Of a stretch of 64,000 nt of DNA, positions 1 to 64,000 are shown piece by piece. This stretch comes from Utricularia gibba (Eukaryota; Plantae; Magnoliophyta). The position numbers were made by a program, and so were the translations under genes. Each line of letters begins with the position of its first letter. Position 1 is the first letter of the stretch. The stretch spans positions 248,001 through 312,000 of the forward strand of contig NEEC01000015.1 of assembly GCA_002189035.1 (NCBI GenBank), in the 5' to 3' direction. The notes beneath the pieces were generated by a model. It had not been told where the DNA came from. It saw only the letters and a program-made list of their open reading frames with translations, and did no database searches.

Positions 1-2751
1 TAATGATTCTTCAGCATTAGCTAAAAGAGAACTCACATTTTTTTCACACAACATACCCTCTTTATTCCAGCCGAGTTGATTGGTGCCTCAGCTGATGCAG
101 CATTGTAGATGCTGAATCACGGTCCCCGAGCTCCAAAAAGCCTTTGATGAATGAATATGTCAATAGATTGCATGTGAGACACTCACAGACTCCTGTTACA
201 TGGAAACATTAAACGCCTTAGACTTCCTACGATTGCTTTTCAGATGAATAACATCACGTGCGAGATTGAGATGAGAATCATAAATGGAAGATCTACATCC
301 GTTGCAGCTCTGCAGATGCTCAACCGATTGGCGATAACATCACTACATATCCAGAAAATGGTTAGTTAATGTTGTGTAGTTCGAAGAGAAATGGTGGATC
401 ATCGAGAAAAGAAAAAACGCTACTTGGATTGGTGATTATAGGAACATGGACAACTGACTAGGCCACATCTCGTCAGGGTATGCATGTTTGATGAAACTGA
501 CTGATGGTTGATTCATACTTAGAGTAACTAGAACACCAACTAGATGTCCTTGATATAGCACACTCCAAGCTCGGACACCAAGAATCTCTGCCTGAAGCAA
601 ACCTGGATCAGGAATGGAGAATTTACATTAAACTCTCTATCCCACTACAATCAGCAATAGTTAGTCTATAAGAGCGTGACTCAAAAGAAGAGATTCAAAA
701 TAAAAATCATCTTCAGAGGAAGCACTGCATATTCAACCGTAGCCTCAACACCAGACCACTAATTCTACGCAGAGTTAAGCATACTTGTAGTTGAAATCAC
801 AGCTTGGAAAAATTACGTCGATGTTATTTTGACAATATGTGGTGCAAATTAACGTGCCATAAGGTGGAAACATCTTGGCAATTTATCTGACCATAAATGC
901 CTCCTTGAAAGTTCAGAACGTGTGAACGCCGTACACGAGAATCGAAGCTGGCTAGTGCCACACTCTTCATAAAATGAGGTAATCCGGAAGTACTGCGACG
1001 GCAACAAAACGCGATCTAAGAGAGGTACCGTAGGGCCTTGACCTTGAGTGATTTCCCCGTGTAGATCGGGATGCTTCCTACGAATTGTACACTAAAGCGT
1101 TATTAAACTGAAAATGAACCGCCGCTGTCGTCATCTCCATGAATACTAGGCATTTTACTCCCGATCCATGAGAGTTCAAGCGCCCACGAGTGAAGTAACG
1201 GCGTTTTCTAAGGTTTCTCGGTTATAACACCTTCTCGAAACGCTCTTTCTGGAAACAATCGCAACCGGAAGTGATCCGCGCAAAGCGTTGAAAGGATTCT
1301 CATCCTCAACACACGATAACTCCTCCATGAGATTCCTCACCTTCACCCGCCCCTCGGCGACCGCCTCTTTTTTCCCGCTGCATTTCGGCCAATGGCTCGG
1401 TCAAGTTCAGAATTCAAAGTTCTTCTTATAAATTAATTAATGAAAAAACACACAATTTCTTTTTTTTTTTCCTACCTATCAACTAAATATAGCATCTTAT
1501 CCAAACACGGCAATATTGGAAAATAGAACAATTTATAAATAAATTAATCAACCGTACGTAATTCCAAATACCTGCATCTGTGAATAAACACATGGCATGA
1601 CTTGAGGAGATCGATTCATACTAAGGCACAGGCAGGGGTTTGATGGTAACACAAGAAGTAGGAATCGGGTGCAATCTTTATAGGGAGCAGATCACCTGGA
1701 AGCAACTCCGGTTTCAGAGTCTGCAAGTTCAACAGATTCCCATTGAGCAGATCAGCATTGCTCTGGATGTGTCCAACCATGGGACTCACATAGTGTTCTT
1801 CTCTTTTGCTTGAGGCAGCAGTCTTCATGTCGCCTCCAAGTTCGAGTCATTCGGTACCCAAACTCCGAATCTCATCGAATTCGACAGGTGATCTGACGCA
1901 GTGCCACTACATTCTGTGAAACAAACTCATAATTATGTAATAGTGATCTGAAGCTGCGTTGATCTGATGGGAGCACTGGACTTGATAACATAGCATCTGC
2001 TACTCTCATATGTTAATTTAGGTCAAGGCATAGCTTGTAGCTCTTCAGCTGCTACTCTTCACTAATTGAGCCATTTCTGTGGGTATGTACTTACTCATGG
2101 TTCCAAATAAGAGCCAGATCACCTTCAGCTCCGTTCTTCAGAAAGCTGGCAAAGCAAACTCCCAGATACTGGAAACCTAAACTGAAATGATCAATTGGAT
2201 TACATCAAATCTTCTTCAAAGCATGCCTCCTATAAGAATATCAATAGTTCATTGTATAAACCTTGAAACCGAAACTGAAGCTATCATATACTCCCATTGT
2301 ATCTAGGAACTCTAAACCGTTATATCAAATCCTCTGCAAAATATGCCAAAAATGAAATCTATGATCCCATCCACGCAACCAAATAACTAATTATCTATAC
2401 AGCAAGTGTAATGAAATATCAGTATCCATTTCATTATGTAACCAGATCTCAGCACCCCAAAACTCAGTGTTGATTTGCCAGGGGATCTATGCTGCACCGA
2501 TGGGGTATGAGATTTATTAGTGTAGGATCTACACATTGGAATGAATAGCTGGTATCACAATTTTTGGTGTGAACAAACCGCAATTACAACCATCATATAC
2601 CAACCATGGCTTCCCAGGTATATATACAGTTCATTGCATTCCAATGCCTAACACATTGAATGGAAGCAAAGTGGTGAAATAAATTTTCTTGCTGCAGCTC
2701 AAGGATTTTGAAAAAAGGGAAACCAGTACAAGGATACTTGGGAGAAATCTG

Positions 2752-4814
2752 CTAAAACAACATGTCTGAATCAGAAAGCTCGAGGAGTTTGTGTTGGCCA
2801 ATTGGTTTGGTGCCTGGTCGAAATGAGTTCCCTTCAATGTACCTGCGTGAGAAATATTTTGTAAAATGGATTGACAATGCGTCAGCCGAATAATTTGAAA
2901 CGGAATAAGAGGGAACTTACATTTCCTTGAGAAATGGATGCTTGTAAAATGTATCAGGAATTCTACCAGAGAACTGATTGTTATCCAAGTATCTGAGACA
3001 CGAATGCCGAGCGATTCATTGTCATAGTGAGGATAACAGGAGCTAGGAGGTTTAGGTTTCTCTAAAGAGACAATATGCTTACAGGTATGTTAATCGAGGA
3101 ATGTGAGCAACCGCAAATGGAATTGCCCCCGACATTTTGTTGTTTGATAAATATCTGAGGAACAATGTAAAATCACTTAAAAGCAGGTCATTTAAACGGG
3201 TTGCAGAAAGAACAATGAGTTATCAGGTGAACAAACTCACAAGAGTTCCAAGTTAGTGAGATTTGCAAGCTGCGATGGAATGCCTCCGGTGAAGTGATTG
3301 TTATTAAGATACCTGTAACGTTATGCCAGGGACTGTTACTAACACTTTTCATTAAGCACGCATGATGTATAAAAAGAATTGAAAGACGGCTACAAAAACA
3401 GAAAAGAGGCATACAGGTTACGAAGAGCTGGGAAGCATCCCTCTAGGCGAATGAGTTCACGTATGGTACCAAACAAGTGATTGTTGCCCACATCCCTACG
3501 GAACACTCACTCTGGATAAGTCTAAGAGGAAGAAAAGCCGCAGATGAAATGCATTAAGATAGCTTTAAATATCTTACAGGTGCCGAAGCTTCTGTAAATT
3601 TCCCAGCTCAGCAGGAATTCTGCCTATTAACCTGTTCTGATGAAGCTGGAGATTTTGAAGCTCAGGTAGATTTGAAAGCTCCCTTGGGATTTCACCCTTC
3701 AAGTTATTAAAACTCAAATATCTGCAGAGATTTCACAGAACGCACATCCATAATGAAAAACTAAGTTAGATGAAGGGCATTTCCAATAGTTCAAAACACA
3801 GCTACTTACAGATGCGTTAGCTGCTTTAGTTCACCAATTTCAGGGGGAATGACGTCTTGCAATTTGTTCCATCGCAGATTTCTGAAGCATAAAGATCACG
3901 AAGCACAACAAATTCGTAAACCACCAAGAGGACAAACGCATGCAGTTTGCACGATAAGAAAAGAAGTCTGCTGTACTCAGTAAGATCAGGCATATGTTCA
4001 GACAATGATGTCTTTATACGAAAACATACATTATGCTGCTAAATGTTATGCACCCAAATCCTAAACAAGCATAGTATTTCTGCTTTATGAGAAATTAGGA
4101 TCATTACAGTATCTTGAGATGTTTCAACCGTCCTATCTGTGACGGAATTGGCCCAGTCAGTTTGTTGTTGTGCAAGTCCCTGTGAGAGGAAACCATTTTT
4201 AGAGTGTGCGAAAGGCAGAAAAGAAGAGAGCTGAAAGACATTGCGTAAGCCCTTACAGTCTTCTAAGATCAACTAGGTTGGTAATTGCAACAGGAATCGG
4301 ACCAACAATCGAAACTGCATACACTTCCCTGCCAGGAGAATGAATCCGCACAGGAAGACACAAAGAGTTAACACATATCTCCAATCGTAAGTATGAAAAA
4401 TGAGACTAGAAACCCACAATTCAGTAACAACTCTGTAGTCAGCACCGCTTACAGAGGAGCATGTTACTCCAGACCAGGCCGGCAAATCACCATCTCCACA
4501 AGGATCATCACCAACCCATGCATACAACACCCTCCATCCAAGCGATGCTTTTACTTCATTCAATGCCTTCACTAGAATTAAAAACAAAAAACAAAATATG
4601 AACACACATCGCCAAGATCTGAAAAAGGCGTAGATCATGCACTAGACAATGACACCTAATGAAGCGAAATGCAAAATCAAAATCATGGAAGCGCAAGAAA
4701 ACAGTGGATCTAATTAGTACCATCACGCTTGAGCGTTTTCCCATGGGCTACAGTATACGGGATCAAGACGAGAAGAAGACAGATAGAGAGAGCTGAACGA
4801 AGAAGCGCCGCCAT
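2752..4814 (-). CDS. Secreted extracellular leucine-rich repeat protein (At5g61240/At1g13910-like), 11 exons
   Basis: Exon 1 (4814-4721) reads MAALLRSALSICLLLVLIPYTVAHGKTLKRD (signal peptide). Exon 2 (4571-4418) reads VKALNEVKASLGWRVLYAWVGDDPCGDGDLPAWSGVTC (LRR N-cap). It is followed by mostly 72-nt LRR exons (DLHNNKLTGPIPSQIGRLKHL, NLRWNKLQDVIPPEIGELKQL...), ending YIEGNSFRPGTKPIGQHKLLELSDSDMLF* at 2752. All introns GT-AG. No TM or kinase domain. Confidence 0.93.
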
Positions 4815-5583
4815 GGGCTCCCCCTGGTCACAAACTGAAATATGTGACTTCCACTTCTTGCAGAGAGAAGAGATCTGCGTCTTCGGTCTGGCGAATCAAC
4901 CTGCTGCTATATCTCGCCGTCGTCCGCCCCGCAGCCAAATTTTCTTTTTCACCTCCGCACCTGAAAAGCAAAATGCAACCATATATTTCTTAAAAAAAAC
5001 GGTGTAAATTTTTTTTTTAAAAAAAATATAATATTCTATCATTATCACGTTTAATTTATTAATTATATCTGCATAAATTATGATATTTTATTATTATTAT
5101 GGGCTTTAAAATTGAATCATAAGCCCAAACGGTTTAGTAAACTTAGGGCAAATCGGCCCATCGCTGGCCTTTCAGCAAACGCCGATAATACCCTTTGTAA
5201 GAATAGGCCCCACGCCGCATCTGGTTTTACTTCCAAGTCAACCTTTTTAAAAAACTGAACTTTTTCTGGTGGTTTGAGGACTACTGGTTACCATACCCAT
5301 TCTCATTTTTCTAGTAATTTTCAAAAACCAAAAGATTTGATGCAGGAGGGCATGGTTCAGAGTAAAAGAAGAATCAATCAGAATGAATGGTTTCTATAGT
5401 TTCGTGAATATGTAAGCAGACTGACAAGGAATGATGAAGATGATGATCAATGACAATGAGAAATTTACCACAGCAAAGGGAAGCATGCAGTTGATACCTG
5501 ATCCTTATCGTGCTTAAGAACGTAATTAAGAGGTAGTGGCTGCATTTCCTTGCTAACACGAAGCCTCAGCAGAGAAAACTTCT

Positions 5584-6966
5584 TCAACGGAATCGGCCAT
5601 GGACGCCATCTTCGCTTTCTTCAGGAGCTGGAAGATTGAGATCAAGCTGGTCATGCTTGATCAGTGTAGCTCTGTTCCTGGTTCCCTCATGGGCGTTGAT
5701 GAAATGGGACCTTTTGTGCCCGCCCAATGCCTGCCCGTTTTTGAAGACGCGATCGCAGAAGGGGCAAGCATGAACCCTGTTCTTCTTTAGAGTGGCTTTC
5801 TTGTCACAAGAAGCCTTGGAGGCTGCTTTATTATGCCTGAGGGGCTCTGCCAATTTGTAAGCTCGATCATCTTCTGGGCTGTTTTCGTCACTCTCGTACC
5901 TATCGGCATTGCTGTTGAGTCTTCGATGGCACGGCCGGTGTCCTCCGAGAGCTTGGTACGAATTGAAGGTCTTCTTGCAGTTGAAGCATTCGTATTTGCT
6001 TCTCTTCGGGACACTCTCAGAGTCTGGTGCATTCTTCCCTGTCTTAGCAGCAGTCACTTTGCTTGATTCAGTCACACTGAATCTTTTGAAGTTACTGTCC
6101 CGAACTTGCACACGGTATTCGGATTCCGATTCGGTGTCGGCGTTCTCATCCAGGAAGTATCCTGAATCAGAATCCTCCTCCATTGCAATCTTCTTCATCT
6201 TAGAGAACTCTTCAGAGGTCTGTGCGCCGCAGCCGAGCTGCTTCTGCTTGCTGATTTTCATGTCAATGGATGAAGACTTAGTCTCCAAAACGACAGAGTT
6301 GTTGTCGGAAGACTCCACAGCCGAGTATCCGCTCCCCCTATTCATCTGATCCCTGGACAGAAGCATCAAACACCTTGCAACCTCCACCTGTTCCTGCCCA
6401 TCGATCTCGAAGAGAGACGAAAACGGTGAATCCTCGACGGGTTTCATTCTCTTCTTGTTCACTGATGATCTTCTGCTGCTGCTCAGGTTCTTCCGATCCG
6501 ATGACTCCGTATCTGAAAAACCATCCATCACCATCTTATTGTTTTCACTAGTCCAAGAAATATCATCCTTCGGCACTCTTTCTTTCTCAGAATGGCAAGC
6601 CATGTGCCCACAGAGTGCTTTCAGAGACTGGAATGCCTTCCCACATTGCTTGCAAATTCTTGGCAATGAAGGAGTTGGTGTTGAATCAGCAGCTCTCCAT
6701 GTTTTCTTGGGATTCTCTCTTAAACCATAGCCACCACTTTGACCTTCACCTAACTCTGCAAATTCCCATGAATCTCTCATTAACTGATCTTCTTCTTCCT
6801 CTTCTGTTACAGAAAGCAACTTCTTTTTCGCCGCAAATCTCTCCTCTGATTCGCCTGAATTCGCAACTTCATGAGATCTCATATGTGCCCCAAAGGATTT
6901 CCCACTCGGAAACCTTTTGTTACACAGATTACAAATGAATCTCGATCGCTGGCCCTCTTCTTCCAT
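5584..6966 (-). CDS. Multi-finger C2H2 zinc-finger protein (ZAT/C1-type) with C-terminal EAR motif
   Basis: Single-exon ORF with four C2H2 fingers (CNLCNKRFPSGKSFGAHMRSH, CKQCGKAFQSLKALCGHMACH, CFNCKKTFNSYQALGGH, CPFCDRVFKNGQALGGHKRSH), a GYGLRENPKKTW box and a DLNLPAP EAR motif. Probable ATG at 6966 (MEEEGQRSRF). Confidence 0.92.
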   Translation of the reverse strand: MEEEGQRSRFICNLCNKRFPSGKSFGAHMRSHEVANSGESEERFAAKKKLLSVTEEEEEDQLMRDSWEFAELGEGQSGGYGLRENPKKTWRAADSTPTPSLPRICKQCGKAFQSLKALCGHMACHSEKERVPKDDISWTSENNKMVMDGFSDTESSDRKNLSSSRRSSVNKKRMKPVEDSPFSSLFEIDGQEQVEVARCLMLLSRDQMNRGSGYSAVESSDNNSVVLETKSSSIDMKISKQKQLGCGAQTSEEFSKMKKIAMEEDSDSGYFLDENADTESESEYRVQVRDSNFKRFSVTESSKVTAAKTGKNAPDSESVPKRSKYECFNCKKTFNSYQALGGHRPCHRRLNSNADRYESDENSPEDDRAYKLAEPLRHNKAASKASCDKKATLKKNRVHACPFCDRVFKNGQALGGHKRSHFINAHEGTRNRATLIKHDQLDLNLPAPEESEDGVHGRFR

Positions 6967-8876
6967 TAACATTTCGATGGCTGTGTGGAGAAACTCGACA
7001 TCGCAGAAGGTCAAATGCAGCAACGCACAGCAAATCACTGACAGGGTAAAATAAAACACAGATTAAAAGAGGCGTCATTGAATCAACAAGAAACTTGAAG
7101 GAGATGCAAATCTGTAGAACAAACCAGCGAATTCGGAGGATGTTGGAACTGAAGGGAAGGAGATACAAATCTCTAGAACCCCATCTTTATAAAAATCTGA
7201 GAAACAAACGCTTCAAGATTGCGAAAGGGGGGAGGAAAGGCGAAAACACCAACAAGCAAGAAAACAAAACAAATTTAATGTTGCGAAAAGAATCAAACTT
7301 TTCGAGGAGATGAATCGTTGAGCGATAGCGAGATGGAGAATCAAAACTGAAACCAAGAAACTTTTTCTTCTCCCCCTTTCGGTTCCACTACTCTTTTCTC
7401 TCCCACTGACCAACAAACACTTCTTGTTTGTTGCGGAAGCTGGAAGAAGAATTCCATGCATGAAAAGGAACTACACAGCTCTGTAGATAAGTCAGAGAGT
7501 GAGAGGGCAAGATCCTGAAATGGGTAACACGTGTACTCATTAGATGAAAAAGTTTGTTGCTTCTGGGATCAAAACCTTGACGACTTCTTGGATTTCAAAT
7601 CATTTTTTTTTTCCCAATGGCAAGATTCTTGGATTCATATCGCGGTTTTGATAAGTTCAAAATCCCATCTTCAAGAAAAAAAATCCGATCTTTAGGGGTT
7701 TTCTGTTGAAAATTATCCTAAAGTACGATTTTTTACTATTAACCATCCATCTTCTGCATCTCCAGTGCAGAAATGTGATGATTACCACCATCACAACTCT
7801 CCATGAAATCTCTACAAGGTGCTTCGTTTTCAGAAAGTCATGATCTTTCTGTTTGCGCCTGCGACCCAAAAGGGAAGTTGGGACACCAAAGAATGACGTT
7901 TCACTAAAGTAAAAAAATATATACATACTCTGCATCATACAGCAACCCATCTTTGCTTGAGTCGCAGTAGGTGAGATAAATGTTAAAGAGAGGCAAAGAG
8001 TGTAGGGTTGAAGACTAATGTGCTCACCCAAGATTCAATGATTCAACCATCCATAAACTCTTCTGCAATTATGGCACCTTGCATTTATCCTTAATGGTTA
8101 CATCTACACCCAAGCCTAAGAAAAAGCTAACATATTTTTGTATAACCCCCTCTACAGCCTAAGAAATTATTGCTAAGGCTTCTCGTGACTGATCACATGA
8201 GATGGGAAGAATCCCATTTACGTGTCCTGTGGAGAGGACAGACAAATGCTTTCATATTTTGAACTATACGCTTGCTTGTGAAGTCACTTACAAGTTGGGG
8301 CATTGATGCGGAGCCACTTATGATCTGTGCAATGAATGTTGAGCAACTTTGATAATGGCCAAGCTACTTTTTTCTGAGAGGGAGTTTGTTGTTGGTTGTG
8401 GTGGGGGCGGCTACACGGCTTACTGATTAATTGAACCCAACTCCAACTTCTCATTTCATTATCTGCATCTACATACTGATCAATTGAGGGCTAATAACTC
8501 TCTGTATTTGACTAGCAACCTCTTCAGAATCCAACTTCTACTGTTGTACTGAGGCTCCTGTCTGAAATATGGTCCTGGTGAACATCCACCTTCTGGTGGC
8601 AATCGAAGGTCTAGAGAAACCAAATCTGTAGCCACAGTGGTCTGCAAAACACTGTTTTAACAGCAAAAATCTAATACTATACATCACGAAATTTGAAAAA
8701 AAGGATACTTGCAAGTTCCAGCTGCTCGAAGTCCGAGTATCTCAACAACAATACAACGAGGAGAGAGGAGGGGAAGGAAAGAAAGAAACTTTGCCTTGAT
8801 TGCTCTGCTGCTGAGATGTCTGAGAGACAACTCTGCTGAGATGTTCTTAACTCAGGTGGGGAGCTTTAGAGATTAA

Positions 8877-9908
8877 TCATTCTTCATCGTCCGAGAAATA
8901 ACTCTGTGGCAATCTGAATTCTTCCTCCTGATTCAGGAACTCGGAGTCTTCATCATCTGGTTTCTGAAATCCAACCAATCAAAGTAGAAACAGACCGCCT
9001 TCGTTGGGAGGGAGGGATGAATCATCAGTTAATGTCAATGTTATGGAGCCATACCAACATTTCTAGGTTATAGAATCGCCCGAGCAATGTCAGAATCTCC
9101 TCAGCAGTAAAAGGGCGGTTGAAACTGAAAGAGGGGAAGAAAACAGAGTGCTGATGACAAGCAAAAAGTTGAAATTGCATACGAGAACTAACCAACCTTC
9201 GCCTCATATGCTCTGTCATACCGTAGATGACAAAATGCCGATGGGGGCCTGAAATAAAGAAAGGATAAAACTTGGATAGCATGACCAGAACATAGATTCC
9301 ATATGCATAAACCCTGGAAAAACTCTTTGAGTAAAGATAATGTATGGCAACAAGATTGAGGTACCGAAATGGGGTATCACATTCGACATTCTTGTAACAC
9401 TAAAAAATCTTTCATTAGATGCACATGTCTTCCTGAAAGCGTTATAACGTAACATTACTGCTGGTCTGCGTAAATAATCTTTCCTTAGGACATGAACATG
9501 ACTTTTTTCTCGAAAATGAAATTGTAACTTTGAATCATATCCGCACAACGCCGATCAAGTGTGATGATACCAATTGGAAACAAGAAGGAAAAAAAGGGGG
9601 TGGGGGGAGAAAAACCTCGTAATTTGGCCGGAGGGTAAATTTCGAGAGACTCAAGCAACGCTAGCTCCAATTCCACGTCCGATTTCTCCTGAAATCTCGC
9701 AGAAATCAGACTAAAAGTGACAGCAATGGTGAGCGAGAAGAAAGCGAACCTTGCGCAGTGAAGAAGAATTGATCTTGCAAGGGGAGTGTACGGATAATCC
9801 ATCTTGGTCCTGTTCCTCTTCATCATCATCCCCAGTCTCCTCTTCCTTGTGAAATTCTTCTTTCACTTGCTGCTGCTTTTTAGATTTACCGCTTGTCATC
9901 TGCCCCAT
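8877..9908 (-). CDS. EAF7: Chromatin modification-related protein EAF7 / MRG-binding protein (NuA4 subunit), 146 aa, 5 exons
   Basis: Exons 9908-9750, 9688-9616, 9248-9197, 9124-9055 and 8963-8877 join in frame (441 nt): ...SVHSPCK...EKSDVELELALLESLEIYPPAKLRGPHRHFVIYGMTEHMRRSFNRPFTAEEILTLLGRFYNLEMLKPDDEDSEFLNQEEEFRLPQSYF. Confidence 0.92.
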
Positions 9909-11230
9909 GCCGCGCCTACCGTCGATTCTCGATTTCAATTTCATCAATTAGGGTTTTTGTTTTCTTGTGATCATCCCGCATCCATCTCCCAACTACAAGT
10001 GCCTTCATTTCCCTACGCTTCCTTGCCACATGGATGATACTTACACTCGCGTACCACCTCCATAATTTAAAAATAACAGCATTTAAAAAAAAAATTTGTT
10101 AGTTTTTAATGATAAAAGGATTTAGAAATAACTAACATCAATTACAAAATTTAAATAACAATTATATTCTATAATTATTAAAAATATTAAATGGACAAGG
10201 AATTGAAGAAATTTATATCATATAGTTAAACATTAACATTTTATTTGGTGCATATGTTTTATACATATGTATTTAAAATAATATTATATTTGATAGACGT
10301 GTTTAGAATATATGATTTATAACTTGAATTGCTTAACAAAACTCATTTAGCTTGTAAGTTTATAAATATCCAATTTAGAGTGTTTTACAATTATTTTATA
10401 TCATACTCGTATATTACTAAATTAAATTATAAAACATATATTATTAATAATATACATATGTATGTTTAAATATCTATCAAAAAAACTTCTAAATATAGAT
10501 TAAAACTAAAGACAGATAGATATCCGTATAGCCTTCACTTTTCCAAGGCCTTTTTAGGGTATCTGTTGGGCCCAGAAACGTGGGGCCCAACTTCACATGA
10601 GAAGGAAATTATCAGGTCAGTGTTAGGGTGGATTGGGCCGCTTTGCGTAGCCCAAGATCAATAATTGTGCCATCGGATCGGAGTCTTCCTTCTTCAATCC
10701 TCCTCTTGCATGAAATGCTGCAGATCTCTTCCTCATGAATGAGAGCTGTTGCAGAAGACAGCGACGGAGGAAACTTCGAAGTAACTTCCTTGAGGGCAAT
10801 TGCATTCAACCCACGACAATAAATAAGTAAAAATGAAACCTACAACTAACGTAATAAAGCCGCAGCGCAGCCCCATCAACGCAGACAGGGCATGGACGTG
10901 GACTCGGTCCTCGTCGTCCCCAAACTGACTCCCTATTTTCAAAGTTCATCTCTTTCCTCCGAGCTGACGGCACGGCTTTCTCGTCCGTAGAGCCGTACAT
11001 CCGGTTTATCTTTTTTATTCGGGTTCACATGATCGACTATCAAGAGATGGCACTGAGATTCCTCTGCTTCAACTTGCCCGTCGAGAAAGCAAGTTAGTGA
11101 GTGGGAAGCAATATATTTACACCCATGGATACAAACAATATTTATCCAGGAATCAAGCCAACTGCTGATCCTGAATAGGACTAACTCGATTTCCTCAGAC
11201 TGTACAGATGAAGCAGGGGAAGAGAGCATT

Positions 11231-13027
11231 TTAGGGGTAGGATCGGACGGGGCCGAAGTTGCAAAAAGATCTCGACTTGAACAGGCCGCCGAAGAGGAAC
11301 CTGGTGGGAGATTCTTGCGGAGGACCTTCCGGGCAGCCCTTCACTTTTAGTATCGTTTGGCCGATCGTTTGCCGGATGGAGTCGATGGTCTTAGGATCAA
11401 CCGGAAGCCCCGATGAGTCTCTGACGTAGAACGTATTCACGGCCTTCCCGGATTGCGTGGAAACTTCTGCTCGTGTCACGGTTAGACCGTTCTCCCGGAA
11501 GATTCTTGTTACATGGGACAGCAGCCCTACTTTGTCATTGGTACAGAGTTCGAGCTTCAGCCCCTGAAGATCAAGGCAACATTCCATTGCATTTATCGTC
11601 ACTAACATGAGTTCAAAAAAATGTAGCAGTCAATAGAGATGTTGAGCTGTGCTCACTTGCGAGATTCTTCTCCGTATCGCTGCTTCGAGGCACTGCACGA
11701 TGCGTTGTCGCTCTGCATCCGATTTCACGGGTGATCCATCGGAGTTCCTTATGCAATACTCCTTCACAAGGGGAGTCCTTGTGAGAGTCAAGGAAATGAC
11801 ATCAATGCCGCACAGAGATGAACATAAGAGAGCTGGTTACCTGGTAAGCTTGGGGCCCCTCGGAATCGAGATTCCCGTGAAAGACTACATATTGCATGTC
11901 TGTCAAAGTGCAGACTACATCAAACAGAAGCTTAGGCCTGTCTCTGCACCGGATCGTCACGACAGAGTAATCTCTATCCTGCCAATTAACAACACTGACT
12001 TTCGGCTTTTCTTCCTCCGCTGAACAGGCACTGCCCATCTGCTCGTAATCCCTGTCATCGAACATCATCTGGTGCAGCCTTCTCTCGGTGTGAGTCGTCC
12101 CAAGAGAGACTCCGGTCTTCGCTTCCCTCGATCGATTGCTACCCTTGAGCACATTGCATAAAAGCTTCTTCACCATAGCTAGCTTGTCGGGATCGGTTAT
12201 GGCACCGCCGCTTTCAACGTCTGTCACTTGCATTACAGCTGCTGCTCTTGTGTTGTGAGTCCACACCTCAGCATTCACAACATTGCAGCTCAGGCTTGTT
12301 AAAACTGCACTCACTTCTGAAAGGAGGCCCGGCCTATCGGTTCCAATTAATTCGATAAAAGTCCGGTCAGTCCTTGAAGTCACCCCCACTGATCTCCTCA
12401 TTGAAGATGAGAAGTAGGAATCTGGTCCAAGCGACTGTAAAGAAAAAGAAGAAGAATTCAAGATGTGTGTTTGGATGGCGTTAAGAAATTACTGATCATC
12501 AACAAACAACACACCCTCTCAATGTATCTCAGACTCTCTTCATCAGTAACCTTGTTTCCATCTGGATCTGTCACATTGAAAACTGGAAACGAAGGATCCG
12601 CCATTACCATTAGCAAATCGAAATTGGGATCACTTCGAACAACTCTCTAATGGAAATGCAAGCTTTACTCACCGTTCATGAACCACCCCCATCAGAGCAA
12701 ATGTAGGCCTTAGTTACGGTAAGATTTAGATCGGTGAGAATCTGCACAACCTCAAGCAGCATCCCCTGTTTGTTTAGACTGTCTACCTGAAAGACAGGAA
12801 ATGAAGTTTGGGATTGAGAACCGATACGGGTTTTCAGACATGAATGAAACACAAGGATCACCTGAATGACAGTTGCATTTTTGCAAGAATCGTTGTCAAT
12901 CACAACTCTGCCAATCAGCAGTTTAGTTAGTTGGGGAGGCAGGTATGAAAATAACTAGAAAAGCTGAAGGAAACGGATACCTGGGGGGATTCATTCTCTT
13001 GATTAGCTTTTTATATTCATCATCCAT
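11231..13027 (-). CDS. ACR4: ACT domain repeat protein (ACR4/ACR5 clade), 7 exons; three 1-bp indels in exons 1 and 3 as assembled
   Basis: MNPPR|[15 protein letters not shown]|[22 protein letters not shown]..., [64 protein letters not shown]-terminal [16 protein letters not shown]. The symbol refers to ACT DOMAIN REPEAT 4, not CRINKLY4. Confidence 0.88.
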
Positions 13028-16000
13028 GTCTTTGGAGGAGCTCACAGAAACCTCTGAAGAAAAATTTGAAGGCTAAGAAAGTGATTCGAAACCAATCAAG
13101 AGTGAAAGAACTGGAAATAGAAATGTGTCAATGGAAGAAACTAGATATCTGAAGTGATCCTTAAAATATCAACAAGGACAACCAATCAAGCTGGCTTTCT
13201 CAAAACCTGAAAAAGGTCCATGTTTCCCTCTGTGAGTGCGGTGGCCCTGTGGGGCTTCAGCAATTTAATGGCAAGGTTTTAACAGCTCATGACTCACACG
13301 CAAACACAAACAGACCGTACCACGAAGGAAACACGTCAAAGAAGGAGTGAAAAGAAGACAGGCTGGAAAGATAGTGAGTACACAAAAAAAGAACAAATTG
13401 GGATTCACACAGGAACAAAGGGAGACACAACTGCAAAATCACAAGAACTTTAAAAGAAACCCACAAATTGATTGGAAGAAAAGCAGTCCCAGCGAGAAAG
13501 AAGTTGCCAGAAACTTGAAAAAGAACATCTCATCATGACCTAATTAAACAGAAAAAAGAAACCAGAGAGGAATTGGAAATGGGGCAAACAGAGCAGCAAA
13601 ATATGTCGCGTACCCATTAAAACTCAGGGAATGAAATCGACCTGCGGCAACAAGAATTTCTTGATTTCCACAGCTGGGAACGAGTTGCAGAATGGAAAAA
13701 AAACCAAAAAATGGACAACACCCACAAACCAAAAACCAATAAATGTAGTTTCCCAACACAGATTGGATCAAAACACACCCCCATAAAGCATTCTTATTAG
13801 ATTTCGTGAAAGCGTATCACACATTTCCCCCCTTTCCCACGGCGAGATCACAGACAAGTGTGAACCTTTGAGAAGCACCTCATATAAATAGAAGGTTTTT
13901 CCTCGACGGCCTTAATGGGATTTCTATTTCAGCACTTGTTTGAAAAATCCAGCCTTGGGTTTCGTTTCTTTGCCTCCCCACTTTCCAAATTACAAAAGCG
14001 AAAAAACAAATGAGCCCTCAGAAGCTTCAAAGGAGGAATTTCTTTTTTTCTTTCTTCCGTTCCGAACATGCTAGTTAACAGACAGCGTAATTTAGCAGAG
14101 GGTCCCACATTCCGGTACCATACCTAGTGTAGACCCGCTAAAATGCGCCACAACTTGCTCTTTTTTTCATTTTGACATTGGAAATCGCAGAGGGTGGCGA
14201 CTTAGGGCAAAATTTTCATGGGCCCCACATCAACTTGGTAGTTCAGTAATTACTATTACTATTATTATTACTTAAAAACTATTGTGTGTTTTTCTAAAAG
14301 AAGATATTATATGATAACATAAAAGGTACATTTTATTTCACCTTGTTTTTTTTTTGCCTGAGACAGAGTACGGTGGGTTTAATTACCCTCCTAGTCCTAT
14401 CTATCTAACGGTTTTTAGTTCTAACCCCGACCTGCCACGCCGGCACCCGGTGAATAGTAACTGGAATTAACTAACCCCAAGGCCAATAATTTGGTGACAG
14501 CTGTGGCATGACGAAGCATTTTGACCGTGGCACAGTATTTACTGTCCCTGGAATCCAATGTTTTTACCCAATTATAAATACACCCACCCAATTCCACAAT
14601 ATTTTATTTTTACCATTCATTCTTGGGATGCCCTTTTTCCAATTCTTTTAATTCTAGAGTTCTTAGGCTACCTGCACACCTACCCCGTAGACCCGGTCCA
14701 AAATCATATTTTATTTTTTAAAAAAAATCCATAAAATCGTATTTAGATTTTATTTTTAAGGATTCGTCAACCATCTTAGAATACGTACCCATCAATCAGA
14801 GTAGCCAAACACATTATATTATTATTATTATTATTATCTTGTTCAAAAATGTCAACACTACCCGTACTAGGAGAGTTAATGTGGTAGCCGCCCCCGCATG
14901 GGATTATCTTAACAAGTTTTTAAGATTTTTGGGCCTATCCTTCACTCCTATCACTTTAAACCAAAAATCCCGAAAAATAAAAGTCCCTTAAAAAACGGGT
15001 GATTTGGAAAATTACTTTTCTTCAATTTATTTTATTCATTAATAACCACTTTTCTAAATTATCCCTTAAAAACCCGGGATTATGTGGATGCATACAAGGT
15101 TTTAAATTCCAAAAAAATTTGGATTTTGAATTTTGACCAAAATACGGAATTTTAGGAGAATTTCGTATTGAAATACCACTTTGTTTCATAAATTGACTTA
15201 AATCTAAATTTGTATTGAAATAGTATTTTTCATCGGGCTCAATATGGCCAATAATACAGTGAATTCCGATAAAACAATGGATAGAGGTTGCGTAAAATGA
15301 TTGACCAATAAGATAAATTCATTTAGTAGCGATCTTAATGTCACGATCAATTCTTTTTGCTTAGGACATCAAATCTTGATGATTTCACGTTGTTTCCCAT
15401 CTTTAATGCTATATCGCACACATGCTTAATTTTGAAGCTAAAGGAATGGCATGAGGTGTGTATAATACTTGTATTTAATTCTTTTTTTCTTTTCCCCATT
15501 GTCCGTAGTAAATGACATGGAATTCGCATGTGTCAAATTTACAGCATTAATGAGAGGTGTGTGGCGTATTTGAATATTTGATTTAAAATATAATAAGTTT
15601 TTAGATTATGTTAATAGAATAAAATTAAAATTATAATATTTTTTATTGTATAATATAAAATTATATTATAAAATTCAATAAAATAGTTTATAAAATTTAA
15701 TATATTAAATTAAATATTATAATACATTAATACAATATAAAATGTAATAAATTTAATATTTATGAAGTAATTAAAGATTAAATTTCTAAAATTTTAATAA
15801 AATTAATTCAACAACTTATGTTTATCTTATTATTTCCTACCTTTGATAACACGATGTTACCCTCAGGTAAACGCATTTCCTTTAGCTTGTTTAACCCGCG
15901 GGTAATCAATCTGCTATAGACTTTGGGTGACGTGTGCGGTTTTGATTCGATGTGGGAGATTTACTTTAAGTTTTGAATAAAAGAATGGGAGGGTATCCGT

Positions 16001-18837
16001 TTCAACACTGACAGTCAAGATCTCTTGGTGCTTCTTCACGTTGGGGTGTCTCTCTTGCACATGCCCTCTCTGCCGCATACTTTGTCCTGTTGTCCCCCTC
16101 CCCTCACATGGAATGGTTTTCTTTCACACCCTCCTCTCCAAAACTTTCCCTTTTATCATCGTTTTTCTTATGGTTTTAGTGTATGATTAATAAAATGACG
16201 TCATTTTCATAGAAAGTGGATGCCATGGAGGAGCATCGGTCATGCTTCTGAGGGAATGTTGGTTTCGAACCATGGCGGTGGAAACCCTAACCACTGCAGT
16301 TCATTTTTATGCTGGAGGGTATTGATGAGCTCGACGACGTCGCTTTTAGGAGGAGATATGGGCGTCAACAGGCAAATCTGCAAGGCGAAGGGATTGTCAA
16401 TTGTGAGCCGGCAAGATTAGGGTTCGTGAACCGGCGGTGTGTGTTTGTATGCGGAGGGAAAGCGACCAACGACGAAACTCTAAACCGCGCAGACACGGCT
16501 TTGAACCAAACAGTGACGTGATACGAAGAAGGTTTCTGGTGTCTCCACCAGCAAAAAGATGGTCAAGTCAATTCTCGACGATGCGCGAAATCACCTCAGT
16601 CCGCCTGCCCAAAACTATTCGCGTTTCCACACACACCCCAATGCTTCGTGTTCGCATACCAAATCCAATTCACAGTGTCACGAAACCATGTTACACAGAG
16701 CTGGGGATTTCTTTATTACAATACCAAATAGATCCACCCAAGTGGGCAGGCGGGCAGAGCATGCCACAATGAAGTCTCTAACAAAGTATCAAACAAGCTG
16801 CGGCATGAGATCGAGCAGGGAGCTTCGAGAGATTATTTAGTGAAAATGTGTGGTGGTGAGGTGACGGTGGGAGGATCGGGATCTGGTCCATGGCCACGTT
16901 GTGCTTGCAGGGAATCACGAGGTGGCTGCACTGCGCAACCTTTTCCAAAAGGTACACAAACCAGCTGCTACTCCTGCTACCGCTACCGCTTGAGAAGAAA
17001 ATGGTGCAAGTCATTGAACTATACATACTGGTTATTGTTGATTTAACCCTCTGTATACAACTTATTTACCGCCTAAACAAACACCACAAGACTGGAATGA
17101 AACGGGCGCCTAGTTTATTCATTGATATTGGAAAGGTAACTTTTTTACAAAGGGTAAAACAAAAGAATGAATGATGGGGCAGGGTGAATCTTTGAAAGGC
17201 AACTTTTTAACCACTAAAGCGGTGAAAGCGGCCAACAGTCGGTCCAAATACCCATCCCCAGGATACAACCGTAAATAACAAGCAAGAAGGAGGGTAAATG
17301 ATTAAATCAATACAACGCAGACATACGGACAACAAGGGGAGCATAATTTAATTATCGAATGTTTAGAAAAAAAAAAAAAAAAAGAATCGGTTGGCGTTGG
17401 CGTAGGGAGGGGGGTTCAGTAGATCTCTGCAGCAGATTCTGATTCGCATTCTCACGCTTTTAGACCATCGGTCTCTAGCGCGTTTTCTTTTCTTAACTTC
17501 CGACAGAGACCCCAGGCCTTGTCCATCACCCACCCCAACCCTAACTAAAAAGAAGCACAAACGGAGGGGAGGGGAGGGGGTTTATGGACTAAATGATGCT
17601 AATTAATTAACCTCTAATCCATTTTAAGGGTGGACAAAACAAACACGTGGTGCTCACCTTACACGGATTGCTTCAATCCTAAGTCCACCCAATACTTCCC
17701 ACTGGTCAAAAAAGAGGGGAAAACAATTCTGGGTTTGGTGAGATCAATCTTTGTAATCATTAATGTGTTGAAAAGTAGACTGCTCATGTTTTGGAGAAAA
17801 ACAGCAGTATATTTTATTCGTATAATATTATAAATATAAAAACAATTACAATCTGTTATTTAAATCACTTTTTTTAAGTGAATATTTTTATAGATTTCAA
17901 TTCATCGTATTCAAAAATTATGAATTCACATTTTGAATTAATTTTAGATTTTTTTTTAATTTCTATTGTAATTATAAAAAGTACATTATTCATTTTATAC
18001 ATAAATTTAAATTATATTATTAAACTATATCTTAATTTAGTATATAAAATTCTATAATATAATAATAATTTAATAATGACTCACACCAGATGTTATCCAA
18101 CTTTTACGAATATACAATTATAAAATTATTATATTTAAAGATATTTATTTAATCGTTAGTAACTAATGTGGAATATTATTATTAGACAATTGATCTTAAT
18201 TTTAAAAAATAATTTATAATTTAAAAATTTTAATTTATTCATAAACCTAAAAATTTGCAGCACAAATTTAAAAAAACTTATTATTTTCAATAAACTTAGG
18301 AATCAATTCTGGAATCAAATAGAATAAAGTTGTGTTCAACGTAGTTGGACGGGTCAACATGGCCCACTTTTTTATTATTATTTTACTATCAAATGTTCTA
18401 GAGGCCAGCCTCAGACCCAATGACGTGTCGCCGTCGGAAGAAGAAGAGCTGCCGAGTTTTAATGAATAGCCCTGGCCCGAGTCTCCACAAGGGAGGCCCA
18501 ACAAGCAACTTACTGACGGTGCTGGAATTTATTTATTTTTAAATAAATTTGGATATTATATTTATTAATTCTTTTCTGAATTCCCTAAATCTCACCATTC
18601 AAAGCGCAGAATATTGTTTGTTTTGGGATATCATCCATCGTCTTGCTTGGAAGGGGCTTCCGGGAAGACTGAAAATCCTGGAGCAGTCAGACGCCGAGCA
18701 AGTCTAAATGAACAGGTATCAGTTTCCCTCCCAGATGGCGGCACCCGCCACTGGCTTCAACCGCGTCCAGGGCAACAAGTGATCAGTTATACAACATGGC
18801 ATGGCGATCACCATAAACTTGAGAGGCCTACCGATTC

Positions 18838-20987
18838 TCATGTCTTCTGTCTTTTCTGAGCTCGATCCACACCTTCACTGCCACCAGCTTCTTGAAAAGC
18901 CCCAGCGTCCTGGTGAATCACTGGAATGGCATGATCCTGGTAGGTATAGTTTGCGGCGGCAGCAGAGAGACACAGTGGAGTTTCAGTTAAGGACCATCAG
19001 GGTGGCATCCCCCAATTTTCTATTTTAACACTCTACCACGACTTACCTTGGGACTTCTTATCCCGGAGATGGAACTTCCATCCACTTGCCTTCCGAGATT
19101 GATCTGAACTGAGACAGTGGCTTGTGAGAGATCCAGACCTGTGAGCTCGAGAGCTTGAGTCAATGAATTCAACAACCTGACAATGGTTTGGGGAAAAAAG
19201 TGATGAGGTTCAATAAAGTATGATACTCACGACCCTCAAATGGATATAAAAAACTACCTTTGGGAGTAAACGCTCGAGATACTGATGGTTCCCCCTTCGA
19301 CTGTCAGCTCACCTTGATGGTTCAGTGCATCACAAGCGCTGGGACATTCTGTTGGTGGTCCATCCGGAAGAGGACCATGTAACACATGGGAAAAGGCACC
19401 ATCAGTCACACTGGGGTTTGGCAAGTTGGCTTGCAGATGCAATGGGATTCCCATTGCACTGTTGGATAGCTCAGTTTCTTGGTCTATTGATCCACAAGGT
19501 GCTTCCAGTTCCACGGGATTCTGCTGACCCGAATGCCTCAATGCACTATTCTCATCGACTCTTCCGGGAAATGTTGCACAAGGGCCTGACTTTATGGTCT
19601 GTGGCTGGCTAACAAAATTATGGGCAGGCCAATGACTGTTTCTCTTTTCCAGAAAAGAAAACATAAAGTCAGATAGATGACGATAAATTTGAAGGGGAAC
19701 AACACGCATTTCGAGACCTGCAATATTAAGAACATGAAACACATGCTAAAGGTCAATAGTTTACCCATGGCATCAGCTTTGTAGGCTCTGAACTCCATGT
19801 TTGATATGAGCCCTCGTACTTTTGAACCTTCTCTTGTAAAAATTGTACATAATGAATCACCTGCAATGGTTGATCATCGTTCAGGTTACAGAAGCAGCAA
19901 ACTAATAACTTCACAATACATTCAGATCACACGAGTGGGAATGCCAAAAATTCATCTTGTAAATAACAAGCAGCCGCTACAAAAAAAAAAAAATAAAGGC
20001 TTAAAGTAGCATGATACCTCTAACAAAAAAGATGCAGTGTCCCGCTTCTGATCACTGTCAGGTATAAGCCCTCTCAGTATTTGATACCTGAAGCACAGGA
20101 AAAGAAGTTTCCTGATCACACTGTGGTAACAAACTTAAATGGAAAAAATTGCATTCATCCATTTCTACAACGAAGTTGGGGAATGGAAAAGTAGGAATTT
20201 TGCACCAATTTCTACAAGAGAGCTCAACAAAAAACCCACAAAAAGATCGGCAGGCAACTTGGATGCAGATAAATAAAGCATAAGGGATGAAGAAGCCCAT
20301 AAGAAGTAAGGAGTTGCAGGTACAGAAGTACAAATATGCACGCCGAACTCCTTCTTGAACTTTACAGGATATGTCTTTGGGACAATCCAGACATGTCCGA
20401 GTTTTCTCTTGGCGGATTTCTTTAGCAACTACATAGGGGACAACACCAAAATCCTTCATTTTTTTCATTACATAGATAGCAATTGTTACTTCTAGCATAT
20501 GGCGTCCATGTAATTACCAGCTACAAGCATGTCATCAACTAACAACAAAACGAATATGCACGGATACTGTCTCAAAGATAATGTGAAACTGAAACATATA
20601 CTTTCATATAACTCCAACAGTTGTACGAAATTTCACTACCTTTCGTTTATCTTGCTTCTTCGTCTCTGCTCTGTGACGGAGTGTTTAGACCTCGTGACAT
20701 TCGCCTTGTCGCTGCTTTTTCCATCTGACGCAAGTTAACAAGATTTCACTTCATCAAATTACAAAATCCCAACCTCCCCACCCCCAACCCAAAAGGAGAA
20801 AGATTTAAAAAAAAAAAAAAAGAAACGGTGGGTCATCACGGATTCAGATCGTGCAAACGGTTAAGGAAACAAAAAGCCGGTCCACAAAACCTTTGCTGAG
20901 ATTCGTTGATGGCATGGCATCTCTCTTCCCGCAAAATTCTTCATCCTCCTCCTCTTCCTCTTCCTGATGATTCTTCCCAGGTTTCAT
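18838..20987 (-). CDS. BIM2: BES1-interacting Myc-like bHLH transcription factor (BIM2-like), 7 exons
   Basis: [18 protein letters not shown]..., [19 protein letters not shown]|[23 protein letters not shown]|[17 protein letters not shown], the BIM-specific [42 protein letters not shown], and terminal RAQKRQKT*. Confidence 0.9.
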
Positions 20988-21765
20988 TCCTCTTCCAGCT
21001 TTCGTCGCTCTCCCTCAAAATCGAAGCTTTCCACTCCGACACCGCGGAAAAGCAGGTAAGAAACGCACCCACAAAATTTAAATCCAATTTCGCCGTCCGA
21101 TGTAGCAAAAGTACGGCGGAAGAATCACAGAAATCAAAAACAAAATACGACGGTTCTATCAAAATGCTTCAGTTATTGCTGCACTGGCTCCTGACCTTCC
21201 TCTCGGTGTACCGGCAGAGATGAGCTGGTCCTTCCCTAAAAAATGACACCATTCTTTTCGATAGACTAAAAATGTCTTTCTATAAATATTCTCCAGTTGG
21301 GCAACATTTTTCAGGAATAAATTTGCATATTAAATTCAATTTTACATTACTCAAAAATAATCTCAAAATTATTTTTTATTAAATAATTTAATGTTCCTGC
21401 CTTCCTGCCCACCAAACAGAAAATAATCATAAGAATAATAATGCATAGTCTTTGTACATGTCTCGATATATCCACACACACACACACACACTGTGATCTT
21501 CTTTCTTGCCAGCAACTTCTCGTACATGAACCAAACGTCTCATGCTTATCATGAAATGGGCGCCCTCGATCCTGTTCCAAGAAGCAACCGCAGATACTGC
21601 TTGTTCCCTGCTGCTGGCTTCCTTGTTGAGCTTCGGTTGGTTCTATGGTTGATGGGTGAAAGAACGATGGCTTGGCCTGTGCAGAGATGGGATGATGGAA
21701 TCGATCAAGATAAAGCAATTTCTTCGAAGGCGTTGCTGATCTGATCACCTAATTAGGTGTACCTT

Positions 21766-23501
21766 TTACATCTTCCCCATGTGAACCATGTTGTGAAGCT
21801 CACCTTCCCACACATCAGGTACCTGTTTGTGTAAATGGCTCAGAGAATGGGTAATCCAGCACTCCTTTTTTTACATACTGAGGAGGAAGTGTTACTTGAG
21901 GTGCAGGCTCTCCAGGCGGGAGGTTCATCGGCCTTCGGATGATTATAGACGAGCTTCCCATTTGCATGAATCCATGTTGCGGGGGTGAAGTGGAGCAGGA
22001 AAGGGAACTGCCCCCGGTCGGCTTTGAAATCCCTGCAAATACAGGCACACTTCGCACGACTCGAACCAGAACAAAACAGGGGATTTCATGCGTTGGGAGT
22101 GTTTTCTTACATCCGTAGTTGAATATTGTTCAAGGTTAAACTCCAGGTGAGGATACACCGCTGCGAGTTTCAATGACAGTAACTGAAACAGAGCAGAAAG
22201 GATCCAGTGAAGATAGCTATCTTCTTCTCAAGTTCAAGATAAGATAAGATGATGCCTTAGTGATTGGAAGAGTCCAGCACCTCAACCTGCCGCTGCAGGG
22301 ATTGAACATAGTTGATGATTTCATCAAGCATCACGGCTTTACCAGTGACCTGAAAACTTGTATACCAGTTAGTTAATATTGTATGGAAAAAGGAGTTAGC
22401 ATAGAAGATCTTCATACCTTATTACATCCAGGCACAAGATCCTGAAGAAACTTCATCCTTTCACTGATCTTCTCCCTTCTTACCTGAATTGCAATGGAAG
22501 TTTGAATGAACTCAGCCTTTTTAAAGTTCAAATGGAATGATCGAGTTTTCCTCACTCGTTCAGCAAGACTATGGCTGTTCGTTGCCTGGCCTCGTCTTGC
22601 TCTAACATGAACGTAGCCTTCTTTTGGAAGATCCGAACCATGAGCTTTGGCATGGTTGCCCCCAGAGGCATTTGCTGTAGTTAGATTGGAATCACCTTTT
22701 GGTTTTGTGTCCTCATTTTCCTTGCCTCCTTCGCTTTCTTCATCCTGGCAAAGAAGACAGTAAGCTCATTGAGTGATTCAAATCTGATGAATGTGAACCA
22801 TGCAAGACCTGTTGTTCAGAAGGCTTCTTTCTCTTCTTAGAGTGAAGTCCTTTAGGAGTCAAATCCTCCGGCTTCCCCTCCTGGCTGTATTCAGTATCAC
22901 CAGACTCATTTCCAGATACACGACTTCTTGCCTCACGAAAAGGGTTCATAAAACTCCTGCATTCTCTAGTGTTCTTGAGCAGCCTTCCATCTTCAGCTAC
23001 GTTGTGTTCATCCCGTTGGGACTGCATCCCAGTTTCTGCTTTCAGAGCAAAGGGATTCATGGAATGGGCAAGAGGAAGAGGACTCAACCATTGAGCACAA
23101 CTCCCACGGAATGATGATAACCTTGCGGCTCTTTCAATAAAATCTGAATCAGTTGGAAGATGAGGTACAGTCTGAGATACAAGAGAGGGAAAACTCAGCT
23201 GAGAAATGTTCTTCCCCAAAACCAGATCTTGGTGCAATCCCAGATCAGCTCTTATGGAAGGAGAGCCAGGAGAAGTGCCAGCATTATGAAAGTTCATATC
23301 GGAGTAGCCGAAATTAGAAGCATCTAAACGGTGCTGCCATACAAAAGACTCAACTCCAAATGAATCAATCATTGGCGCAGATAAATCCATCACCATGTTT
23401 TCCATTGAAGCCATGGACGGAGTTGGGAGATTCTGATAGTTCATTGGTTTGCAGCTGCCCTCTTGCTGGAGCTCGGCATCTTTTCCGGCCATCAAATCCA
23501 T
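21766..23501 (-). CDS. bHLH49: bHLH subfamily XII factor (bHLH49/CIL1-CIB5-like); one -1 frameshift in the G5 run at 21981-21985 as assembled
   Basis: [16 protein letters not shown] motif; b[24 protein letters not shown]|[22 protein letters not shown]|[23 protein letters not shown]|LLSLKLA; C-terminal exon [18 protein letters not shown]. Confidence 0.88.
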
Positions 23502-26500
23502 TTTCTCTGCACAAAAAGAACATTAGAATCCATTTCAAATCCTTAAAAACACCCTGAACGCAAGCAAAATGAAGCAACCAACTAACCAAGACGAACACTG
23601 CTTTTTTTTTTTTCAAATGTAAACTCAAAGCAGCATAAGCTGAGAGAAGTAGTCTGTTTTAAACGTCTAGAGCTAAGGAGAAGGTGTGGCTTTTCACAAT
23701 GAAAACAACGAAAAGCAGACTCTAACAATATGCAATGTGCTCCTATTGATAAAGCCGAGCAAATTGCAAATCATAACTCATATCCAGATTCATGATGCAT
23801 AAATTCAAAGAAACCGCGAAAAGAACCAGAAATGTGCAACGAGAACACCAACACTCTGCACTACTTCCAGCACCATTCCCAAAGTAGTTCACTGAAATTA
23901 AAGCACCACAACCCATTAATGCCCAGAAGAAAAAAAAACGCGGGCGATGGACCCAGCATATGGGTGGAGTGTTCAGAAGCCAAACCAGTCAACAAAAACA
24001 AGAACATTAATTCATCGCCATAAATACCATCAACGCACGCATTTACCCATATATAAATAAAAACCTTTGGTCTGAGAGAGGATAAAGTGTCCCGCTGCGC
24101 CGTGGAAACAGACGTAAAAGTGGGGAAACGAAAGAACAGGTACCTATTTCAGATTGCAGACTACTTTTAAAAGTCCATGTTATTGAAACTCCTAACCAAT
24201 GGATGGCTGCTACTTAAAAAAAAAATTGAACTTCTGGCCACAAGGTTACTGTCCGTAGTCCGTCGAGACGAGGCTGCTACCTGTACTACGTACTGCGCAG
24301 TGAATTTAAGACAGCAATAAAGTTGGGCAGAAAGAGCAATGGAGGGGAAGATCAAGGAAAGGTAGACGGAGGGGAATGGAGAAACGAAAACCTCAAAAAA
24401 TGGGAGTTACTGACTCGCAAGACCCCCATTTTTGCCGCGACGCTTTGCCTAAAAAACGAGACAGCGCTTCATTATTGACCTCGAGACGCCCCCATCCTAT
24501 GCCGGACGGAATTCATTCCTTCAGAAGGTAGATGATGATACGGGTGCCGCCACCCCGGTGGCAAGTTCATGACTTTATTCCGTGTTTTTCTTAAACCACA
24601 ACACGTACACACCATCTCGATAAATCCTTAGCTACCACGTTTACCGATGAATCCACCCTAGATCATTTGTTCCGTTTTGGTTTGGCAGGAGGGCGGGTAG
24701 CTTTTAAAGTCATGGCTCTGGTTATACCGATTTTGATCCGACCAAAACCCGATTGTCGGGTCCATCCATTGGTCAATTTGAGCCCTTGTGGAGGAGGGAA
24801 TTTTGTCTGTGACTGTGCAACTTGTTGAAATTATTAGCGTGACTTCATGAAATGCTATCGGTTTCCGCCATTGATCGGCAACTGGGGCGGCCGAGATGTT
24901 CATCTTCTTTTCCACCACACAAAATGCTCATTGTCGAACCATTCCGATCAGTGTTGAGCATGCTCCTATGTTCCTTCGAATGGCAATGCCAAGAAATTGC
25001 TTGAAAAATATTATTATGTATTAAATAAATAATGAATAAGATATTTATCATTGTTATGATAATTTTGTGATGGATCAACATGAGATTTGAGAGTGATAAC
25101 CAACTATTATATAATCAATGTTATTAAAAATTAAAATTATTATCAAATAATCTCTATTATTTTGAGTTATTTGAAATCCAAAAAATGATAAATATTTTTT
25201 AAAATTAAATAAACGTGAATAAAATTATTATTTTATAAATAATTTAAAAATAATATAATAAGTATTATTTAAATTTTATTAATAAATAAAATAAAATTTA
25301 TTCTATTTTTAAAATAAAAAAATCTTTATAAGTGAAAAAAAAAGAGGGGGTGAAAACCTGACAGGCGGCAGGGTAGGGGTGTGGGGCCGGGGATTAATGG
25401 CTGCCCGTTGTCGTTATTTCGTAGCCCTTGTCCTAATCATTTGGTCCGTAAACGTTCCACGGATGAGGTCACGTTGTACGGATTACGAGAAATGAGGTTT
25501 CTATGAAGTGAATAGATTATGGGCCGGGCTCACCTAATGAGTAAGAAGATGGGCCCGATTATTTGGCCACGGGCCCATCCCACACAGTCGTCGTTACTCT
25601 CGAGAAGGGGTTTTTCCATTTCAGAAGACGTGGCGAAGTTTTGTGTGAATTCGAAACCGCCTATTGGGGAGACGGATGGCGATGCTGATAATGGGCATTT
25701 TGGGTTTCGTTGATGTTTGGATTGGTGGTTTTTGCTTCCGTTGCTTCGATTCTCTGCTCAATGGCTTTCTGGATTGATGTTCACGAGCGATGTGGGTTTG
25801 TAGGGGAAGGCCAAATATCTGATATGTTGGAGAGTCTTGAATGTTCTGGGGGTTCGTAAGCTTGTTTATGAATTGATGTTTTTTACAATTGATCATGCTA
25901 TTTCGATCCTTGCGTAGCCGGAGGGTGTAGGTTTCTTGTGGCATATGTGGTTGGCTGGATCCTTGCTGCTATAAATCTCAGAATGCCAACGACATTTGTG
26001 AAATCCGTAGAAACCATGGGGCATATTGCTCCTTTAAGTCAGTCGAATGCACTGTTTGGTTGCGTGAAAAAATTAGGTATGCTGCAAAGATGGTTTCACA
26101 CGGAAGTTTTTTCCAGGGAAACAGACGAGAACAGCATGACCATGTGGTGATAATTTTACGAAGTTTCTGTACATTTGACACGAAATGCAGTTATACCAAG
26201 TTGAGTGCGAAAGTGGGGCACACACAGTGATAAAAGTAGGACTGAGACCACTCAGCACAACTAAAGATGTTCGAGGAACATGATCATTGCCACCTGTATC
26301 GTTACTAGTGGAAGTTTGGAAGGCGATGAACTTAAAGAGGACAAGAAAGAAAAGGGCCTTCCACACATGATGTGCAGCAAAATCTTTTGAGCAAAGTTCA
26401 CAACTTTACTTGGCTGTGAGTATTTCCTTTGGGTTTTCAATCACTTCAATTTTTGCATGCTTATCTATCTACCCCACAGGAGGAGCACCAGAGTAGTGGA

Positions 26501-26760
26501 TTTTTTGTGTATTAGCAAGAGGAGAAACGTGAAACTCACGCTAATCTTATCCTGCAAAGAAAGTGTAAACCCTGCGTGTTGTTCCATCTTTCGTAGTCGG
26601 TAAAATCCTTTCACAATCAAAACCATGTGATTCTTGGATCCATCTCCCTGTGCTTTTTCTCTCACGTCATGGTGCCTTTTTCCCGTTTTAACTTCTCATT
26701 TCCCTGAATTCTGAATATTTTTTGCCCTCTTCTCATCAGTCGGAAGAACCAGGGGCAGCC

Positions 26761-27705
26761 ATGAAAGAGAAAGGCAAAGCGGTGGAGTTTTTCAGTAAAG
26801 ATTTTTCCAAGTTCAACTTATCCTCTGATACGGGAACGTCATGCAGGAAGCACCCGAAGTCATCTTCTGTGGGTGTTTGCCCCGTCTGCCTGAAAGAAAG
26901 GCTTTTGAAGCTGGTTTGCTCCGAGTGTGGAGAGAAAAGGCACTCTTCCTGTTCTTGCTCCTCTATGGAAGTTGGAAGGATGTCCTTTTTGCTTGAAAAC
27001 GACACGAATGAATCTCAACCAAGCAATACATTGGCTCGTATCAAATCTAGAAGAGAAGAGAAACCAAAGCAAGTGGAGGGACTCAGGAGAAGCAGCAGCA
27101 GCAGCTGTAAGGAAGTTAACGAACACAATGGTTTCTGGGCACTTGAAAGGCTGTTCAGGAGGAGAAGGGACACCAAGATTGAGAAAGATAACGTACGTTT
27201 TGATGTGAAGAGTGAGTTTTGGTTTTCTGAGAGTGACTCGGTGGATGTTTTTTCAAGGTCTAGATCACTCTGCAGTTTCAGGGGCGATGACAGTGCAAAA
27301 ATCTCAGACGCTACAAATGGTATCTTTCTCGGGTCAGGCAAACGACTTTTGTGTACCGAATCTGATTCGGATACCCTCCCTAAACAAGCTGCTACAGGCA
27401 CCACCCAGCCTCTGGAAGAGGAGTTGGACAAGGCTACAAAGAGAACTGCCCTCCCTTCAACGGAAAATGACTTGTCCATCATGGATGAATCTGAGCTCTT
27501 TGATCTGAGTTTCGATTTTCCGGTTGATAGGAAGCCGGAAACCTCTACTTCTGATCATGGATTCAATGTTCCCGACTCTGCTTGCAGGAGGTCCTCGAAG
27601 AATGAGAGACGGCAAAAGAGGGAGAGCGGAAGCAGCCGCGTTTGGAGGTGGGTTTTCAGGTACCGCCGCCTGAACAAGGAAGCACGTTGCCTTCATGGAT
27701 CTTGA
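26761..27705 (+). CDS. DUF740/OCTOPUS-like intronless protein
   Basis: MKEKGKAVE start; CRKHPKSSSVGVCPVCLKERLLKLVCSECGEKRHSSCSCS (CxxHP...GxCxxCLxERL motif typical of DUF740-related proteins); basic Ser/Arg-rich C-terminus SRVWRWVF. Confidence 0.8.
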   Translation: MKEKGKAVEFFSKDFSKFNLSSDTGTSCRKHPKSSSVGVCPVCLKERLLKLVCSECGEKRHSSCSCSSMEVGRMSFLLENDTNESQPSNTLARIKSRREEKPKQVEGLRRSSSSSCKEVNEHNGFWALERLFRRRRDTKIEKDNVRFDVKSEFWFSESDSVDVFSRSRSLCSFRGDDSAKISDATNGIFLGSGKRLLCTESDSDTLPKQAATGTTQPLEEELDKATKRTALPSTENDLSIMDESELFDLSFDFPVDRKPETSTSDHGFNVPDSACRRSSKNERRQKRESGSSRVWRWVFRYRRLNKEARCLHGS

Positions 27706-29550
27706 CAAAGCATCGCCGTCTCAAATTATTTCAAACGGAAGAAAAGGCTATCCATCCATTTTTTTAGCATTTTTTAGTATTGGGACGAAGTCTGCAAGAA
27801 ACTTGCGTTTGTCCGAAATTGGGGACATAGACCCTCAACCCTCAACTAGTTCATGATCATGCAATTAATTTGCGGGGTGGAAGCATGGAGACTGCTTAAC
27901 TGCCCTCATTTCCATGACGCCGATCGTTGCATTGAAGGTATTCACATTCTTTCACACCCAGACCTGAAATCTACGTCATCATCATTGTCTTCAATTTGCC
28001 TGAAGGAAAAAACCTTCGTCTTGTACTTGAAGAATGAATGGTTTGGTGATGTGGGTAAAGGCTCCTCTACGCTTTTTGTCTGAATATTTCAGTCGGGGGT
28101 CCGAATCAGTCAAGAGAGCAGCAAGTAGGAGAATGAGCCAAGAACATGGTTTTGTTATTGATTTAAATTCAGTGTTTTTTATAATGAATTGAATCGAGTT
28201 TATTAATTTAAATTAAATTTGAAAAAATAAAAAATGATTTTTGATCGTTTTTCCAAACTCTGTAGTTTTCCTTTGGGGTGTGATTTCTTGATTTCTATGA
28301 AGAAATGTTGGCGGATTGTGTGTATGACGACGCTTTGCTTTCGGGATTGTGTGTTTGAGTGGGGAATACTCGCCGGAACAGTGAGGGTGGTTACACCGTC
28401 TGCTTTCGGTATGGACAATGGCGTGGGAATGGGATAGGATTTTCCAAACTCCATGAAAATCTTGATCTGCTTAAGGAGGAGGTTTTCTTGTCGGTGGATT
28501 TGATCATGTCGGCTCTCCGATCACCATCGCATCGATTGTGTTTTTCACCAGGTATTCACTTTTTCACCTTTGGCGTGAGCATGGGGTTTTCTATTGTCCG
28601 TTTCGTTTCTGTGGTGAATCAAAATTGGATTTCACCAAGATTTGTTTGAATTTGAACAAAATCGGCTACACAGGGGACGATGAAATCTTACATCTCAAGA
28701 GGATCGGCGCAAAATATATAATGTATTTCATATGGTTCCGGATATGTGGAAGGCTACTGCTGAAAGATACTGTTTGTCGCTGCACCCATGTTCTCAGGGT
28801 GCTTCCACAATGTTACCTCCTTCATCTTCCCCTGCGCTACACATCAACTCTGAACTCCAATGTATCTCAGGGTCTTGCAAACTAGATTGATACTGGATAG
28901 CGCAGCAGCTAGCGGGGAATTGTAAATTGCAGGAATCTTCAAGCAAATTGACGATGTTGTCCCATAGAATGCAAGCTTTGTAGTACTCCCTTTTCGATGC
29001 ATCTTGTCCCACTCTGTTGCAGTGCCCACCTTCATAAACAGAGATGCATAAATCATCGGATTGCACCAGTGGCATGCCACAGGGAAAATTCCTTTATTTG
29101 TTGCATCTCCTTGGGCATCATACTTCCATCCAGCGTTTAAAACCTTGCTTTCTTGCCAGTAATGATTACAGGGCGAGGCTCTGTGCATTGAGTTGCTGTG
29201 GCTCCTTCGACCAAGGGAATAAATAGCTATGGGGGGCTCCATCTGACTGTCTTCGTTCACGTAGGTATGTCCTCTACGTAGGTGTGCCTGAAATTGGCAT
29301 TATGGTTATGCAAACTTAACTCTTTAATGGAAGTGACTGATCCGATATGTCGATTTGCTTCTCCATATTCACATGTTCACAAGGTCCAAAATATGTAATT
29401 CAAAGTTGAACTTCTGAATGTTGTTGTTAACTTGATGCAGAGTTTTGAGAAAGCCAGCTTGATTGGTTGTCCTTGTTGATATTTTAAGGATCACATCAGA
29501 TATCTAGTTTCTTCCATTGACACATTTCTATTTCCAGTTTGTTGATTGGT

Positions 29551-29810
29551 TGGTCCATGAACTGGTGCACCTATCTGTGGACCACCGCGTGCACCAGCTG
29601 TGCACCATAATCAGAGGCCCAAAAGGAGGCCCAAAAAGCGGCCCATACCATACGTAGGTGAATGGGGCCCGTGATTGAATTTAGTTGCTCCCCAAAGCGG
29701 CTGGTGCATGAGTTGGTGCACGGATGGTCCATGACCTGGTGCACCTAGCTGTGGACCGCACCGTGCACCAGATCATACACCAGCTGTGCACCATAAATCA
29801 AAGCGGCCCA
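29551..29810. mobile_element. MITE-like foldback element, two related GTGCAC-rich copies
   Basis: Copy 1 at 29551-29620 and copy 2 at 29725-29810 share TGGTCCATGA.CTGGTGCACCTA.CTGTGGACC...GTGCACCA. The second copy lies in a nested hairpin: TGGTGCACGG 29714-29723 pairs with CCGTGCACCA 29761-29770, and CTGGTGCATGAG 29701-29712 pairs 10/12 with 29772-29783. No coding capacity. No TSD was determined. Confidence 0.55.
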
Positions 29811-30408
29811 TAGCTTCAAATATCACAGGGCTGAGCTCATCGGCCCGTGTTCGTCTGCGTTTGGTTCAAACTACTATCGAAGCCCACGCCTACGGGCACC
29901 AGCCACCAGCGAACCTTTTGTTGCAACAATAACGAATTTAATGCCACTTGTTTCAAATGTAACCTTAGGACGTTATTTTAAAATCCTAAGATAGAAAAAG
30001 GGCGGCTGGCGGGAGGCTGCCTGTAATAACTAGCTACCATATGATACAAAACTGAAGACTTGGTCGCCTGCTACTCACTCCCACTGGGAATATGAAAATC
30101 TCAGAACCACCACCGGGCTCATCCCTGCATTGCATTCCGCCGGGTCAACATGGAAGCCAGCCAGCCAGCCAGCCAACCCACACTGGAACAATAAGCATCT
30201 CCTATACATACATTGAAGGGAAGTAACAAAAAGATGGTGCTAAATGCGGGATACTCACTGTGCATCACTGGACTTGCTTGCCACTGATCTTGTTTCTGCA
30301 GATCAAAACTCTGAGGGCAGTGCAACCCGATTGCTGCGTGCAGTGTTGCTGTACACCTCCAAAATGCACTGGACTTGCTTCCCACTAGTCTGAATGCAGC
30401 ATCTCTGT

Positions 30409-32228
30409 TCACTTGCCCGTGATGAAAGGGAGGCAAAAGGCCTGGGATGCACTCAATCTTTTATCAGGGTCCAAAACAAATATTTTTTTCAAAAAGATCA
30501 TTAAAATTAGCAACTAGTTTTGAATCATCTCCAGCGGATCCAGCGATTAATTACCAAGAAACTTCTCATTTTCTGCGATAGTAAATAGGAAACTAAGGAA
30601 ACAAACCAGAGATAAAAGCAAAAAACTAGGTCTCCAGACTCTACTCTATTTCGGAAAGCTGAATCTTTATCCATGGCAAAATCCTTTTCCTATCATATGC
30701 AAAAAACTAGGTCTCCATTAGGATCTCCCCTTCAGTTCTGTTGCAGTCCCTCAGCCTTTCCCTTTCTCTGTCCATCTCTCGTTCACTCACTCTATCCGCT
30801 TCTCTTATATCCCCTTCATCATCTTGTTTTTCAGTTCTCCCCCTATTCAACTTCCCTTTTCCCAGGATCCTCCCCCAACAACCTTCTCTGTAAACAGCCC
30901 AGCTCTCCTCACTGTGATACCTTCCAATACGTCTGCTGTAGCTTACATCGTCTTCTTTCTCCTCTGCATAATCTATGCTGCCCTTCGCATATTGCTCAGC
31001 ACGTGAAGCCACCCTCTCATCATCAGAGTCATGTGAGTTTTTCCCGTCAATATAGGCAGATGCCTCTCGTAACCTACTCCTCGACCCAGACTTTCTCCTA
31101 GATGTCTCTGGTGACTTTGATAGTGAATTATCTCGGCTGGGCCACTTCTGCGTAGACCCAGGTTTCGATAAGATTTTTATGAGCATTTTCAGGGAAACAG
31201 CAAAACGTTCAATCATTTTTTAATCCCGTTTTCTTGACTCACGAGAACTATGTTCACAGTCCCAATCTTCAAGCTCAACAGCCTTCTACTGGTTTGCTGC
31301 ATCGTTCCCATCAATATTGTTAAGAGTCCTTTCCATGTAGCTTCATCTTTTCCTTAAATCCATCCAAACTATTCTCATCAAGAGCCTCGAGTCAAAAGAC
31401 AACAGAACGATTTAAAAAAGACAATTCTCATCATAAGATTGAAAATGCACACAAAGCATAAACAACTCTTACGATCACTGAAAGCCATCATTTTCAGCCT
31501 TCATGAAAGTGGATATGCGTAGGCAAACTTTTCCTGGCATCAAGAAGTGAACAGAAACATCTACCCAAAACATTAGTGTGTACATTAAGTGTAGCTACAA
31601 TATGTACAAGACATATAATTATTGGAAAATCCTAGCATATGCATATTAACCAAGAAAACACGTTGAAAATAAATGATTCAGAAATATACAGTCTTTGCAG
31701 GCAAAACGCCAGAAACGGTATACAAAGGTTGCAACATTGAAATCGCACAAAGAAAAGAGCATCTATAACTACTAAACGAGAATAAAACGAGGGGAAACTG
31801 AACACACCATGTGAAATTCATATCCATTCATCTCAAAGTCTCCAGTTTCCACATCCGGCTGTAATCTCTTCACGGATTTCGATGAATCCCCGCCAGGAAC
31901 AACTGAAGCACCACCACCATTATCAATGATTTCTCCCCCTCCATCTCATACCCCAAACCGGAAACGGTAATCGAACAAACCCCCTTGGACCCAACCGACG
32001 GCCTCCACGCCCTCATCATCTTCCGATTCTTTCCTTCAAAGTCAACGCTACTAACCTTATCGCCTTCCAATTCTGCATTATCTAAAATTCACTCTTGCTC
32101 TCTCCGTCCTTCGATCTCCGGTACCATTACGGTGACGGCGGTGCTCGGGACGCTGGAGCGCTCCTCCACCACTTCATCGGAAGCGCAGCGGTGCTTGCGA
32201 CGCTCCGGATCACTGGAATCACTCGCCA
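30409..32228 (-). pseudogene. PRP4K: PRP4 kinase (PRP4K/PRPF4B-like) pseudogene lacking almost the entire kinase domain
   Basis: N-terminus MASDSSDPERRKHR...(E)MEEGEII with several frameshifts; exon 2 with in-frame stops and an RS/RE-rich segment (EREMDRERERLRD); then directly the terminal kinase exon IAGSAGDDSKLVANFNDLFEK(+1)IFVLDPDKRLSASQAFCLPFITGK*, matching the PRP4K C-terminus FxLDPxKRxTxSQALxHPFITGK. Confidence 0.82.
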
Positions 32229-32564
32229 TCAACGAGCTCAATTAAGGATTCCAGATACAGAAAAATTTGAATGAGACGTGACTGAACCTCGTAATTGTCG
32301 TCAGATGCGATTTTCTTTACTTATATATTATAAACCATATTCAATCAAAAAAATTAGCAAACACCCGATTTCATGGTTATTACTACAGACAGATGTCGGA
32401 AAGTGTAGTTCTGTCAGGAGCTTAAATTCATCTAGAAGTAAATGTCAAAACAAAGGAGCAACTGCTAACGAGTTCACAGGCATATTCACGCCAACTCACC
32501 AAGAATTACTTGAACACGGAAATGATGAAAAGAATCATAGAGGGAGGGCCATGTTCCATTGACT

Positions 32565-35068
32565 TCAAGCCCTGTCATCTTCAAATTCATGGCCGTGATC
32601 CAAGAGATAGTTGGCAGCCAGTTCCTCGTTCTTGTTGCAGGCAAAGTACACCTCCAGCACCAGCGCGCGGTCGAACCCCATGGCCTCGAGCTGCCAAGTT
32701 TGTTGTGGCAAATGCATTGTTTTTTCGACATGTGGGGAAGGTAGTTTAAATCGGCCGGTAAAAAGGAAGCTTACCCTTTCGATTGCTTCACCCTCCTCGG
32801 GAGTTACTGTTACTGCCTGTGGCATTGTGTCAGCAAGTTCTCCAAGAACGTCCCTGCAACAGGAAGAGAAACCACAGAAACTCCTCTTGGTAAAGATGGA
32901 AAATCTGGTGTTCTTTAAACGAGAAAGGCAACGGTGGAATGATGGATACCCTTCTCCACCCTCAACGTTTTCGTTGATAAGACGAATGAAGTCAGCTTGG
33001 TGGTCTTGGATCACTCTAACCAGTTGGGGATTTTGCTTCCCCAACTCTTGAAGCATAGGCTGCCAATGTAAGTCAAATCAGTCTTCCCGACAAATGAACT
33101 CGAATAGTAAGTTAGTTAGCATTTGTAACAAAAACCTGCAGAATTTGTGGGTTGGCCTGCACCATTGCTCTCAAGGCTTGGAACTGAAACACATAGTTTC
33201 AAGGCAGCAGCACGGTATAATAAGTATTAAAAAGCAGAAACGCCATAAATTCAAGATTTGTTTGTTTCCAATAACATCACACAGTACCTGCGAACTATTT
33301 CGAAGGAAGTCCAGGGTGTTTGCCCCGCCAACATTTTGACCAAGATTTGGAACACCCTGCATGAACAAAACCAACCTTGATAGCATATACCGCGCACGCT
33401 CAGAAAACAAAAAGTGGGTGGGGGGAGGCATTAATCAAGTGTGAACCTGTGGGAATAGATTCAGTGGATTTGCGTTTGGTCCAGTTGGCGGTATAGATGC
33501 TGATTGATCTTGTTGTGGAGCAGACACATTAGCAGTTTGTCCACTAGGTGAATCTGGAGACGTATGGCTAGCCTCGACCAACTGCGGGATGCCCTAGAAT
33601 ATGATCCAGAAAGTAAATTATGGAAGAATGAACCCATGAACAGCTTCACAGGAAGTTTAAGCTGCGCTTTACTAACAGAATACAAATATTCGACTGCTCT
33701 CTCGGGATTGTTGTAAGCAGCACGAAGTGCACGGACAACTTCATCCCTCTCCCACGTTCCAGCACCCATATCAAGAATCTGCTGGATTGATCCCTCAAGG
33801 TTGCTTCCAGGAACAAGATTGGGGGGTGCTTGACCAGGGGATCTGACAGTAACCTGAGTAAATGCATCAATTGAAATGAAATGAAACCCCTTGGCAGGGC
33901 CAGAACAGGGGCGCTAATAGGTGTAGAATTGTGCAGCACGGGATTTCATGAAATTAATGATTCAAAAAACGCAACACTGGTAAGAATAAACAGATAAATA
34001 AACAGCAAACAAGTGATGCTGAAACATATGAGGCTTTTTCAAAGTGGTTTCTGGAGAAAGAAATCTCACTCTGAAGCACGGGGCTGAGTTGGGTGAACTG
34101 GAACAACGCTAGGAGGTGGCGCATTTCCATCAGGTTTCTGTGAGGCAAGAGACATAAGCATAGTGGCATTGAGCCTTTCAAAGTGTCTCACTTTACAAGC
34201 AGGTAATTGAAATTGTTCTATAGTTAACACACAAATAAAGTCACAAATCCCCAGGGCTTGCCTTTGAGATCATTGTTAAATGGCAAAAAGGACAACAATA
34301 TCCAGAATTACCTTTGCAGTAGAAGTACTAGATGTTGTTGAACCTTCACTAGAGGGGCTTTGTTCTATAACAAACCAACAGAGGATGATTATCTCAGTAC
34401 TCAAAAATAGCAAATTTAGAATACATGGTTGAAAGAATAAGAGGCAGAACGAGACGCAGAAGATAATTAGGTATGCTGAAGCAATTGAAGTGCACCTTTT
34501 TCAACATAATGACAACAAAACTGTTTTCCGCAACATTATTCTCTTCTAGAGTTGACGAGTCTTCAAGGACCTTTCCCTGATGGATAAGCATCTGTTCTGA
34601 TGCCGGATAATCTCCCTTCGAAGTTTCTATGATCTTCTTCACATCAGCAATCTGAAAATAAACTGGTAAGCGTCAAGCCACCACAACCGTGATGGTCAGA
34701 ATTCTCATATTGCACTCATGCAGTGACCAGTACAGCCCCAAAGACATGTTTTTCCCAATCACCGGAAACACAAGAAATCGACACATTATCGGAATGCAGC
34801 ATATAAACAATATTACCGAAATCAATTGCTACATTCTCGAAACAACAAGAAGAGATGGACTCCAAACCCCAATTCCACCAACAAAGAACATCGCACTTTG
34901 GCGCAGCAACAAAAAAAAAAAAAACCACTTCAATCCGAAAAACAAATACGACATTAAAATCCAATCACTAGAAGAAAAAGAAAAAAAGGGTAAGGGACAA
35001 ACGGTATCTTCCGGTTTCACTTCGATTTCAAAGCGAGTCCCCTTGAGAGTTTTGACGTAAATCTGCAT
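32565..35068 (-). CDS. RAD23: Ubiquitin receptor RAD23 (UBL-UBA-XPCB-UBA); probable 1-bp indels in the linker exons as assembled
   Basis: [22 protein letters not shown]|IADVKKIIE (UBL), [36 protein letters not shown] (UBA1), LDFLRNSSQ|[16 protein letters not shown]|[13 protein letters not shown] (XPC-binding), [32 protein letters not shown] (UBA2). Confidence 0.93.
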
Positions 35069-35099
35069 CCTAAGCCCTCCTGCGAGTAATCCGGCGAAT

Positions 35100-35520
35100 G
35101 AATTCTTCGAAACCGCCCACGGAATCGGCTCGAAAAACGCCACCTAAACCCCACCGACCGCCGTGCAGGTAATAACTAAACTCTTTCATTCTTCAACCGT
35201 AACTCTATGCATGTATATATAGAATAAAAATTATACGACGGGAAATTTTCCCTGAAATACAATTAAAAATAATTAGCCCCATAAATATTAAATATTATTA
35301 AGAATTTAAAATCGGACATTAAAATTAAATGTAAGAAGGTTTTAATCCCGAGCCACACAGCATACTTATCCCTAGCCGTTGGATTAGCGCACGTGCAATA
35401 CGCGCAACTATTCTTGAGCGTTGATCTGCCGGTGGGCCAATTTTATAAGGCCCGCAAGGGAGGTGATAAATAGCCCAAAATATCTGCACTCTTGTGGTGG
35501 CCCAAATGGGTGGAGAATGT
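35100..35520. promoter_or_regulatory. Short head-to-head intergenic region between RAD23 (-) and the CRF leader (+), with site II (TGGGCC/AGGCCC/AGCCCA) elements
   Basis: RAD23 ATG is at 35068 and the CRF 5' leader begins around 35500. GGGCC/GCCCA motifs at about 35433-35510 and a CACGTG at about 35389 lie in a GC-richer island next to an AT tract. Confidence 0.45.
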
Positions 35521-36060
35521 CTTTATTTCATAAATGTTTTAGGTGAAAATCAGGCTGCTAGAACGAAGGAACCCCGAGGGGTGAATCGCAGTTGGAGGGA
35601 GGTTTTACCCGATGCTGGAGTGAGTTTATGGGTGGGTCAATGGCGGCTCATGTGGAATGAGAACGCCATGGAGTTTTTAATAAAGATACCATCTTTGTCT
35701 GTATTTCTAGGCGGTTTTATTGCACCGGTGACTTTTGTACCACTTTGTTTGCAGCCCACGTTTCTCAGTTTTATATTGGCAAGAGACGTGGAGGGTTCTG
35801 GGCAGTACAAGGGAGTGTTGTCGAAGTGGTCCATATCGCCAATTTCAATCTTCCGTTGATAGAAGATTCTGATCTTCAACCACCGATCTCTGTTCCCGTC
35901 TTCTGGTTGATGGGTACTACTCTGTTTCTCTGTATGGATTCTTGTGTCTGATTAATTTTGTTTCGTTCCTCTTTGCAGGGATTTTATGACGCACAGTCTT
36001 AATTTGGATTCTGTTCTTCCGGCCTTTTCAAAGCTCTGTTTGTTGAAGCAGAGTGAATCG

Positions 36061-36225
36061 ATGCGTTTGAGGCCCAGAAGGTTAGTGGAGAGTTGATCCC
36101 TCTTTCTCTTCTTTCTTGGAAACTGTTCCTATCTGCGATTCCGGCCGTGTTTCAGAACTTGTACGGGAGTCGTATGTTTTGGGTGTCATCACATACAATC
36201 GATCCATAAACCACCGGCACCATGA
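36061..36225 (+). CDS. Conserved-peptide uORF of CRF10/11/12-type ERF genes, split by an intron (36081-36155)
   Basis: ATG CGT TTG AGG CCC AGA AG|gttagt...tttcag|A ACT TGT... gives [29 protein letters not shown], resembling the MRLRPKRTC..V..FG.H CPuORF known upstream of Arabidopsis CRF10/CRF12. An in-frame ATG at 35986 could add 25 aa. Confidence 0.8.
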
Positions 36226-36848
36226 AGAAACTTCGAATCATCTGCGCCGACCCTTATGCCACTGACTCATCCGACGATGATGAGTACAACAAAATCAAGA
36301 ATGTTGTTTATGAAGTTTGTTTCCGATTCACCGGCACCGGGAAATATAGAGGCGTCCGCCGTCGGAAATGGGGAAAATGGGCTGCTGAAATCCGTGACCC
36401 GATTCTGCGGAAAAGGGTCTGGTTAGGAACTTACGAAACTCCAGAGGAGGCATCAGAAGCCTATGAACTGAAGCGATTGCAAATCGAAGGACTGGTTAAT
36501 TCTCAGCAGCAAACTCATATTCCTGCTGTTTCTAGCGAACGAGTCCATGAAACAAGCCTTGTTGATCACAAGGGCACTGAGTCGGCCGCAGATGAGGGGC
36601 TAACGCGTTTGGCACAAATCGGAGAAGAATTGGATTTGGATGTCGATATCCATTCTCTGCTAGCAGAGGATTTTATGCATCTCAGTAAGGCTCTCGATGA
36701 TCTCCCTCTTTTTGGGCCTGAGGATCCTGGCTTCCTGCAGGCATTGCCTGACTTCGACTTCGATTTCGACGACTCTTGGATCCAAGATCACGAAGCTCCC
36801 ATGCCTCACAGAACAGGTGCATCTTCATTCAACATAGCATGCCTGTAG
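36222..36848 (+). CDS. Cytokinin response factor-type AP2/ERF (CRF10/11/12 clade)
   Basis: CRF domain [21 protein letters not shown] followed by the AP2 domain [41 protein letters not shown]; C-terminal SSFNIACL. Confidence 0.9.
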
Positions 36849-38877
36849 TGTGTTGCAGAGCATTACTGCTCTAACTCTGCCGCGTCTCGCAATGCTGGTT
36901 TTTTGCAAGCACCGCCGGGCGCAAATACCGGATCCAAAACGAAACCTCCGATGACCCACGAAGCTCCGATGACTCACGAAACAGGAGCATCTTCATTCCA
37001 CACACCATAACTATAATGTGTTTGTTACCAATACTGTATTATTTCCACCGTACGGCTCGCTGTACGGCTTTGATGTACCATTGCCGCCGTGATTTTGTAA
37101 ATATTCATTCTGTTCTTGGTTTATTGTCTTTTGTAAAAAAAAAAAACCCTAAAAAGGTTTGGGCCGAAGCCCTAATGATGCTTTGGGCCCACGTCTGATC
37201 CCATACCGTTTTGAGAAATAAGTGCACCGGCCCAAAGGCCTCAATTTGATGAATACTGATATCACGATGGAGGGTAGATGTCGTTTATTAAGAAAAAAAA
37301 AAAAACAGAACCGTCATGGATGACGTCATTCACAAAAATTTCAAATTCCCAAAGGACGCCACCTGAAATTTTATATTAATTAAATTTAATGATTTCGTGG
37401 CGCAATTGTTTAAATTAATAAAGATACGGACTGGCAGTAAATACCAGAATTTTATAATGAAATAAATTCTCGGGCTTGTGACAAACACAATTCCCCAAAA
37501 TAAAATAAAAGAAACTTATTATAATTATTTGGTACAATTTAAAAAAATGTCTTCTTTGAAATATATATTTAAATGAATAAAAATAGAAACAAACTTAATT
37601 GAATACTTATTTTATGAATTAAATGAATCGTATACTAAGACGTATTTTATAAGGGATATAAAATTATTACTTTATTAAAAAAAAAAATTTCTCATCCATG
37701 GAGGCCATGTGTCCACTAAATGTAACATAACATTAGGTGTCCGCCCTGTGCGGGACAAGCGGGCTATAAAGTATTCGTACGATAATGTTGAAATAATAAA
37801 ATATAATATAAGATCGGATCTAGCCTGCCCTTTTCGTCGTCGTTTTGTGTTGGGAGAAAGTATGTTAATAATGGAAAATCAGATGTTCACAGGGGCTGGG
37901 GTGTAATTTCATGGCCCCACAAGCCACATCCTGGGATGCTGCTGACCTGGCGCCAGCTATCCCTCTTTTTCTTTTTCTTCAATTTTATTAATTTAACAAA
38001 ACACCCACATTGCTACTAATTACCAATCATATTATTTTTAAAAAATGTCTTTCAACCACAAAAATTCATCAAAACGGTTGTATTAGATTTTAAATTATTT
38101 TTGAAGAGAAATAAACATGTTATTTTGGTAAATACAGGAGTTGGTACCGGACTCGGTTGGGAGTAAAGTCATCCACACCCGAAACCGCGGCTGGATGCTT
38201 CCTGGAATCTTTCTTTCTTTCTTTCACATTTTAATTAATTATTGGAGAATTAAATTATTTATTTTGTGTTTATTAAAAGTGTGGACAAATATGAACTGAA
38301 ATGGAAGTGAAATGTGACATGGTGGATTTCACTCTCACACATGATGGTCAAATTTGTCTATATACGATTTCCACTTTTCTCATACATTCAAAAGATATTG
38401 ACCACGTTTGTAACACATCCATTGTATATAATATGGTGCTGGTGCATGGGTAATTGGATGGATCCATCCCTATTGTATTATTTTTTTCCGTGTATTATTA
38501 TTGTTTTTGTGTAATAGTACAAAATGACAGCGCAGCTTAATTATGAAAACAAAACATATCTGCCATGATTTCAGACTGGAAGGTGGATTCATTTCATTAA
38601 ATCCACAGTTTTTTGTAAGAAAAATAAAAAAGTGAGTGGATTAATTTGTGAGGTAAATTTATTTTTGGTATAAATTGGATTTGCTGAGTGGAGGTTGAAG
38701 GGGTTTGGAGAATCTGCAGCAAATTTAGGGAACTCAAAATTTCTCCACCATCTTCCACTGGACGGAGGGACGGAAGGAGATTGCTCAAACACAGGGCAGA
38801 TATTGAGTGAGCATGCCGGTGGCGCCACCCGTATGCTTCCGTTACGGTTACGGACAAATCTAGGAACTATCTAAGGA

Positions 38878-39585
38878 TTACACATTTTTGGGCCAAGAGA
38901 GAGTCAACTCCAGTCCGAGATCAGGGGAGGGAACCTCGTCGGGTAGCCGGGAAGCTGGGGCTGTGGTCGGGTTCCGCCGCGGTTTACGGACATTCCCGGG
39001 AGACGGAGAGGGACTGTCATCTCCTCTGCCTTCCCATCCCGTGATCGTGAACTTTTCCGGCACGTCTATTGTGGGGTTTTCGGCGGCTGAACTGGACGCC
39101 GGAGACCGCTTAATGCGGCGGATGTTGCAGCTTTTAACTGGGTCCCGCCGGAGCCCTTCAGAGTGGGCGTCTTCTGAGATTTCTTCCATCATGAGCGAAG
39201 AACCTTCGAGCACGGCGTCGACGGCTGCCTGACACCGCGCCCATTCCCCGGAACCCATCAGCCCCGTCGCTCCTCCCACCGGATTGATTATACGCCCACA
39301 GGCTTCATACAACAACGACTTGAAAATCTCTGCAAATTCAACATTTGTCAGCTCCCAAATTTTACTCCTCTGCTACATAAAAACCAGGGTCACTGAGTTA
39401 CCGGGGTGGAGATGGTCGGGGCCAGCGTTGATGAGGTTGACGAGGCCGGCGCGGCCGTAGAACTTGGCGAGGAAGACGACGGCGTTGGCCTGGGACTCCG
39501 GGGAAGGTATCCAATCAAGACAGGGCCTAAGAGTACAATCAGGGGAGCAGCCTTTCCGCAAAACTCTGCAGCCGTTGCAGCTCAT
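38878..39585 (-). CDS. Class II LOB-domain protein (LBD40/41/42-like), 2 exons
   Basis: [61 protein letters not shown]|[43 protein letters not shown]; C-terminal LGLELTL (EAR-like). Confidence 0.92.
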
Positions 39586-41867
39586 TCTCACGCCAAAAGC
39601 CAGGAGAAGACGAAAGATGGAAAAAAGCGAAGCAGGAATCTATCGGGAACCAAAAGTATGCCGAGAAAATGGAGGAAAAAAAGGGAGAGGTATGTATTTA
39701 AACACACGAGTAATAAATACCTTCAAACAGATCCTCAATGGAAACACATGCAAAGCAAATAATTTGCAAATAATTTTATATTTTAAACTCCAACACATAA
39801 TACTAAACACTCCCTAATTTTAAAAAATGTGCAGATTTTATTCAAAATCGAAAATTAATGAAAATTTAAGAATATTTTATTTCAAAAATTCCATATTCCC
39901 AATTTAAAATTAAAAGTATCAACAACGGCAATCTGGGCTCCTGGTTGCTGGGCGGTCACGTGAGCAGTCCCAGGTGCTACATGTGGAGTTGTGGACTCGC
40001 GTGTGATTACACAGCCACGCGTCGTCATTTCCCGACCCTATACGATGCGCGCCCACAAAGCTGATTTGAGTATTTTTTTTATTTTTTAGTATTTTGGGAT
40101 ATGAGTTGATAATAAAATATTTTTAAAGTATTTGGATCTGTTTTGTAAACATAATTTCCTAAATTAATAATATTTAATTTTTGAAAATTTTAATCTTGAA
40201 TCATTTTGTAGTCAAATTGTTTTTGAGATTATAATAAAATTATAATGTTATAATTAACTTTTCAAAAACTATTGAATTTATATATTTAGTAATTAAATAA
40301 AAAATAATTAGAAAATTATATTAATTTTTATTCTAAAAATATATTTATATCATAATATTAAATTATATAATAAAATATTTTCATGAATCATAAATTGATT
40401 TTATTCAAATAATCTCAAAATTAATTCTATTTTATATAATCTAAATCACTAATTCAAAATACAAAACACGTTCTTTATACATGAATGGAATCTGTTTAAA
40501 ACGTAAGGTTTGGACTATTTTTGAATCATTTCACATAATATTTTTAAAACAAAATACATTCACATGAGCCTTCTATTTGGGCCGGGGTACCCCGCGGACC
40601 CTACTGGGTTCTCCCCAAGGCCCAAACGCTCCCTCTAGAAACACACACACACACGCACACGCCCACATGGTCGGTAAAAGGCATCCAGTAAGAGATGTGG
40701 TTTGAAAAGGCAGGAGTGTTTTTACCGCAACAGCGAGTTAGGAGGATGAGGGCAGGAGGAGTTGATCTGATCTAAGCAAGGTAATGGTCCCCCTCGTGAC
40801 CTGAAATAATTGGGTAAATAAGAAGATAGAAAAGTACAGGTTTGATAGAAACGCAACACAGAGTACAACACCCCTCCTCCCTTAAAAACACCAGCATCCT
40901 CTCCCTTTACATCAAATCTTATCATTACTCTTCGCTCCTACACCAAATGCCAAAACCCACTGTCTTCCAAGATTACACACTAGCTTTGTGTCACTTATCC
41001 CCACTCCTGAAACTCCCTCTCTCTCGCTCTCTCTCTCTGTGAAATGGCAAGTGCATCTCTCACCCTCTTACCCCAGCTAGGCCTCCCTGTGTTCCAAGTT
41101 TCTCGCATGAAGGTAGGTATTGGTGATGATCATGTGAATAAAACTAGTTAACTTTGCTGCGATTTTTGGTGTATCATCCATCCAAGTCTATGATTCTATA
41201 TAGCGTGTGTGCTGGTGCAATAAAGTTGAAGTTCCTTCTCCCCCAGTGTCTATCTAAATATGTACTCTCATGATATATGTTGGAACCGCGAAATTACGAC
41301 GCTACCCCCTTGGCTAAGCCATCTCAGAAACCCTAAGATCAGCATGAATCCATCCTCCACTCTCAGCATCATTATAATTTGTGTGTGTGCCTGGGTTTGT
41401 GTTTGTTTGTATATATGGGTGGGTGGGTGGGTGGAGTATAATGTAGATTGTGCATGCAGGGCTAGGGTATATAGGGCAGTAAAGCTAGCAAAAGAGAGAT
41501 CAGGCAATGTCCTTCTCAGGAAATCACAAGAACCAGAGCAAGTGACATTACCATGCACCTGCACAAAGAGAAAGATAACCATCTCCTTCCTCCGCATCAT
41601 CTCAATCTCCTTTTTGAAGTCACGAGACACTTCTGCCCTCTCTTCTTCTTCTCTATCCCCTCTTTCAATTCTCAGTGAGAGAGAGAGAGAGCGTATAATG
41701 GCAGGATATTAACTGATAGAACGACTTCCTTCAAACCCCATTTTTTTCCTTCGACTCCAGTCCCCAAACTGAAAGTTCACCTCCCTCTAGTCCTCTGCCC
41801 TTCTCTTCTTCTCCGCCCCCGGGATAGAATTTTGATAACTACCCACAAAAGTTTCCGCTGTTTTTCC

Positions 41868-43094
41868 ATGTATGTGAAATATGTCTAACTAAGAGTACCA
41901 ATCCTCAGCTGCTCCCTCCGTCTTCAGTTTCTTCCTTTTACCAATGTTTTGTGTTGGTTTTGGTTTGCAGGAGACCCGAGGGAAATCCACTAGACCTCAA
42001 CAACTTGCCTGAAGATTACACCAGAGATGGTAAACAGACTTCAGAAGACACTTCTTCTTCTGTTGGTACACCCCTTTATCTTTAGTGCTATTCACCTCTT
42101 CCCTTCACATTTCCCCCGCTAAGTCTCGCAACCCTCTCCCATTCCGTACGATCCTACTCTAATCATCTTCTCCTTATTACTAATTGAAATTTCCAACCTT
42201 CGACCTGTGTGATTTCCAAAGGGTCTAGTCTAGTGATAGTAGTGTGAGTGTGAAGAGAGCAGCGAGAACGGAACCCCAGAAAGTAAGATCAGATGACAAG
42301 ACAGGAGGCGGGGAAATGGGGAATATTCATTCATTCATGGGGAGGGGAAAAACTAGGGTTTTTTGGGTCTAGGTCTACATTGCAACACAAGATTTGATTA
42401 GTCTCATCAAAGTTGCTTTAATTGGCATTTCTGCAGATGTCTACAGGAAAAAGAAAAGCGGCGTTAAGGAACCAAAAGATGAGCCCTCCAAGGTCTACGA
42501 GTGCAGGTTCTGCTCCCTCAAGTTCTGCAAGTCCCAAGCCCTCGGTGGTCACATGAACCGCCATCGCCAAGGTTCCCTCAAATCCCTTCCTAAAACGCTT
42601 CCATTTTTTTTTTCTTCAATCTCGGTTTCGTTTCAGAACGGGAGACGGAGACACTGAACAAGGCTCGGCAGCTGGTTTTCACGAATGATTTGGTCACGCC
42701 GCATCATCTGGGTTATGTTTCAAGTTCCGGCGTTCCGCCGGTGCCACACGGTGGGTATCATCCTTCGGCCGGCGTGGCATTCAGATCGCTATACCCTACG
42801 AGACTCTTTCCACCGAACACCAGTCTGCTTCCTCCGCACGCGCCGCCATCAAGTCATCCTGCTGCCCCACCGCCACCGCCCTTCATCTACGCCTCCCCCC
42901 AACGCCTGGTCCCCATATCCACTCCACCGGCGACGAATGACTACTTTTTCGGGCAGGTTCTGTCCTCAGGAGAAGACGGGAATTACACCTGCATCGGCGC
43001 ACCCGTCGTCGTCAACGGCGGCGGTGGAGGTGGGATGGACCTCGCACTCCATCACACCCATGAAGAAGCGGGGATTAACTGGCGCCCCAGATAA
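41868..43094 (+). CDS. JAG: JAGGED-like single C2H2 zinc-finger repressor
   Basis: AT|G RPEGNPLDLNNLPEDYTRDGKQ (N-terminal DLNNLP EAR motif), VYECRFCSLKFCKSQALGGHMNRHRQ|ERETETLNKARQLVF, Pro-rich region, YTCIGAP motif. Confidence 0.92.
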
Positions 43095-44692
43095 ACCAAA
43101 ATTTCAATAAAAAAAAGAAACAGAGAGAGAACACGATGAATCGAATCTTCAGTTTGAAGTTTGGTTCAGCTGGTTCGCTTGTTTTCTTGTTCCCTCGGTA
43201 TTTTCTATGCAGTAATTGCTGGTTGACAAGCCACCCTCATCCACCACAGAGATATCATCCATCGGAAAATGACAAACCCTCCATTATATTATTTATTCAG
43301 CCACAAAAAATGCACTATATTTATTTTTAAATATTGAAATTTTTTTTTTACAGTTGCAGGTCCCCGTTCAGACACGAGCTCTCACCTTCATCATATCTCT
43401 TACCTTGCATGCGAATTTGTCTTATTTTGTCGGACGCCATTAAATTAATTCGCATTTTCATCAACGTCCGTCCGAAGAAGGCCCAGAGGGGTATTATCGG
43501 TAAGTAGGGCAGATGCAGTAGCAGACGGCGAGGGCCGTTGGAGCTGTAGCTGCTGTGGACAACAAGTGCAATAGAAAGAGAGACGACAGGGGTGGGTGGC
43601 TGGGTATCTTTGAAATAGGTGGAGACACGATCGGATCTGCAGATGGGGAATTTTTTTCAACTGCAGAACAAAAATTTCTCTCCCTCTCTCTCGCATGTAC
43701 AGCGGAAAGGAGGGTGTTTTTGCTGGTGAATGTGAGTGCAATAGGAATAGGCCCTGGATTGCTGTTAGGGTTGTCCAGATGCTTCCTTCTCTCACTTATT
43801 TCAGTGCCCTGATCCTCAGCTCACCTCAGTTCTCTCCCCTTTTCTATTTCCTCTACACCCTCCCCCACTGGTACACAAGAGAACCGGAGTTTCATATTTG
43901 TAAAACAATTGACTTGTGTTTTTGAACGTGGGGTACCGGTATGCTGTGTGGAATTTATTGTTTGTCGATGGACTGAGGGGAAGGAAGGGGATTCCATCAG
44001 GAGGACCACATCACTGCGTCTTCAAGTCCCTATCTCTCTGTTTGATGTGAATGTCTCTGGATCCCACAGATATACACACATATGTATACACACAGATTGA
44101 TATACACAAAATATACCAGAGCTGAGCCGGGATCCCGAGGCCTGGTTTCATGAAAGGAACAACACTTTCCAGTTTTGCTCCTTTTTAAATGCATTCCCCT
44201 TTTCATTATCTTAAATTTCGAGACGATTGGTCTATTTCAATGCCTCCAGGATGTTCATCGCAAAGCATTAGGCAAATGGTGGAGAAGTGAAGCATAAGAG
44301 GAAAAACAAGGGCAGGGAGATAGGGTAGGGTAGTAGCAGCAGTGAGTGACTCGACTCGGAGTGGGTCTGAGAAAGGGGGTCTAAGAGAGTAGAGGGGGGA
44401 ATGAATGAATGAATGAAAGCGCATTAGTGGTGGATTTGGGAATTGGGGTTAGGGATAAAGCCGGTGGATCATAGGGTGCGTGCAAGAAAAGAGAGTGGTC
44501 TTGCTTATTTATTCATTGCAGGGCTAGTTTAGGTTCAGGGCAAAGGAGGCCGGCGAGTGAGTGTGAATAAAGTAGACAAGACATTTGATTCATTATCACT
44601 GCACTGCACTGCACTGCAAGCACAAACACCAACAGCCCCCCAGCTGCCACCTACACCTCTCGTGCTTCGCAAAAAATTCACACCAGCCAGCA

Positions 44693-44708
44693 CCCCCCCC
44701 CCCCCCCC
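44693..44708. repeat. C16 homopolymer
   Basis: Sixteen consecutive C. Confidence 0.9.
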
Positions 44709-46537
44709 TTGCTCCTCCGGCTCCCTCATGGAGTCGGTGCCCAAGCTTCACTAAAAAATGTATCTTGATGTGTTTGCAGCATTATCTGCGCTTTGTGCTT
44801 GTGAAAACTGTGTTCAAGATAATAGTTTTGGAGGAGGGAGAACTGTGAGGCATCTCTGATCTCTCTACCCCATGGCTGGTAGATGGTATGAAGTTAATAA
44901 TCACCTTGATTTACGCAAACCTGGAAGTTACTTTTTATAACCGCCTTGAATTGGTGAAACATGGGTGACATCTGCTGTCAAATCTGTTAAAAGTTAACCC
45001 ACCTCGATCGAGCTCTCGTATCTTTCTTTATTCATTCACCCGAGAGGCCGTCAACTCTCTGTAAAATTCATTACCTTCTCATCTTTATTCTTCCCCTTGT
45101 TTTTCGTGTACATGCAGCTGGTTTATCTTTTAAAATTCCCCCTGGTTTGCCTTCGCAAGCAAGAGATGAAGAACTTGGTACTCGGTAGCATGGATGCAAC
45201 GCCATGTTTTTGAATGAAAGATGTAAATCAACAATGGAGGAAAGAGCCAAACACACAACCTCGAAAGTACACCGCGCGATGCATTTGGTGCACAGACAAA
45301 AGAAGCAATGCAGGCATGTGTGAAATGGATTTACCCTTCCACTCCATTTTATTTAACCATGATTCGGTAAATTTTCCTGTCACTGGGGTTTGTTCACTGC
45401 CAAGGCAGCTTGCAGGTTTAGTATGCTATACTCCCGGCTCCAAGGAACGGTAAACGAATGCAGGGTGCCCTTCAGAACATCATGAAAACAGTTTTCACTG
45501 CTAACCAGCAAGCACTTGGTGTAGCATGGCATGCGGTAAAAACCTTTGAAGTGATTATGAAAAAGATTAAACTGGGGCATTAACCGCGACGACCCTCTCC
45601 CTGATAGGAGTCTTATCATTACTGCTCTCAGAAGGAAGACATCGGGCAGCGTGTCCACAAACAGACCCAAGTATGGGGTTCCATGGAGAGGAAGCACGTG
45701 AAGCCAAGCCATCCATCCGAAGTCGCACGTGCCAGAGGGCTGTGTGTGAATGAATGATGGAAGAAGAAACAGATTCCAGGTTGTTTCAGATGAAATCTGC
45801 ATAGCAACTCAGCAGGATGCGCATCATGATGCACAGTTCCTTCTAAATAAGAAGCAAAAAAGCAAAGCTGGGGAAGCATTCATGCCCCTCTTTGTCATGT
45901 TATGTCTTTCGGGAAACAAGATGTACCATCCCCACTCCCTCCCCTTCTGCACCACTCCTCTCCTCCAGCCACATTCTAAAACTACCACAGTCAATTTTGT
46001 TTTCTACTGCCGCAGTTAATTTGTTTACACAGCGAATGCTTCTTTCTGCACATGGACTTGGAGTGTGAAGGTGGGAACATGGCGGTTTGATACAATCCTT
46101 GGGTGCAGGCCCATCAACTTGGATACAGTACGCCAGTTCATGGATTTTGTTTTCAAGGATATTCCAGCATCGCCGTGCATGGGAGTTTTGGCGGCGGCGC
46201 TCGTCGCATTTTTAAGTGGGTCGCCGGAAAGCCCAATGTAGGAATGCGATTAGCCCAATTCAAGTATAGCTTTCGATGGGCCTGGGCCTAGATGCTACGT
46301 AATTAATTCATTTTTTAGGAAACAATTATTTGGGAAAAAAGAAACTAATCGTTGCCTTCTTCATTAATGACCTACCGGCTAGCCTGTTTTCTTGATTTGC
46401 AGACAATTACACGGAGGAAATCCGGGAATGAAAAATTGAGCCGTTGATGGGGAGTGAGGTGTAGGCAGCGCCGTTGATAAGCTATTTCAGTTGTTCGAAC
46501 TTGATGCTTTTTGCCGGGAGGTGCTTGTGAATCACAA

Positions 46538-49500
46538 ATGGCGACTCAAAAGGTGAACTTGGCGGTGATCTTGAAGGTCCCGGTAGTCGATGACGCATTT
46601 CTACTCACAAAGAAGAGTCCACCGCCTTGCTTCAATGACCCCGAGTATGATTCTTACAAGGATTCGGATCTTTGGGACCTGCCGTCTGTTCAGTTGTCAC
46701 CGAAAAGTAGCGCAGATCATGGCCACGAGATTCATATTGAAGGCTTGGATGATTCTTCTGTTGAATTTTTGAGGCTTTTTGACATCGATTCCGCTTTAAT
46801 CCAGGTATTCACACGCCTGAAAGGTCATCTCATTCTAGTCTTTGAATGGAGCTTGTGTAGATAGTTGACGCTTCCTTTGAATGGCTTTACGGTAGGTTCT
46901 TCGATCAGTGGGAATCGCTGACGTTGCAGGCATAAATTGGTCTTTCACAAAAATTGTTGAGGAACCAGAATTTGGACCTGGACTCCCAGAAAAGACGGTA
47001 TATCTTTCTGGAGCCACTGAACAGCGTTTTCAGTTGGAAGGTTCGTTTGATCTTTAAGCAAAAGGGCTAATATCTAGTTTGTACGGTTTCGGCTCAATTA
47101 GTCTGTAGTGAGTGTGCGTAGTGTTATCATGTAGACAATATGAAAGGGATGATCCACAGCATTTGCAGGAGAAAACTTGAAGCTCTTTCGAATGACGTTA
47201 ACGTTCACATGAGATTTTTAATGAATGTTCTTGAAGTTGTGAACATGTTATGCATCATTTATGCATGGACACGAACTATAAAAGAATATATTCTTGAAGT
47301 GGTTATTTGCGTCTGCTTTGAGCTATGTGTTTGTCTGATTGGAGGTTTTTGATATTAAGAAGTGATTCAATGTGATATTTTCGTGTGCACAGATCATTGT
47401 AAGTGGATGACCAACGATGCCTGTGATGCTTTGCTTCAACAAGTAAAGCCTCAAAATGATCGTATTGGTCCACTTGTTGTTGTTGGTCTTCTGAATGACT
47501 TGAAAAAAACTTCTGATGTTGCCCCCAACTTGAGATCCCAGGTTTGTCCCTTGCTAGTTCCGCTATTTGGTACTAGAGGAGATTTTTGGGCATCTCAGTT
47601 TTAACTTACACGAATCATGGAATTTTCTTATGAGTTTATATCCAGGAATATCCTCCGGGCATTAAAGTTGTGCCTATGAGAAGCAGAACTGGAAAACCTT
47701 TTTATACCACAAATTTGATTGTGCTTGTGCCTGCGAACAAATGTGGTAGCGTCAGTGGGGATGATTTTGTTGCAAGCGGAGATGCACTTATCATAGATCC
47801 GGGATGCAGCTCTGTGATGCACAAGGAGGTATTCTAGTATACACATTAGAACATATCATCTTTTTAATTTAGAATGTGATTGTTCAGTATGGATGATTTC
47901 CTGCTGCATGCACATGCTACGAAACAACTATGCCTAGTCTATTTACACTCCCAGAATCATTTACTGATGCATCGCATGATCAGCTGGAGGAAATTGTTTC
48001 TGCACTCCCGAAAAAGTTACTCGTGTTTGTAACCCATCATCACTATGATCATGTTGATGGTAAAATGCCTTTACCACATTTCGAAGATACTGCTTCACCA
48101 TTTGAGTTACTAGTTATATTTTCCTGTTGCCTCACAGGTCTCTCTGTTGTTCAAAAATGTAATGCTGATGCAGTTCTCTTGGCTCATGAAAACACGTGTC
48201 GCCGAATCTCAAAAGGTGTGTTTGCTTTTAAGTTTATGGCCTATACAGTTGTTGTCGCAAGATCTAACAGCACAAACCATCTTAAGAAAAAAGCATGTGA
48301 TCCTGTTGTTTAACAGAAGATTGGTCCTCGAGGCATATTCCGGTAGTGGGGCTTGAAGAAATCTGCATTGCTGGTCAACGTCTCAGAGTCATTGCAGCTC
48401 CGGTAGACTATCCTATGTTTGTTGTACATGTATTTATGTGCCCATTTGTGATTTTTTTTTTATCTGACTTTCATATAAGCTGCTCTATCCTACAATCTCA
48501 TTAGGGACATACAGATGGTCATCTAGCATTGCTGCATGTGGCTACGAATACTTTGGTCGTTGGAGATCATTGTGTTGGGTAGGTTCCCCGTAAATGTGGA
48601 TGCTAATCTTGAAAATGAAGTTTGCAATGAGTTATAGCTGGACTGTATAGAGGGGCAGCATGAAATTGGTGAAATATAACGTCTTGCACGTTTCTAGTCA
48701 TGCATAATTGTTTATAGGAATTTTTTTTGTTACCTGGATGCAGTCAGGGAAGTGCTGTATTGGATATAACATCTGGTGGAAATATGAGTGTAAGTTCAAA
48801 ATCAAGGGACCTAATAATTGCCTTTTCTTGTTCACTGCGTTTATTTTTTATGTCATGGACTCGTGATTGTTGTTTTGGGCTCGACACAACTTGCTTATTA
48901 TTTTCTCTGTAGGATTACTTCCGAACGACGTACGAGCTTATGGACATGTCACCACATGTTCTAATTCCAATGCATGGTAGAGCAAATATGTGGCCAAAAC
49001 ACATGCTCTGCAGCTATCTCAAGTCAGTATTGACGCTTCTGAACTAGTTGTTTGATGCTTGGTCCTTAGAAACTTTTGTTTCCTAAAATTTTCAGAAACC
49101 GTAGAAAACGAGAATCCACCATTTTAGATGCCATACAAAATGGAGCAAGAACTCTGTTTGATGTTGTTGCGTATACATATGCTGATGTTGATCGAAGTCT
49201 ATGGCTTCATGCTTCCTCAAATGTGAGACTGCACATCCAACACCTCGCTGTGCAGGGTAAATTACCTGAGGTAACATGCTTGAGCTGAAAACACTTGCTG
49301 ATTCTTCTGCCTTCTTGTTAGGCAGAGTTAGCTCTAATTTTGGTTTGGTTATCAGTTATCACAAAAAAATAAGGAAAAAAAAAACCACATGATTTGTCCA
49401 TTGAAGACACACAAAAACTCTTGGGTTTTGAAGTTACTAGTGTTTTTTTTTTTAACCTGAACATGCAGGATTTCTCTCAGAATTTCAAAGGCAGTTTAGT

Positions 49501-49910
49501 TGAATTTGAATCAAGTATGCGTAAAGTAAACCCCTGAGCCTGAAGAACGCTGCTCCTTTAAGAACTTGCCTTTGCTTCCTTGCATTTCTAGGTTGGACAG
49601 CCTTCTCCATGCTGATGACTTATTGAGGGTTTTATTGCCTATAAACTACAATTTTTGAATCCTTTTTTCGTCTTAGTCTCATGATCTCCTGGACATGATC
49701 CTTGAAAACACCTTACCATGTGCATTCTCTTTCCAGGAATTTTCATTGCTGAAATTTCAGTCGTCTTGTAAGATGAACTTCTTTCTGCTATGGATATGGG
49801 AGTGTTTGCGCCACCGTCTCCCGGCAGCGAACACCATGGTTGCCGGAGCACTCGCCACTGCGGCCGTCCTATATCCCGGTAAGGTTATTCTCTCAAGAAA
49901 CACAGAGTGA
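46538..49910 (+). CDS. NUDIX-like N-terminus plus metallo-beta-lactamase fold hydrolase (At1g25375 / LACTB2-like), 12 exons
   Basis: YDSYKDSDLWDLP, EEPEFGP, QEYPPG, metal motif VTHHHYDHVDG, PGHTDGH, VGDHCVGQGS, LIPMHGR, NVRLH. All 11 upstream exons join in frame. Last exon 49737-49910 ends in a hydrophobic tail. Confidence 0.9.
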
Positions 49911-50020
49911 TTGATGGATGTACCCAAGTTGCTGACACCATGAGTCATCCATCCATCCATCCTAGTGTTCTATGCATCCATGAAAACATAAATTGAATTC
50001 CCTTTTAATGAAAGAAAGAA

Positions 50021-52229
50021 TTAGTGACTAGAGCGGCAGGGATCTTCAGACACAGAAGGGGAATCCGAAACAGAATCTATGGCAGATTCATGTGACTGCG
50101 AATCTTCGTACCCACGAAGCTCTTGTATCATCTTCAACACGTGGCTCATCTTGGGCCGTTGATCAGGTAACGTCTGTGTGCACGTCATTGCAATCTGCAA
50201 CAAACCGACCATATCTTCTTCAACATCTCTATACCTCAAAAGCTCCAAATCGAACACCTCCGAAGTCCACTCCTCTCTCACAACGGACTGCACCCACTTC
50301 GGCAGATCGACAGCTCCGAGGTTCCCGGCGGCGACACCGTTGTTTTCGACGGTAAATGGGCACTTCCCGGTAAGCAATTCGAGTAAAAGGACGCCAAAGG
50401 AGTAGACATCAGACTTCGCGGTAAGCTTTCTGGTGTCAACCGCTGCCTCTGGAGCTCGATAGCCGTTGGATTTGAGTGATGCGAATGCCGATAGGCCGAA
50501 GTCGGAGAGTTTCGCATTCCCTTCTCCGTCGATGAGAATGTTGGTTGATCTGATGTTGCCGTGGATGAGCCGGAGCGATCTGCATGCACTGTGGATGTAG
50601 GCTAAGCCACGAGCTGCGCCTATTGCAATTTTGAACCTTGTGGCCCAGTCTAATGGGGTTCTTCCCGGTCCTCTATTTCCTGTCAGTAAAATGGTGAAAG
50701 AAAACGAGAGATGAGAAACCCGAGTAAGTATGGTGATGGTAGCACATGGACAGGATGCGACAGGGTTAACTAACAGAACCCCATGTGGTAAAAGAAAAAA
50801 AAAAGTACAGCGAGGTACCGTGAAGAAGCCAGAACAGACTGCCGTTGGGCATATGATCAACTACCAGCAGCTTCTCATCTCCGGCGAAGTAGTAAGCTTT
50901 GAGATTAACTAGATTTGGGTGTCTTAATCGCCCCAGAATCTGCATCTGTTGCTCAAATTCTCTCCTGGAAACCCGTTCAAATCCTTTAATCTCTTGACTG
51001 CAACCACAGTCCCATCATCCAGCATCGCTTTGTAAGTTGTCCCGAATCCACCTCTTCCCATCATTTCAGCTGAAGCTCTCAACAGATCCTCCAATTCGAA
51101 TGTTCTTTCCCCGTACAAGAACACAATTTTACTCCTCGAATCGGAGAGGGATTGTAGTGGACAGGGGTGTGGGGGGTTGGAGTACGAGTAGGGGCTGCTA
51201 GCTGAGTACATGATCTTCTCTGCTTCGTTGTTCTTATTCCCGGATGGCAGAAAACTTCTGGAGCCTTTCCCCAGAAGTAGCAGTACAGAAGCAGGAAAAC
51301 TGCCCCAGAACAACGGCGTCTCCGATTATTATACAGAGTAATGCCAAAGAACTTATTTTGCTGCGGTGGGGTTTCGCTGGAGCGCCGATTACACCCGGCA
51401 TTGTGGTCGGAGAAGAGGCGATGGTTGTGTTCGGGGTGAGCGGCGACGCCATTGCTCCGCCGGGGTTGGAGGAGGGAGGATTAGAAGTCGCTGCACATAG
51501 ATTATCCAGCGGCCGCCCGCATAAATTAGGATTATTCGAAAATGCCGTCGCCGGAAAAGCGGAGAGCGAGGCGGGTATCTCTCCGGTGAAGTTGTTTCCG
51601 GTGACATTGAAGTCCTGTAGATTCGGTAACCGCAAAAAGGAAAGAGGACCCGAGAGTCGATTTTGTTCGAGTCTCAGAGTAAGCAAACGTAGGAGACCGA
51701 CGACGCTGAACGGGATTTCGCCGGAGAAGTTGTTATACGACAGATCGAGACGATTAAGCTTGAAAAGAGAGGTAATCGAAGATGGGAAGTCGCCGGAGAA
51801 GCGGTTATGGGAGAGGAAAACGAGTTTGAGGTTGGAGAGTGGAGAGAGATCCGGAATCCCACCCCAGAAGTCGTTTTTCTTGAGACTCAGAACTCGGAGC
51901 TGGGTTAAGGAGACGATTGGTCCGGGGAACGGCCCCGTGAGATTCAAATCTTCGAGGACCAAATGGGAGACGCGGTTGTGGAGACAAGAAACCCCGCGCC
52001 AGGATGCGGAAGCGTTGCATGGGTTTGAAGAAGCGTTCCACGACTTGAAGACGGCGTCGTTTGGATCGACGGCGGACTTAAGGAGTAGAAGAGAGGGTGC
52101 GTCGGGGTGGTGGTCCCCAGCAGCGGTGCAGTGAAGAAAGAAGAAAAGGAGCACCGCGGCCGTGAAGCGAACCACCACCATTCGTCTCTGGAGTACCTCC
52201 CGCAATGGCGGCGGCGGCGGCAGCAGCAT
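50021..52229 (-). CDS. LRR-III receptor-like kinase (At1g68400-like), 2 exons; three -1 indels as assembled
   Basis: Signal peptide, LRRs ([24 protein letters not shown]...), TM segment, [25 protein letters not shown], intron 50680-50818, [70 protein letters not shown]. Confidence 0.9.
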
Positions 52230-52690
52230 TGTCGTTGAATGCCAGAGACTTGCGGCGGCGGTCCGGGGGGTCAGAGGGAGTGGCGGGCGCGGAGTTTTAA
52301 CTGTAAAGCGCCGCCATTAATTCTCAGAAAGCGGGCTTCAGAAAAAGCTATGGGTAACCACCAGTAGTACTCCGCTCCATCGATTTACCAGCTTTTAAGA
52401 GCGTTGGGTGAAGCAATTACAGAACCTGCATCTGTACGTCCCTTCCCTTTAATACTCCCATTATTAAATATATTTTTACTTTTGTTTTGTACGGTGCATC
52501 CTTTTCCTTTAAAAGCACGTGCGGTGTTTGAATAAGTCACGTGCCACAGGGGGCAGTTAGTCTTAGATGGGAAACACTTTGTGCCAGAGTGAAGTGCCAT
52601 TTTTGGGCAGGCGATGTCCGAAAAGGTACAAAGAATCAGGGAAGAGCCAAATAGGACAACGAATTCTTGATGAATCAATGAATGATGATG

Positions 52691-52720
52691 GAAGAAGAAG
52701 AAGAAGAAGAAGAAGAAGAA
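52691..52720. repeat. (GAA)10 microsatellite in the PP2C 3' UTR
   Basis: Direct reading of the sequence. Confidence 0.9.
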
Positions 52721-52743
52721 AGGGAGAGCCAGCCACTGCCTTG

Positions 52744-54635
52744 TTATACGACTTTGATTCCACTGGGTCGTTTCCCTTCCATGGCGTCCTTCTTGTTTCT
52801 GCAGTCTGCACACAGAAACGGGCCTTGCCATGGCTTCGAGCTCATCGAGAATATGGAGCCCGCGTGAACGGAAATCCCCTCGTGCGGGGCGAGATCCACC
52901 TGGCAGATGGCGCACACGAACAACCCATCGTTGGCGTCAGACCCCGCGTCATCGTTCCCCAGCCTGTCCAGTTTCAAAGAAGATCAGTGTGTGTGCATCC
53001 CCAATCCATCCCGTGTGAGAATCAGAAAACCAAAATGCGAACCTCTCGGCAAGCATTGCTGATCCCTCTTCGAACAATTCTTCCACAATCCCAACTGAAG
53101 ACAGTTTCTTTGATAGTTTGTTAGCAGACCAAAAACGCTGCTTCCCTGAAAACAAAGCTTTAAGCTTGCTGTACTTTTTCAGTGGAGGTAGAGGGGGGAG
53201 CTCGGTCACAGTGCTCTCCGGAGGGATTATGTCGACTACAATGCATGTTGTGTCATCCTTCAGCCCATTTGTGCGTAATGTTTCCTATATGTCGCAGTGT
53301 ATCAGATTTTACTGAGTCCGAATTTCATCATCAATCAGGGTTAGAAGCAGATGATTACCTTGACAAGTTGTCTAGCAGCAAGTTCTGTGGGCAACCCACG
53401 GCAGCATTTTGCTGCAGTTGCTGATGAAAGTGCATCCCAGACGCCATCAGAGGCAATAATCAGCCTTCCCCCCGTGCTGGATAACTTTACAAGAATGGAA
53501 GATGTCAGGGCTGCATAAGCACACAGTAGTAAAACAGGGAATTGGGAGCTTACTTTAACTTGCTTGACATATGGTACGGGTACAATGAATTCGCCTACAT
53601 CCATGTCGCCAATTGATCTCGAGAGGCATAGACCTCCGGGCCAACAACGAAGAGGACCAACCTAAAGTTGTGTAACATTAGGGGTACTGTGGGTGCTGTG
53701 AAAAGTCTTATCACACAAATAGGCTTGCGGGCATCTCACCTCAGTACCACCACAAAGACTAAGCCTCCCAACTTCACCTCCACTTGCTGTTACACGTTCC
53801 CTTCTGCGATTTTAGGACATAAAATTAATGGCCAACGATGAAGTGGAATCAGGATAGACAAAAGCAAATAAGCATACTCTTCGGCATTTTCTTCAAGCCT
53901 ATGATCAACTGTGAGGACAGATACTCCACTGCCAGGACAATCTAGAATACAGCGTGAATCTCCAACAGATGCCACGGTAACCGTCCAACCATCTACTATC
54001 ACGAATGTTGCTGTAGTCCCAGAAGTTTTTCCTGCACATTGGGGAGAGTTGAGGTATCAGCTTCCATGAACAACTACTCATAAAACCTTCTCCAGAACAG
54101 AATAACGTGCCTTTACTCTGAAAAACCTTGTCAGTTTTAACAAATCCAGCTACTAGAGCACGTGGTAAGGCATGAAGCCATTCATCCCGATCGAGACCAC
54201 GAGGGATGGCATCTAAGACATAGTTTAACAAATGATCTCTTGAAAAAATGGCAGCCGCGTTCCCGTTATGTCCATCAAAAATCTGAAAAGAGGGAATGTT
54301 AATACAAGAAAAATTACAAGCTACTACCATGGACATTTGATATGCCATTCACAGGTTTGACATTTCATCAGGCATATCGAGAGGGAGATTATAATCCTTG
54401 AAATCAACTAGGAATAGCGTACCCCAAAAACAGAGAATGACGACGACGGATTGCCAGGAACTCGCTGGCAATCACTTCTCATCAAGAAATAATCTTCCCC
54501 TTTCCTAGACTGTGCAGCAGAGCCGCATCTTACTGTTGGCTTCTCCAGCTTCTCATGCTTAAACTCCCTTGATATCAGTGAAGCTAAAGGCACAAGAGCT
54601 CCTCGACTACTATTCTTGTCTTTCCTAGATCCCAT
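52744..54635 (-). CDS. Protein phosphatase 2C (At1g68410-like) with C-terminal Cys motif, 8 exons
   Basis: VPLASLISRE, AQSRKGED, IFDGHNG, VASVGDSRCIL, GPLRCWPGGLCLSRSIGDMD, LIIASDGVWD, LKDDTTCIVVD, last exon CAICQVDLAPHEGISVHAGSIFS...GPFLCADCRNKKDAMEGKRPSG. Confidence 0.92.
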
Positions 54636-55434
54636 CTATGAACACCTTATATCTAACTAACAATTACTGGAGTTAAAAGTCAGAATTATTAGTAGAACAC
54701 AACAGCAGACACCATCTTTGATGCCCTCCTCCCTGAAATTCGATCTCTACAAAACCAGGGAAAAATCGAAGTCCTTTTTATTCAATTTCCCACAAACCCC
54801 ATACCACAACTAAAGCGCAAAAGCATCCACACCCCACAACCTCCGATCACCTCAAATCCTCCTCAAGATTTCACCTGCAATTTTAACATAACAATAAGCT
54901 CCAACACCGCAGGACGCCAAATCCATGAAAGATGACGGCGAAAGGAAAACATTCCACAAAAAGTCAAACCTGCAATAACCCGCTGTACTACTTCCTCAGA
55001 GTTCCAAAAGAACACCAGAGGCAGATCTGATAGCGACCGCTCAACTTAGAAGAAGCCACTGATAAATAAAAGCCGGAAAGATTCAACCGGGAAAGCGTGT
55101 TGCCGAGCTGTGAACGAAAGAACAAGCCCAAAATCAACGAAAACCCATCCCCAGCTTTCGCATTGAATAACAAATTCAGAAATTAAATATACATTCTCCG
55201 AAGATGTCATTCCATGGCACAGATCAGCATTGCGGAGGCTGCAATGGCGATATTTCCTGCTGTTCGGATACATTGGACGACAGCTGGCACTGACCCATCG
55301 TTCCCAGTGGAGCGCATTCACTTCCCCTCTTTTCCTTCCCAATTCCTCCCTCCCTCTCTGGAAAGCTTTTTTTTTTTTTATATATTTAAAATATATATAA
55401 TATTAAAACATCGTACGGTTTTCATTTTCCAGAT

Positions 55435-57689
55435 CTACCCCTCTGAGCAAGTGTAAGCTGTTGAACCAGAGCTACGCCAACCATCAACAACCGCCTTCGG
55501 TGAATCCTGAAGCTTCTGCTGGCTAAGCAGCCATGCCTCGTCCATGTCGAGAAACCGACTCGACCTGCGACCGCGTTCATCGCCGCCTTGAATGCCCTTC
55601 AGAATCACTACGATCTCGTTCATAGAAGGCCTGAAGTCGCTTTCCGTGTGCAGGCATCGAAAGGCCAGCTCCGCCACCGCTTCGGTCATCTTCGTGACCT
55701 TCGGATCCGACCCGAATCCGATACGCGGATCAATCAGTTCGTGAAGCGCGGATCTCTGGATCCTGTTGACGGCCAAGTTCGCCAAGCTCACTTCGCTCCT
55801 ACTGCGGGTGATATCAACGGCAGGCATTGAGGAAATGAGCTCGATCAGGACAACTCCAAAGCTGTAGACATCGCTCTTGTCCGTCAGCTGGTAGCATCGG
55901 TGGTACTCCGGATCCACGTATCCCGGAGTTCCCTGCGGCGCCGTCGAGACATGGCTCACGTTGTTCGGAAAAAGCCTGGAGAGACCAAAATCAGCCACCT
56001 TCACGCAGAAATGGTCGTCCAGCAAGATGTTGTCCGTCTTCACATCGCGGTGGATGATGTCCGATTTGTGGAGATACGCCAGCGCGCTAGCAGTTTGCAC
56101 CGCGATCTCCATACGAACCTGCCATGGAAGCACATTCTCCTTCGACTTCTCGCCGTGTAGATGATCCGCCAGCGTGCCGTTGGGGATGTACTCGTAGACG
56201 AGTAAGAGCCCCCGGCTTGTCCTCGAGGTGCACCCGTACAGAGACACCAGATTCGGGTGCCTTAAGCAGGTCAGAGTGTTGACTTCGTTCATGAAATGAT
56301 CCATTCTCTTGTGGTTCCGCTCGTATAACCTCTTCACTGCAACTTCTCTTCCATCTCCCAGTTTTCCTGGCACAAGCCCCATTCAAAACATAGCACCCAA
56401 CGAGCACATTTTGTGACACAACATGCAGTGAACCCCTGTTGGTGAGTGATGAAAGGCTTACCATAGTAAACAGTTCCGAAGCCGCCGTCACCAAGTTCCC
56501 TGGAATCGTCGAAGTTGCAGGTGGCTTCCTGAAGCTCTCTGTATGAAAATATCTGAACTCCATGTAAGCTTGATGCTTCGACTTGTGAAGAAGAGGTGAA
56601 GGAAGATGCACTTCTAAGGTACACTCCCCTGGTTCGTATACATCTCCATTGTCGCCAGAGTAGGAACATCACTGCTACGAGTAACGCAAGTATCACTACA
56701 GCCGCAGGTATCACTGTAACAATGAAGACAAAAAAAGGGGAAAAATAGAATTAACAAGGCATAGGATTAGATATAGAATTCAAAATAGATGACACTGCTA
56801 CTTACTTATAGCAAGGAGGAGTTTCCAGTTCCGCGGGGATTCTGAGTTCAACATGCGAAAAAAAAACGCAGTTGTTAATTTTATTAGTTACCAAAATGAA
56901 TTTTATTAAAAAAAATTAATTGGAGAAAGTGATTACCGTCGCAGGTTCTCCAATGCGGCCCATCAGGGCAAAAGCACTTGAAAAGGCGAGTCGTTCTGTT
57001 ATACCCACAGCGGCCGCCGCTAACTTCACAGCGGTCGCATTTACTTGCGGTCCAGTTCAGGGAAAATCCATTCCGCAAGTACAACGAAGCAGCATTCGCC
57101 GATATATCCCCGCCGCTGCTGCCTCCATCTTTTATCGGAACAACAACGGTTCGATCACAATTACTGCTCGCGGCTACGTCGATCACATTTCCGCCTCTCT
57201 GAGAATAAGCCCAACCCCAATTTGAATCACACCCTCGTTATACGACGGGTCCTGGTCGTACTCAGGATCTTCGCAGTGAATGAAAAAATTCAGATACGAT
57301 GTATTATCGCCATACCGGAAATTCTCTGGAAGAGTGGTGTTCGAAATATTTGATGCAATACAGCCTGCAGAATTAGTTGCGTTCCACAGTCTCACACTCA
57401 AAGATTTTTCCCCATAAGAAATTTCTCGAATCTCGTAATCGTTCCCAGAAATGTTGAGAATCGGGAACCCTGCCCGGCATCTTACGGCGAATCCGTCGAA
57501 GGGGTAGCCACAGTAAGGCGGCTGCTGATTCACAAGGTAGAATGGGAAGCTGATGTCTGGGGCCTCGGAGGAGTTACTGCATCTCGCCCGTTGGCACGCT
57601 TCGAACCGTGAATCATCGGTTGCAATCGCCGATGAGATGATTACAGAGACGAAGAACAAGTTTACGGTTGCTGCTACAAACTTGGGCAT
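55435..57689 (-). CDS. LRK10L / WAK-associated receptor-like kinase (GUB_WAK_bind + WAK_assoc + TM + kinase), 4 exons; one -1 indel as assembled
   Basis: CQRARC...ISFPFYL...CGYP, NGFSLNWTASKCDRCEVSGGRCGY...CFCPDG, TM segment, FSYRELQEAT..F...ELGDGGFGTVYYG|KLGDGREVAVKRLYE, IIHRDVKTDNILL, VADFGLSRLFP, STAPQGTPGYVDPEY. An upstream in-frame ATG at 57767 is possible. Confidence 0.92.
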
Positions 57690-58087
57690 ACTGACCTGGA
57701 AAATTCCGCGATCACCAGCTGATAAGCAACGATCGGAAAATGGATTGAGCTTGGGGAGGAGACTCATCTCCTCCAGGTTGGATTAGATTCCGCGTGAAAA
57801 AGTGGCGCTCAAGTCATCCGTCTACTTGACTAATTTCCGAAGACGAAGCTTCTTCTCTGTAGGATATGTTTGAATTTTCCCAAGCCTGTCGTTGTCTGGT
57901 TGGGTTACGACTTGGTCACATTAAAAACATTGCACTGCAAATGTTCAGCAGCTTTAACTTAAGGGAAGAAACTAGCAGCAGACGCCGGTAAACTTTTCTG
58001 CCTGAACCAAATGGCTAACCAAAGCTAACGGTAACCAACAGTCATGGAGCCGAAGAAGCCCCCATTGCCATTGAAAAGCTAACCTAC

Positions 58088-58770
58088 TCAAGAGTTTGGA
58101 CCTGGATCTGGGCTCAATGAAAGATCAGCCATCCCGAGACAAGTTCGTCGAGGGACAGGTCGTTTGAGGCCTCAAAATCTTTCCAGTTTTGGGCTGTGGG
58201 ATAGGACGAGCTTCCATCAAGAACCTTAGTGAGCTGTTTAACGAGGGGCTCCTCTTCTTGGGGAATGTCCAAATCCCATACCTTGAATATGTCGTCGAAT
58301 AATGAATCGGACGGTGACGGTTCGTTAGACAAATCAGTATCAGGATCATTGCCCCCCGTGTCTATTGCTTCACCTTTGTAAGTTGGAAGAAAGACGGCAG
58401 TGGCTTTATCTTCTGACCAGGATTCATCCACCAACTCAGCAGTCAGCTGATCCCTATTGCTAGTGCTCATGTAGCTGTTTACTAAGTAATTTGAAGTGGG
58501 TATACCCTCATCAGAATGGGGGATTGCTGATCTTTGGCCTTCGGAGGGGTTACCATCTTCACGGTCTGAAGGGTAATGCTGAACCTCTGCAGTTTCCATC
58601 AGTGCATCCATTAGGGAATCCCAGCCACTGCCTAGTGCCTCAGCATCTTTGCTCAGACAGGAATCCACCCACGCCAAATCTTCTTCTGACAAAACGGATG
58701 GTCCAATCTCCACATCATTCTCAGGAAAGGAAGAACCAAGGCTTCCAGATGCACCATCATCGACTGCCAT
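58088..58770 (-). CDS. Uncharacterised acidic plant protein (At4g38980-like); -1 indel near the C-terminus as assembled
   Basis: LSEEDLAWVDSCL, WDSLMDAL, IFKVWDLDIPQEEEPLVKQL. Adding one G at 58133-58135 restores LDELVSGMADLSL...* (stop 58088); as assembled the ORF stops at 58114. Confidence 0.7.
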
Positions 58771-60520
58771 GGCTGAAAAAGTGAAGAAATATCAGCTTTC
58801 ACTTCCCCTGATTTAGATACACCAGAAAACAAGGCGACCGCCTCACACCGAAACAAGATCAGATAACTATAGTCATCAGTTCAGCGGCAACACACATCAG
58901 AAATACTAGCAAGCAGGGGGCTGGAATGCATAAAAAGAGCTGGTTCTCGCTCTACCTAGTTTCGCATCTTGCTTTTGCTTTTCCTTTAAACATGTTGAGT
59001 AGCGTTCACTGTTTAACAAACAGTGCACAAAAATATGGATGACGAATCATATTCCCCCAATTAAACAAAAAAAGAAAAAAAAACAAGACACACAGGTATG
59101 TGATTCAACAGTGCAGGAAATCGAATCCATGGAAACCAGCAAGCTCGTCAGTCATCCCATCTTCACAACAAACAAAAGAAGATACAAATATTATGAAAAA
59201 AGAAAACTTCCTATGTTGGCAAGGGATTACAACAAACAAAAGTTCGATCAAAACTCAACCCCCGAGCTAGGGCTCCTTCACCTGTTTTTTTTACTCAATC
59301 GATTCAGGAACTCGATACGGAATCGGTGTAATCAGATATCCTGTACTGATTCAGAGGAAAAACGGAACGGAATTCACATCCCACTCAGTCAGGGAGGAAG
59401 AATCGAACGGCGAAATGGGGATAAAGATGAACAGACGACGAATATTCGTGATTACGCAAGAAACGGCGTCGTATTACCAGACAGATCCTCGTGCCATTTT
59501 TTTGGACTTGGCTGTAATATTTGTTATTTTTTGAAATAGCTGGGGATATTTTCCAAACCACAAGCTTCAAATAAAAATCCATATAAAAAAATTAGAAATA
59601 TAATATGAAAAACTCGAAAATAAAATAGGGCTGGGGGTATTTTTTTTTGGAAAAAATAATAAAAAATTGTCAGAAAATATGGACCAAAAAACATTGGCAT
59701 TTATTAACATCAAAATCAATCACAAAGCTCCTACATAGTTTAAATTTGTCATTTTTATTTCATTAGCCTTCTTCTGTCTTTAATGCTGTGTGGGGACACC
59801 TTTGTCGCTGTTATTCCCGCTCATTCTGTCAGTGAAATTTTTTGAATTGAATTATTTTATCACCTGAAATTCAAGTTATAAAAATCTTATACATTTACTA
59901 ATCTGCCCCTGTAATTTGATTTCTTATTCAATTTCTCAAAAATTCCGATAATTACGAGGTGAAAGTAAGTTACTAGGGATGAAAGTAGTTGATTGACGAG
60001 ATTAGGTCAGATTATTGACCAGGAATGCATGTAAGCTTGTACGTTGTGCAGTGGAGGTTGTGCGCTTAGTTACCTGGCACGCAAAAACTCACCAACAATC
60101 TTATTTAATTATTTGGATTTCAAGGTTCGTTGCGTGTGAGCCAGTTGAATGCAAGTAAAAGGAAAAGCTGTCTCCGTCGTCGCTGCTCGCCACCCGTTCT
60201 CGTTTCATTTCTCTCTCTCTTTCTCGGGTCTCCAATGTCTTGAAGCATACGGAAACTAGGAGTGTCGGAGGGGAAGAAGATCATGTGCGCGGGTGTGAAT
60301 CTGAAGGTTTTTGTATGGTTTTGAGGCGCAGGACGGAGGACTTTGCTGGGGATGAGGCTTTGAATGTTCGGAAAAATGGAGCAATGGAGCTTGCTTTGCT
60401 TGTTCGAGGCCGTTGAAATCGAGCAGTTGATTCCTCTTCAATGCATCATTCGTTGTGTTGTTGTTTCATTGTTTCCATGTTAATTGGAGTTGAAACTTGT
60501 GAAGTAGGAACTAGGAGAAA

Positions 60521-63500
60521 ATGGCGGCGTCATCTTCACGGGGAAGAAGTAGCTCACCTTTTAGTCACCGGAAGCCTTCAAGTCCGTACTCTTCGATTTC
60601 GTCGTCGTCGTCTTTGATGAATGCGCGACTGATTCCGCGTTCACGCTCTGCGACGACGCCATTTTACGGTAGTGGAGCTCATGTCTCCAGATCCACAACG
60701 CCGAACAGAAATATAGGAGATTATTCTCGGAGTAGGACGCCGGTGAGTTACCCGTCAATGGAAGAGCATCTGATTGAAGAGAGGACGGACGGCCAATCGA
60801 GATCGGCAGATTGTATTTCCGTTACCATTAGATTTCGCCCGTTAAGGTTAACTGTAGATCTTGGCTGAATCGCTTTTTAGCTCTCATGCCTATAAAATGA
60901 TTTGAAGCGGAATTTGTGTAATTTGAGTCATTTGTTCATCGTGGTTTCAGTGAAAGAGAGTATGAGAGAGGAGATGAGATCGCGTGGTATCCAGATGGGG
61001 AGAAAATTGTTCGCAATGAGTACAATCCAGGAACGGCATATGCATTTGGTAAGCTTCTCAACTTTCTTTTATTTTTATTGCCCCATGATCTTACTCTGTA
61101 TGTCTACTTAGCAGTAAAATGTCATGGTAGCACTGTGGATGGAGTTCAAAACTTTAGGAGCTGAATTTCATTTGCCTCCCAATTTTGCACCATTTAGCCT
61201 TGTTCCCATAGTTTTGATATGGTATCTGATTTAAGTAGTTTGTAAGACCGGGGAGCTCAAATCGTTTCCTGTATCCAATTATAGATAGGGTTTTTGGACC
61301 AAATACAAGCACCGATGAAGTTTATCAAGCAGCTGCTCGGCCTGTAGTCAAGGCTGCCATGGAAGGCATAAATGGTATGAGCAGCTGATTTTCTTAATCC
61401 ATTTTCTTATGTCATATGGTTCATTTTCCTTTATATAGAATGTCTTGTGCTGGCTAAGCCATCAGTTAGATATCTATTAATCTTCTGGGATTAAATCTAG
61501 GCAACTTGGTATGCAGGAACTGTTTTTGCTTATGGTGTAACTAGTAGCGGAAAGACACACACAATGCATGTCAGTGTAATTTCACTGTTATGTGGTTCAG
61601 TAAATTATCACTTGCTGCATGTGCTTTGAAAAGTCCATGCCCTTATCTTGGTTCCGGTGTTTTCCTTTTTTTTTTTTATGATTTTTAGGGTGATCAAAGT
61701 TCTCCAGGAGTCATTCCCCTTGCTATAAAAGATGTTTTTAGCATCATCCAAGATGTAAGCTCCCTTTTATCTTTTTGACCATGGAGGTATTTTGTCTATC
61801 ATTTTATGTTGGTGGGTATACAAAAATAAGATCAATGCATCAGTGATGTTGGTGACTTTTTTTCAGACTCCAGGCCGTGAATTTCTACTCCGAGTTTCAT
61901 ACCTTGAAATCTACAATGAGGTTGGTGACTGTGGGTTTACAGTGATTTTGTGAAGTGTCTTGGATCTTGACAAGTCATTACATTGATCTCAGTAGTGTTT
62001 CAAAACATCGTTTTGTAGTGTTTTCTGTTTTCATGTACATATCCCTTCTACCTCCAGGTGATAAATGATTTGCTAGACCCCACTGGCCAGAATCTGCGTG
62101 TGAGAGAGGATGCACAGGTTATTTTCTACTTGCAATTTGTCTTGACATCTAGGCCGTTTTGATTCTGATTCCTATATGTCTACAGGGAACATACGTTGAA
62201 GGCATTAAGGAAGAAGTCGTTTTGTCCCCAGGGCATGCTCTATCATTTATTGCTTCAGGGGAAGGTAATATTTCATGAGTTTTGGTTCTTTCGTTCGTTC
62301 ATATAAATGTACTCACCGATCCCATAATAAAATAAAACTGAAGTTCTTTGATAGGTGACTGTTCTATGCATTTGCTCTACCATGTTTCATGACCTCTAAA
62401 GAATTTTGTAACAACCCTTGATCTTTGCAGAGCATCGGCATGTTGGATCAAATAATTTCAACCTATTCAGCAGCCGTAGCCATACCATATTCACTTTGGT
62501 ACGTAGAGCATGTTTTATATATTCACTGATAAATAACAGAGATGGGCATGGTGTGCTTTAGCTTAATTACCATATGCTTGAAATCAGTGGTCCTCATAAA
62601 AAATATTTCTTTCATCCTTTTAGCAGTTTTTATGTTGTTGATAAATGTTGGTTGGCTTCGCCATCTGGTGTGTTGCAATTTTTTTCCTCTTTAAAGGGTA
62701 TATGTGAAGGGATTGAAAAATAAAGTGAAGATTTTGAAATGAGTTTTATTTCGAATTCCATGATAAAGGCTCATTGGCATTGACATTGCATGCGTGTAAC
62801 GTGCTTTTGAGAGGTGAGATTTTGTTGAACCTTGAAATTGCCTTCACACAGGGAGTAATTGTTTTAAATGATGTATTCTTTTCGGTAAACTCATAGCCCT
62901 TGGTATTTTCAAGTTTGTTGGTTATCTTGACACATTCTCATTATCTTACTAAAATATCCTATACCACAACCTCCTTTCCTTTTGGAATAATTGCAATCGC
63001 AGCCTTGATTATTCTTGTTGTTTTTAGAGCCCTTCTGACATTTAAACTCGCTTGCTTTAGATGATAGAGAGTAGTGCACATGGGGATGATTATGATGGAG
63101 TGACGTTTTCACAACTGGTAATTATTATTATTATTTTCTCGTCATCTGGAATTGTTGGCAGTGATTGTTAGCAGAATTGCAGAACATAAATTTTTGGCTT
63201 ATACCAGCTCTCTGTATGCAGAACCTGATTGACTTAGCAGGATCCGAAAGTTCTAAAACTGAAACAATTGGCTTGAGAAGAAAGGAAGGATCATACATCA
63301 ATAAAAGTCTGCTGACGCTTGGCACTGTTAGTGATTTGAACATGCTCTGAATGCTCTGCGTTTATTTCCACTCTGCACACTTACGTGATTATATTTTATT
63401 TATATTGTATCCCACCCTCCTGTAACTTGTGAATTGTCTGATAATTAGGTTATTGGGAAGCTTAGTGAAGGAAAAGCATCCCACATTCCTTATCGGGATT

Positions 63501-63980
63501 CTAAACTTACACGGCTTTTGCAATCTTCTCTAAGCGGGCATGGTCATGTTTCGGTGAGCAATGAGAGCTCATCTTTCTCTTTGCACAGTTTGTTATTGAG
63601 TTGGCGACTGTCTGTTTGTTGTGTTGCACATATGACTTACCGAAGCAATATTCTTATCCTGTCAGCTTATTTGTACGATTACTCCAGCATCAAGCAACAT
63701 GGAGGAAACGCATAATACTTTAAAATTTGCCAACAGAGCAAAATGCGTGGAAATTTATGCATCACGCAATAGAGTGAGATTCTTTCAATTTTTAATTCAA
63801 GTGTTCAAAACTGTAAAAGGAGCTGCACTGAATGATACTCATTTCAGATAATTGACGAGAAATCATTGATCAAAAAGTATCAAAAGGAAATTTCATGCCT
63901 TAAAGCAGAGCTTGATCAACTCAAAAGGGGAATGCTTGCTGGTGCCAGCCAAGAGGAAATTATGGTCTTGAGGCAGCAGG
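60521..63980 (+). CDS. KIN7D: Kinesin-7 (CENP-E-like, KIN7D/KIN7M type), 5' partial: 14 exons in the window
   Basis: Ser/Arg-rich N-terminal extension, [11 protein letters not shown]-loop [83 protein letters not shown]. The gene continues beyond the window. Confidence 0.94.
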
Positions 63981-64000
63981 TTTGGCTCTCTTATTTTGAT

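Follow-up and report, generated by a model that had tools for sequence, protein, structure and literature searches.

A shortened HG21-type uORF whose stop codon overlaps the start codon of a CRF10-type gene in Utricularia gibba

The leader of a CRF gene in Utricularia gibba carries a conserved-peptide upstream ORF (CPuORF) that is divided by an intron and ends on the start codon of the main ORF. The window analysed is a stretch of 64,000 nucleotides (contig NEEC01000015.1, positions 248,001 to 312,000), and all positions below are those of the window. Comparison with other plants indicates that the uORF belongs to homology group 21 (HG21) and that a deletion moved its stop codon onto the main AUG. 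The group itself is known and has been catalogued since 2007; what is new is a shortened variant with its stop on the main start. With moderate confidence, we read the locus as an HG21-type CPuORF which, after this deletion, acts as a repressive gate that ribosomes pass by leaky scanning. The features of the gene are as follows.

35755 to 35905, plus strand: leader exon 1 (X1 contig 35755-35906, X5 contig 35804-35906); the 5′ limit is a contig end only
35906 to 35978, plus strand: leader intron 1, 73 nt, GT..AG (joints reported as 35904 to 35978 and 35912 to 35978, cut +1, in X1 and X5)
35910 to 35912, plus strand: extra uAUG, found by translating the isoforms; part of the mRNA only with donor 35913 or with leader intron 1 retained
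35979 to 36080, plus strand: leader exon 2, which is uORF exon 1 (sequence, contigs, orthologue comparison)
36081 to 36155, plus strand: uORF intron, spliced in X1, X5 and X8, its position kept in seven other genomic loci
36156 to 36225, plus strand: uORF exon 2, (R) and 22 residues followed by TGA (sequence, alignment, profile match)
36174 to 36209, plus strand: nested out-of-frame uORF of 11 codons within uORF exon 2 (sequence and translation)
36222 to 36225, plus strand: ATGA, main start and uORF stop (sequence; X10 contig of related organism B)
36222 to 36848, plus strand: main ORF, 208 aa (domain and homology comparison)
36849 to 37121, plus strand: 3′ UTR (contigs end at 37113-37127)

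The uORF intron is 75 nt long, of GT..AG type and in phase 2, with an Arg codon divided AG/A (a slash marks the intron position here and below). Its donor is CAGAAG/GTTAGT, with the exon ending at 36080, and its acceptor is TGTTTCAG/AACTTG, with the next exon starting at 36156. After splicing, the frame from the internal ATG at 36061-36063 (context TCGATGC) has 29 codons and that from the in-frame ATG at 35986-35988 (context TTTATGA) has 54 codons; the spliced frames were checked by translation and the homology searches were run exon by exon. The TGA at 36223-36225 overlaps the main ATG at 36222-36224 (ccATGA, 36222-36225). If the intron is kept, the uORF from 36061 ends after 11 residues, with a TGA ending at 36096. 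Leader exon 1 contains no ATG, and none is found between 35668 and 35910. All of this anatomy (the uATG at 36061, the 75-nt intron, the 29- and 54-codon forms, the early stop on retention and the ATGA, which can be read directly at 36222-36225) had been proposed in an earlier sequence-only reading, and it was confirmed in the sequence.

The host gene was assigned from its product. The encoded protein opens directly with a CRF domain, contains an AP2/ERF domain and carries LPDFDFDFD and NIAC motifs towards its C-terminus; its best matches are ERF118 (= CRF10)-type proteins of Lamiales with 33-51% identity, the top identity in the protein collection being 50% where 45% of the query was covered, and 40% for the full length. 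With no close relative of the protein in that collection, the plant was placed as a divergent species in or near Lamiales. On these features the gene is of the ERF118/CRF10 type (group VI-L ERF). The protein is shortened to 208 aa, compared with about 290-370 in relatives, with deletions on both sides of the AP2 domain. Four shorter CRF homologues (P0073, P0082, P0090 and P0104) were considered as close relatives with the same truncation and rejected: they are not close, and their N-termini are normal.

To place the uORF, eight orthologous loci were dissected: Sesamum (L001), L004, Phtheirospermum, Erythranthe (L006), Cucumis, Trema, Escallonia and the cDNA contig L011. An orthologous uORF was found in all eight, and the family core MRLRPKR/TC... 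was present in every orthologue fetched. Sesamum uORF exon 1 used as query returned 13 small proteins, and a profile of 11 of them returned 239 proteins from asterids, rosids and Caryophyllales, mostly of 73-102 aa and nearly all unnamed; several have locus tags next to that of the CRF gene (CDL12_22225/22226, ACJIZ3_020113/020114, U1Q18_002331/002332). The family consensus starts with MSASFDL..VVFGAP.KLCF, continues with a variable Ser/Cys-rich middle and closes with FFPTVSMRLRPKR/TCSGVECFGGYHINRLF.LFLFLRGPLT. Against the 11-protein profile, exon 1 of the window (35986-36081) gave an hhalign E value of 1.1e-6 and exon 2 (36157-36222) one of 1.9e-8. Since the two exons match the profile separately, the likeness is more than chance.

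HG21 is the CPuORF group of At1g68550 (CRF10) and At1g25470 (CRF12), with peptides of 87-90 aa that are Ser/Thr-rich and have conserved N- and C-termini (PMC2075485, PMC3426882), and the consensus obtained here fits that description. The window uORF is of HG21 lineage by descent, the link to HG21 being made through the host gene, length and composition, and species overlap with PMC2075485. The claim of a conserved-peptide uORF of CRF10/12 type is thus borne out, the core being present in every orthologue and both exons matching the profile. The start at 35986 had been described as merely giving an alternative 54-aa form; its frame stands, and it proves to be the conserved start of the family, window FMTHSLNLDSVLPAFSKLC aligning with FMSASFDLAVVFGAP.KLC and the TTTATG context being kept. 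ATG 36061 is an invariant internal Met of the family, in an invariant TCGATGC context.

The intron is likewise shared. It follows MRLRPK, with the codon split AG/G, at the same place and in the same phase in all seven other intron-bearing loci (the named assemblies of Sesamum, Phtheirospermum, Erythranthe, Escallonia, Cucumis and Trema, together with L004), where its length is 98-244 nt, and the spliced cDNA contigs L011-L014 read straight across the site. The Arabidopsis HG21 uORF was cloned from cDNA because of an intron in the region (PMC5587730). The split of the uORF is an old, fixed feature of the eudicot family. Its fixed position and the near-invariant flanks described below appear not to have been discussed in the accessible literature.

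The window uORF shares with HG21 of Arabidopsis CRF10 and CRF12 the host gene type, the core (MRLRPKR/TCSGV.CFGGYHI in eudicot orthologues), the conserved N-terminus and an intron in the uORF region. It differs in having 54 codons, compared with the 77-95 codons, both ends conserved and a Ser/Thr-rich middle, that characterise the group (87-90 in Arabidopsis), and in its stop codon, which lies on the main AUG and not inside the 5′ UTR followed by a spacer. The N-terminus and core are kept; a middle of about 23 residues and the tail NRLF.LFLFLRGPLT are gone, so that family homology in exon 2 is limited to the first ~14 codons.

The missing parts are accounted for by a deletion. In the eight other loci, 118-240 nt separate the uORF stop from the main ATG, and published spacer lengths are 95 nt for Arabidopsis and 150 nt for rice (PMC2527020); the window has no spacer. 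In the DNA alignment, homology runs from the acceptor through CATCACATA, after which 239-256 nt are missing, and resumes at CC ATG A(A/G)G AAA. With it went the uORF tail that is conserved in the family, the intercistronic spacer, and the ancestral main ATG with 28 codons: in the orthologues, which begin 28 codons earlier with MPEPRKP, the counterpart of the window's main ATG is a conserved Met inside the protein (PMRKVRIIC). The loss of about 240-255 nt therefore brought the uORF stop onto a UGA overlapping a formerly internal Met that is now the main start. All orthologues already have ATGA at this internal Met, so a uORF arriving in the right frame stops there, a one-in-three outcome and not a design. 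As aligned, the overlap is a lineage-specific by-product of the deletion. The question of whether it is conserved, raised by the earlier reading, was answered in the negative: the orthologous leaders all have a spacer, and the overlap is not a family feature.

The mechanism that we favour starts from the initiation contexts. None of the uAUGs at 35986, 36061 and 36174 has G at +4, and each is preceded by a pyrimidine at -3, where the main AUG has A; the ATG at 36174, which opens the nested uORF, lies in the weak context CGTATGT and is derived from conserved Val-Cys codons. Under the start-context rule for Arabidopsis as quoted in PMC5587730, the weak uAUG contexts set against the A at -3 of the main AUG make leaky scanning to the main ORF probable. 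Some 40S subunits would leak past the weak uAUGs and start the CRF protein at the main AUG. Ribosomes that translate the uORF would terminate with the main AUG inside their footprint and so mask it, and after 29-54 codons and with no spacer they would seldom reinitiate. The uORF would then be a repressive gate, in which any pause caused by the core peptide would turn directly into occlusion of the main start. An adjustable input would be likelier from leader intron 1, by adding or removing small uORFs, than from the uORF intron. The host, of the order Lamiales, evolves fast and has compactly structured genes.

Within the family, a translated and repressive uORF is shown for Arabidopsis CRF10 only. 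There the uORF bears ribosome footprints, and the translation efficiency of the main ORF rises in phosphate starvation with mRNA unchanged (PMC5699049); CRF10 and CRF12 are both listed among genes with translated uORFs (PMC10896292). The earlier reading also stated that such peptides often stall ribosomes, which is not supported for this family. When 22 CPuORFs including HG21 were assayed in wheat-germ extract, those of AT1G70780, AT4G36990 and AT5G53590 were arrest-positive and HG21 was not among them (PMC5587730), and the window uORF lacks the C-terminal tail as well. The absence of strong arrest for HG21, the loss of the tail and of the Ser/Cys-rich middle, and a raised pN in the core are counted against the gate.

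Constraint on the core was estimated from 22 codons. Among other taxa pN was 0.074 and pS 0.27 (ratio 0.27), and between the window and other taxa pN was 0.169 and pS 0.33 (ratio 0.52). In the same genes pS was 0.27-0.40 in the core versus 0.70-0.76 in the AP2 domain. From rosids to asterids, the last 11 nt before the intron and the first 15 nt after it vary little or not at all, third codon positions included (L001, L004-L006, L008-L011), and the window breaks three of these otherwise invariant positions. For a small sample, this pattern suggests extra constraint at the nucleotide level on the splice flanks of the family and relaxed constraint in the lineage of the window. With core pN about twice that of the family, any peptide-specific action may have been weakened or lost.

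These values also bear on the reading of the uORF as a decaying relic, whose peptide ceased to matter after the deletion and which would be at most a generic, sequence-independent uORF in the course of being lost. The higher pN/pS ratio in the window, the loss of middle and tail and the shrinkage of the main protein all point that way. Against it, the window keeps an open frame across the intron, both uATGs and their contexts, both splice sites and the splice phase, and 16 of 21 core residues, while the rest of the leader is unalignable. We consider a relic unlikely, and retain the leaky-scanning gate as the preferred account.

RNA evidence was obtained from a search of sequencing runs, which gave ten matching runs from four studies, all with contigs of transcriptome-typical size. 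One run per study (X1, X5, X8 and X10) was compared with positions 35000-37500. The joint 36080/36156 (reported as 36078 to 36154, cut +2, GT..AG, skipping 75) was present in the main gene-spanning contig of X1, X5 and X8, three runs from three studies, which establishes that the uORF is split by a real intron, as had been predicted. Depth in the two bins that include the intron is exactly accounted for by the spliced contig (in X1, 181 x 22/84 = 47.4), and no contig retaining the uORF intron was found in X1, X5 or X8. As contigs lose rare variants, the spliced form is proven present, and a rare retained-intron form may escape. The contigs span 35755 to about 37121, so both uATGs lie within the mRNA and transcription begins at 35755 or further upstream; a transcription start downstream of 36061, which the earlier reading had named as fatal to its proposal, is not what was seen.

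The intron that varies is the first of the leader. Two donors, 35905/35906 and 35913/35914 (the latter giving a 65-nt intron), share the acceptor 35978/35979, and the intron is also retained (X1 record 4, X5 record 15, and X8 record 19 at 35885-36078). Use of donor 35905 adds no uAUG. With donor 35913, ATG 35910 opens a 4-codon uORF, MGIL, whose TGA at 35987-35989 overlaps the CPuORF ATG at 35986; this second ATGA overlap is specific to the window, orthologues having ATGT and no stop. With leader intron 1 retained, the uORF from 35910 has 13 codons and ends at 35951. In Utricularia gibba the uORF intron looks constitutive, and leader intron 1 is the variable one.

This result bears on the two-layer switch put forward by the earlier reading, in which production of the conserved peptide would be controlled by regulated retention of the uORF intron, with the AUGA overlap as a second layer; on retention, translation would end early at 36096, and the 125 nt left before the main AUG would permit reinitiation. 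The geometry is correct in the sequence. The near-invariant intron flanks and a core pS about half that of AP2 form a pattern frequent at regulated splice sites, and the uORF intron is present in Sesamum indicum contigs L002 and L003, both of which start about 28 nt upstream of its donor. If these runs are RNA, such starts are what an assembly graph would give where spliced and unspliced forms part. Set against this, no retained contig was found in three studies, the splice sites are good, the low synonymous divergence comes from 22 codons only, and the window itself breaks three flank positions. An apparent retention RNA of a relative, P0121 (a 57-aa ORF ending in MRLRPKR and then a stop, in 10 contigs), was rejected as genomic, as it carries about 1.6 kb of upstream DNA; L004, from the same run series, is probably genomic as well. 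With the intron removed in all three RNA-type sets and its position ancient, the proposal that splicing decides the peptide is not supported, and we consider the two-layer switch quite unlikely.

Overlaps of a uORF with a main start are known from other systems. In the ATF4 uORF2 type, an out-of-frame uORF overlaps the main start and the ribosomes translating it are largely lost to the main ORF, and in viral termination-reinitiation at AUGA or UAAUG, reinitiation takes place on the spot. The window uORF resembles both in ending on the main AUG. It differs in having no delayed-reinitiation uORF pair, no 18S-complementary element found, and an overlap that is 4 nt long and evolutionarily recent. 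Stop-start coupling of the viral kind, in which ribosomes ending on the UGA would step one base back, reinitiate and feed the CRF ORF, is suggested by the AUGA itself, which is unchanged in related organism B, whose contig (X10 record 9) is 100% identical over 36154-36362 and hence shares the overlap. It is very unlikely, since the overlap was born of a deletion and no other family member has it, the frame had its one-in-three chance at a Met already followed by A in orthologues, and a uORF of 29-54 codons is long for reinitiation. No UGGGA-type 18S-complementary motif was found in the sequence read upstream of the stop (36156-36225). Also highly improbable, though the near-invariant flanks and the low core pS speak for it, is a combined reading, in which the HG21 uORF intron would be a eudicot-wide regulated splice switch and the 54-codon version a functional core through which a peptide-dependent pause would directly mask the main start or be coupled to it.

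The splicing of the leader and its small uORFs have parallels. As in plant S-adenosylmethionine decarboxylase (SAMDC, HG3), a very short uORF overlaps the CPuORF start in the donor-35913 isoform; unlike in SAMDC, the mini-uORF of the window is found in one splice isoform only, is not conserved and is unrelated in sequence. The overlapping tiny and small uORFs of SAMDC were described by Franceschetti 2001 and Hanfrey 2002/2005, as cited in PMC10896292. Splice variants that alter uORFs are known from AT2G27230 (PMC5587730), and variants that fuse uORF and main ORF have been reported (PMC7106846). The window is like the AT2G27230 type in that leader splicing sets the coding of uORFs, and unlike it in that no alternative form of the window uORF intron was seen.

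The locus can be regarded as a natural HG21 deletion mutant. Both weak-context uAUGs, the core MRLRPRR/ with 12 further residues, and the intron with its phase have survived strong genome compaction, and at least one lineage can do without the Ser/Thr-rich middle, the conserved tail and any spacer; surviving and lost parts give a direct guide for reporter constructs. The locus also marks a blind spot, as it will be missed by pipelines that demand a stop in the 5′ UTR (ESUCA, PMC7106846) and by ORF finders blind to splicing.

Some further observations concern the surroundings of the gene. A diverged copy of the last ~20 CRF codons (36786-36848) lies within the 3′ UTR at 36955-37010 (HEAPMTHETGASSFHTP, then a stop). 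In related organism B, 18 nt are missing at 36946 and 12 nt at 37050. The upstream neighbour (34829-35176, minus strand) is a divergently transcribed gene, with contig cover up to 35176 and about 580 nt between the transcripts, and we take its N-terminus to be a ubiquitin-like domain of the RAD23 type. On either side of the CRF gene, at 37135-37215 and 35430-35510, there are a telo-box-like AAACCCTAA and several site II-like motifs (TGGGCC/GGCCCA), which probably belong to the neighbouring promoters.
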